Program-made: the position numbers and the translations under genes
Part shown: piece after piece, positions 1 through 42,808 of the stretch
How positions within the stretch are numbered: the first letter of the stretch is position 1
How the letters are laid out: each line of letters opens with the position of its first letter
Notes under the pieces: generated by a model
Databases searched by the model: none
What the model saw: the letters and a program-made list of their open reading frames with translations, nothing else
What the model was told of the DNA's origin: nothing
From: Thermofilaceae archaeon
Lineage (GTDB): Archaea; Thermoproteota; Thermoprotei; Thermofilales; Thermofilaceae
Reading direction: 5' to 3'
Length of the DNA: 42,808 nucleotides
NCBI GenBank assembly: GCA_038727095.1
Contig: JAVYWK010000017.1
Location: 1-42,808 of the forward strand

Positions 1-793
1 CCCTGCTCTCGCCGGGCGCAAGCTCCAGGTTCACCTGGTGCGAGCCGATCGGGTACCATCCGCTCACGATTGAGTTCCGCGACCTACCCTCCTCAACAAC
101 GATCGGATTCTCCAAGCCCCTGTAGGGGCCGAGGAACTCGTCCCTCGACGTGTCGAAGCCGGCGATCCTCTCGGAGCACGCGAAGAAGGCGAAGTGGTTC
201 CTCCTCTCCCTGTACCCGGTCTTGTGGTAGATGACGCTCCCCTCAACCTCAACCTCTGCGAGGCTCAAGTTGCGCTGGAAGTTTGTCATGTCGTCGAGCG
301 CGTCCCAGAGGCAGAACTCAACGTAGGAGAAGAGCTGGAGCTTGGCCGGCCTATCCCTCCTGTTCGTGATCTTCAAGCGCCAAACCTCCAGCGTCTGCCC
401 CAGCGGGACGAAGTACGTGACCTGGGATTCGATCCCGGAGTACCTCGTCGTGATGATCGTGTAGCCCAGCCCGTGCCGGCACTCGTAGAACTCGGGTGGG
501 CGCTTAACCGGCTGCCACGTGACCCCCCAGTACTGCCCGCTCTTCGAGTCCCTGATGTATATGTACCGACCGGGCTGGTCGAGGGGGACGCCGTGGTAGC
601 GGTAGCGGGTGATCCTCCTGAACCTTGCGTCTCTGTAGAAGCTGTAACCTCCACCCGTGTTGGAGATCATGGCGAAGTAGTCCTCCTGGCCCAGGTAGTT
701 GATCCATGGTGTCGGGGTATCGGGACGGAGTATCACGTATTCGCGGCGCGCATCATCAAAATACCCGTACTTTCCCCCCTCACTTTCAGGCAT
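1..793 (-). CDS. GH94 glycoside phosphorylase, cellobiose phosphorylase-like (N-terminal part; runs off the window edge)
   Basis: Not in the ORF track. Manual translation from ATG 793: MPESEGGKYGYFDDARREYVILRPDTPTPWINYLG...GGGYSFYRDARFRRITRYRY...ECRHGLGYT...VEFCLWDALDDMTNFQRN...RERRNHFAFF, the characteristic N-terminus of cellobiose/chitobiose phosphorylases. Confidence 0.92.
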   Translation of the reverse strand, partial: MPESEGGKYGYFDDARREYVILRPDTPTPWINYLGQEDYFAMISNTGGGYSFYRDARFRRITRYRYHGVPLDQPGRYIYIRDSKSGQYWGVTWQPVKRPPEFYECRHGLGYTIITTRYSGIESQVTYFVPLGQTLEVWRLKITNRRDRPAKLQLFSYVEFCLWDALDDMTNFQRNLSLAEVEVEGSVIYHKTGYRERRNHFAFFACSERIAGFDTSRDEFLGPYRGLENPIVVEEGRSRNSIVSGWYPIGSHQVNLELAPGESR

Positions 794-861
794 TAATTAA
801 TTCTCGGGCGAAAGCGGTAAAAAAGTTTACACCGAGTGCCGACAGCCGCGCGGAGCGGTAG

Positions 862-1791
862 CTAGGGTTTCAGAGTTGGAGGCGGCCACACGGCGAGTAT
901 CTCCACGCTCGGCACCACGGGCGTTTTCAGCGTGGACCCGAAGAGCAGCTGGAGGAGGCTGGGGCGGGGTGCTTTAAGCTCCCTTAAGGGCGCGTCCGGC
1001 GGTAGCCCAGCCAGCTCTCTGGCGATGCGCGCGGCGTCGTCCAGCGTGCCGATCCGGTCTATCAGCCCGATCTCGAGGGCTCGCTTAGCCGTGTACGGCT
1101 TACCGGTGAACACGTCGCTCGGGTCCTTCAGTTTCCTGTGGGCCAGCACCCTCTGCTTGAAGAGGTCGAAGACCTCCTGAACCATTTCCTCCAGCACCTC
1201 CGCGTCCTCGGGAGTTAGCTGCCGGTATGGGGAGCCAATGTCCTTCAGCTCGCCCGACTTGAAGACGTAAACCCTGACGCCCAGCTTCTCGAGCAGCTCG
1301 CTGTAGGTGAGGACGGAGAGGTACACTCCCACCGAGCCGACGATGCTGCTGTTCGAGGCGACAATCAAGCGCGCGGGGAGCGCGGCCATGTAGGCTCCCG
1401 ACGCCCCGTACTCCCTGATGTACGCGACAACCGGCTTCTTCGAGGCGAGCTCCCTCACCTTCAAGTAGAGGTGCTCCGAAGCTGCGGCTGAACCGCCGGG
1501 GCTATCGATGAGCAGCACGACCGCTCGGGCAGCCGCTTCGCCGGCGGCCTGTTCGATCAGCCTCGCGATGCTCTCAGCATCGCTCGTGGCGCCGAGCAGT
1601 GTAAGCTGGGATGAGCCGTAGGCGATCGTTCCCTCGATCCTGATCAGAGCAACGTAGCCGACGGTGGGGGTAACGGTTGGCGCCCAAGCGCCGGTGAAGC
1701 GCGACGCGAGAAGGGCCAGCAGGGCTGTAGCCGCGATCGCGGCTAGAACGATTGCCACCAGCTGCCAATCCTTCAAACCCATCCTAACCAC
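862..1791 (-). CDS. sppA: Signal peptide peptidase SppA (S49, 36K type)
   Basis: N-terminal TM helix; motifs IDSPGGS, GASGAY, GSVGV, KSGELKD, ALEIGLID. Confidence 0.93.
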   Translation of the reverse strand: MVRMGLKDWQLVAIVLAAIAATALLALLASRFTGAWAPTVTPTVGYVALIRIEGTIAYGSSQLTLLGATSDAESIARLIEQAAGEAAARAVVLLIDSPGGSAAASEHLYLKVRELASKKPVVAYIREYGASGAYMAALPARLIVASNSSIVGSVGVYLSVLTYSELLEKLGVRVYVFKSGELKDIGSPYRQLTPEDAEVLEEMVQEVFDLFKQRVLAHRKLKDPSDVFTGKPYTAKRALEIGLIDRIGTLDDAARIARELAGLPPDAPLRELKAPRPSLLQLLFGSTLKTPVVPSVEILAVWPPPTLKP

Positions 1792-2497
1792 CCTGTGCGG
1801 GGCCGGGAGAGGGTTGAAGGAGCTGCTGGCGTACGGTGTTGGCTGCGGCGTGGTAGCCGATCATGAGGAGCGCGAAAACGGTGAGGGAGAGGAGCGAGCT
1901 CCACAAACCTGCGGAAGCGGTTGCCTGGGCTACTACGCCCACCCCTGTTGTAGCAAGGTACAGGATCGAGGCCACCTTAAGTATGCCCACCTTGTAGAGC
2001 AGGCTCAAATCGAGCGTGGCCACGGCTTCGAAGAAGTCGGCGGTTGCCATAATCAAGACCCCCGTCAGGATGTAGAGGAATAGAGTCTCGGGTAATGCTC
2101 TCGTGGCTGGCTCGATGAGGCCCCCGCTTATCATCGTGCGGAGAACGGCGTCCAAGGCCCCGCCGATGATCACTAGCAGACCGATTATCGGGGCGGCGAG
2201 CACTATTATCCTTGTGACGCAGTAGAACGTTTTCAGCTTCGCCTTGCACACGCTACCCCACGCGAGTACCCGGAGGATCCAGGAGGCCACCGCTAGTACG
2301 ACGATGAGGAAACCGATTATGATCGCTAGACCCGCGAAAGCTATGAGTTGAGCGAGAGACTCGGGCGTGATCGCACTTTCATCCTGAACGAGCCAGGCGG
2401 AGGCAAGCGGTTGAAGCGCGAGCGATAGAGCAGCGTAAGCGGCTCGAATCACGGACGCGTTCCTCAACCTTGCTAGACCCCTTGCGACCTCAAGCAC
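1784..2497 (-). CDS. Hypothetical multi-pass membrane protein
   Basis: About 5-6 hydrophobic segments; overlaps the sppA start. Start moved from 2575 to in-frame GTG 2497 because a TTTATTAAA box at about 2516-2524 lies about 24 nt upstream. Confidence 0.7.
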   Translation of the reverse strand: MLEVARGLARLRNASVIRAAYAALSLALQPLASAWLVQDESAITPESLAQLIAFAGLAIIIGFLIVVLAVASWILRVLAWGSVCKAKLKTFYCVTRIIVLAAPIIGLLVIIGGALDAVLRTMISGGLIEPATRALPETLFLYILTGVLIMATADFFEAVATLDLSLLYKVGILKVASILYLATTGVGVVAQATASAGLWSSLLSLTVFALLMIGYHAAANTVRQQLLQPSPGPAQGG

Positions 2498-2611
2498 GTA
2501 GAGGTAAACATCCTGTTTAATAAAAATGTTCCTTCGATAAGAGGAGCCTCCTTGATACCTTTTTGTTTCGATCATGGAAACATTTAAAGAAGTTCAATGA
2601 TCGGGCTGGCG

Positions 2612-5182
2612 ATGGAAAGGGGTATTCCAAGCCCCGAGCAGTTCTTCGGTTTTAAGATCGGTGAGGATCGCAAGCTAGCGCGGTGGGACAGGATCGTAGA
2701 GTACTACCGCCTGCTCTCCACTTCTAGCAGGAGGGTTAGGCTGATCGAGATGGGCCCCTCTTCGATGGGGAACCCCTTCATCGTCGTGATCATCAGCTCC
2801 CCGGAGAACCTGTCGAAACTCGACGCGTACCGGGAGATTTCGAGGAGGCTAGCCTACCCCTTCGGTTTGAGCGAGGAGGAGGCGAAAAGGATGGCGCGCG
2901 AGGGGAAGGTTATCGTCGTCATCGGCGCCAGCATACACGCTACAGAGGTTGCGGGCACGCAGATGCTGGTTGAGCTAGCCTACGAGCTGGCCACGAGAGA
3001 CGATGAAGCAGTGCGCCAGATCCTCGAAAACGTCATCGTGGTTCTCATACCCTGCATGAACCCGGACGGGCAGGTAATGGTCGCCGATTGGTACGAAAAG
3101 AGCGTTGGCGCGGAGTACGAGGGTACGCCTCCGCCCTGGCTCTACCACAAGTACTGCGGCCACGACAACAACCGCGACGCGTTCATGCTCACGCAGGTAG
3201 AGAGCAAGTACATCGCGAGGGTTCTGTACAGGGAGTTCACACCGCAAATCTTCATCGACCACCACCAGATGGGCAGCACAACCGCCCGCTTCTTTGTCTC
3301 GCCCGAGATGGACCCGATCTACCCGGAGGTCGACCCTCTCGTTTGGCGGGAGATCCAGTTCCTGGGGACTTACGCAGCTGCGCGCCTCGCGCAGAAGGGG
3401 TTTAAGGGGGTGGAGACGTACAGCCCCTTCACCCCCGACTTCGTGGGGGGCTTCCAGACGCTGGCCATCTACATGAACATCATCGGTATGCTCACAGAGT
3501 CGGCGAGCGTGAAGATCGCTACGCCGGTCTACGTGCACCCCCACCAGCTGAAGGGGTACGGCAGGGGTAGGCGGAGCGAGGACCCCCAGATGAACTACCC
3601 GGACCCCTGGCCGGGCGGCTGGTGGAGGCTGAAAGATATCATCGATTACCAGAAGGAGGCCACCTACGCGATCCTCGAAGCTGCTGCGAAGCTGCGCCAG
3701 GAGCTGCTCTACAACTCCTACGTTAAGGCGAAGAGGAGCATCGAGAGGGGCTTGAGCAAACCACCCTACGCCTTCATCATACCAACTAAGCAGCACGACC
3801 CGCTCACCGCGTGCAAGCTCGTTGAGGTGCTCCTCGACCTCGGCATCATCGTCCACACCGCTGAGGAGGAGTTCGAGGCGGAGGGTAGGCTCTACCCGGC
3901 CGGCACATTCGCGGTCTTCATGGCGCAGCCGAGGAGGGCCCTGGCGAAGAAGCTGCTTGAGAGGTTCCTCTACCCGGACAACGAGTTCACCCGAGACGGC
4001 GCTGGTAGGCCGATCAGGCCCTACGACCTCGCGACGGAGAGGCTTCCCGACTTCATGGGGGTCAGAGTCGAGGAGGCGAGGGAACCCTTCACCGGGCGCT
4101 TCAGAGCGGTGGAGGGTAGGGTAAGGCCGAAACCCAGCCTGGAGCTCGGCCCTGCGGGCTGGCTGCTGGACCCGAGGCTGAACGACTCGCACAAGCTTGC
4201 CGCTAAGCTGCTCGCCAAGGGCTGCGAGGTGTACCGCTCCAAGGGGCCGCTGAGGGTCGATGGAGCAGAGCTGCCCCCCGGGGCCTTCTACGTGCCGCGC
4301 AGCGAGGCTGCTTTAGAGGTTCTCGAGTGGGGGGTTGAGGAGCTAGGCGTGGGGCCGATCCCGGTCGAGCAGGCGCCCGGGCAGCTGGTCAAGGTTAGGT
4401 TCGCGAGGGTGGGGGTCTACCGGAGGCTCTACGGCGGCAGCATGGATGAGGGGTGGATTAGGTGGCTTTTCGACGATTACGGGATCCCTTACACGGTGGT
4501 GGATGACGAGATGGTAAAGAGCGGGAGGATCAAGGGGGAGCTGGACGTCCTCATCCTCCCCGACGAACCGTTAGCTCTGCTCAAAGGTGAGAACGTTGAG
4601 GAGGAGTTGAGCAAGATGTGGGGGAGGCCGGTGAAGCTGCCTCCGTGGCCGAAGGAGTACCAGACGGGCTTCGGCAAGGAGGGGGTGGAGAAGATAAGGG
4701 AGTTCGCGGAGTCGGGTGGCACGCTCATCTGCATCGGGCGATCAGTCGACTTCCTCATCAAGGAGCTGAGGCTGCCGTTGAGGAACCTCAGCGAGGAGCT
4801 GAAGGATCCAACCAAGTACTTCTGCCCCGGGTCCACTCTGAGGGCCTTGGTCGACAACGATCACCCCCTGGCTTGGGGCATGCCGCGCGAAACCACCGTG
4901 CTTTTCGTCGATGGCCCAGTGCTGGAGATCGTGCCCAACCACTGGAACGAGCAGTACCACGAGGTCGTCAGGTTCGCCGACAGGGATTTGCTCAGCAGCG
5001 GCTGGCTCATCGGTGAGGAAAACCTCAGGAGGAAGCCGTTGCTCATCGAAGCGGGGGTGGGCAGGGGTCGGGCACTGGCTTACGCCTTCAGGCCCCACTT
5101 CAGAGGGCAAACCCACGGCACCTTCAAGCTCCTGCTTAACGCGGTCTACGCCTACAGCGAGTGCGGACAAACCGATGCGTGA
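2612..5182 (+). CDS. M14-family zinc carboxypeptidase with C-terminal class I GATase-like domain
   Basis: HxxE (IHATE), NPDG, DNNRD and DHHQ zinc motifs; C-terminal DVLILPD...GGTLICIG. Start set at ATG 2612, downstream of TTTAAA at 2583-2588. Confidence 0.9.
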   Translation: MERGIPSPEQFFGFKIGEDRKLARWDRIVEYYRLLSTSSRRVRLIEMGPSSMGNPFIVVIISSPENLSKLDAYREISRRLAYPFGLSEEEAKRMAREGKVIVVIGASIHATEVAGTQMLVELAYELATRDDEAVRQILENVIVVLIPCMNPDGQVMVADWYEKSVGAEYEGTPPPWLYHKYCGHDNNRDAFMLTQVESKYIARVLYREFTPQIFIDHHQMGSTTARFFVSPEMDPIYPEVDPLVWREIQFLGTYAAARLAQKGFKGVETYSPFTPDFVGGFQTLAIYMNIIGMLTESASVKIATPVYVHPHQLKGYGRGRRSEDPQMNYPDPWPGGWWRLKDIIDYQKEATYAILEAAAKLRQELLYNSYVKAKRSIERGLSKPPYAFIIPTKQHDPLTACKLVEVLLDLGIIVHTAEEEFEAEGRLYPAGTFAVFMAQPRRALAKKLLERFLYPDNEFTRDGAGRPIRPYDLATERLPDFMGVRVEEAREPFTGRFRAVEGRVRPKPSLELGPAGWLLDPRLNDSHKLAAKLLAKGCEVYRSKGPLRVDGAELPPGAFYVPRSEAALEVLEWGVEELGVGPIPVEQAPGQLVKVRFARVGVYRRLYGGSMDEGWIRWLFDDYGIPYTVVDDEMVKSGRIKGELDVLILPDEPLALLKGENVEEELSKMWGRPVKLPPWPKEYQTGFGKEGVEKIREFAESGGTLICIGRSVDFLIKELRLPLRNLSEELKDPTKYFCPGSTLRALVDNDHPLAWGMPRETTVLFVDGPVLEIVPNHWNEQYHEVVRFADRDLLSSGWLIGEENLRRKPLLIEAGVGRGRALAYAFRPHFRGQTHGTFKLLLNAVYAYSECGQTDA

Positions 5183-5221
5183 GCCCGGCAAGCTTAAAAG
5201 CGCTGTCGGGCAGATTACGCG

Positions 5222-5277
5222 CTGATGAAGGCCGTACTCTCTGACGCAACGAATGAGGAAGCCTTTAAGTGCTGACC
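5222..5277 (+). ncRNA. Archaeal C/D box sRNA (2'-O-methylation guide) targeting 16S rRNA
   Basis: Box C TGATGA 5223-5228, D' CTGA 5241-5244, C' TGAGGA 5254-5259, D CTGA 5272-5275. Guides GGCCGTACTC and CCTTTAAGT are reverse complements of the conserved 16S segments GAGUACGGCC and ACUUAAAGG. Intergenic, with TTAAAA at 5194-5199. Confidence 0.9.
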
Positions 5278-5295
5278 GTTCTACCTGCTTCGCCG

Positions 5296-6108
5296 TTAGC
5301 GCTGCAGGCGTTCCATCATTTTCGCTTCGGCGAGGGCGGCCTCTGCTTGCTCCATGCTTGCGCCTGCCGCCACGGCCAGTTCGCTCGCGCTGAGCTTGGC
5401 GAGGTCGTTGAGCGTCACGATGCCGCTCCTGAGGAGGACGCGCTTCTGCTCCTCGCTCAGCGTGGAGAGGACGGTTATCGGGTACAAGCCGTACCTTTCG
5501 ATGAGGACCTCCAATCCCTCCTCCGGGTAGTGCCAGGCTATGACGCGCATGCCGACGCACTCGGCGTAGGCGGCGGCTTCAGCCGTCACCTTCGTGTTAG
5601 TCACGATCCACGCCCTGTCGAACTGGTCCTTCAGGTCGAGGTAGCGCGCGTAAACGTAGAGGGCGACCTTGGCGTCAACCTTGATCCCCGGGAGGTTGTG
5701 GTACTTGCACTCGACGAAGACCCGCTCCCCCGAGCCCTCCGCGACGACGTCCAACTCGTGCTCGATGCACCTACCTCTAGCCTTCACGTTCGTGCGCGCC
5801 GCGTAGCCCATCTTCTCCAGGAGCCTCGCGACAAACTTCTCGAATGGGTAGCCCTCCGGCCCCATCCTCATGATGGCCCTGCGGACGGCGTACCTTACCG
5901 CGCACCGCGGGTATCGTTCGCGGAGCCGGGCTAGGAGCCGGCTGTGAATCTCGTCGGAGGTGACGACGGCCGGTAGGGATTCCTCGAGCTCCTCAACAAG
6001 TTTCAGCGCGTCCTGCTCGGGCAGCCCGCACCGGACGATGCTGAGGAGGAGCTTCTGCCGGCTGTAGGGTTCCCTCGAGCCGTTAGCCTTGACTACGGTC
6101 TCGACCAT
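5296..6108 (-). CDS. ATP-cone + Mrr-like restriction endonuclease domain protein with C-terminal HhH-like region
   Basis: VVKANGSREPYSRQKLLLSI (ATP cone); GYPFEKFVARLL, HELDVVA, VECKYH, VTNTK (PD-(D/E)xK, Mrr_cat-like). Confidence 0.85.
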   Translation of the reverse strand: MVETVVKANGSREPYSRQKLLLSIVRCGLPEQDALKLVEELEESLPAVVTSDEIHSRLLARLRERYPRCAVRYAVRRAIMRMGPEGYPFEKFVARLLEKMGYAARTNVKARGRCIEHELDVVAEGSGERVFVECKYHNLPGIKVDAKVALYVYARYLDLKDQFDRAWIVTNTKVTAEAAAYAECVGMRVIAWHYPEEGLEVLIERYGLYPITVLSTLSEEQKRVLLRSGIVTLNDLAKLSASELAVAAGASMEQAEAALAEAKMMERLQR

Positions 6109-6129
6109 GGAGGGGTAGTGCAGCTCCGG

Positions 6130-7206
6130 CTATTTTACTCCCTCGAGGCCCGGCGACTCCACGTAGATGTTCCACCAGGGCTTGCTCCACCTCTTCTCCA
6201 CGCGAGGTACAGCTTTGAGCAGCTCTTCGGCCACAGCGGCTACGCTGCGGGCTTCGCTTGGGCTAAGCCCCTCTTTGACGAGGACGTCGATCCTATCGAT
6301 GAGGTTCTGGAGGTTCAATCTGACGGTGAGCGCGAACCCCTTGTCTCTCTCGAGCGCGCCCCCGAATAGCTTGGGGTTGATCGCCTCACCCCCCTCGCCG
6401 ATCTCGTGGTCGAGGAGGAGCGCGGCCACATCCTTCATGTCCTTGAGCTCCATGCCGACCGCGACCATCCCCTTCAGGTGCTCGTATGGTAGCACCCTGT
6501 ACCCCTGGCCGGACGACTCGAGGATCGGTAGCTTCTCGACGGGTAGCCCGAATATGTACTGAAGCTTTGAGAGCAGCAGGTTTTCGAGGCCCACCGTGTA
6601 GAGGTTCTCCCTGGCCCTCTCGAACTCGCCGCTCAGCTTGATCGTGTGGCGGAAGGGGAGCACGTCGCAGAAGATGTCGATTACCGCAACCCGTAAGCCG
6701 TCACCCTCGACCCCGCTGAGCCCGTGAACCCTGTACCTCCTCCCACCCCTGAGCGCGTTGAACCACTTGTCGCCGGAGGTGGTGAAGTACGTGTAGCGGC
6801 TGCCCAGCAGGCTGCCGAGGTTGAGGAGGAGCTTCACGAAGAGGAGCCCGTCGCGCTTTCTCACGACGAAGTCCACGTCGTTTAGCTCCCTGTTCAGCGC
6901 GTGCCCCCGCTTGTTCGCCGTGGGCGAGTGGACTTTGACGGCTGCCCCTCCGAAGAGGAGGGCGTCGATAGGCCTGCTCAGCTTCCCCCTGAGCTCTCCG
7001 AGCAAGTCTAGGCTGGGCGCTTTACGCGCAGCCCAGAGGGTTACGACGGCTCGGACGAGGGAGAGGTTGGAAAGGTCTATGTAGCCGGGTAGGCCGAGCT
7101 CCTCTGCAGCCTGCTGGGCTTCGATTCTCGAGGTGAGGGGGAGCTCAACCTCGTACACGGTCCCGTCATAGTCCTCTAGGAGCTTCAGCCTCGCCAACCC
7201 GGTCAC
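6130..7206 (-). CDS. Putative nucleotidyltransferase-fold protein
   Basis: LLFGGAAVKVH...RELNDVDFVV resembles the GG-x-A...R-x-x-DxD signature of the NTase superfamily; later LLLSKLQ and KDMKD. 4-bp overlap with the upstream gene. Confidence 0.6.
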   Translation of the reverse strand: MTGLARLKLLEDYDGTVYEVELPLTSRIEAQQAAEELGLPGYIDLSNLSLVRAVVTLWAARKAPSLDLLGELRGKLSRPIDALLFGGAAVKVHSPTANKRGHALNRELNDVDFVVRKRDGLLFVKLLLNLGSLLGSRYTYFTTSGDKWFNALRGGRRYRVHGLSGVEGDGLRVAVIDIFCDVLPFRHTIKLSGEFERARENLYTVGLENLLLSKLQYIFGLPVEKLPILESSGQGYRVLPYEHLKGMVAVGMELKDMKDVAALLLDHEIGEGGEAINPKLFGGALERDKGFALTVRLNLQNLIDRIDVLVKEGLSPSEARSVAAVAEELLKAVPRVEKRWSKPWWNIYVESPGLEGVK

Positions 7207-8153
7207 CCGTACGTGAACACGTAGCTCCTCACCCTGCCCCGCTCGAGCGTTAGGAGCACGCCCTTGAGGGCGCCGCTGCTGTAGTCGCTCCCCGGGTTGA
7301 AGCAGAGGGTTCTCCCGATCTTAGCCACACCCTTGGACTCGTGGATGTGACCGTGGAGGCCGACCAGCGGCTGGTACTCCTCGATGATCCTCCTCACGGC
7401 TCTGCTCCCCGCGTGGAGCATCTCCACTTCGCCGCCCTTCCGAACGACCCGGAACCCTTCGTCAAGAGCGGGGGCCAAGTCGATCGGTGTCCCGTAGGGT
7501 GGTACGTGCACGTTTAGCACCATGACCGAAGGGTCGCCAGCCTCCTCGACTAGCCTCCTCAGCTTGCTGTACAGCTCCTCCTCCGTTAGCTCGCGCGGGG
7601 TCTTCCATGGGGTTGGGTTGGAGGCTCCGAGGCTCGCGAGCTGAAGGCCGCCCTCCAATTCGATGACGCGGTTGTCGGGGTTTACGACGACGTCCGAGCC
7701 CTCCAACGCCTCGTCCACAGCCCAGCGGTCGTCGTTACCGGGCATGATGTACACTTCGACACCACTGCCACGCAGCCTTTCCTCAGCCAGCTTAACCCAC
7801 CTCCTCAGGGTTTCAACCATAGCCTTCGTGAACAGCTCATCCACGAGGGCGGGGTCCCTCCTCAGCTTCTCGTACTCGTCCTCCTCCACAACCACAGTGT
7901 AGAACCCGTTGCTCCTGATCGTTGCCACCACCTTCTCGAGCTCATCAGAACTTCTCGCGAGCCAGGGTTTGCCGAAGACCTCAGCCCTGTACGATTCCCC
8001 GCTCCTCACGATTGGCACGAGGGCTTTACCCGTCAAGTCCCCGCCCAGCACGAGCACATCCGCTTTGTACACTTTCGCGGCGTTGAGGAACTTGCGGAAG
8101 CATACTTCGCTGCCGTGTACGTCGGAGGCGTAGAACAGCCGCACGGTTGACAC
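7203..8153 (-). CDS. Calcineurin-like (Icc-related) metallophosphoesterase
   Basis: SDVHGS, GGDLTGK, PGNDD, HVPPY, GHIHES, NPGS motifs. Confidence 0.9.
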   Translation of the reverse strand: MSTVRLFYASDVHGSEVCFRKFLNAAKVYKADVLVLGGDLTGKALVPIVRSGESYRAEVFGKPWLARSSDELEKVVATIRSNGFYTVVVEEDEYEKLRRDPALVDELFTKAMVETLRRWVKLAEERLRGSGVEVYIMPGNDDRWAVDEALEGSDVVVNPDNRVIELEGGLQLASLGASNPTPWKTPRELTEEELYSKLRRLVEEAGDPSVMVLNVHVPPYGTPIDLAPALDEGFRVVRKGGEVEMLHAGSRAVRRIIEEYQPLVGLHGHIHESKGVAKIGRTLCFNPGSDYSSGALKGVLLTLERGRVRSYVFTYG

Positions 8154-9785
8154 CTACTCTGGAGGTAGCTCTCGGAAGGCTAAATCTATATCGATTCCCT
8201 GCCTCCGCCTGTAGAGCTTCACGCCGTAGAAGTAGGCTGTCCCGGCCACGTAGGCCGCTAGAATGGTGAGCAGCGAGGGCACGTGCAGGGCTCCGAGCCC
8301 CGGGTTCGTGAAGTAGAAGTAGAGCAGCACGAGGAGCAGCCCAGCGTAGACCGCGCCGCAGATGCTGATGAGGGGTACGCCTGCAACCTTCAGCTTCGAG
8401 ACGGGAGAGCCCTCATACATCAGCTTGGTCTTCCCCCGGTAGGGCACCACGATGGCTGAGATTGCGGTGAATAGGAAGGTAGTGGAGATCTGCGGGATCA
8501 TCGCCGTAAAGCCCGCGAGGTACTCGGGGTTGAGGGCGTAGATCGTGAGCATGATGTAGCTGAAGGCAGTCGTAACGAGTACGTTCTTCACGGGTGCATG
8601 GAAGCGCTCGCTCATATCCGCTAGGAAGCTGGGGGCGATCCTGTCGAAGGCCCAAGCGAGGAAGATCCTGCTCATCGGGAAGACTGTGTACAATGCGTAG
8701 TAGAGGATCCAAGCGGCGAACCCGATCCCGATCAACCACCTGAGCCAGAGGGGCGCCATGATCGCGGCGAAGGCGAAGTACGACGGCGGGAAGGGCAGTT
8801 TGTAGAGCCCTAGTCCATCACCGTAAACGTAGGCAACGGCTAACAGGAAGTCGTAGCCGACGACTCGCTCGAGCAAAGCGCCGGTGATCCACCAGGAGGC
8901 TGAGGCGAGCACGAGCCCGCCTGGGATCCCGATGATCATGCTCTTCTGTACGTCCCTTGTCTCCCCCGCGATGTAAGCGGCCAGGTACGGGTAGAGGAGC
9001 CCCCAGGCGGCGACAGGCATGAGGGGTAGGGCCTTTGCTACGCTCCAAGTGTACGAGGCGTCCGCACCGTACGTCTCCGACAGGTACCTCAGCCCCTCCC
9101 TCACGATTGTATCGTAGTCGGCCGACCCGTAGGAGGCGCTGAAGCTGTTCCACGCGGCGATGAAGGACTCCCTGCTGGCGCCAAGTAGGATCGCCCAGAT
9201 CGCCGCGAAGTGCAGCACTCCAAGCGCGAAGCAGGCCGCTTGGAAGACCCTGAAGGCCTTGAGGCCGAGTATCGTCACGAGCGCTGAAACGGTGATAATG
9301 AGGATGCCTATGAGGAGGATGCCAATCGAGGACCCGGCGAACTCGGCGGCCTGCTCCAACCCCGTGAGCGAGAAGGTGGTGAGGATGGCTGGATCCGCCA
9401 CGTACGATGGTAGCACAGCCACCCACACGAAGTTGGCTATGATCCAGCCGAAGCTGGAGAGGAAGCCGAGCAGCGGGTGGAGGATCCTGCTGACGAACAC
9501 GTAGTCTCCCCCGCTCCGCGGGGCGATCGTGACGAGCAGCGCCCAGGCCAGCGCGCCGAAGATCATCGGAACGGTGGTTAGAAGCACGCCGAGGTGCAGG
9601 TTGCCGCCGGGCGCGAAGTAGGGCCCCCATAGGAAGTACCACCAGGCCGAGAGACCCCAGCTGATGTTGAGCGAGGCGAAGATCAGGATGTCGAGCCAGC
9701 CGGCTTCTCTGACGAGGCCCGTAGCCTCCCTCAGGAATACGCCTCTAGACCCGCTATCCGAGAGATCGCCTTCACCCTCATCCAT
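8154..9785 (-). CDS. APC superfamily amino acid/amine permease
   Basis: FLREATGLVRE N-terminus, PRSGGDYVFVSR, SRIFLAWAFDR, C-terminal FRELPPE; about 12 or more TM helices. Confidence 0.92.
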   Translation of the reverse strand: MDEGEGDLSDSGSRGVFLREATGLVREAGWLDILIFASLNISWGLSAWWYFLWGPYFAPGGNLHLGVLLTTVPMIFGALAWALLVTIAPRSGGDYVFVSRILHPLLGFLSSFGWIIANFVWVAVLPSYVADPAILTTFSLTGLEQAAEFAGSSIGILLIGILIITVSALVTILGLKAFRVFQAACFALGVLHFAAIWAILLGASRESFIAAWNSFSASYGSADYDTIVREGLRYLSETYGADASYTWSVAKALPLMPVAAWGLLYPYLAAYIAGETRDVQKSMIIGIPGGLVLASASWWITGALLERVVGYDFLLAVAYVYGDGLGLYKLPFPPSYFAFAAIMAPLWLRWLIGIGFAAWILYYALYTVFPMSRIFLAWAFDRIAPSFLADMSERFHAPVKNVLVTTAFSYIMLTIYALNPEYLAGFTAMIPQISTTFLFTAISAIVVPYRGKTKLMYEGSPVSKLKVAGVPLISICGAVYAGLLLVLLYFYFTNPGLGALHVPSLLTILAAYVAGTAYFYGVKLYRRRQGIDIDLAFRELPPE

Positions 9786-9809
9786 CGGGGGGCTCTCCCC
9801 AGCTACGGG

Positions 9810-9846
9810 ATATTAAGCCATCCATCACGTAAAACGTTTATTTACG
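9810..9846 (-). promoter_or_regulatory. Promoter of the APC operon with upstream palindromic site
   Basis: Minus-strand CTTAATAT at 9810-9817, about 25 nt before ATG 9785. Inverted repeat CGTAAA-acgttta-TTTACG at 9828-9846. Confidence 0.5.
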
Positions 9847-9877
9847 CATATGTGCAGCACGGGGAGTTCTCCATCAT

Positions 9878-11293
9878 TCACCTCTGCCTGTTTAAAACTT
9901 GCTTGACGTACTCCCCCAGCAGCCGCTCAATTTCTTTATCCAGGGGTTCAACCACGTGCTGCTTGAGGAGTTCCTCCGCTCGCAACCTCGCCTCTTCAAC
10001 GAGGCTCTTACTCTTCCACCACCGCTCCCACCGTACTCTGCTGAGCAGCTTCGGTACGTAGTGCTCCCTTCTTACGTTCCTCACCGTGTGGAGTTTCGAT
10101 AGGAAAATGCCCCCAGGACCCACTTCCTCTATCACGTTGAGCGCGAGGGTCTCCTCGTTAACCTCTATCCCTCTCGCTGCTCTGGCTGCGATGCCGCAGA
10201 GCTCATCGTCGATCACGAGCTGCTCGAGGCTGGCTGCAAGGGTTGAGTCGAGGGAGCCGGCTGAGTCGTAGACGAAGTTGATCCCCGAGAGCGCGGCGAA
10301 GACTAGCGTGACAGCCTTCTCGAAGCCGGCTTGCAGATCGGGAAGCTTAGAGTCCGTCGTTCCCCCCGTCCCCCTGCTCGGTAAACCGTAGAAGCGCGCA
10401 AGCTGGGCTGTAGCCGCGTTGATCAGGCCGGCCTCCACGGCCCCCAACGCGATGTTCCCCGTCCTCATGTCCATTATAGTGGAGACCGTCCCAAAGAGCA
10501 CCGGCGTTCCCGGGTTCACGAGCTCTGCGATCGTGATCGCGCTGAGGATCTCAGCGTTCTGCTGGACTAGCAGCCCGGCGAGAGTCGCAGGGGCAGTTGC
10601 ACCCGCCTGGCACTCTGGAGCTACGATGATGGGCTGTCCGTGCTCCGCGAAGACTTCAAGCCCCTCTAGCAGCTCTCTGGAGTGCTGGAGTGGGCTCACA
10701 GGGTTGTAGAAGAAGAGCAGCATCGGCCTCCTCCTGAGCTCCTCCAGCCCTCCAGCCACGATTGCCGCCATCCTGATGCAGTCGAGCGCCTCCCTCCCGC
10801 TCCTGGCGTACGCGTCAACCGTCTTCACGGTGTTCTTGAACGCTGCTAGGAGGGAGTAAGCGTGCGCCGCGTGCTCGGGGACGTCGGAGGGGTGGACGAC
10901 CAGCGTCGCGTGGTGGACGTTCTCGAGCGCGTCAGTCAACCTGTAGAACCTCTCCACATCGCTGAGGGTGGACGGCCTCCTCTCCCCCGTGAGAGGGTCG
11001 ATCACGAAGACGGCTGTGCCCTGCGAAGAGAAGTGCGTGCGCTCCTCCTCGATGACGAGCTTGCTCCCCCTCCCGTAGAGAGTGAAGCTCCGGGGGGCCT
11101 TGCAAACCATATCCATGACCAGGTGCTCAGGTATGCGGACTACGGATGACCGCTGATTAACTTCGCAGCCCGCGTCAGCTAGCAGCTTTAACGCCCTCTC
11201 ATCGAGAACCCGGACGCCGACGCGCTCCAGAACCCCCATCGCCGCTTCGTGGATGGCGCGGCATTCCTCCCTCGCGAGAACCTCGAGTCGCAC
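9878..11293 (-). CDS. mttB: Trimethylamine methyltransferase (MttB) superfamily protein, non-pyrrolysine
   Basis: IHEAAMGVLERVGVRV, NPVSPLQ, GATAPATLAGLLVQQNAEIL, MDMRTG, TDSKLPDLQAGFEK, EQLVIDDE, VGPGGIFL. The ORF has no in-frame amber codon. Confidence 0.92.
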   Translation of the reverse strand: MRLEVLAREECRAIHEAAMGVLERVGVRVLDERALKLLADAGCEVNQRSSVVRIPEHLVMDMVCKAPRSFTLYGRGSKLVIEEERTHFSSQGTAVFVIDPLTGERRPSTLSDVERFYRLTDALENVHHATLVVHPSDVPEHAAHAYSLLAAFKNTVKTVDAYARSGREALDCIRMAAIVAGGLEELRRRPMLLFFYNPVSPLQHSRELLEGLEVFAEHGQPIIVAPECQAGATAPATLAGLLVQQNAEILSAITIAELVNPGTPVLFGTVSTIMDMRTGNIALGAVEAGLINAATAQLARFYGLPSRGTGGTTDSKLPDLQAGFEKAVTLVFAALSGINFVYDSAGSLDSTLAASLEQLVIDDELCGIAARAARGIEVNEETLALNVIEEVGPGGIFLSKLHTVRNVRREHYVPKLLSRVRWERWWKSKSLVEEARLRAEELLKQHVVEPLDKEIERLLGEYVKQVLNRQR

Positions 11294-11413
11294 GCACCCG
11301 AGCCGAACTGCCGGCGTTAAAGGTATCGCAGGCGAAGCAGTTGAAGGCGCGGGGTTAGCAAAGCAGGAGTGCGTTTTCGCCGCTCGGCTTTCTACGCGCG
11401 TATTACTTTCGCG

Positions 11414-11686
11414 CTACAAGTTGGAGGACAACCTCTCCAGCTTCCTGGCTGCGAGGCTTTCGATGATCCCCCCCGTTGATCGGAGAATCTCGTCTTCGTC
11501 TACGCCGGGCGGGAGGTTCGACGAGTACTTCTCCACGGGGTCCGCCTCCTCAAAGGGTTCGAGGATTATCCTTCCGCCCTCAACCGTGAGGAGGAGCAGC
11601 TTCCCCTCGATCAGCCCCAGCGCCCTCCTCGCTTCAGCGGGGAGCTTGATGACACCGCCCCTGTAAACCTTCACAACCTTAACCAT
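11414..11686 (-). CDS. AbrB/MazE/SpoVT-family DNA-binding protein (VapB-like antitoxin)
   Basis: From ATG 11686: MVKVVKVYRGGVIKLPAEARRALGLIEGKLLLLTVEGGRIILEP, a swapped-hairpin signature. Confidence 0.85.
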   Translation of the reverse strand: MVKVVKVYRGGVIKLPAEARRALGLIEGKLLLLTVEGGRIILEPFEEADPVEKYSSNLPPGVDEDEILRSTGGIIESLAARKLERLSSNL

Positions 11687-11723
11687 CAGTAACCTTAAGT
11701 AACCAGCGGTAATAACCCTACCG

Positions 11724-12188
11724 GTGATCCTGGGAGACACCGTCTGCGTCTGGGCCCTATACTTCAGAAACTCGGCCTACAGGGATCACGTGCTGCAGTT
11801 GAGGCGCGAACACGGGCTCGCCATCCCAGAGGTCTGCCTAATCGAGGCGGCCTACCCGATCTTCAAGGTAGGAGGAGTTCAGGAGCTCCTCAACTACGCG
11901 CGCTTCGTGAAGGGCCTGCTGCGGGCCCCCCGGATCCGGGTGGTCGAGTTCGAGCTGGCTGACATCGGGGTCGCCGCTAAGCTGGTGTCGGCAAACCCGC
12001 GCTTGTTCATCGATAGGAGCGGGAACTTGAACCTCTTCGACGCGCTTGTGGCTGCAGCGTGGCTGAGGACTGGTCTCACGCTAACCTCGAGTGACGAAGT
12101 CTTCCTGGAGCTGAGCGAGGCCGTTCCAGAGCTTAAGGGGAGGTTCATGAGGCTGGAGAAGCGGGGGACGGGCGGGTGTGGAAGTTGA
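11724..12188 (+). CDS. vapC: PIN-domain ribonuclease (VapC-like toxin)
   Basis: Acidic tetrad pattern: LGDT (D), CLIEA (E), LFDALVAA (D), SSDEVF (D). Confidence 0.8.
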   Translation: MILGDTVCVWALYFRNSAYRDHVLQLRREHGLAIPEVCLIEAAYPIFKVGGVQELLNYARFVKGLLRAPRIRVVEFELADIGVAAKLVSANPRLFIDRSGNLNLFDALVAAAWLRTGLTLTSSDEVFLELSEAVPELKGRFMRLEKRGTGGCGS

Positions 12189-13774
12189 GGTGGGTAGTTC
12201 TCCCCCTGCTCCTCTTTGTAATTGTTTCGCGGGGCACGGCATCGGGCGGTGAAGCGGCGATACGCATCCTCCCGGACGGCACGGTTGAGCCTCCCGGCGC
12301 GCCCATCAAGCGGGTGGGGGACGTCTACACGCTGCTGGAGGATGTCAGCGTGACCGGCGATGGAGTGCTCGTGATGAGGAGCGGCGCGGTGCTCGACGGT
12401 AACTGGAGGGTGCTGCAGGGTAACGGCTCTGGCAGGGGCGTGATCGTGAGAGCTCCGAACGTGACTGTGAAAAACCTGGTGGTTCGCGGCTTTGAGTACG
12501 GCGTATACGCTAGCGATGCCCCCGGCTGCTCGGTGCATAGCGTAGCGGTGGAGGGCGGCAGAGTGGGAATCGGCCTGTGGAGGTCGCCGGGCTGCACCGC
12601 CGCGAGCAACAGAGTCAGGTGGAGCATGGTGGGTCTCCACGTCGAGGAGTCCAGCAACTCCACAGTCATGGGGAACGCGTTCGAGGGGTGCGGCCTGTAC
12701 GTCAGGAGATCCTACGGCAACAAGGTGGAGAACAACACTGTGAACGGGAGGCCGCTCGTCTACCTGGAGGCTGCGAGCGGGGTTCAGGTCGGGGGGGCTG
12801 TCGGGCAGGTAATCCTCCTGCGCTGCGCGAACACCACCGTTAGCGTGAGCGCTGCACGGAGCACGGTGGGCGTGCTCATCTCGGAGTGCCGAGGCGCCGA
12901 GGTGGTCGACTGCGATTTGAGCGGCAACGTGGTGGGCATCGATGTCTGGGGGAGCAGTGGTGTTGCTATCCTGAGCTGCAGGGTGGCTGAGGGCGAGGTG
13001 GGAGTCAGAGTGCTCAACTCGAGTGGTGTCGTACTGCTGGGCTCAGCGCTGGGCGGCAGCAGCTTCTGCGTGTACGTGGATTCGAGCGGGGGAGTGGTCG
13101 TGGCGAACTCGACGGTCAAGGAGTGCTCACAGGCAGCAATCACCCTGAAGCGGTCTACTGGCTCCCTAGTAGGCAACATGGTGGCAGCGAGCGCGCGGGG
13201 CATCGTGCTGCAGGGATCGGAGGGGGTCAACGTGGAGGGGAACGCGATTTGGCGCAACGGGGCTGGCGTCGTGATTAACGAAACGCGGGGGTGCACGTTC
13301 ACTCGTAACGAGTTCGTCGAAAACGCCGTCCAGGTCGTCCTCCAAGCTGCGGGACCCAACACCTGGCAAGGCAACTTCTGGAGCGACCTGTGGGAGAGGG
13401 GCGTCACGCAGGGACCCTACGCGCTGGGTTCGGGGAACGTGGACGAAAGCCCTGCAACCGCCCCCTCTCGGGTGCTGCCCGTGAGGGTTGTAACGCCGGT
13501 CGGTTACGCCACAGGCTCGGGCTGGTACGAGAGGGGCAGCACCGCTAGAATCGGCGTTTGGCCTAGCAACCTACTGGTAGTACGCTTCCGCCAGTGGGTG
13601 GATCAAAGGGGGAGAGTGGTCGCCCATAACCCCATAGCTGAAGTGGTAGTGGACGAGCCGCTAGTGCTGAGCGCCGTCTGGTCGCTAGACCCCTCTTCAG
13701 CACTCATCATACTCTCTTCGATCTTAGCTCTAGCGATGCTTAGACGCCGGCTCCGCAGGCTCGAGGCGCATTAG
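12176..13774 (+). CDS. Secreted right-handed beta-helix (NosD/CASH-like) surface protein with C-terminal membrane anchor
   Basis: Signal peptide; IRILPDGTVEP; repeated G-I-x-L...S-S-N-x-T-V-x-x-N beta-helix turns; NTVNGRPLVYL; GNFWSD; GSGWY small beta domain; TM helix followed by RRRLRR. Confidence 0.85.
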   Translation: MWKLRWVVLPLLLFVIVSRGTASGGEAAIRILPDGTVEPPGAPIKRVGDVYTLLEDVSVTGDGVLVMRSGAVLDGNWRVLQGNGSGRGVIVRAPNVTVKNLVVRGFEYGVYASDAPGCSVHSVAVEGGRVGIGLWRSPGCTAASNRVRWSMVGLHVEESSNSTVMGNAFEGCGLYVRRSYGNKVENNTVNGRPLVYLEAASGVQVGGAVGQVILLRCANTTVSVSAARSTVGVLISECRGAEVVDCDLSGNVVGIDVWGSSGVAILSCRVAEGEVGVRVLNSSGVVLLGSALGGSSFCVYVDSSGGVVVANSTVKECSQAAITLKRSTGSLVGNMVAASARGIVLQGSEGVNVEGNAIWRNGAGVVINETRGCTFTRNEFVENAVQVVLQAAGPNTWQGNFWSDLWERGVTQGPYALGSGNVDESPATAPSRVLPVRVVTPVGYATGSGWYERGSTARIGVWPSNLLVVRFRQWVDQRGRVVAHNPIAEVVVDEPLVLSAVWSLDPSSALIILSSILALAMLRRRLRRLEAH

Positions 13775-13856
13775 AGCTCTGCTCAAAAGCCTCGAGCGTT
13801 AACTGTGTGCGACTAAACGGAAAAACCAGTTTTCTGACCGTGCTCAGGCAGATTCG

Positions 13857-14552
13857 TTAAAATGTCGGGTAGGCGGAGGGGGGAGGCGGCGGTGGGATGG
13901 GGTACTTTAGGTTAACGAACAGGGAGAGCGCTTTGAAGGTGAAAGCCATCGAGAAGACCCCGAGTATCGCTAAGCCAACCCACGGTATTAGCGAGCCTAT
14001 AGCGGCCACAATTGCGTTGAAAACTACCAGCATTATGAAGAAGATAATGTAATTGCCCAGCCCGAATGTCTTGACGAGATCCCAAGCCTCGCCGAATGCG
14101 AAGATCTTCCCGAAATCGCCTGTCCTCATGTATATCGAAAGAGCCGCAAGAGCGATGAAGAAGATGAGAATGAGAAGAATCACCGCAACCGTGATGAGCA
14201 AGAGGAAGAAGTCCCTAAGGACCCAGAATTCCCACCGGTATCCGGTGAAGGTTATTCCAGCTCCGATAGCTCCCACCGCAAGAAGGATAAGCGGTATGAA
14301 GGCGTAGATTAAAACCGCTATTACCAGCTTGAGGCCCTCCACGAAGAGGCCGCCGTAATCGCTCAGCTTAGGGGGCTCATCGTAGTCGTACCTGACGACT
14401 CTGGCGAAGTACCCTAAAACGATGAAGTTGATGATGGGGATCACGTTCAAGACGATGAGCAGCAGGAGGTTACCGATGTCGCGCGTCAGTTTAACCATGA
14501 AGCCGAAACTCCTCGAAGCTATCTCGCCTACATCCCTGGTTTGAATGCTCAC
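13857..14552 (-). CDS. DUF4013-like membrane protein
   Basis: IPIINFIVLGYFARVV...PPKLSDYGGLFVEGLK, typical of DUF4013; Pro-rich C-terminus. Confidence 0.75.
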   Translation of the reverse strand: MSIQTRDVGEIASRSFGFMVKLTRDIGNLLLLIVLNVIPIINFIVLGYFARVVRYDYDEPPKLSDYGGLFVEGLKLVIAVLIYAFIPLILLAVGAIGAGITFTGYRWEFWVLRDFFLLLITVAVILLILIFFIALAALSIYMRTGDFGKIFAFGEAWDLVKTFGLGNYIIFFIMLVVFNAIVAAIGSLIPWVGLAILGVFSMAFTFKALSLFVNLKYPIPPPPPPSAYPTF

Positions 14553-14609
14553 GATTTTTCTATGAAAAAACTCTGCTATTTAAGCATGTCTACATCGAAT
14601 TGATTCACA

Positions 14610-14635
14610 TAAAAGAAAAATAAATTTAAAACTTT
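14610..14635 (-). terminator. T-rich terminator after the GH31 gene
   Basis: The minus strand reads TTTTAAATTTATTTTTCTTTT just after the stop at 14641. Confidence 0.5.
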
Positions 14636-14640
14636 AACGG

Positions 14641-16839
14641 CTATCTTTTAAGATTTTTCAATTCGATTTTTGCCCCTTTGTAAATTACGCTCGCGTCTGG
14701 GTCCTTCACCTCTGCCAGTCCCACTCCCCTCCCCTCCTTGACGATTACAACGTTCAGCTTCAGCTCGGGCAGCTCGTAAGCCCCCCTCTTTTCACCCACG
14801 ATGAGACTAGCCTCGGGGTCGCGCCACGCGATGGAGACGAGCGCGTAAACGCCCTTCTCGTAATCGTAGGTTTCACCATCATCATCGTAGAGCTCGAAGC
14901 GCCCATCGCTACCCGGGTAGATTCTCAGCTCCAGCCTATCCACCCTCTCCATCGAAGACTGCAGGCCGGGGGGTGCCAAGGGGAGGATTGCGCCGGCTCT
15001 CACGAAGACCGGTATCCTGTCGAGGGGGCTCGGCACCCTCACGTACCTGCCCCCACTATATGATTCCCCCGTCCAGAAGTCGTACCAGAGCCCGCTCGGC
15101 AGGTAGACGTCCCTCTCGTAGGTGGAGGGTGTGGTCACCGGCGCGATCAAGAGGAAGGGCCCAAACATGAACTCGTCGTCGACTTCCAGCGCCTCGGGAT
15201 CGTCGGGGAAGTCCATCGCCAATTGCCTCATCATCGTGTAGCCCTCGCTGTGCACCTTCCATGCGAGCGAGTAGATGTAGGGTAGGAGCCTGTACCTGAG
15301 CTTGATGTAGTCCACCAGGATCCGCTCAACCTCCGGGCCAAAGCGCCACGGCTCCTTCGGGAAGTAGGTCCCGTGAACCCGGAAGATGGGACAGAAGACA
15401 CCCCACTGGAACCAGCGAACGAAGATCTCCCTGTACCCCTCGCTGTCCGGGCTACCGCTGAAGAAGCCGCCGATGTCCGTGCACCACCAGGGCAGCCCGC
15501 TCAAGCAGTAGTTGAGGCCCGCCCACACTTGAGCCCTGAGCGTCGTCCAGTCGCTCGTGATGTCGCCCGACCAGTTGATCACACCGTACCGCTGGATGCC
15601 GGCGAAGCCGGAGCGGGTGAGTATGAGGACTCGCTTGTTGCTCTCGCTCCTCTGCCCCTCGTAGACAGCCTTGGATTCCAGCAGCGGCCAGAGGTTCAGG
15701 TACTTGAACATCCTCCCCCCGTTGACCTTGAGCTCGCGCTGCCAGCTGGCGTAGACGAGCATCGGCTTCACCTCCGGCTCCGTTGCGTCGAGCCAGTAGC
15801 CGTCGATACCGATTCGGAAGAACGTGTCCCTGATCTTCTCCCAGAACCACCTTCGAGCGGCCTCACTGAACACGTTCACAAGCCCCGTGCCCGGCACCAG
15901 GTGGCCGAGCTCCTCAGCCTCCCTCCTGATCTCCGTCTCCTCCCCGAAGAACGGCCAGATCGAGATCGCGATCCTCGCGCCCAGCTCGTGGATTTCCTTC
16001 ACCATCTTCTCCGGGTCCGGGTAGTTCTTCTCGTCGAACTTGAACGCGTTCCACCCGTACCTGCCCCAGTACTGCCAGTCCTGCACGATTATGTCAAGTG
16101 GGATACCGCGCTTCCGGAACTCGCGCACCACCGATACGATCTCGTCCTGAGTCATGTAACGCTCCTTCGACTGCCAGAAGCCGAACGCGTACTTCGGCAG
16201 GAGGGGTGGAGCGCCGGTCAGCCAGCGGTAGCCCGCGATAACCCTGTCGAGGGAGGGGCCGAGGATGAAGAAGTAGTCGAGCGCGTCACCCGCCTCGAAC
16301 CATACTCTGAGCCTGCCACGCTTGAACTCGAGGACCCCCATCGAGTAGTTGTCCCACAGCAGGCCGTAACCCCTGCTGGAGACCATGAAGGGCACTGCGA
16401 TGTCCGTGTTCCGCTGCGCGAGGTAAACGACCCGGCCGGCGTAGTTCAAGCCCGTGTGAGCGCTGTAGCCGGCGTGCTGGCCCAAACCGAAGATCGCCTC
16501 TCTCTCCTCGAGGGAGAACTCCTGTTTGAGGCTGTTCGTCTCCTCGCCCAGCACCTTCACCCTCCTGAGCTCGCGGTCCCGCTCGAAGAGCGAGCCACCA
16601 CTCCACCTGAACTCAACGGTGCAGAACCTCCTGTCGAGGATCACCTCTAGCTCGCTGGTGCGCACCACCGTGCAATCATCAATCTCTTCGACCTTGAACG
16701 GGGTTGCGCCCGGGTCCCTCACCACGACGAAGCTGCGCGCCGGAGCTACACCGGGCGGAGAGTGGGTCACCCTCACGATGTTGGGGGCGTAAACCGTAAC
16801 GCGCGTAACGTACGGCCCCAGCTGGACTTCAACCGTCAT
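14641..16839 (-). CDS. GH31 alpha-xylosidase (XylS-like)
   Basis: GLGQH, GFWQSKERY, DIIVQDWQYW, catalytic region DGYWLDATEPE, WSGDI, DIGGF, FRVHG, YDDDG. The WLDATEPE form resembles alpha-xylosidases rather than WIDMNE glucosidases. Confidence 0.88.
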   Translation of the reverse strand: MTVEVQLGPYVTRVTVYAPNIVRVTHSPPGVAPARSFVVVRDPGATPFKVEEIDDCTVVRTSELEVILDRRFCTVEFRWSGGSLFERDRELRRVKVLGEETNSLKQEFSLEEREAIFGLGQHAGYSAHTGLNYAGRVVYLAQRNTDIAVPFMVSSRGYGLLWDNYSMGVLEFKRGRLRVWFEAGDALDYFFILGPSLDRVIAGYRWLTGAPPLLPKYAFGFWQSKERYMTQDEIVSVVREFRKRGIPLDIIVQDWQYWGRYGWNAFKFDEKNYPDPEKMVKEIHELGARIAISIWPFFGEETEIRREAEELGHLVPGTGLVNVFSEAARRWFWEKIRDTFFRIGIDGYWLDATEPEVKPMLVYASWQRELKVNGGRMFKYLNLWPLLESKAVYEGQRSESNKRVLILTRSGFAGIQRYGVINWSGDITSDWTTLRAQVWAGLNYCLSGLPWWCTDIGGFFSGSPDSEGYREIFVRWFQWGVFCPIFRVHGTYFPKEPWRFGPEVERILVDYIKLRYRLLPYIYSLAWKVHSEGYTMMRQLAMDFPDDPEALEVDDEFMFGPFLLIAPVTTPSTYERDVYLPSGLWYDFWTGESYSGGRYVRVPSPLDRIPVFVRAGAILPLAPPGLQSSMERVDRLELRIYPGSDGRFELYDDDGETYDYEKGVYALVSIAWRDPEASLIVGEKRGAYELPELKLNVVIVKEGRGVGLAEVKDPDASVIYKGAKIELKNLKR

Positions 16840-16877
16840 GCTCCTTCGCTCCTCTATCGCGGGGGCGTCAAAATCTC

Positions 16878-17684
16878 TTACTCTGGAGTGAGCTCACCCC
16901 GCTTCAGCCTGGCACGGTCACCGAGCTGCATTATCACGAGCTTCGCGCCGATGTTCCAGGCTGAGAGGATCAAGCCGAGCAGCCTTGGATCCTCGCGTGT
17001 CGCCTTCCAGATGTCGTAGTGGATCGGCACGACAGCCCGCGCCCTGAGGTCCTCGACTGCTTTCGCGGCTTCGCACACCGTCATGTAATCCCTACGCCCG
17101 CGCGCGGACCTGCCGATGCTGATGAAGGCCACGTCGATCGCGTAAAGATCGCCTATCTCGGCTAGACCGGGGAAGTACGGGGTATCCCCGCCGTGGAAGA
17201 GGCTGCCGCCGGGCGTTTCGAGCAGGTACGTGACAGCGCTCTCGGCGTTTCGATCATCGGAGGGGAAAACCCGTAGCGTGCAGTCGTTGATCTCCAGCGA
17301 GTCGCCGGGCTTCACTTCGACGACTGTGGCTTCCACCCCTTCCGCTCTCAGCCAACCCCTGACTCTGCCGACGGAGGAGTGAGGTCCGACGAAGGTGGCC
17401 CTCGTGCTCCTCAGGATAGGTACGACCGTGTCTCGGTGGCAGTGGTCGTCGTGCTCGTGCGTTGACAGCACCGCAGTCGCCTTCCTCACCTCCCTCGGGT
17501 CGATGGGCACGGCTATCATGCGCAGCCACTCCCTCGATGGAGAGCCGCCGAAGTAGGGGTCGATGTAGATCAGAGACTCGGCCGTTTTAACAGCTAAACC
17601 CGCACCGCCCAGGAACCAGATTGCAGCCTCACCGAGCGGCACCTCAAGCCCCTCTATTTCGTCTAAGAGCAGGCGCCGCCACAC
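16878..17684 (-). CDS. MBL-fold metallohydrolase, UlaG (L-ascorbate-6-phosphate lactonase)-like
   Basis: IWFLGGAG, IDPY, STHEHDDHC, FHGGDT, PIHYDIW motifs. Confidence 0.82.
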   Translation of the reverse strand: MWRRLLLDEIEGLEVPLGEAAIWFLGGAGLAVKTAESLIYIDPYFGGSPSREWLRMIAVPIDPREVRKATAVLSTHEHDDHCHRDTVVPILRSTRATFVGPHSSVGRVRGWLRAEGVEATVVEVKPGDSLEINDCTLRVFPSDDRNAESAVTYLLETPGGSLFHGGDTPYFPGLAEIGDLYAIDVAFISIGRSARGRRDYMTVCEAAKAVEDLRARAVVPIHYDIWKATREDPRLLGLILSAWNIGAKLVIMQLGDRARLKRGELTPE

Positions 17685-17714
17685 GGCGCTGTTATTGAGA
17701 AGCGAGAGAAATAC

Positions 17715-19994
17715 TTGTTGGTGTCAATAGAACCCGTGGGAGGGGGTAGGCTCTTCTCCACGCTCACAGTCGTCACTGCAATGCTAGTAGCGGTAACACT
17801 GTTCCTTGTGTGGCAACACTATTATAGGGATCTAAGCCCTCGTCGAGGCGTGACAACAGGGAAAGGTGCGGGTGAGGTTCGACCCGCGAGCCTACGCGAG
17901 CTGTTGAGCTCTCTTTCGCTGGAGGAGAAGGCGAGCCTCGTCGTCGGTTGGGGTCGTTCACGTAGGCTGCCGGGATCGGCTGGCGAAACGCGGCCGGTCA
18001 GGGCCCCCTCCATCGTCACCGCCGATGGGCCCAGCGGGATCAGGATTGAACCCCAGCAGGACCGCTGGTGGTACGCGACGTCTTTCCCCGTTCCCACGAT
18101 GCTGGCTGCCACGTGGAACCCAGAGCTGGTTGAGAGGGTTGGCCGAGCAATGGGGGAGGAGGCCAGGGAGTACGGGGTCGACGTCTTCCTCGCCCCTGGA
18201 GTCAACATCCACCGTCACCCGCTCTGCGGCAGGAACTTCGAGTACTTCAGCGAGGATCCGCTCCTCAGCGGCGTCATCGGAGCGGCGTACGTCAAGGGCG
18301 TGCAGTCCGCCGGCGTGGGCGCTACGCCGAAGCACTTCGCAGCCAACGAGCAGGAAGTCAACCGGGTAATCGTTGACACCATAGTTTCTGAAAGGGCTTT
18401 ACGCGAGATCTACTTGAAGCCCTTCGAGATCATCGTGAAGGAGGCGAAACCCTGGGCGATAATGGGCGCCTACAACAAGCTGTACGGCAAGTACTGTGTG
18501 CAGAACGAGTGGCTCCTTACGAGGGTGTTGAGGGAGGAGTGGGGCTTCGAAGGCCTCGTCATGACCGACTGGGGGGCTGGCGACAACCCGGTGGAGATGA
18601 TCAAGGCGGGGACCGATTTGATCATGCCGGGGAGCGACGAGATCGTCGCGAGGCTCGTAGAGGCCGTAAGGAGGGGCGAGCTGAAAGAGGAGGATCTGGA
18701 TAGAGCCGCCGCTAAGGTTCTCGAGCTTGTGGAGAAATCGCTCACCTACAGGGGCTACAGGTACTCGAATCAGCCGGACTTGGAGGGTCACGCGAGGCTT
18801 GCCTACGAGGCTGCTGCTGAAGGTGTTGTGCTGCTCAAGAACGACGGCGGAGCACTCCCGCTGAAGGAGGGAGCTAGGCTAGCCGTATTCGGCACAGGCC
18901 AGATAGAAACAATCAAGGGCGGCATGGGGAGTGGGCATACGCACCCCAAGCACGTCGTCACGATCCTTGACGGCTTGAGGGAGCGCGGCTTTCGCGTCGA
19001 TGAGGACCTCTCCGCCCTCTACGCCAACTGCGTGAGGGAGAAGAGGGGGGAGGAGTTCCTCAAGAGGTTCTACCACTGCGAGGCGTACCCGGAGCCCCTA
19101 CCGCAGGATATCGTGAGCGAGGAGCTGGCCTCCAAGTTCGCGGAGCGAAACGATGCGGCCCTCATCATCGTAACGAGGATCTCGGGTGAAGGGTGGGACC
19201 GGAGGCCAGTGGAGGGGGACTTCTACCTGAGCTCAAGCGAGCGGCGTCTCATCGAGATGGTCTCACGCCTCTTCCGGGCTCGCGGCAAGAAGGTGATTGT
19301 GATTTTGAACGTGTGTGGGCCGGTAGAGGTGGTGAGTTGGCGCGACCTTGTTGACGCGATCCTTCTCGTCTGGCTGCCCGGCCAGGAGGCTGGGAGAGTC
19401 GTAGCAGACACACTACTCGGGAGAATCAACCCATCCGGCAAGCTACCCACAACCTTCCCGAAGGACTGGAAGGATGTCCCAGTCGCTAAATCGCCCGAGT
19501 GCTACCCCGGCCTCCCACCCGAAAACCCGCAGAAGGTTGTCTACTGCGAGGGCATCTTCGTGGGCTACCGGTACTACGACACTTTCGGTGTTGAACCGGC
19601 GTACGAGTTCGGCTACGGCCTCAGCTACACGAAGTTCGAGTACAGGAACTTAGAGATCACTAAAACTGATGGGAGTGTAATCGTCTCCTTCGAGGTCGTG
19701 AATACGGGCAGCTACCCCGGGAAGGAGGTCGCGCAGGTTTACGTCAGGGCTCCTAAGGGCAAGTTGGATAAGCCGTTCCAGGAGTTGAAGGCGTTCAAGA
19801 AGACGAGGCTGCTCAACCCGGGAGAGAGCGAGAGGATCGAGCTGGCGATCGACGTTAAATCGCTGGCCAGCTTCGATGGTAGGGAGTGGGTGGTGGAAAG
19901 CGGTGTCTACGAGGTTAGGGTTGGGTCCTCATCGAGGGATACAAGGCTGAAAGGAACGTTCACTGTGGAAGGCGAGGTTAGGTTCAAGCCTTAA
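17715..19994 (+). CDS. GH3 beta-glucosidase (BglB-like, with C-terminal FnIII domain)
   Basis: DGPSGIR, LAPGVNIHRHPLCGRNFEYFSEDP, KHFAAN, VMTDW nucleophile, SGEG acid/base, FGYGLSYT, KEVAQVY. The true start may be GTG 17850. Confidence 0.93.
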   Translation: MLVSIEPVGGGRLFSTLTVVTAMLVAVTLFLVWQHYYRDLSPRRGVTTGKGAGEVRPASLRELLSSLSLEEKASLVVGWGRSRRLPGSAGETRPVRAPSIVTADGPSGIRIEPQQDRWWYATSFPVPTMLAATWNPELVERVGRAMGEEAREYGVDVFLAPGVNIHRHPLCGRNFEYFSEDPLLSGVIGAAYVKGVQSAGVGATPKHFAANEQEVNRVIVDTIVSERALREIYLKPFEIIVKEAKPWAIMGAYNKLYGKYCVQNEWLLTRVLREEWGFEGLVMTDWGAGDNPVEMIKAGTDLIMPGSDEIVARLVEAVRRGELKEEDLDRAAAKVLELVEKSLTYRGYRYSNQPDLEGHARLAYEAAAEGVVLLKNDGGALPLKEGARLAVFGTGQIETIKGGMGSGHTHPKHVVTILDGLRERGFRVDEDLSALYANCVREKRGEEFLKRFYHCEAYPEPLPQDIVSEELASKFAERNDAALIIVTRISGEGWDRRPVEGDFYLSSSERRLIEMVSRLFRARGKKVIVILNVCGPVEVVSWRDLVDAILLVWLPGQEAGRVVADTLLGRINPSGKLPTTFPKDWKDVPVAKSPECYPGLPPENPQKVVYCEGIFVGYRYYDTFGVEPAYEFGYGLSYTKFEYRNLEITKTDGSVIVSFEVVNTGSYPGKEVAQVYVRAPKGKLDKPFQELKAFKKTRLLNPGESERIELAIDVKSLASFDGREWVVESGVYEVRVGSSSRDTRLKGTFTVEGEVRFKP

Positions 19995-19996
19995 AG

Positions 19997-21526
19997 CTAG
20001 CCGAGCACGTCGGCCAGCGCTTTGAAGTGCTCCTTCAGAGCCGGGTAGAGGGCCGTGTAGAGCCTGTAGTACTTCTCGTAGAGGGCGCTGTTAGCTGGGT
20101 TGTGCTTCACCTCGTCGCGCGTGCGGACCATTGACTTGACCGCCTCTCTCACGCTGGGGTAGGCTTTCGTTCCAACGCTCGCCAGGATGGCCGCGCCGAA
20201 GGAGGAGCCCTCGTCGACCTCCATCGTGTACACGTCGCAGGCGTACACGTCCGCTAGGATCTGCCTCCAGAGAGCGCTGCGCGCGCCGCCGCCTAGCACC
20301 CGCACTTCACGAGGCTTAATGCCTAGAGCCTTCATCAGCTCCAGTGAATCCCTCAAGCCGTAGCACACGCCCTCAAGGATGGCCCTAACCATGTGCTGCC
20401 TGCCGTGCTTCAGGGAGAGGCCGAAGAAGACGCCCCTAGCGTAGGGGTCGGCGTGCGGCGTGCGCTCCCCAGCGAGGTAGGGTAGGAAGATGAGGCCCTC
20501 CGAGCCCGGTGGAGCCTGCTCCGCCTCTCTGGTTAGGAGCTCGTAGGGGTCCACGCCGAGTAGATCCGCCAACCCCCTTTCGAGCTGGCCCAGCTTATCC
20601 CTGAACCACCTGAAGCTGCCGCCAGCCGACAGCATCACCCCCATCAGGTGCCATGCGCCGGGGACGGCGTGGCAGAAGGCGTGAAGCCTGCCCTTCGGGT
20701 CGTAGCGGTAGCTGTCGCTGTGGGTGAAGACAACCCCGGAGGTCCCGATGTTCACCGAGACGATCCCCTCCTCCACTACGCCCGCGCCGACGCCCGCGGC
20801 GCCCTGATCCCCCGCTCCGGCGACCACCAGTGTACCCTTCCTCAACCCCGTCGCTTCGCCGGCCTCCGAAGTCACCTCCCCCCTGACCTCCGGTGACTCG
20901 AGTACCTCAGGCAGCGCTTCGCTGGGTATGTTGAGCTCTTCAACCAGCTCGTACGACCAGCGCCTACTCTTCACGTCGAAGAGCGACGTACCCGAGGCGT
21001 CGTTGACGTCCGTCCTAACCTCGCCGGTCAGCTTGAAGCCAACGTAGTCCTTAGGCAGCATGAACTTACGCATCCTCGCGAAGTTCTGGGGCTCGTGCCT
21101 CTTCACCCAGAGGAGCTTGGGCGCGGTGAAGCCGGTGTGGGCTATGTTGCCCGTTATAGCGATGATCCTGTCGAGCCCGATCTTCGAGTTGATGTAGGCG
21201 GCCTCCTCCCCCGTCCGCTGATCGTTCCAGAGGATCGCTGGCCTGATCACCTTGAAGCTCTCGTCGAGCATCACGAGGCCGTGCATCTGGCCGGTGAGCC
21301 CAACGCCCTCAACGTCCTCCGGCTTCGCGCGGGCTTTCTCCAGGACAGCGCGGATCGATTGGACGGTTGCAGCCCACCAATCCTCCGGGTTCTGCTCAGT
21401 CCAACCGACCCTAGGCGTGTACAGAGGGTACTCCGTCGTGTGCGAAGCGATCACGCGCCCCCGCTCATCAATGAGGAGGACCTTGGATCCAGTCGTCCCC
21501 ACGTCAATCCCCATAAATAGCGGCAT
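19997..21526 (-). CDS. xylB: Xylulokinase (FGGY family)
   Basis: GIDVGTTGSK, GLTGQMHG, ILWNDQRT, GFTAPKLLW, DASGT, GAGDQ, GTSGV, HAFCHAVPG, PYLAGERTP. Confidence 0.9.
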   Translation of the reverse strand: MPLFMGIDVGTTGSKVLLIDERGRVIASHTTEYPLYTPRVGWTEQNPEDWWAATVQSIRAVLEKARAKPEDVEGVGLTGQMHGLVMLDESFKVIRPAILWNDQRTGEEAAYINSKIGLDRIIAITGNIAHTGFTAPKLLWVKRHEPQNFARMRKFMLPKDYVGFKLTGEVRTDVNDASGTSLFDVKSRRWSYELVEELNIPSEALPEVLESPEVRGEVTSEAGEATGLRKGTLVVAGAGDQGAAGVGAGVVEEGIVSVNIGTSGVVFTHSDSYRYDPKGRLHAFCHAVPGAWHLMGVMLSAGGSFRWFRDKLGQLERGLADLLGVDPYELLTREAEQAPPGSEGLIFLPYLAGERTPHADPYARGVFFGLSLKHGRQHMVRAILEGVCYGLRDSLELMKALGIKPREVRVLGGGARSALWRQILADVYACDVYTMEVDEGSSFGAAILASVGTKAYPSVREAVKSMVRTRDEVKHNPANSALYEKYYRLYTALYPALKEHFKALADVLG

Positions 21527-21600
21527 ATCACCCCCTAGATGGCTTAAAGAGGTCGTAATTATAGGTTAAGGTCTATATATCGAGCTTCTAGGGTGGTTGC

Positions 21601-22320
21601 GTGCGTAGGCCGCTGCTCTCGGGCTCGATCCTCGACGCGGACTTCGCCGAACTGCTGCGGCACGTGGAGGCTGCCATAAGGGGTGGAGTGGATCTGCTTC
21701 ACTTCGACGTGGCGGACACGAGCTTCGCACCCACGGTCAGCTTCGGGCCCCGCGTGGCCGCTTGCCTCCTCAGGAGGGTGAAAGTACCTGGTGAAGCGCA
21801 CATCATGGTGAAAGACCCCGACCCGCTGATCCGCCAGCTCTCCGAGGCGGGGGTCTCCAGGGTCTACCTCCACGCTGAGGCTTCGCGATCGCCCTTCCGC
21901 CTCCTCGCCAGTGTGAGGGATCTCGGTCTCGAGCCTGCGATCGCGCTGAACCCGGTCACGAGCGTGGGCTCCGTGGAGCTCCTGCTCCCCGAAGTCTCCG
22001 CAGTCCTCGTGCTCCTCGTGGAGCCCGGCCTCGGTGGGCAGAAGATGTTGAGGAGCGCTCTGAGGAAGGTTGCTCAGCTGAGGGAGCTGAGGGAGAGGGA
22101 GGGGTACGGCTACCTGATCGCCGCTGACGGGGGCATTAAAGCTGAGAACGTCGGGGACGTCGTGAGGGCGGGGGCCGACATCGTGGTTGTGGGCTCCGCC
22201 ATCTTCGCGAGCGGGGATCCGGAGGCGGCAGCGAGGGAGGTAAAGGCAAGGATGCTAGAGCACGTAGGCGGGGCCCCAGTGGATCTCGGCCGTGAACGCC
22301 CTCGCCCCCAGCCCCCTTAG
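21601..22320 (+). CDS. rpe: Ribulose-phosphate 3-epimerase
   Basis: SILDADF, LHFDVAD, EAHIMV, ALNPVT, VEPGLGGQ, DGGIK, VVGSAIF; metal ligands are present. Confidence 0.9.
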   Translation: MRRPLLSGSILDADFAELLRHVEAAIRGGVDLLHFDVADTSFAPTVSFGPRVAACLLRRVKVPGEAHIMVKDPDPLIRQLSEAGVSRVYLHAEASRSPFRLLASVRDLGLEPAIALNPVTSVGSVELLLPEVSAVLVLLVEPGLGGQKMLRSALRKVAQLRELREREGYGYLIAADGGIKAENVGDVVRAGADIVVVGSAIFASGDPEAAAREVKARMLEHVGGAPVDLGRERPRPQPP

Positions 22321-23157
22321 CGCTTCCTCGACATCCCCGGCCACGTCGGGGTCCGCCAGCGCGAAGACCGTTTCCCCGATCATCGCCTGCGAGGCTGCGA
22401 GAGCACCGGCAGCTTCAGCGGCCTCTACAGCCCTACGCACCCGCTCAGTCATGAAGCCGGCCTGCTCCGCGAAGCTCCTCGAGCACTGCATGAACCTCTC
22501 GATTGTTGGTTCGCGCAGCAGGTCGGCTAAGGCCCTCAACCCCAGCAGGTTGACCCGAGAAAGATCCCTCCTCAGTACCTCGCGCTTGCTGATCGACGCG
22601 TAGAAGCCCACCACCACGCGCAGGCTCGAGTCGGCCACGAGCCTCACGACGGCGTCGTAGCCCGGTGCGCCGGGCCTCACGACGGCAACAGCGCCCCCCA
22701 CGGCCAGCCCTGATACGGTGCCGAGCCCGGTCCCCTCCTCTACCTCGGCGGCGTGAGCCTCGCGAGCCAGCTCGAGGAAGCTCAGCTTCGTTCCCAGAGC
22801 CCTCCCGACCGCTAGAGCCGTGGCCAAAGCACTGGCTCCGCTGGAGCCCAAGCCGCCCCCCATCGGCACCATCACCTCCTGCTCTACCACAACCCTGTAG
22901 CGCCCATCGAGGCCAGCCCTCCTCGCGACCCTTTCGAAGACCCTCCTCGCCAAGCCCAGCTCGGACTTCTCGCCGTTCAAGTAGCACTCGAAACGAGCCT
23001 CCTCACCCTCCTCCTCCACCTTAACCGTCACTTTCACACCGCGCGAGAGAGCTAGGCCAGCGCCGCGCGCCCCCTTCCTGTAAACGTCCTGTGGAGCGGT
23101 GTGAGCGGAGAAAAGCCCGGAGAGGCCTGCGGGCGAGAAGGCTTGGGCTACTCTCAC
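22255..23157 (-). CDS. Pantoate kinase-like GHMP kinase
   Basis: AFSPAGLSGLF, GARGAGLAL, PMGGGLGSSGA, AHAAEVEEGTGLGTV, PGAPG, SQAMIGETVF match the archaeal PoK pattern. Confidence 0.85.
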   Translation of the reverse strand: MRVAQAFSPAGLSGLFSAHTAPQDVYRKGARGAGLALSRGVKVTVKVEEEGEEARFECYLNGEKSELGLARRVFERVARRAGLDGRYRVVVEQEVMVPMGGGLGSSGASALATALAVGRALGTKLSFLELAREAHAAEVEEGTGLGTVSGLAVGGAVAVVRPGAPGYDAVVRLVADSSLRVVVGFYASISKREVLRRDLSRVNLLGLRALADLLREPTIERFMQCSRSFAEQAGFMTERVRRAVEAAEAAGALAASQAMIGETVFALADPDVAGDVEEALRGLGARAFTAEIHWGPAYVL

Positions 23158-23867
23158 TCGCTCTTCACCGCCGGCAGCACCCTACTCGCGGCCCGGGCGA
23201 TCGGTGGGACGAGCGCGACCATGAAAGGTATTTCCGTTACGTAGACCCACAGGAACCAGAGGAGGGCTGCGGCCAGCGGCAGGTTCACTCCGCCGCCCGG
23301 GAGGACGAAGAACTGGCTGAACGCGTAGACACCGAGCCCGATGATCGCGGACCCGAGGATCAGGCCGGTGCTACAGGAGAAGGTGATGAGCGGGTAGCGG
23401 CCGCCCCCGAAGGCTAGGGTGAAGGCGATCGACGCGGCCATCCCGATGAAGTAGGCCATTGCGACCGGCCACTCCAGCAGCCCGGCGAGCCAAGCAGCGG
23501 CAACGAGGGCGGTGACCCCCACCTCCTCGAGGAGCGCTGCAACCAGCCACCTCCTGCCCTCCCTCAACCTGCGGTGTAGGTAGCCGACAACGTAGAAGCA
23601 GAGGAAGTTCGCGGGGACGCCGACCGTCAAGCTAAGCAGGGCGTTTCCGTGGATCAGCATGTCGCTGATGAAGATGCCGATGGCTGCGCCAAGCCCGCCC
23701 ACCAGCTCCCCGAAGAGCACGGCGAAGAGAGCCGGCACGAACACCGAGGGCCAGAAGCGGACGACGCCTATCGCCGGGGCGAAGAGGCCCAAGTAGCTGG
23801 CGTAGCCCAGGGCCGCGTATAGCGCGGCGTTCAGGGACGTGAGAGCTACGAGCTGGCTCGGCCTCAC
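23154..23867 (-). CDS. ECF transporter S-component-like membrane protein
   Basis: N-terminal AALYAAL motif, VRFWPSV, GAAIGIFISD; multiple TM helices; GTGA overlap with the kinase gene. Confidence 0.75.
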   Translation of the reverse strand: MRPSQLVALTSLNAALYAALGYASYLGLFAPAIGVVRFWPSVFVPALFAVLFGELVGGLGAAIGIFISDMLIHGNALLSLTVGVPANFLCFYVVGYLHRRLREGRRWLVAALLEEVGVTALVAAAWLAGLLEWPVAMAYFIGMAASIAFTLAFGGGRYPLITFSCSTGLILGSAIIGLGVYAFSQFFVLPGGGVNLPLAAALLWFLWVYVTEIPFMVALVPPIARAASRVLPAVKSE

Positions 23868-23912
23868 GGGCGGAGCTGGAGGAATGCTCCTTAAGGTTTA
23901 AGTTATAGAAGT

Positions 23913-24788
23913 TTGAACAGTTTAGCTGGAGCAGTGGAGCCCGAAGCTGCGGAAGGCGTAAATGCCTGGTTTCCGCGCCCTAACGTGGTGCAGGTGGGCA
24001 GCGCCGCCGTCTTAAGGGTTAAGCCGTCGGTAGCGGGGTTCGCGAGGAAGTACGCGCTCGCCCTAACCCCCGTCTACACCCTCCTCCTGTCGGGTTGGCT
24101 TGCTGAGTTCATCGCTTCGCGGGTCGCTGCCGTACCGCGGCTGCTCCCGGGCGCTCTAGCCCCCCTCCTAGCCTTCGCGGCCTTCGTCGTGGGCTGGGTT
24201 CTGCGGAGCCCGGAGGCGGCCGCCTCCTCCCTCCTCTCCCTCCTCCTACCGGTCGTGCTGGTGCTAGCCGAGGGAGGCACTGTGGGCGTGCTCGTCGAAA
24301 GGTTCCTGGAGCAGTACCCGCTCGGGGCTCTGGCGGCGAGCCTTGCCACGCTCGCGGCGGTCGAGGTGAGGAGGAGGTCGATCAGCTACGAAGTTTCGGA
24401 AGCGGGCGTGTCGATCAAGTCGGGCGTGTGGAGGAGGCAGGAGCAGACGATCCCCTACAGCTCGATCGGTCGGATCGTCATGGAGCAGAGCCTGCTGGGC
24501 AGGGTCTTCGACTACGGGACGATCATCGTGGTGAGCGCGGCGGAGTGGGGGGCGGAGTACTACACCCGCGCTGTGGGGGTTGGAGCCGGTAGGGCCCCCG
24601 TCGCTGTAGCCTACGCGAGGACGCTGAAGGAGGTTAGCAGGGACCCCGGGAAGTGCCTGTACGGAGTCCGGAGGCCAAGGGCCGTGAGGGATGCGATCGA
24701 ATCCAGGCTGCGCGAGACACTGGGGGCTGAGCTGGAGCAGGTTCGCCTGCTCAGGGAGCTGAGGGATAAGCTCGCCGGAGCCGATTGA
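23913..24788 (+). CDS. Membrane protein with bacterial PH (bPH_2/YdbT-like) domain
   Basis: Four TM helices, then YEVSEAGVSIKSGVW...IPYSSI...QSLLGRVFDYGTI. The start may be GTG 23934. Confidence 0.75.
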   Translation: MNSLAGAVEPEAAEGVNAWFPRPNVVQVGSAAVLRVKPSVAGFARKYALALTPVYTLLLSGWLAEFIASRVAAVPRLLPGALAPLLAFAAFVVGWVLRSPEAAASSLLSLLLPVVLVLAEGGTVGVLVERFLEQYPLGALAASLATLAAVEVRRRSISYEVSEAGVSIKSGVWRRQEQTIPYSSIGRIVMEQSLLGRVFDYGTIIVVSAAEWGAEYYTRAVGVGAGRAPVAVAYARTLKEVSRDPGKCLYGVRRPRAVRDAIESRLRETLGAELEQVRLLRELRDKLAGAD

Positions 24789-25728
24789 GGAAGCTGAAGC
24801 GCGCCCCCCGCTGCTCGGCGAACTTCTCCACCTCCTCAAGCCTCGGCAGCCCCGCTTGCGCGCCCCTCTTCGTCACCTTCAGCGATGCGACGAGGTTGCC
24901 GAAGGTGGCCGCCTTATCGATGGAAGCCCCGAGCGAGAGGGCCACAGCGAGAGCCCCGTTGAACGCGTCACCCGCGCCAACAGTGTCAACCACGGGCACG
25001 TCGAAGGTCGGCACGAGCCGGGAGCCGCTGCCATCAACGACCAAGGCCCCCCTCTTACCCATCGTCACTACGACGGCGCCCACCCCCCTTTCCAGGAGCA
25101 GGTGGGCTGCCTCCACCGCGTCCTCGACCGACTCGACGCTTGCCCCGGTCAATGCCTCCAGCTCCCTCACGTTCGGCGTGATCACGTCGATGCACGAGAA
25201 CGCGTCCTCCGGGAGGGGTTTCGCCGGGGCGGGGTTGAGGATGGCCAACCGACCCCACTGCTTCGCCAGCCTCATCGCCCTCAGCGCGGTCTCGACGGGG
25301 ATCTCCAGCTGCGCGAGCACCGCGTCCGCGGACCGTATCGCGGGTAAAGCGGCCTCCACGTCCCCCGGTGAGATCCTGAGGTCGACGCCGGGGGCCACTG
25401 CGATCACGTTCTCGCCGCGCTCCCCAACGATTATCAAGGCGACGCCGCTGTGCGACTCCGGGTCCACCCGGACGTGCGAGGTATCGACCCCGTTCCTCGC
25501 AGCGTTCTCGAGCAGCAGCCTCCCAACGTAGTCGTCCCCCACCCTGCTGACCAGGGAGCTTCGAGCCCCCAACCGGGCGGCTGCCACCGCCTGGTTAGCG
25601 CCCTTCCCACCCGGCTGCATCTCGAAGCCCCTGCCGATGACCGTCTCGCCCGGCTTCGGGAGACGGTCGGTGTAGACGATGAAGTCCATGTGCATGGTCC
25701 CCACGACGCAGATCGAAGGTTCAGCCAC
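24751..25728 (-). CDS. rbsK: Ribokinase (PfkB family)
   Basis: PKPGETVIG, GGKGANQAVAAARLG, QLEIP, LNPAPA, DTVGAGDAF. Confidence 0.92.
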   Translation of the reverse strand: MAEPSICVVGTMHMDFIVYTDRLPKPGETVIGRGFEMQPGGKGANQAVAAARLGARSSLVSRVGDDYVGRLLLENAARNGVDTSHVRVDPESHSGVALIIVGERGENVIAVAPGVDLRISPGDVEAALPAIRSADAVLAQLEIPVETALRAMRLAKQWGRLAILNPAPAKPLPEDAFSCIDVITPNVRELEALTGASVESVEDAVEAAHLLLERGVGAVVVTMGKRGALVVDGSGSRLVPTFDVPVVDTVGAGDAFNGALAVALSLGASIDKAATFGNLVASLKVTKRGAQAGLPRLEEVEKFAEQRGARFSFLNRLRRAYPSAP

Positions 25729-25766
25729 GGTTGAAGCGGGCCTCCGAGGTAAATAACTGTGCTCCA

Positions 25767-25807
25767 GCTCTTATGAGCTAAAGTTTTATACTCTGGAGTA
25801 TTATACT
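25767..25807 (+). promoter_or_regulatory. ATPase promoter with overlapping palindromic operator
   Basis: TTTTATA at 25784-25790 overlaps the perfect inverted repeat ATACTC-tg-GAGTAT (25788-25801). A second inverted repeat, AGCTC-ttat-GAGCT, is at 25767-25780. Confidence 0.55.
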
Positions 25808-25814
25808 TCACAGT

Positions 25815-27206
25815 ATGATCTTCGTCGATAGGGAGAGCGAGCTGGGGGTGCTGGAGCAGGCCTACTCGAGCGGCCGGAGCGAGCTGGTGGTGATCTACGG
25901 GAGGCGGAGGATAGGGAAGACGTTCCTCCTCTCCCTCTTCCTCAAGCGGAAGGGTGGGGTCTACCTGTGCGTCAACCACGAGGAGAGGGACCTGGCGTTG
26001 AGGGATCTCGCCGAGCAGCTGTCAGAGCAAGCGGTGCTACCTTACCCTCCGAAGCTGGAGAGCTTCAGGGATCTCTACGAGGTGCTGGCCTCCCTGAACG
26101 TCAGGCTCATCGTCATCGACGAGTTCCAGCGGCTTCTGAAGGCGGGCGGTTTGACGGAGCTGCAGCACGCCTGGGACGCGAGGCTCTCGAGGAGCAACGT
26201 GCTGCTCGTGCTCTCGGGCTCAGCCGTCGGGGTCGCTGAGAGAGTCGCCACCTCACCCTCCTCCCCCATCTTCGGCAGGGCAACGAGGGTGGTGAAGCTG
26301 GGAGAGCTCAGCTACTCAGCCGTGAGAGCCTTCCTCCCCAGCTACAGCGAGGAGGACAGGGTGAGGAGCTACGCCGTCTTCGGAGGAGTGCCGGGCTACC
26401 TGTCCCGCCTCTCCCCGAACCGAACCCTTCTGGAGAACGTTGAGGAGCTCGTGCTCAAGCCGGGGGCGCCACTAAGGGAGGAGCCGCTCATCCTGCTCAA
26501 GCTGGAGCTGCGCAACCCCTCCAGGTACGCTGAGATCCTCCGGGCGGTCGCGGAGGGGGCGACCCAGTTCGGCGAGATCGCCGATAGGGCGGGGTTGAAG
26601 GTGGTGGAGCTCCCGAAGTACCTGAGGGTGCTCGAGGAAGACTTGAACCTCATCGAGAGGAGGTACCCTCTCCTCGAGGAGGGTAGGAGGGGTAGGGCCC
26701 GCTACCACCTCCGAGACCACTTCACTCGCTTCTGGTTCAAAGCGGTCTACCCCAACAGGGTCCTACTGGAGCTAGGCCTCTACGACCGTGTCTCCCAGCA
26801 GCTACCCCCTCTCATCGACCAGCTGGCGGCGCAAGCCTTCGAAGAAGTGGCGCACCAGCACTTCGCCCTACTGGCGAGGAGGGGCCTAGTGAGCTTCACT
26901 CGGGTCGGGAGGTGGTGGATGGGCGATGTGGAGATCGACCTCGTCGCCGTAGACGAGAGGGGCTCGACGGCGTACTTCGGGGGGGTGAAGTGGTCGAAAA
27001 CACCCCTCGATAAGCGCGTGCTCTACAAGCTGGAGGAGAAGGCGGAGGAGTTCGCCTGGAGGAGGGGGGAGAGGAGGGAGGTCTACGTGCTCTACAGCAG
27101 AGCCGGCTTCACGTTCCAGCCCGAGGAGGGCGTGCACCTCTACTCGCTGGAGGACATCTCCAGAGACTTCGAGGCGGAGAAGCCGAGCATCACCGTGCTC
27201 GGTTAG
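25815..27206 (+). CDS. Archaeal AAA ATPase with wHTH and C-terminal DUF234 (PD-(D/E)xK-like) domain
   Basis: FVDRESEL, Walker A GRRRIGKT, Walker B IVIDEFQ, GGVPGYL, DHFTRFWF, GRWW...EIDLVA...VKW. Confidence 0.9.
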   Translation: MIFVDRESELGVLEQAYSSGRSELVVIYGRRRIGKTFLLSLFLKRKGGVYLCVNHEERDLALRDLAEQLSEQAVLPYPPKLESFRDLYEVLASLNVRLIVIDEFQRLLKAGGLTELQHAWDARLSRSNVLLVLSGSAVGVAERVATSPSSPIFGRATRVVKLGELSYSAVRAFLPSYSEEDRVRSYAVFGGVPGYLSRLSPNRTLLENVEELVLKPGAPLREEPLILLKLELRNPSRYAEILRAVAEGATQFGEIADRAGLKVVELPKYLRVLEEDLNLIERRYPLLEEGRRGRARYHLRDHFTRFWFKAVYPNRVLLELGLYDRVSQQLPPLIDQLAAQAFEEVAHQHFALLARRGLVSFTRVGRWWMGDVEIDLVAVDERGSTAYFGGVKWSKTPLDKRVLYKLEEKAEEFAWRRGERREVYVLYSRAGFTFQPEEGVHLYSLEDISRDFEAEKPSITVLG

Positions 27207-27225
27207 CGCGGAAAGCTGAGGCGGG

Positions 27226-29352
27226 CTACCCGCTGCAGCCCCACGCTCTAAACTCGAAGCTCCGGACCCCCTTGAAGCCGACGTAGCTCGGAGCGGTGAG
27301 GGGCGCGCACGAGTACCGCGCGAGTATACCGCCGGAGCTATCGCGCAGGATCGCCTCCCAAGCTCCGCTCAGCAGCCTCAAGTCAACCCAGTAGGCGCCC
27401 GGATAGCTGCCCAGCAGAACCTCGCTCCCCCCGCACCTAGCGTAGTACGCAGTCCCGCTCCGCCTCACGCCGAAAACGGGGTTCAAGCCTCCGTCGAAGA
27501 AGTAGAAACCCCCGTCACCCGAGAGGTTGCCAACGTACACGGTTGCGTCGGGCACAAGGCTCCGGTAGTACGTGTCGCCGCTCACGCGCCAACCCTCCGG
27601 GAGCGGCGTACAAGCGTAGTAGGTGGCGGAGAAATCATCCCACCACATCCAGAAGTCGTCGCTCGTGCATGGAGCATTGTAGCTGGCGTCAGTGGCGGCG
27701 AAGGCGACGTTCAGCACCACTCCCTGCTGGTTCGAGGGGATGCTCCCGCTCCACGTGTACGCCACTCCCGAGGTCATGGAGCCGAGGTTGTACACCTTGA
27801 AGGAGGGGCTTGCGGGTGTGCACGACCCATCGCTTCCCACTGTGCAGATGACTGCGCCCGGGCTGACGTGCACTGAAACAATGACGCCAGCGGCACCCGC
27901 CGTATCGTACCGGTAGAAGATGTACTCCACGTCCGCGAACCCATCGCCGTTGGAATCAACGCCGACCGAAACGTAAGCTACGTTGTTCCTCATATCCGTC
28001 GCGTTCCTAAGGTAGAGGCCCTGCACCGTGAAGGAGAAACCCGCCGCAGGAACAGCACCCCAGCGTGTCACATCGTAGACCGCGGCCGCGACTCCGTAGT
28101 CCTGGGCGGGGTTACCCGTCCCACCGTAAGCGTCAACCTCTGTCGCCACGCTCGGCGGCGACGAGGGGCTGAGCGCCGGGTCCACGTAGACCAGCGTGTG
28201 CTCACCCCCTCTAACGTAAGCACCCAAGTAGGAGGGGGGTGCGCACCTCGTGAAGCTGACGTTATCCCACCAGATCTTAGCGACACCCTTAGGGGAGTAG
28301 GCCGTGAAAGCTAAACCTACAACATAGCCCGTAGAATACACTTGACTGATCGTGATCGTGTACCAATAGTTTGGGCTGTTCACAAAGCCGGGTAGAGAGC
28401 GAACTATCGTGGGTAAACTACGCCCGTAGATGACAGAAGCCATCGCGTAGGGAGATGTACCGCGGCCGCTTCCGTAGTAGATCGCCTCAACATCGGGAAC
28501 ACGGTCTCCGTTTAGGTCGATGAAGAAGTGCACCTGCAAGTAATCATCATCCCCGAGAGAGGCTCTGAAGAAGTACTGGAAGCTGAATCCAGCGCTGGCG
28601 CTAAAAGGCTGAGAGGAGTAGTTAATGAAGAAGGAAGCGTAGCCGTTTTTCGATTCAGTGTATAAACTCGGGCTCGGGCTCCCCTGGGTAGGATCGATGC
28701 CAACGCTTCCGCCCGAGCGTGGAGTAACGTACGTCCTGTTGTCTGGTATGCTTTCGGCGAACGTGTACTGGACGGGCACGCAGGCCCCAGTGAAGTCGTC
28801 GCTTCTCGTGTACAGGGTACAGCTGTAGCTCGCGCTGCTCAGCAGAGTCATCGGCTTCGCGGTGAAGTTGACGTACTGCTTCACCTTCACGCTATCGACT
28901 GTGAAGCGGGCCGTGGTGAGCACCCAGTACCCGCTCGAAGCGGTGGTCCACCAGGAGAGAGCGGCTGGCAGCTGGACAGGCGAGCCGCAAACCTGCGTGT
29001 CGGATACCTGGAGCTGGCCGCCGAGGTAGATCCGGTAGCCCGCCACACCCACCTGCTCCTCGCGGCACAAGCTCGCCGACAAACCGGGAATCCTCCGGTC
29101 CAGCGCGCCGACATCGTACCTCTCCTCCCAGCCGGGGATGAAGCAGAGGCTGTAGCGCGTCACGTTCAACCCGTTGTACACGTACCAGCCCGAGCTCGAG
29201 ACAGGAGAGATGGAGGAGTTCCCCAGCTTAACGAGAGGGCTCTCCATAGCCACGATCCTCCACTCGGTGATGTTCGTAATCGTGACCGCTGCCCACGCAG
29301 AGACCGCGAAGGCCAGAGCCAAGGCCAGCGGAAGTCTCTTCACGCTAGCCAC
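27226..29352 (-). CDS. Large secreted protein, putative minor pilin / tip adhesin
   Basis: Signal peptide, then AVTITNITEWRI (shared with the 30786-31376 protein); two tandem beta-rich repeats, each with a D-x-N-G-D-x-x-x-D motif; several Cys; no C-terminal TM helix. Confidence 0.6.
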   Translation of the reverse strand: MASVKRLPLALALAFAVSAWAAVTITNITEWRIVAMESPLVKLGNSSISPVSSSGWYVYNGLNVTRYSLCFIPGWEERYDVGALDRRIPGLSASLCREEQVGVAGYRIYLGGQLQVSDTQVCGSPVQLPAALSWWTTASSGYWVLTTARFTVDSVKVKQYVNFTAKPMTLLSSASYSCTLYTRSDDFTGACVPVQYTFAESIPDNRTYVTPRSGGSVGIDPTQGSPSPSLYTESKNGYASFFINYSSQPFSASAGFSFQYFFRASLGDDDYLQVHFFIDLNGDRVPDVEAIYYGSGRGTSPYAMASVIYGRSLPTIVRSLPGFVNSPNYWYTITISQVYSTGYVVGLAFTAYSPKGVAKIWWDNVSFTRCAPPSYLGAYVRGGEHTLVYVDPALSPSSPPSVATEVDAYGGTGNPAQDYGVAAAVYDVTRWGAVPAAGFSFTVQGLYLRNATDMRNNVAYVSVGVDSNGDGFADVEYIFYRYDTAGAAGVIVSVHVSPGAVICTVGSDGSCTPASPSFKVYNLGSMTSGVAYTWSGSIPSNQQGVVLNVAFAATDASYNAPCTSDDFWMWWDDFSATYYACTPLPEGWRVSGDTYYRSLVPDATVYVGNLSGDGGFYFFDGGLNPVFGVRRSGTAYYARCGGSEVLLGSYPGAYWVDLRLLSGAWEAILRDSSGGILARYSCAPLTAPSYVGFKGVRSFEFRAWGCSG

Positions 29353-30721
29353 CAGGGAAGCTGGACAGCCTACTCCTCACGCTCCTAACGCTGCCCAACT
29401 CACCCCACTTGAAGAGGAGTGTGAAGTAGCCGAACCTGTGGTCGCCGGGCTGCCAGTAGTTCTCGCAGAGCTTCACACCCCAAGGCTCCAGCCTCAGCGG
29501 CAGAATATTGCAAGTGGTTCCGCAAACCAGCTCCACGTTCACGTTCTCAGCCTCGATGAGGGGTGCAGCCCAGTCGAGCACGATGCCACGCCTGATCGTC
29601 TTCGGCCAGTACTCAACCTGCGTCACGTTCAAGTTCAAACCCCAAACCATCAGGAATGCCTCCACCACGTAGCCCGAGAGACCGCTCGTGTTGAACGCCG
29701 CGATGGCACGCACAGGGCCCACCGCCACGGGCCTCCAAGCGCCCCAATCACTGTAGTACTCCAGCCGGACCTGGTACGGGAACGCGATCCTCCCCGATAA
29801 ATTCACGTAAAGGCCGGGCGCCGCGAAGCCATACTCGTTCAGTTCGACGCTAAGCCCCCTAACCTTGATAACCCCCCGCTCCACCGTGCCGGCAGCCTCA
29901 AACTGCTCCTCCAGCCTCCCCCCGAAGTACACGTCGATCCTCGTCCCGTTTGAAACGTAAGCGGCGAACACCAGCCGATCGTATGGGCCCACGCTCCCCC
30001 TTCTCAAACCCTTCGGCTCAACTACCCCATCAGCTCTTCTCTCCCAAGCTTCCACCTGGAAAGGCAGCAGGAAGTTTGCATCGCCCTTCACGTACACGAC
30101 AGCCAGCATGCTGGCATCAACACCCTGCAGAGCGTGAACCCTCCCCACGTAAGCACCGTTTACGTAAACATCCCCGGAGCCGAGCACCTCAAACAGCGCT
30201 AATCCCTCCCTCTCAGCTGTGAAGGTTAGCGAAAGACGGCGAGAGAACCGGTTATCCCACCAATCCGTCTCAACCACCCTTATACGCACAACAGCCTCAG
30301 TCGCCTCCCTGTACCGTAAATCAAACAAGCGCAGCATAAGCTCGCTCGGCGAAGGAGCCCTCAAGCAGACGCTCAACCTAGCCGATGACCCGGGAGCAAG
30401 CTTCAACGGACTGGAAACGTTAGGCCCCAGTATCACAGCATTCCCGCTCCTTAAGGAAAAGTACAGCGGCATCCCCACAAGGCTCGCTTCGAGCTCGTAA
30501 GAGAGACCAGCAGCGCCCAAGTTCCTCACCTCCACCACCTCTTCATAGCAAAACACTCTCCCCCTAGATGCGTAGAGAGTCATCTCAGTAGGCTCCACTG
30601 ACACGTCCCTTACCCCACCCGTGATCACTGCTTGAAGCCCAAGAGGATACAGAAAAGTAAGCGTAAGAAAAACAAGAATCGCCAACAAGGCAAAGACCGT
30701 GTAAACAATCTTACGGCGCAT
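29345..30721 (-). CDS. Membrane-anchored extracellular beta-rich protein, putative pilus accessory/anchor
   Basis: Basic N-terminus plus one TM helix, an Ig-like segment (VEVRNLG...LAPGSSARLSVCL), and a WWDNRFSRRLSLT motif reminiscent of DUF2341-type N-termini. 8-bp overlap with the downstream gene. Confidence 0.55.
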   Translation of the reverse strand: MRRKIVYTVFALLAILVFLTLTFLYPLGLQAVITGGVRDVSVEPTEMTLYASRGRVFCYEEVVEVRNLGAAGLSYELEASLVGMPLYFSLRSGNAVILGPNVSSPLKLAPGSSARLSVCLRAPSPSELMLRLFDLRYREATEAVVRIRVVETDWWDNRFSRRLSLTFTAEREGLALFEVLGSGDVYVNGAYVGRVHALQGVDASMLAVVYVKGDANFLLPFQVEAWERRADGVVEPKGLRRGSVGPYDRLVFAAYVSNGTRIDVYFGGRLEEQFEAAGTVERGVIKVRGLSVELNEYGFAAPGLYVNLSGRIAFPYQVRLEYYSDWGAWRPVAVGPVRAIAAFNTSGLSGYVVEAFLMVWGLNLNVTQVEYWPKTIRRGIVLDWAAPLIEAENVNVELVCGTTCNILPLRLEPWGVKLCENYWQPGDHRFGYFTLLFKWGELGSVRSVRSRLSSFPGG

Positions 30722-30740
30722 CCTTTACACCCATTGTAAT

Positions 30741-30766
30741 AGAAACAAAAAAGAATGAAATTTAAA
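30741..30766 (-). terminator. T-rich terminator/attenuator after the putative major pilin
   Basis: The minus strand reads TTTAAATTTCATTCTTTTTTGTTTCT between the pilin stop and the next start. Confidence 0.5.
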
Positions 30767-30785
30767 CCCGCTGCTAGCCTTGCTC

Positions 30786-31376
30786 CTAAGGAGGCGGCGG
30801 ATTAGTTACGGAAACAACGTCTATCTGCAACCTGATCAGCTCCACACCATCATCAGCATCTGGGTGAATGAGGATTTCAGCAGACACCGACAAGCATTGT
30901 TCGGGGTCAATACTTATCGGGTCGGATGGTATTGGAGTATCTATTTGAGTGTTCTGATCGATTTGATAACCACCAGAAGGTTCACCGCCAAGCGAGAGTT
31001 TAACGTACTTAACTTTGTCTGGCCAAGTGCCTCCATTCAATAGACCCTTATACACCAGCTGGACTTTATAAGATCTACTATCGCGGTTGCAAATTCGTAT
31101 AACTTCTGTGTAGTTTGTTGGGTCGCCCTTAAAACCGGTCAATGTAATAATCGTCCTATTGGTGAAATCGTCTTTTGTCTCTGTAGTTACACCTGTATTT
31201 ATGTAGTTGCTAGTGATCATATCACTGCCTTTCTCCTTCTTAATCGGTGCAGGCTTAGCTTGTATGCTCCACTCTGTGATGTTAGTGATGGTGATGGCTG
31301 CGGTTGCGAAGCTGGCTATGGCTAGCAGTATTAGGAGTGCTGCTGCCCCGCTTAATCTTCTCTCTCCCCCGTCCAC
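30786..31376 (-). CDS. Putative major pilin, archaeal bundling pilus (AbpA/TasA-like)
   Basis: Class I signal peptide ending FATA, mature protein about 170 aa, N-terminal strand AITITNITEWSI, motif GFKGDPTNYTEVIRICN, two Cys. Resembles Pyrobaculum AbpA as I recall it (not verified by search). TTTATAAA promoter at 31399-31406. Confidence 0.65.
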   Translation of the reverse strand: MDGGERRLSGAAALLILLAIASFATAAITITNITEWSIQAKPAPIKKEKGSDMITSNYINTGVTTETKDDFTNRTIITLTGFKGDPTNYTEVIRICNRDSRSYKVQLVYKGLLNGGTWPDKVKYVKLSLGGEPSGGYQIDQNTQIDTPIPSDPISIDPEQCLSVSAEILIHPDADDGVELIRLQIDVVSVTNPPPP

Positions 31377-31514
31377 GCTGTAGGTTGCTTTTCGATCCTT
31401 TATAAATTTAATAGTTCGGAATGGGGCTTGCCCTACGCTTTCAACGTCGCCGTTCTCCGGGCTTCCAGCCGTGAGGGGTTGCTGTGGGGTTTGCTTGCCC
31501 AGTGCACGTAGTGT

Positions 31515-32234
31515 TCACGTTTTCCCCGTGGCTTGCCGGGGCGTGCCCGTGGGCGGGGTTTGCATTCCGGCTGGGTAGTAGCAGTGGTACCTGCCGAGCT
31601 TTACGCACTCGACGAGGCCGAGCCTCTCGAGTACGCTTAAGTGCCACTGGACTTCCCCGTAGCTGATCCCGGTCTCCCTGGCGATCCTCCTCATGGAGGC
31701 TCCGGGGTTGGACTTGATGTACTCGAGGATCTTGACGCGCTTCGGGCTTCTAGCGACGTCGCTGCGCTTCGTCACGTAGTAGGCCACCGGGACCGAGAGG
31801 GTGGAGAACAGCTTCCCCCTCCCGCCCTCGGAGAGCGCTAGGTAGCTTGCGGCGGCCGCCGCGACTGCGGCTGCGAGCAGGATGAGCGGCGGCTCGTTCT
31901 GGGGCTGCGGTTCAACCGCTTCCACTGTGACAGCGATTCTGATGGTTCTCAACGTCGGGTTATCAGCCGTGAGAGCGATGCAGCCGCCCTGCAGCACCGC
32001 TGTACCCCGCTGGACCTCCACGCTCCTGACGGTAGCCCCTTGGAGGCAGGCCAGCTTCTCGCCCTGGAGCCTCGCGAGAGGCGGTATCTCAACCGTGATG
32101 GTGTACGTTATATTATGGTCTGCTCTCAGCTCCCCGACTTCAACTACCGCCGCGCTAGTCACGGTCAGCCTCGGCTGGGCTAAAGCCACCAACGCTAGCG
32201 CGAGTGCGGCGAGCGGTGCAGCAAGCTTCCGCAT
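31515..32234 (-). CDS. Membrane-anchored winged-helix transcriptional regulator with extracellular beta domain
   Basis: Signal peptide, about 90-aa beta-rich domain with two Cys, TM helix, then RVKILEYIKSNPGASMRRIARETGISYGEVQWHLSVLERLGLV (ArsR-like wHTH). Confidence 0.8.
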   Translation of the reverse strand: MRKLAAPLAALALALVALAQPRLTVTSAAVVEVGELRADHNITYTITVEIPPLARLQGEKLACLQGATVRSVEVQRGTAVLQGGCIALTADNPTLRTIRIAVTVEAVEPQPQNEPPLILLAAAVAAAAASYLALSEGGRGKLFSTLSVPVAYYVTKRSDVARSPKRVKILEYIKSNPGASMRRIARETGISYGEVQWHLSVLERLGLVECVKLGRYHCYYPAGMQTPPTGTPRQATGKT

Positions 32235-32319
32235 AAGCTCTACTGCGCCTCTCCGTCCGGGTTTAAAAGGTTCAGTTGAACTAAAAAGGTTTTTTACCTT
32301 TTGCTTCTCTAACTCCTGT

Positions 32320-32682
32320 ATGCTGGTTCCCCTACTGGCGGGTTTTACGGCTTCGCTCGCAGCTTTGACGCTAAGGCTGTTGAGGGGTAAGCCCGACTGG
32401 AGGGGTGAGGTCTACCAGTTGTCCCTGGCGCTGGTGTTGGCGTTTATCGACGCCTTCATGATCGCCTACCTGGCACCCTTCACGCCGATCTTCGTGGCTC
32501 GCCTCTCCTTCCACCTCTTCCTCTACACGCTCTTCGCGAGCTTAACGGCGGTGCTGTACGCCATGTACAGGGCGTCGAGTGACATCAGGGTTTACGCGGT
32601 TGCGATGACCCCCTGGTTCCTCATCCTCGCGCTGATCGTCGCGGCCAACCTGCTCGGCTCGAGGATCGTCTTCATCTTCTAG
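32320..32682 (+). CDS. Hypothetical 4-TM membrane protein (120 aa)
   Basis: In-frame ATG 32320 (MLVPLLAGFTASL...) with TTTTTA at about 32290-32296. The upstream part of the track ORF is antisense to the wHTH gene. Confidence 0.7.
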   Translation: MLVPLLAGFTASLAALTLRLLRGKPDWRGEVYQLSLALVLAFIDAFMIAYLAPFTPIFVARLSFHLFLYTLFASLTAVLYAMYRASSDIRVYAVAMTPWFLILALIVAANLLGSRIVFIF

Positions 32683-33182
32683 CCGGTGAGCGCCCTCCAG
32701 ACCTTGTCGCCGGCGTAGTGCAAGTTCTTAACCGCTCTACCCCTCCTCACCCTCGCGATCTCGTCGCTGCTCATCAACGCCCTCCCCACGGCGAAGACCC
32801 TCCTCTTCTCCACGTCGGCCACGTAGACGAGGTCTCCCGCGCTGAACGGCTCGGCCTCAACAATGCCCGGTGCCATCACGTCCGCCCCATTGAGGATGTG
32901 GGGGACGGCGCCCATGTCGACCACGACCAGGGGGAGTTTGAGGCCGAGCCTGTGGGCGGCCAGCACCGTAGGGTACACCTCCTCCCCCATGACGAGCGCC
33001 GGCACGCCGTCGATTATCAGCAGATCCTTCTCGGGCTCGCGGAGGCGGGCTAGCTCGACTCTCCCAGCCTTCTCCACGAGCTCGGCGGCCGCCGGTAGGG
33101 TGGCTCTCAGCCTCTCAACCAGCCTCCTCCTCTCGCTCTTGCTGAGCGCGTAGCGCGAGCTGAACGCTGCCAACGTCCTCAC
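32679..33182 (-). CDS. PUA-domain RNA-binding protein (DUF1947 / MCT-1-Tma20-like)
   Basis: LSKSERRRL, VVDMGAVPHILNGADVMAPGI, RGRAVKNLHYAGD. Confidence 0.9.
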   Translation of the reverse strand: MRTLAAFSSRYALSKSERRRLVERLRATLPAAAELVEKAGRVELARLREPEKDLLIIDGVPALVMGEEVYPTVLAAHRLGLKLPLVVVDMGAVPHILNGADVMAPGIVEAEPFSAGDLVYVADVEKRRVFAVGRALMSSDEIARVRRGRAVKNLHYAGDKVWRALTG

Positions 33183-33724
33183 CCCATGCTCTTCTCCACT
33201 GTGTAGTAGGAGACGTTCCCCTCCTTGTCGACGATCGCGAGGACGGGCTCCCTCTTCGACTCTAGAGCCCTCCTGATGAAAGCCTCCAGCTCCTTGAACC
33301 CGATCCTCACCCCCTCCTCGAGGCAGAGGACGAGGTACCTCCTCTCCCCCTCCCCACTCCTCCTCTCCACGAGCAGGACGGGGGCACCCTCGAGCGGCAG
33401 CGCCCGCAACCCTCTGCCCCTCAAGTCGGTGTACACGTTCAGTTTAACCCAGAAGCCGGGGTCGAGCGCGGCAGCGCGCCTCGCGAGCTCCTCCAGGCTG
33501 ACGCTGCGCCCACCCTCGTCCGCGAGGGACAACTCCCCCCTATCGAGCAGGTAGGCCGCTTCGACGAGCGTTAGCTCCAACCCCTCCTCCATAACCACGC
33601 CGTAGCCCTTCTCCGCCAAACCCGAGCTCTTCGGTACGATGGCTCGACCCCCCTTCAGCGTGCCCTCCACCCTGTCTGAAGCCACGCGCGCGCGACGCGG
33701 CGGGCTAAATAAGGATTGAGCCAC
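33179..33724 (-). CDS. tRNA-intron endonuclease, probably the non-catalytic (structural) subunit
   Basis: GYG...LELTLVEAAYL, VYTDLRGRG and C-terminal LAIVDKEGNVSYY; the KFG..F..Y/H catalytic region is absent. Confidence 0.8.
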   Translation of the reverse strand: MAQSLFSPPRRARVASDRVEGTLKGGRAIVPKSSGLAEKGYGVVMEEGLELTLVEAAYLLDRGELSLADEGGRSVSLEELARRAAALDPGFWVKLNVYTDLRGRGLRALPLEGAPVLLVERRSGEGERRYLVLCLEEGVRIGFKELEAFIRRALESKREPVLAIVDKEGNVSYYTVEKSMG

Positions 33725-33756
33725 GCCACGCTTATAACCGCCTCAGGAGCTTCTGC

Positions 33757-35127
33757 GTGGTGCACTGGCTCCGCCTAGCGGCTCTCGCGGCTGCAGTCGT
33801 TCTCTTGTTTACTCTACCCAGGCGGCCCCTCTTCCTGGAGGTTTACGGGAGGCGTGAAGCGCTGGAGGCGGCGAGTCTGGTCGAGTCTGCGCTCGGCCCC
33901 GCGCAGAGAGTCGTCTTCTTCGAGGTGAACCCGGTGAGCGTCTGCGCAGCCTGGCTGGAGGGGTCCTTGAGCCTGGAGGGCTTTTGGGGGAAGGAGTGGG
34001 TGGTGAGGGGTTACCGGGGGGCGGGCCTCGTCTATGAGCTGAGGGTGGACGCGGGGATGGGTTTCAGCATGCTGCGGGTCAACCTCACGCTCGTGGAGCG
34101 CGCTCAGGCGTTGATGGCCGCGCTGATGCTGCTGCGGCGCGAGGGAGGTGGCGTCTTCCAGGTGGAGGATGAGGGAGCCCTGTTTTCCGTGAGCGCTTGG
34201 CGGCCGGAGGAGGGGGTGTGCAGGGGTATCGTGAGGGAGGCGGAGCAGTGGAGGGGGGCTACGATCATCACGTGGGTGGTGATGCAGGTCGTGTTCCTCA
34301 CAGGCCTCCTCCTGGCCGTGGCGTTGCCGACCGGCGGCGTGAGTAAGCGTAGGCTGCTCCTTATCTCGCTACCCCTCCTCCTGGCGCTCGGAGCGTCCTC
34401 AACCCTCCTCCAGCTCCCCTACCTGCTCGGGAAGAACGCGCTGCCCCCAACCCTGAGGTCCCTGTTCAACCTCCTCTACAGCAGCGCCCTCCTCTCCCTA
34501 ACCGCCCTGATCTCGCTCATCGCCGGCGCAGCGTTGGTGGCGAAGAGCGCCCCGCTGTCCCTCCCCACGGGGAGGCGAGCTGCCGAGAGCTGGCTGGACG
34601 GGGTCGCCACGGGTGCAACCCTCACGGCTCTTCTCGGGGTTGCGTTCACGCTGCTGGAGAAGTGGGGTCGCGTCATCCCGCTGAAGCTGCCGGCCCTCGA
34701 GAACGCTCTCACGGTGCAAGCGTCGTGGCTCGCCGCGGCGCTGAACGTGGCCGTAGCCTCCCTAATCAACGCAGTCACCTTCCGCTACCTGCTCCTCCTC
34801 CTGCTGCAGGAGGTGCTCGGGGGGAGGGGGCAGGGGGTTGTGGCGACCTCGGCCATATACGCTCTGGCGTTTGCGGGGGCTTCCTTCCACCCGCCGTACA
34901 CCGACGTTCTCGCTGCGCTAGCCCTGTCGCTGGTCTTCTGCCTCCTCTACCTCTGGAGGGGCCTCTTCGCCGCTGTCGCCGCCGAGTACACCTACAACGC
35001 ACTGGCCTACGCGCTGTCAATCTCCGGTCTCCTGCCGGTTGACGCGCTTCTCCTTGCGGTAACCCCACTCTCCGCCGCCCCCCTAGCCTCCCTGCTGGCC
35101 GAGCTGGCCCGAAGGTTCGCGAGTTAA
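33757..35127 (+). CDS. Multi-pass membrane protein, degenerate CPBP/CAAX-protease-like C-terminal domain
   Basis: N-terminal extracytoplasmic region, then about 8 TM helices. SLINAVTFRY, SAIYALAF and GLFAAVAAEYTYN align with CPBP motifs but lack EE and His. Confidence 0.55.
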   Translation: MVHWLRLAALAAAVVLLFTLPRRPLFLEVYGRREALEAASLVESALGPAQRVVFFEVNPVSVCAAWLEGSLSLEGFWGKEWVVRGYRGAGLVYELRVDAGMGFSMLRVNLTLVERAQALMAALMLLRREGGGVFQVEDEGALFSVSAWRPEEGVCRGIVREAEQWRGATIITWVVMQVVFLTGLLLAVALPTGGVSKRRLLLISLPLLLALGASSTLLQLPYLLGKNALPPTLRSLFNLLYSSALLSLTALISLIAGAALVAKSAPLSLPTGRRAAESWLDGVATGATLTALLGVAFTLLEKWGRVIPLKLPALENALTVQASWLAAALNVAVASLINAVTFRYLLLLLLQEVLGGRGQGVVATSAIYALAFAGASFHPPYTDVLAALALSLVFCLLYLWRGLFAAVAAEYTYNALAYALSISGLLPVDALLLAVTPLSAAPLASLLAELARRFAS

Positions 35128-35155
35128 GCTTAAATCGCCGCTTCAACGGCACGGT

Positions 35156-36523
35156 GTGGCGCGTTTCACGAGCCTTGCCTACGGGAAGCCCGGTGAGCTT
35201 CTCTTCGGGCGTGCGCTCCACCCGTTACGCTACGGCCTCGGCCTGGAGGTCGGCTCGGGGCGCGTAGTCCCGGAGGTTAAGTACTGGCCGAGCAGGAGCG
35301 CGGACGAGTCGGGCAGGCTGGTCGAGGAGTTCTCCAGCATCACCAGGAGCGTGCTGGAGAGGGCGGTCGACCTTGGCGTCCAGGCGGTCCAGCTGGAGAC
35401 CGAGCTGAGCCACGTGGCGACGCTGAACCCGAGGCTCGCCGAAGAGATCGTAGCGGCGCAGAAGGACGTCATGGAGCGCTACCACTCCGAGTACGGTGTT
35501 GCGCTAGCGCTACGCGTCACAGTGGCGGATGTGCGGTGGTCTAGGGAGCTGGAGGGGGAGGAGGCCTTCTCCAGGATGATGGAGTCGTTCGAGGCTGCTG
35601 CCGGGGCCGGCGCCGACGTCCTATCGATCGAGTCCATCGGCGGCAAGGAGGTCTTCGACTACTCGATCGTGAGGGGGGACTTGAGGGGTATAGCGCTCGG
35701 CCTGGCTGTGCTGGCCCCAGCTGACGTCGAGAGGCTTTGGAGGGAGGTCTCCTCGATCGCGTCGCGAAGCGGGGCTCTAGCCGGCGGGGACTCGGCTTGC
35801 GGCTTCGCGAACACGGCGATGAAGCTGGCGGGGGGCTTCAAGAGCAGGATGCTGCCCCACGTCCTGGCTGCGGTCGTGAGGGCGATGAGCGCGCCCCGCA
35901 CGCTGAAGGCCTTCGAGGCCGGCGCGAGGGGGCCGGGGAAGGATTGCGCCTACGAGAACGTTTTCATCAAGGTGATCACCGGCTATCCCATTTCTATGGA
36001 GGGTAAGACGAGCGCTGTAGCCCACTCCAGCCTTGTTGGAAACGTGGCGGCTGCGGCCTGCGACCTCTGGTCGAACGAGCAGGTCGAGAACGTGAAGCTG
36101 TTCGGCGGCACGGGCCCGCAGGTGTTCCTCGAGATCCTCCACTACGACTGCCAGCTCATGAACACCGCTCTCAAGGCTGGAAAGGGTGAGGAGCTCAGGG
36201 ATCTACTGGTCGCGTCAAACCTGTACACGGACCCGCAGTCCCTCGTCCTTTCGCCGCAAGCAGCTTGGGAGATCGCGTCCGCCATCGTGGCCGAGAGCGA
36301 CGACTACCGGCGCGCGGTCGCCGCGGCGGGGAGGGCCCTCGAGATCATCAGGCGGGAGTGCGAGGCCGGTCGCTTGGCCCTAGACGCCAGGGAGGCAGCC
36401 TATCTGCGCAAGCTCGAGAGGGAGTTGGGAGCCCTACCCGATAGCGCCGACGGGCTCCTCGAGTCTGCCCGCTTCTACGAGGAAAGGGCGAACTTCAAGG
36501 TTTCAGACTACCTTAAGGATTAA
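35156..36523 (+). CDS. mtaB: Methanol:corrinoid methyltransferase MtaB-family protein
   Basis: FTSLAY..LLFG..HPLRYGLGLEVGSG.VVPEV, LSIESIGGKEVFD, GDSACGFANTAM, GPGKDCAYEN, MEGKTSAVAHS, CDLWSNE; putative Zn ligands E/C/C are retained. Confidence 0.9.
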   Translation: MARFTSLAYGKPGELLFGRALHPLRYGLGLEVGSGRVVPEVKYWPSRSADESGRLVEEFSSITRSVLERAVDLGVQAVQLETELSHVATLNPRLAEEIVAAQKDVMERYHSEYGVALALRVTVADVRWSRELEGEEAFSRMMESFEAAAGAGADVLSIESIGGKEVFDYSIVRGDLRGIALGLAVLAPADVERLWREVSSIASRSGALAGGDSACGFANTAMKLAGGFKSRMLPHVLAAVVRAMSAPRTLKAFEAGARGPGKDCAYENVFIKVITGYPISMEGKTSAVAHSSLVGNVAAAACDLWSNEQVENVKLFGGTGPQVFLEILHYDCQLMNTALKAGKGEELRDLLVASNLYTDPQSLVLSPQAAWEIASAIVAESDDYRRAVAAAGRALEIIRRECEAGRLALDAREAAYLRKLERELGALPDSADGLLESARFYEERANFKVSDYLKD

Positions 36524-36550
36524 TATCGCGGTTCCCCACCCCCTTCCACC

Positions 36551-36877
36551 ATGAGCTACGTAAGCTTCGAGGAGTTTCAGAAGCTAGACCTGAGGGTGGG
36601 GAAAGTAGTCTCCGCTGAGCGCGTCCAGAGGGCCAGGAAGCTCTTGCTGCTGAAGGTCGACATCGGCGGAGAATTGAGGACTCTCGTAGCGGGGCTGGCC
36701 GAGTACTACGCGCCGGAGCAACTGGTGGGGAAGGAGATCGTGGTGGTCGCCAACCTCGAGCCGAAGGTCATCATGGGCTTGAAGTCTGAAGGCATGCTGC
36801 TGGCTGCGGTCGTCAACGGCAAGCCCGTCCTGATAGTCCCCGAGAGCGAGGTTCCACCGGGTACAAGGATCTCCTAG
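36551..36877 (+). CDS. Stand-alone tRNA-binding OB-fold protein (MetRS C-terminal / Trbp111-like)
   Basis: FEEFQKLDLRVGKV, KLLLLKVDIG, VVVANLEP, SEGMLLAA. Confidence 0.92.
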   Translation: MSYVSFEEFQKLDLRVGKVVSAERVQRARKLLLLKVDIGGELRTLVAGLAEYYAPEQLVGKEIVVVANLEPKVIMGLKSEGMLLAAVVNGKPVLIVPESEVPPGTRIS

Positions 36878-37015
36878 AACCCGCCGCCACCCTGACTACC
36901 ACACGTGGGTTTCCACGGTATTTCCCCGAACTAATCCGTAAGATTCTCTATCATATGCCAGCTGCAATCATGCTGTAAGCGTAACACATATAACCACCTG
37001 CTGCTTAACCTTCCT

Positions 37016-37087
37016 ATGCCCTGCAAGAGGAAGAGTGAAGATAAGAAGGGAGAGAAGAAAGAAAGCAAGAAAGAAGCCAAACAGTGA
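37016..37087 (+). CDS. Putative 23-aa Lys/Glu-rich microprotein
   Basis: ATG..TGA encodes MPCKRKSEDKKGEKKESKKEAKQ. CATATAA at 36987-36993 gives leaderless spacing; a CTTTTTCCTTT tract follows at 37113-37123. Confidence 0.5.
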   Translation: MPCKRKSEDKKGEKKESKKEAKQ

Positions 37088-37155
37088 AATCAGTTTAACC
37101 GAAATTCCCACCCTTTTTCCTTTAAGTTTTTATAGTCCCCTCGATTGACCTACCC

Positions 37156-37878
37156 GTGGTCAAGCTGCTATACCAGTACGACAGCTACCTTAAGGAGTTC
37201 TCGGCAACTGTCGTTAGGGTTGAGGGCTCCAGGGTTTTTCTCGATCAAACGGCGTTCCACCCCGGCCCCAGCGGTGGCCTGGACCATGACAGGGGCTACC
37301 TCATTGCTCCGAGCGGGGAAAGGTTGGAAGTCGTTCAAGTGCTCGAGGAGGGCGGGGACGTGGCCCACGTGGTGGCCGGTGAACCGGGCTTGAAGCCGGG
37401 CGATACGGTCAGGGGGGTGATCGATTGGGGCAGGAGGTACAGGATGATGCGGTTGCACACAGCCAGCCACGTGCTGCTCGCCGTCCTGTACAGGCGGTAC
37501 GGGGCGCTGGTGACGGGTGGGCACATCACGCCCGAAGGGGCGAGGGATGATTTCGACCTCTCGGGCGTCGATGACTGGAAGAGGGCTGTAGCAGAGGCCG
37601 TGGAGGAGGCGAACCGGATCCTGGCAGACTGCCTTGAGGTGAAGGTGTACTGGCTCCCCCGCGATGAAGCTCTGAGGATCCCCGGGATCGTTAAGCTCGC
37701 TGAGCGGCTGCCTCCAGATGCTGCGGAGATCAGGGTCGTCGAGATCCCGGGAGTCGACATTCAAGCGGACGGCGGCCCGCACGTAAGGAACACGTGCGAG
37801 GTGGGGCGCATCGTGCTGCAGAGGCTGGAGAGCAAGGGTGCGCGCAGGAAGCGCGCCTACTACACCGTAGAGCCCTAA
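37156..37878 (+). CDS. alaX: Alanyl-tRNA editing protein AlaX (AlaX-M)
   Basis: LYQYDSYLKEF, LDQTAFHP..GG..HD.G, MRLHTASH, DIQADGGPHV. Confidence 0.92.
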   Translation: MVKLLYQYDSYLKEFSATVVRVEGSRVFLDQTAFHPGPSGGLDHDRGYLIAPSGERLEVVQVLEEGGDVAHVVAGEPGLKPGDTVRGVIDWGRRYRMMRLHTASHVLLAVLYRRYGALVTGGHITPEGARDDFDLSGVDDWKRAVAEAVEEANRILADCLEVKVYWLPRDEALRIPGIVKLAERLPPDAAEIRVVEIPGVDIQADGGPHVRNTCEVGRIVLQRLESKGARRKRAYYTVEP

Positions 37879-38145
37879 TCAGCTCTTCTCGAAGCTCAGC
37901 GCGTCGATGCTCCGCAGCGCGCACCCGTGATCCTCGAGGAGCTTGTGCACCTCCTCGATGTCTATCGATCCGCCCTCCACCGTTAGCTTGAGGGTTTCCG
38001 TCCTCACGTCGACTTCCACCACCGCTACATCAACCCTGCTCACCCCGTCGAGCTCGCAGATCAGCTTCGCCAGCTGGATCGTGTCCAGCTCCCGCGGCTT
38101 GAGAACGTCGAGAACCAGCCGCTTCAGCTTCGCCGGCACTTTCAA
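37879..38145 (-). CDS. DUF211-family protein
   Basis: LKRLVLDVLKP, ETLKLTVEG, GCALRSID. Confidence 0.85.
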   Translation of the reverse strand: MKVPAKLKRLVLDVLKPRELDTIQLAKLICELDGVSRVDVAVVEVDVRTETLKLTVEGGSIDIEEVHKLLEDHGCALRSIDALSFEKS

Positions 38146-38747
38146 CCACCCAGAGACCCCAGCAGCACTGTTACGCCGGCTACTGCGAAGCCCGCGCCGA
38201 CCATTGCGGCTGAGTACTTGATCGCGCTGGTGCCCGAGATCTTCGCCAGGTAAGCGCCCAGCACGGAGAGCGCCGCGAGGCCGACTAGGGCTGAGAGGGC
38301 TACGGCCGCTTGGAGTCCGATGGCGTCGGCTGCCAGCACGGGCGCGATCACCACTAGCATGCCTAGCGCGGGTGCGATAGCGTTGACCAGCGCGCTGAGC
38401 AGCGCGGCCAGCTCGAAGGTGTAGCCGAAGATCGTGCCGCTCAGCTTCCTCAGTAGGGCTTTCTCCATCTCGATGAGCTCCCTGCGCCTCTCAGCGACCT
38501 CCGTTAGGTAGGAGCTGACGAAGCCGGATAGCCCGAGACCGAAGCTCACGGCTAGGGCTGACACGAGGAGCGTGCTGGCGCGCTGGCCGCCGGCGAAGTA
38601 GTAGCCGAGCGCGAGCCCGAGTGCCGTGAGCACGCCATCGAATAGGTTTGTGACGAAGTAGCGCCTGGCTATCCCAGCGAAATTCGTTGCAGCCAGGTGG
38701 CGGAGAGCGAGCTTCAACCGCCTCATACTCGATGAGTCGTCCTTCAT
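38142..38747 (-). CDS. VIT1/CCC1-like (TIGR00267) membrane protein
   Basis: ARRYFVTNLFDGVL, YLTEVAERRREL..MEKALL; coupled to the DUF211 gene by a 4-bp overlap. Confidence 0.82.
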   Translation of the reverse strand: MKDDSSSMRRLKLALRHLAATNFAGIARRYFVTNLFDGVLTALGLALGYYFAGGQRASTLLVSALAVSFGLGLSGFVSSYLTEVAERRRELIEMEKALLRKLSGTIFGYTFELAALLSALVNAIAPALGMLVVIAPVLAADAIGLQAAVALSALVGLAALSVLGAYLAKISGTSAIKYSAAMVGAGFAVAGVTVLLGSLGG

Positions 38748-38837
38748 ATCGCAGCTTATGGTTGGAGTTCTAACGGACAGCTTTAAACATTGCTATACCC
38801 AAGCCGGCACCCCCTCCGTTGCCGCAGCTAAGCGGCG

Positions 38838-39980
38838 CTAGAGCATCCTCCTAGCGATCTTGTCCAAGGCTTTGAGGCCTGAACCGGTCAGGGGGATGAG
38901 CACTCTCTCCCCCGAATCGATCAAACCCTCTTCTCTCGCTTTGCGGAGCGCGGCTATAGCCGTGGCTGACGTGGGCTCGACGAAGAAGCCCATCCTGAGG
39001 GCGTACCGCAGCGCTTCTCGAGTCTCCTCTTCGCTGACAACTACCACCTCACCCTTCGATTCCTTGACGACCTTGACCAGCTGCTTGAGCCTCGGCGGGT
39101 TTGGGATGGCGATACCGTCAGCGAAGGGCTCGGGGGGCGGCGCGGCGCCGTAGGGCCCGTGGAGCGCGTCGTAGAGCGGCGTGTAACCTTCTGCCTGAAC
39201 GGCAATCGCCCGAGGAACCCCTTGCGCGAGGCCGATCTGGGCCGCCTCCCTGAAGCCCCGGCATATGCCCAGCAGTAGCCCTCCGCTACCCACCGGCGCG
39301 ACGACTGCGCCCGGAGTCCCTGCCTGCTCACAGCACTCGAAGGCGATCGTCTTCAAACCTTCGATGAAGAAGGGGTTCCACATATGGCTCGCGTAGACCG
39401 CGCCGCGCTCCACCTCCTCCAAAGCCCTCCTAGCCACCTCGCTCCTCGGCCCCTCAACCTCGACCAGCTCGGCCCCGTACAGCTTTATCTGGAGCTTCTT
39501 GGCTGGAGGCGCGCTGGACGGCACGTAGACCCTGCACCCGATCCCGGCTGCAGCACAGTACGCTGCAACAGCTACGCCGGCGTTGCCCGACGAGTCGATC
39601 AGGACTCGATCCGCGCCGAGCGCCTTCAAATTGGAGACCATCACCGTCGCCCCCCGATCCTTGAACGAACCGGTGGGGTGCAGGTACTCGAGCTTCAGCA
39701 GAACCCGGACGCCCCAAACCTCCCTCTCCACCGTGGGCGTCCAACCCTCACCCAGCGTAACGATGTCCCCACCGACATGCGGGATGAGGGAGCGGTAGCG
39801 CCACACACCCCACCCCTTCAGCTCCACCTCCCCCTCGAGCCTCTTCTCAATGTCGAGGGGTGAGCCGCACTCGCACCTCCACAACCGGGCTGAGGCTTCG
39901 TAGCGCCTCCCGCAGGAGGAACAGACGATGCTGAACTCCACGCCCACGCTGGCGCGCGCTCGGGTATATGGTTTTTCCAT
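38838..39980 (-). CDS. thrC: Threonine synthase-like PLP enzyme
   Basis: N-terminal CxxC/CxC, TLGEGWTP, PTGSFKDRG (PLP Lys), DSSGNAG, PVGSGG, EPTSA, LTGSGLK. Start is uncertain. Confidence 0.85.
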   Translation of the reverse strand: MEKPYTRARASVGVEFSIVCSSCGRRYEASARLWRCECGSPLDIEKRLEGEVELKGWGVWRYRSLIPHVGGDIVTLGEGWTPTVEREVWGVRVLLKLEYLHPTGSFKDRGATVMVSNLKALGADRVLIDSSGNAGVAVAAYCAAAGIGCRVYVPSSAPPAKKLQIKLYGAELVEVEGPRSEVARRALEEVERGAVYASHMWNPFFIEGLKTIAFECCEQAGTPGAVVAPVGSGGLLLGICRGFREAAQIGLAQGVPRAIAVQAEGYTPLYDALHGPYGAAPPPEPFADGIAIPNPPRLKQLVKVVKESKGEVVVVSEEETREALRYALRMGFFVEPTSATAIAALRKAREEGLIDSGERVLIPLTGSGLKALDKIARRML

Positions 39981-39992
39981 CTCATCGCTTGA

Positions 39993-40411
39993 TTACGTAG
40001 GTTTGAGAAGCTTTTCAACTAGCGCTCGGACGCGCTCAGCCATCTGAAGTGCTTCCTCGGCGTCCTCCCGATCATAGAGCTCCTCAGGTGCAACTCCGCT
40101 TTCCTCGTCTCCGTACATCGAGGGTTCCCTCTCCCTCCTCAATCTACGCGAGTACCTGGCCAGAACTGGCACATGCTCGCGGAACCACTCGGGGAACCTA
40201 TGTGCCTCCGCCCTGAGCACGGGACCGACATCGTGCCAGCGGGGTGGTTCGACACCAACGATCCTCAACGCTGCCTTAAGCAGGAGTTCCACGCCTCCTG
40301 GCACTGCCTGACGACGTAGGGGTAGCTGCCGCGCTCGAGCGCGATCCTGGCGTGGTGGAGCCGCTCCGCAGCCTGCTTGTAGTACGATGCAGCGATCTCT
40401 ACGTTCCTCAC
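39993..40411 (-). pseudogene. HEPN-domain protein with a 1-bp frameshift
   Basis: GTG 40411 overlaps the MNT stop and gives MRNVEIAASYYKQAAERLHHARIALERGSYPYVVRQCQEA. The expected VELLLKAALR...HDVG...REPSMYGD continues in another frame. The span is 419 bp (3n-1), with a base missing near 40290-40294. Confidence 0.8.
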
Positions 40412-40920
40412 AGCTCGATCACCTCCCCGAACCTGTAGTCGCGCTTTAACCTCCAGTACCAGAGCTTCCCGTACTTTACGCGTTCAGCGCCGAGCGCCTC
40501 CAGCCTCTTCGCTAGGCGCTTGAGGATACCTTGGAAGAAGCCCCCCTTATCGTATAGGATCACCGCGTCCTCCACCATGTCCAGGTAGAGGGGGGAGCCT
40601 CGGGCAGCCTCCTCCGGCGTCTTGAGGATGGGTGAAAACTCGATCGTGTAACCGAGCTTCTCAGCCTCCTCGATCAGGGGTTGCAGCTCCTCCTCCACCT
40701 CCATGAAGATGTCCTGCCTCCTAAACCTGCTCCTCGGCAGGCCCTCAGCCACGATCAGCAGGTCGATGTCGCTGTCCTTCCTAGCCTCCCCCCGGGCTAC
40801 TGACCCGAAGACCACGACTGACACGAGGGAGCTGCCGAGCCGCCTCTGAAGAGCCCTGACGAGCTCGAGTAGGATGTTTCTGTAGGGCTCCTGCAGCTTC
40901 TCGACCTTCTCGGCGGCCAC
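40408..40920 (-). CDS. Minimal nucleotidyltransferase (MNT) antitoxin
   Basis: VVVFGSVARGEARKDSDIDLLIV; directly upstream of HEPN. Confidence 0.9.
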   Translation of the reverse strand: MAAEKVEKLQEPYRNILLELVRALQRRLGSSLVSVVVFGSVARGEARKDSDIDLLIVAEGLPRSRFRRQDIFMEVEEELQPLIEEAEKLGYTIEFSPILKTPEEAARGSPLYLDMVEDAVILYDKGGFFQGILKRLAKRLEALGAERVKYGKLWYWRLKRDYRFGEVIEL

Positions 40921-40999
40921 CGCGGTGATTCAGCGTGGCAGCTTAAAAGTTCGGCGGCTCAAGCCCCATTCGACGCAGCCTCAGAAGGTCGAGGTGCTT

Positions 41000-42130
41000 T
41001 CAAATCCTCGGGGGAACCCTTTCCCTCATCGACTCCAGAAGCCAGACGCCCTCACGCTCCGCGGCTTCGATGACCCCCGGCTCAGCACGCATGCAGTAGA
41101 GGACCGGGACGACGGCCCCCTGGAACCTCTCGGGCCATAGCTCCCTAGCCCTTCTGATGCGCTCAAGCAGCTTCGAAACGCTCCGTGGCCCAGCCCTAAC
41201 CTTTGCCTCACCGATCACGGTGAGCCTTCCATTTGAACCGTAAATGTCGAACTCGTACTTCGTGTCAAAACGCGTCGGTCTTGTTTCCAGCTCGTAACCC
41301 CTCTGCTTTAGGAAGTAAGTTACCATGTCGTTTGCCTCCTCCTCTACGCTGATGGACATTCGGTCTAGAGTCCTCTTCATCGATCGAACGTCCCTCTCAA
41401 TTCTGGATAGGCGGCGCTCGCAGCTATCCACCCTCTCGCTCAGCCTGATGATCAGCTGCTCGTGCCTTTCCAGTTGTTTCGCCTGCATTTCAGTGATTCT
41501 GCGCAACTCTTCAACCGCTTTTGTGAGTTCGCTAAGCCTCTGCTCGTGTCTTTCACTCACCTCGACGAGTTTGCTGAGTAGCTGCTCATGCCTCTCGGTT
41601 ACTTCTATGAGCTTGCTGAGCTGCCGCTCGTGCCGCTCAGTTATCTCAATAAGCTTGTTTAGTAGCTGTTCGTGCCGCTCGGTTACTCGAGTGAGTTCGC
41701 TAAGCCTCTGCTCGTGCCGCTCAGTTATCTCAATGAGCTTGTTTAGTAGCTGCTCATGCCGCTCGGTTACTTCTATGAGCTTGCTGAGTAGCTGCTCGTG
41801 TCTTTCACTCACTTCTATGAGCTTGTTTAGTAGCTGTTCGTGCCGCTCGGTTACTCGAGTGAGTTCGCTAAGCCTCTGCTCGTGCCGTTTAACCGTTTCT
41901 TCTAGGGATTTGACGGAGGCCGCTAGGACCTTTACGCTACTCTCAAGCGCTTTCAGGCTCTCTCGTTGGCTGTCTACTGCTCTTTGTAGTCCCTCGACAG
42001 CCTCGACCAGCTTATCGATCCGGGAGAACAGTTCCTGTAGCCCAAGGTAGGCTAGAACTAACGTCCTAAACTCCTCATCCTCTCTGAGCAGCCTTAGGAT
42101 GCTCTCCCTCAAATCCTCCGTCAACACCAA
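41000..42130 (-). CDS. Coiled-coil repeat protein with C-terminal PD-(D/E)xK nuclease-like domain
   Basis: LLREDEEFR N-terminus, long heptad region, then VEEEA...EFDIYG...IGEAKVR...AEREGVWL. Confidence 0.82.
   Translation of the reverse strand: MVLTEDLRESILRLLREDEEFRTLVLAYLGLQELFSRIDKLVEAVEGLQRAVDSQRESLKALESSVKVLAASVKSLEETVKRHEQRLSELTRVTERHEQLLNKLIEVSERHEQLLSKLIEVTERHEQLLNKLIEITERHEQRLSELTRVTERHEQLLNKLIEITERHERQLSKLIEVTERHEQLLSKLVEVSERHEQRLSELTKAVEELRRITEMQAKQLERHEQLIIRLSERVDSCERRLSRIERDVRSMKRTLDRMSISVEEEANDMVTYFLKQRGYELETRPTRFDTKYEFDIYGSNGRLTVIGEAKVRAGPRSVSKLLERIRRARELWPERFQGAVVPVLYCMRAEPGVIEAAEREGVWLLESMRERVPPRI
41520..41890 (-). repeat. Intragenic 42-bp tandem repeat, 9 units, with a 168-bp higher-order period
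   Basis: The core CTG(C/T)TC(G/A)TG, with one CCG variant, occurs at 41540, 41582, 41624, 41666, 41708, 41750, 41792, 41834 and 41876, encoding (T/S)ERHEQLL(N/S)KLIE(V/I). The RLSELT variant recurs every fourth unit. Confidence 0.92.
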
Positions 42131-42327
42131 AGCTATTGGCCGATCGACGCTTTAAATGCCTTTAGGTCCACGCCCGCTTCCACTGGAAAATTGAGACCCC
42201 CGCGAATTCTGGCAAAGGAAGGGAGCAAGTTGATTCTAGGCCCTACTGAGCGATGGCTGACACCGAGTCCCCTCTCTAGCGCTGGTAATCGAGAGAAGGT
42301 GTAAATAAGAGCCCCTTACGGTAGATT

Positions 42328-42808
42328 GTGGATAGGCTTAAGGTGGGCGTCGCGGAGAGGGTGATCACGCCGCCCGTGGGCGTACCGATGGGCGGTTACG
42401 CGCTCCGACCGGGTCCCGCGAGAGGGGTGCACGACAACCTTCACGCGAGGGCTTTGGTTCTCGAGCTGGGCGACAACCTGGCCGCCCTGGTTTCGCTGGA
42501 GCTGCTCTACCCAACCCCGGAGCTGGTCGCTGAAGTCAGGAGGACCGTGAGGAGGGAGCTCGGGATCCCCGAGGATCGCGTCATGGTCTCAGCTGTGCAT
42601 ACGCACTCGGGACCCTCCGCTCTCGGCATCGACTCTGAGCCGGAAAGGGGCTACTTGGAGGAGTACTGGGAGCTACTGCCGGCTGTCGTAGCGTCCGCGG
42701 TATTGGAGGCTCGGGAGCGCACGCTCGAAGCCACCATGCGGCTGGGGAAGGGGAGGCTGGACGGCTGGACCGTGAACAGGAGGAAGCCCCTAGCTGGCCC
42801 CCTCGACA
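42328..42808 (+). CDS. Neutral/alkaline ceramidase-like N-terminal domain protein (runs off the window edge)
   Basis: Not in the ORF track. MDRLKVGVAERVITPPVGVPMGGYALR...GVHDNLHARALVLE...VMVSAVHTHSGP...VNRR. Confidence 0.85.
   Translation, partial: MDRLKVGVAERVITPPVGVPMGGYALRPGPARGVHDNLHARALVLELGDNLAALVSLELLYPTPELVAEVRRTVRRELGIPEDRVMVSAVHTHSGPSALGIDSEPERGYLEEYWELLPAVVASAVLEARERTLEATMRLGKGRLDGWTVNRRKPLAGPLD

Follow-up and report, generated by a model that had tools for sequence, protein, structure and literature searches.

The segment at the head of Table 1, from an uncultured member of the Thermofilaceae, is almost certainly a locus for the archaeal bundling pilus (ABP), and taken as a whole it is probably best explained if its third gene encodes a pilin-headed minor subunit that initiates or caps the filament. 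A sequence-only reading of the window (the whole 42,808-nt stretch analysed) had proposed a donor-strand pilus locus of the AbpA/TasA type made of four co-oriented genes. The four ORFs, for proteins of 239, 196, 458 and 708 aa, were found on the minus strand where it had placed them, the 196-aa product is an AbpA homologue, and the 708-aa product carries the same strand in a pilin-like domain. Its view that such an architecture was undescribed had to be abandoned, since an ABP operon with abpA, abpB, a wHTH regulator and Pcal_0904 has been published for Pyrobaculum calidifontis (Wang et al. 2022, PMC9245690); the system is thus not a new architecture. In that operon AbpA is Pcal_0910 (PDB 7UEG), AbpB is Pcal_0909, Pcal_0908/0907 are 4-TM proteins and Pcal_0905 is the regulator, and the bundling pilus is described as an archaeal biofilm fibre. 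The main text of that paper gives only abpA and abpB as common to both orders and, within it, Pcal_0904 is not said to contain a pilin domain or a donor strand. Relative to that main text, sequence comparison adds a predicted pilin domain with an AbpA-type donor strand in the Pcal_0904 family, and indicates that Thermofilaceae and Thermoproteaceae loci have in common the regulator, the Pcal_0904-type protein and one small protein of 4-TM type.

Table 1. Features of the ABP locus, with positions in the window
Feature	Position (nt)	Strand	Basis or remark
Four co-oriented genes	27226-32234	-	contig JAVYWK010000017.1 (42,808 nt), Thermofilaceae archaeon GCA_038727095.1
Third gene, 708 aa (705 aa if start is 29343)	27226-29352	-	orthologue of Pcal_0904
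 signal peptide, residues 1-21			
 AbpA-type donor strand, residues 22-42	29227-29289	-	
 AbpA-like pilin domain, to ~residue 155	28888-29289	-	
 beta-domain 1, core residues 253-293	28474-28596	-	Asp-rich D.NGD...D.E loop
 beta-domain 2, core residues 436-480	27913-28047	-	Asp-rich D.NGD...D.E loop
 conserved C-terminal domain			follows the beta-domains
abpB, TapA-like accessory protein, 458 aa	29345-30721	-	hhalign to Thermoproteaceae AbpB
abpA/abpB spacer, 64 nt	30722-30785	-	TTTAAA 30761-30766; T6 run 30747-30752
 GGTG	30728-30731	-	6 nt ahead of abpB ATG
abpA, major bundling pilin, 196 aa	30786-31376	-	phmmer vs PDB 7UEG
 signal peptide, residues 1-26; mature start A27			alignment to 7UEG
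 donor strand, residues 27-47	31236-31298	-	
abpA promoter, GAACTA joined to TATA box TTTATAAA	31399-31417	-	22 nt 5' of GTG start
Membrane-tethered wHTH regulator, 239 aa	31515-32234	-	Pfam HTH_24, E 4.2e-11
Inverted repeat GTTCA-nn-TGAAC, candidate operator	32270-32281	.	within divergent promoter region, both halves facing TATA-like boxes
Small membrane protein, 120 aa, ~4 hydrophobic segments	32320-32682	+	divergent from regulator gene; hydrophobicity scan

The 196-aa protein is, by sequence, a homologue of the solved P. calidifontis bundling pilin AbpA: a phmmer search of the PDB matched 7UEG_A (E 4.7e-17, residues 15-193), and the GF.GDPTNYT...C motif by which the resemblance had been noticed occurs in 7UEG too. 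Its sequons N73 and N88 line up with N78 and N93 of P. calidifontis AbpA, both of them glycosylated, and by homology it is the Sec-exported major pilin, polymerising as 7UEG does by insertion of its N-terminal strand into a groove on the adjacent subunit. The 458-aa protein, for which no sequence match was found in Pfam, NCBIfam or PDB, is judged from profile alignment to be a distant AbpB (TapA-like) homologue (hhalign 92.9%, E 3.7e-7, 224 columns; 18 orthologues from Thermofilaceae compared with 4 AbpB ORFs from Thermoproteaceae); an invariant P..Q A...G...D stretch comes after a long hydrophobic segment at its N-terminus. The genes co-occur in relatives: in 9/9 Thermofilaceae genomes with a canonical abpA, the genes directly 3' of it were abpB and then a third one whose product has an AbpA-like N-domain. 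Of 29 Thermoproteaceae genomes, 25 have a member of the Pcal_0904 family, as do 21 of the 22 genomes with an AbpA match. The last two genes overlapped or abutted (-11 to +2 nt) in 6/8 loci, here at TAGCGTG, and the second GTG, 29343, is the more likely start of the third, with GGTGG 6 nt ahead of it and with residue 4 as the first in the ESM Atlas record. Transcription in the expected orientations was seen in one hot-spring metatranscriptome, with 32 reads of a relative, too few to rank abpA against the downstream genes.

By sequence, the 708-aa protein and Pcal_0904 are orthologues, and the former aligned end to end with a 754-aa ORF of genome G093 at 33% identity (E 5e-72). Its pilin domain is followed by ~550 residues of other beta-rich domains, two of which are related to each other (internal repeat 17/45, E 1e-4). 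The family aligned to the AbpA family over 153 columns (hhalign 98.8%, E 6.3e-17), and the sole significant match of its profile in the PDB was 7UEG (E 9.6e-11). Among 1.84 billion representatives the profile retrieved 50 proteins at E<=1e-3, comprising 20 of at least 375 aa, 23 of pilin size (150-262 aa) and 7 fragments. The C-terminal modules vary within the family, from DUF2341 plus a ConA-like domain (G017) to shorter bodies (G015, G010, G109), a variability that we read as adhesin-like.

The N-terminal strand common to the 196-aa and 708-aa proteins, first picked out in the sequence-only reading, was also the only significant BLASTP match between them (15/24 identical, E 7e-6). When the whole 1.86-Mb genome was searched in six frames, each protein recovered the N-terminus of the other (E 9.8e-5 and 5.2e-4). 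The second shared strand that had been noted, containing N-x-T, likewise fell in register in the profile-profile alignment, with N73 of the pilin over N63 of the 708-aa protein. The N-terminal strand is conserved in protein, not DNA, sequence, and is not a recent DNA copy, because only 44/72 nt were identical and the same codon was used in only 7 of the 15 identical residues. Compared with the AbpA of the same genome, the strand retained 5-11 of 14 identical positions in 14 of 15 genomes (the fifteenth, G109, scored 1/14 owing to a one-residue anchoring slip), being weakly conserved (5/14) in G018, G093 and G116, while identity in the remainder of the pilin domain was 15-28%. Had the strand needed to fit no groove but the protein's own, which has diverged, it should have diverged too. 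The signature ..NITEW..A was present in AbpA and the third protein of Thermofilaceae, and ..N.T.W..NAT in both proteins of Thermoproteaceae. This co-variation amounts to a single, asymmetric contrast between two lineages (cross-family values of 4.09 and 5.71), and same-genome strand identity was no higher than that of other within-family pairs (8.38 vs 7.66 and 5.86 vs 5.90 of 14).

Being headed by a copy of the pilin docking strand makes the 708-aa protein a good candidate for a piece that starts or caps the fibre, and we consider it likely, from these alignments, that it joins AbpA filaments by strand donation. Its signal peptide would be cleaved at the position equivalent to that of AbpA, and the freed strand would dock into the acceptor groove of an AbpA subunit, which would place the protein at the filament end exposing a groove. 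Made in small amounts together with AbpB, it would start or cap the filament by analogy with its closest precedents, TapA for TasA and the Saci_0405 cap proposed for Sulfolobus threads, its variable C-terminal body being the exposed part, probably adhesive or sugar-binding. AbpB would be the likelier membrane anchor. That the 708-aa protein acts as a distal tip or initiator rather than as a proximal cap is a tentative assignment, somewhat short of an even chance.

It seems to us unlikely that the 708-aa product is an independent protein of the surface or matrix, polymerising with itself through its own strand and groove or sitting in the envelope, and related to AbpA by ancestry but never entering its filaments. 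A complete pilin-like domain makes self-polymerisation conceivable, large paralogues (1174-1224 aa) occur outside the ABP operon in Pyrobaculum genomes, G015 holds a second copy far from its ABP locus, and, as described, strand co-variation is not specific to the same genome. Nevertheless, the strand still resembles that of AbpA although the remainder of the domain has drifted, every canonical locus has the gene tightly linked to both abpA and abpB, with coupling to the latter, and the one out-of-operon Pyrobaculum paralogue examined, L081, lacks the N-terminal strand. Far more doubtful is that the shared stretch is an export, processing or glycosylation signal (a signal-peptidase site plus an N-x-T sequon) instead of a docking strand: it does directly follow the signal peptide, its invariant Asn stands in an N-x-T/S context in most sequences, and extra density on a donor-strand Asn of AbpA was read as a glycan (PMC9245690), but homology extends over ~150 residues of pilin domain, beyond the first 20, AbpB is exported from the same locus without such a stretch, and the same segment is the inserted donor strand in 7UEG (PMC9245690).

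The two minor proteins could also have their roles reversed, with the 708-aa protein keeping its N-terminal hydrophobic segment, or staying at the membrane in some other way, as a cell-proximal nucleator or terminator and AbpB acting as a chaperone-like or distal factor. An N-terminal TM was predicted for Pcal_0904 by Wang et al. 2022 (PMC9245690), and if the N-terminus were uncleaved, the strand would be held at the membrane; in addition, a strand-only cap is compatible with either polarity (PMC9715654) and TapA is reported to be membrane-associated (PMC10151520). We nevertheless regard this arrangement as quite improbable, because the 708-aa N-terminus aligns with the A-x-A cleavage context of AbpA, whose cleavage is visible in the cryo-EM map (PMC9245690), and the hydrophobic stretch there (residues 6-29) does not exceed that of AbpA in length. 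The corresponding segment of AbpB is longer (residues 3-34), which favours AbpB over the 708-aa protein as the putative anchor.

The locus resembles the Bacillus subtilis TasA-TapA-SipW system, reportedly described by Bohning et al. in 2022, in having a major subunit predicted to polymerise by N-terminal strand donation. It differs in lacking SipW; in agreement with the sequence-only reading, the window contains no signal peptidase gene (the single TIGR02228 match of the genome is on contig C21), and the Pfam TasA family PF12389 had no match anywhere in the genome. FimH-type chaperone-usher tip adhesins also fuse a pilin domain to a receptor-binding body and are joined by strand complementation. 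The likeness is an analogy without homology; no chaperone or usher is present here, and the FimH pilin domain is C-terminal and accepts a strand with none to give, whereas that of the 708-aa protein is N-terminal. TapA initiates filaments via strand donation and its first five residues nearly copy those of TasA (Roske et al. 2023, PMC10151520); this hallmark, a scarce accessory protein that begins, once mature, with a near-copy of the pilin N-terminus, belongs here to the 708-aa protein and not to AbpB. TapA has a complete Ig domain, whereas the 708-aa protein adds its large body to a pilin-like one. In the Sulfolobus acidocaldarius thread, Saci_0405 is a proposed pilin-like cap or nucleator with an N-terminal donor strand, encoded beside the pilin Saci_0406, and may sit at either the distal or the proximal end (Gaines et al. 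2022, PMC9715654); likened by description, it is pilin-sized and lacks a Sec signal, unlike the 708-aa protein. Also by description, the proposed logic of regulator, major pilin, tip and anchor recalls other TasA-superfamily loci, namely haloarchaeal Tafi (TafA/TafE pilins, TafC tip, TafF anchor, TafB regulator, TafD peptidase; PMC12337348) and AbpX, for which strand complementation is the predicted mode of co-assembly of the tip and minor subunits (bioRxiv 10.64898/2026.01.04.697558), but both types of locus include signal peptidase genes of their own, and export of Tafi is by the Tat route.

Compared with the P. calidifontis operon, the pilin, AbpB, regulator and Pcal_0904-type protein are homologous, the 4-TM protein probably so, and a dedicated signal peptidase is missing alike. 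The order differs, being 4-TM <> regulator-abpA-abpB-third gene here and abpA-abpB-4TM-4TM-(GTPase)-regulator-Pcal_0904-Pcal_0903 there, and the window has a single 4-TM gene and lacks both a GTPase gene and a counterpart of Pcal_0903. The 120-aa protein is the probable counterpart, by sequence, of the Pcal_0907-type 4-TM protein: its orthologues (52-65% identity) adjoin the regulator gene in 4/8 other Thermofilaceae loci, and it aligned full-length with Thermoproteaceae 4-TM ORFs at 30-32% identity (E 2e-11 to 1e-9 without composition correction; E 0.047 for the G093 ORF once corrected). The 239-aa regulator, judged by sequence to be the counterpart of Pcal_0905, had been listed as one of four exported proteins; its N-terminus is indeed signal-like, but it is a membrane protein, with a ~95-aa ectodomain holding 2 Cys, one TM (residues 115-136) and a cytoplasmic winged helix (residues 160-225). 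This architecture and an invariant VQWHL..LER recognition-helix motif were found in 12/12 aligned orthologues from both families.

The T-tract noticed between the small gene and the two larger ones corresponds to the T6 run of the abpA/abpB spacer, and a run of at least five T was present there in 9/9 Thermofilaceae loci examined. With a TATA-like TTTAAA present as well, the spacer could serve as terminator, as promoter or in both ways; in 4/9 Thermofilaceae loci it carries a GAACTA+TATA copy, which is absent from the spacer of this window. The abpA gene has its own strong promoter upstream and a T run downstream, and its mRNA is probably leaderless. The composite promoter motif occurs once in the whole genome, stands 5' of abpA in 8/9 Thermofilaceae loci (TAACTA in the ninth) and, in five complete relatives, had 6 of its 9 genome-wide matches within ABP loci, against 0 for a reversed-pattern control. 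The regulator may act through the GAACTA element adjoining TATA boxes; GAACTAWWAA occurs 8 times in the genome, twice in the ABP locus.

Four minus-strand open reading frames, of 239, 196, 458 and 708 aa, were found at exactly the coordinates where the sequence-only reading had placed a pilus system, in a window with a G+C content of 62%, which is contig C17 of a genome of 1.86 Mb in 52 contigs (completeness 92%). When the 196-aa pilin was compared to the PDB, a single solved match was obtained, chain A of 7UEG, the AbpA structure of the archaeal bundling pilus (ABP) of Pyrobaculum calidifontis (E 4.7e-17; query residues 15-193, chain residues 13-204); on this alignment, the 196-aa protein is a homologue of AbpA across the whole domain. 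The GF.GDPTNYT...C motif, which the sequence-only reading had assigned to AbpA, lies within the match. The proposal of an AbpA/TasA-type pilus locus was right. The hydrophobic segment of the pilin comprises residues 6-34, and its predicted mature start in the alignment is A27, opposite T25 of P. calidifontis AbpA, the first residue visible in the 7UEG cryo-EM map (PMC9245690). Sequons N73 and N88 fall opposite N78 and N93, which are modified in P. calidifontis AbpA together with N37 (PMC9245690); the position of N37 reads Q-A-K in the window pilin, where a separate strand sequon, N32 (NIT), is present. The 196-, 458- and 708-aa proteins each have an N-terminal hydrophobic segment and none fell into a Pfam or NCBIfam family, nor did their P. 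calidifontis-type counterparts. The TasA/camelysin family PF12389 gave no match at E<=1 genome-wide, and the pilin had no match to it when scanned with Pfam either, consistent with the published link between AbpA and TasA, which was drawn by profile and structure comparison only, AbpA itself having no PF12389 match (PMC9245690).

Coordinates of the pilus genes, their surroundings and related features in compared genomes (G, genomes; L, stretches of them; other positions refer to the window)
Feature	Position	Strand	Remarks
Archaeal ATPase	25815-27206	+	ATPase_2 and DUF234; convergent with third gene
Third gene (708 aa)	27226-29352	-	Pcal_0904 family
abpB (458 aa)	29345-30721	-
abpA (196 aa)	30786-31376	-
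GAACTA element fused to TATA box	31399-31417	-	candidate wHTH operator
wHTH regulator (239 aa)	31515-32234	-
C-terminal end of regulator	31515-31560
GAACTA element fused to TATA box	32270-32287		candidate wHTH operator
Small membrane protein (4-TM gene)	32320-32682	+	120 aa, about four hydrophobic segments; divergent from regulator; fifth gene, outside the set of the sequence-only reading
CPBP/CAAX-type intramembrane protease homologue	33757-35127	+	Rce1-like Pfam, E 3.5e-5; carries an extracytoplasmic domain at its N-terminus; two genes from the locus
Divergent AbpA-like paralogue (174 aa), window's genome, contig C34	L034:7694-8218	-
Third gene of G017	L029:10476-12062
75-aa ORF after third gene of G017	L029:12333-12560
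Second short third gene of G015	L030:7696-9051
MscS-like gene with element before it, G015	L078 ~546-1194
MscS-like gene with element before it, G010	L080 ~531-1178
Large third-gene paralogue of G093	L081:2277-5801	-

By BLASTP, the 196-aa and 708-aa proteins aligned only over their first 24 residues after the signal peptide, 15 of which were identical (E 7e-6), and in six-frame searches of the whole genome each protein retrieved the other (E 9.8e-5 and 5.2e-4). A recent gene conversion or copy as the source of this likeness was ruled out by codon usage: the strand DNA is identical at 44 of 72 nucleotides and the codon is shared at 7 of the 15 identical residues, indicating that the strand has been kept by selection at the protein level. 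Across 15 genomes, AbpA and the third protein were identical at 5-11 of the 14 residues around an invariant Asn (except in G109, where a value of 1/14 is an artefact of an anchoring slip), compared to 15-28% identity over the remainder of the pilin domain. Both proteins carry the same lineage signature. Co-variation of the two strands within single genomes was not found, as within a family the cognate and non-cognate values were 8.38 vs 7.66 and 5.86 vs 5.90 (of 14); across families, strand identity was 4.09 and 5.71 (of 14). The pattern is a single lineage contrast and not fine co-evolution. The N-terminus of AbpB bears no likeness to the AbpA strand.

The relationship between pilin and third protein extends past the strand when profiles are compared. 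A profile of eight third-gene proteins, cut to their first ~210-234 residues (A3), matched ten AbpA-type proteins (A1) by hhalign with 98.8% and an E of 6.3e-17 over 153 columns, through to the end of the pilin domain, and the second 'NxT strand' which had been noticed in both proteins is in register in this alignment. Against the PDB, 7UEG was the sole significant match of A3 (E 9.6e-11) and the only one of a 25-sequence full-length third-protein profile (E 7.9e-5); the single 708-aa and 458-aa sequences gave none. Among 1.84 billion representative proteins, A3 found just 50 matches at E<=1e-3, of which 20 were at least 375 aa long and matched mostly at their N-terminus, 23 were pilin-sized (150-262 aa) and 7 were fragments. 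After its pilin-like domain, the 708-aa protein contains two related domains (17/45 identical, E 1e-4), followed by a conserved C-terminal domain. Each of the two related domains has an Asp-rich D.NGD...D.E loop, and across 25 sequences the Asp and Glu positions of the loop show no or almost no variation. The best ESM Atlas features for this protein (0.81-0.84) were sub-threshold, leaving carbohydrate-binding and jelly-roll families as a weak lead. The C-terminal body of the third protein differs in length among genomes, giving a total of ~700 aa in the window's genome, G020, G018, G003 and G022 (where it is split over two contigs), 656 in G019, 528 in G017, ~430 in both G015 and G010 and, in the Thermoproteus-like G109, 298. 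Within the body of the G017 protein are DUF2341 (E 3.9e-22) and a ConA-like region.

The sequence-only reading knew of no description of the full architecture, but the system is in print as the eight-gene ABP operon of P. calidifontis, which comprises abpA (Pcal_0910), abpB (Pcal_0909), two 4-TM genes, a GTPase gene, a wHTH gene (Pcal_0905), Pcal_0904 and Pcal_0903 (PMC9245690). Genome G093 was taken as the carrier of this reference operon because its pilin ORF matches 7UEG over residues 1-204 (E 2.3e-131); the ORFs after the pilin measure, in order, 410, 136, 123, 249, 219 (wHTH), 754 and 174 aa. The 708-aa protein aligned end-to-end with the 754-aa ORF (33% identity over 758 columns, E 5e-72) and showed 33-37% identity to the counterparts in four other Thermoproteaceae loci, so that by sequence it is a member of the Pcal_0904 family. 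[quoted passage not shown] The 31 named database homologues of the 708-aa protein, from Thermofilaceae, Thermofilum, Infirmifilum, Thermoproteus and Pyrobaculum, are all called 'hypothetical protein'.

Directly downstream of abpA, abpB encodes a protein whose hydrophobic segment spans residues 3-34. Its family (18 sequences, the named members all with Thermofilaceae-type names) was compared to a Thermoproteaceae AbpB profile that includes the 410-aa ORF adjoining the 7UEG-identical pilin, and the match obtained (hhalign 92.9%, E 3.7e-7, 224 columns) indicates that the 458-aa protein is an AbpB homologue. The AbpB profile found no chain in the PDB (best E 1.3), and kinship of AbpB to the 708-aa protein or to AbpA was rejected, with hhalign values of 1.5% and 5.5%.

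In the 239-aa regulator, a signal-like N-terminus is followed by a second hydrophobic segment (residues 115-136) and, at the C-terminal end, by a winged helix (Pfam HTH_24, E 4.2e-11); regulators of both families share this architecture and an invariant VQWHL..LER motif. In the window, the regulator ends without the ~50-residue C-terminal tail present in 6 of the 7 other aligned Thermofilaceae orthologues, and no remnant of the tail was seen in other reading frames. Of the 8 other Thermofilaceae loci, 4 have the divergent small membrane protein gene beside the regulator gene. Its product aligned over the full length with Pcal_0907-type ORFs at ~30% identity (E 2e-11 without composition correction; E 0.047 against the G093 ORF with correction), and is probably homologous to them. 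The main text of PMC9245690 names only abpA and abpB as common to both orders; on the comparisons made here the common genes are four, probably five, in a different order. Other neighbours could be set aside. The CAAX/CPBP protease, a PUA protein and a tRNA endonuclease had no counterpart near any relative's locus, and the protease is probably unrelated given this lack of synteny. The ATPase was rejected as a part of the system since, among the relatives, just the closest one, G020, has it next to the locus (93% identity). Similar ATPase genes lie past Pcal_0903 in G093.

A TATA box lies 22 nt from the abpA start, with GAACTA just before it, and this composite occurs once in the source genome. 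It was found upstream of abpA in 8 of the 9 Thermofilaceae loci, the ninth having TAACTA. Among five complete relatives, 6 of the 9 genome-wide matches to the composite were at ABP loci (0 for the reversed control), and the other three precede an MscS-like gene (two genomes) or fall in a repeat region (one genome). A GTTCA-nn-TGAAC inverted repeat is located between the divergent regulator and 4-TM genes. The GAACTA element, enriched at the ABP loci of relatives, is a candidate operator of the wHTH regulator. The T-tract reported between the small gene and the two larger ones held up as a T run in the abpA-abpB spacer of all nine loci; oligo-T runs terminate archaeal transcription. In 4 of the 9 the spacer has its own GAACTA+TATA. 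In 6 of 8 loci, abpB and the third gene either overlap or directly adjoin, the stop/start in the window being TAGCGTG. In one metatranscriptome with raw reads (X4), 32 reads of a relative had first mates on the plus strand over the minus-strand genes and on the minus strand over the 4-TM gene, the pattern that a stranded library should give; this indicates at best transcription in the predicted orientations and carries no information on relative levels. X2 and X3 had 0 reads, with no bearing on expression, and X1, consisting of contigs only, is uninformative on level and strand.

The AbpA profile matched 36 of 120 genomes of the class (11 of 22 Thermofilaceae plus the window's own, 22 of 29 Thermoproteaceae, and two weak matches elsewhere), and the third-gene profile 35 of 120 (9 of 22 Thermofilaceae plus the window's own, and 25 of 29 Thermoproteaceae), some of the weakest Thermofilaceae rows of the latter being cross-matches to AbpA itself. 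Co-occurrence of the genes in relatives was borne out: abpB followed by a third gene with an AbpA-like N-terminal domain was present in all nine Thermofilaceae genomes with a canonical abpA. The contig of G004 ends inside abpA.

Within the 7UEG filament, each AbpA subunit lodges its N-terminal strand in its neighbour's groove (PMC9245690). The strand of the third protein is far better kept than the rest of its domain, which suggests that it still must fit an AbpA groove; if so, the third protein would act as initiator or cap, placed at the end of the filament where a groove is left unoccupied. AbpB, with its long hydrophobic N-terminus followed by invariant juxtamembrane residues, would fit the role of anchor. 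Two precedents bear on this. In Bacillus subtilis, TapA is rare, has a mature N-terminus nearly identical to that of TasA and starts filaments by donating its strand (PMC10151520), and for Sulfolobus threads the pilin-like Saci_0405 has been suggested to act as a strand-only cap, at the distal or the proximal end according to filament polarity (PMC9715654). Pcal_0909, of 410 aa, has been considered TapA-like from its AlphaFold model (PMC9245690). A mature N-terminus that copies the pilin strand is here a trait of the third protein (15/24 in the window, and across 15 genomes) and not of AbpB. Judged by this hallmark, the Pcal_0904 family rather than AbpB would be the counterpart of TapA in function at ABP loci, which suggests that the analogue has perhaps been assigned to the wrong gene. 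No chaperone or usher Pfam family was detected in a scan of 8 proteins at and near the locus of this monoderm archaeon; chaperone-usher pili offer an analogy only.

The start, capping and anchoring of chaperone-free bundling pili were left open in the 2022 description (PMC9245690). The evidence points to a conserved five-gene core including a large protein that bears the pilin's docking strand, and gives the third protein a testable role as candidate initiator or cap, and as candidate adhesive end, of a TasA-related archaeal biofilm fibre. The candidate operator, GAACTA beside the TATA box, and the membrane-bound regulator offer a handle on the switching on of such fibres in archaea. A tentative and on the whole doubtful model is that the Pcal_0904 family, and not AbpB, would be both TapA-like initiator and tip, its AbpA-mimicking strand triggering polymerisation without a chaperone; that it would be made stoichiometrically with AbpB by translational coupling, with swappable lectin-like or Ca-binding heads setting the adhesion target; and that the regulator, a membrane-tethered ectodomain wHTH protein, would link events at the cell surface to a GAACTA operator specific to the locus. 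Analogous layouts of regulator, pilin, tip and anchor have been proposed for Tafi (PMC12337348) and AbpX (bioRxiv 10.64898/2026.01.04.697558). In the literature searched, including the main text of PMC9245690, no mention was found of a pilin domain or donor strand in the Pcal_0904 family, of the conservation of this family in both orders or of the candidate operator; SI Figs S3 and S4 of PMC9245690 may already show Thermofilales gene maps and Pcal_0904 topology.

Several related genes lie outside the canonical loci. The window's genome encodes a divergent 174-aa AbpA-like paralogue without the canonical donor-strand motif (28% identity by BLASTP, 30% in the genome search), whose neighbours, outside any ABP operon, are glycoside-hydrolase-like and DUF362-like genes; this type is the sole AbpA-like match in G001 and G002 and an additional one in G003. 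In two relatives, G015 and G010, the element GAACTAAAA+TATA precedes a gene whose product resembles MscS, a small membrane channel, and this gene may belong to the same regulon as the ABP locus. In G017, a 75-aa ORF after the third gene is 61% identical to the C-terminal end of the 708-aa type and is apparently the remnant of a replaced or broken ancestral body. A second short third gene in G015, ~70 kb from the ABP locus and with no abpA or abpB alongside, has the same match statistics as the locus copy. Finally, a large third-gene paralogue outside the ABP operon of G093, with similar ORFs of 1175-1224 aa in G094, G095 and G101, combines an N-terminal TM segment, ~480 extra residues and a pilin-like domain devoid of the N-terminal strand with the same C-terminal domains, and could be a membrane-anchored strand acceptor.
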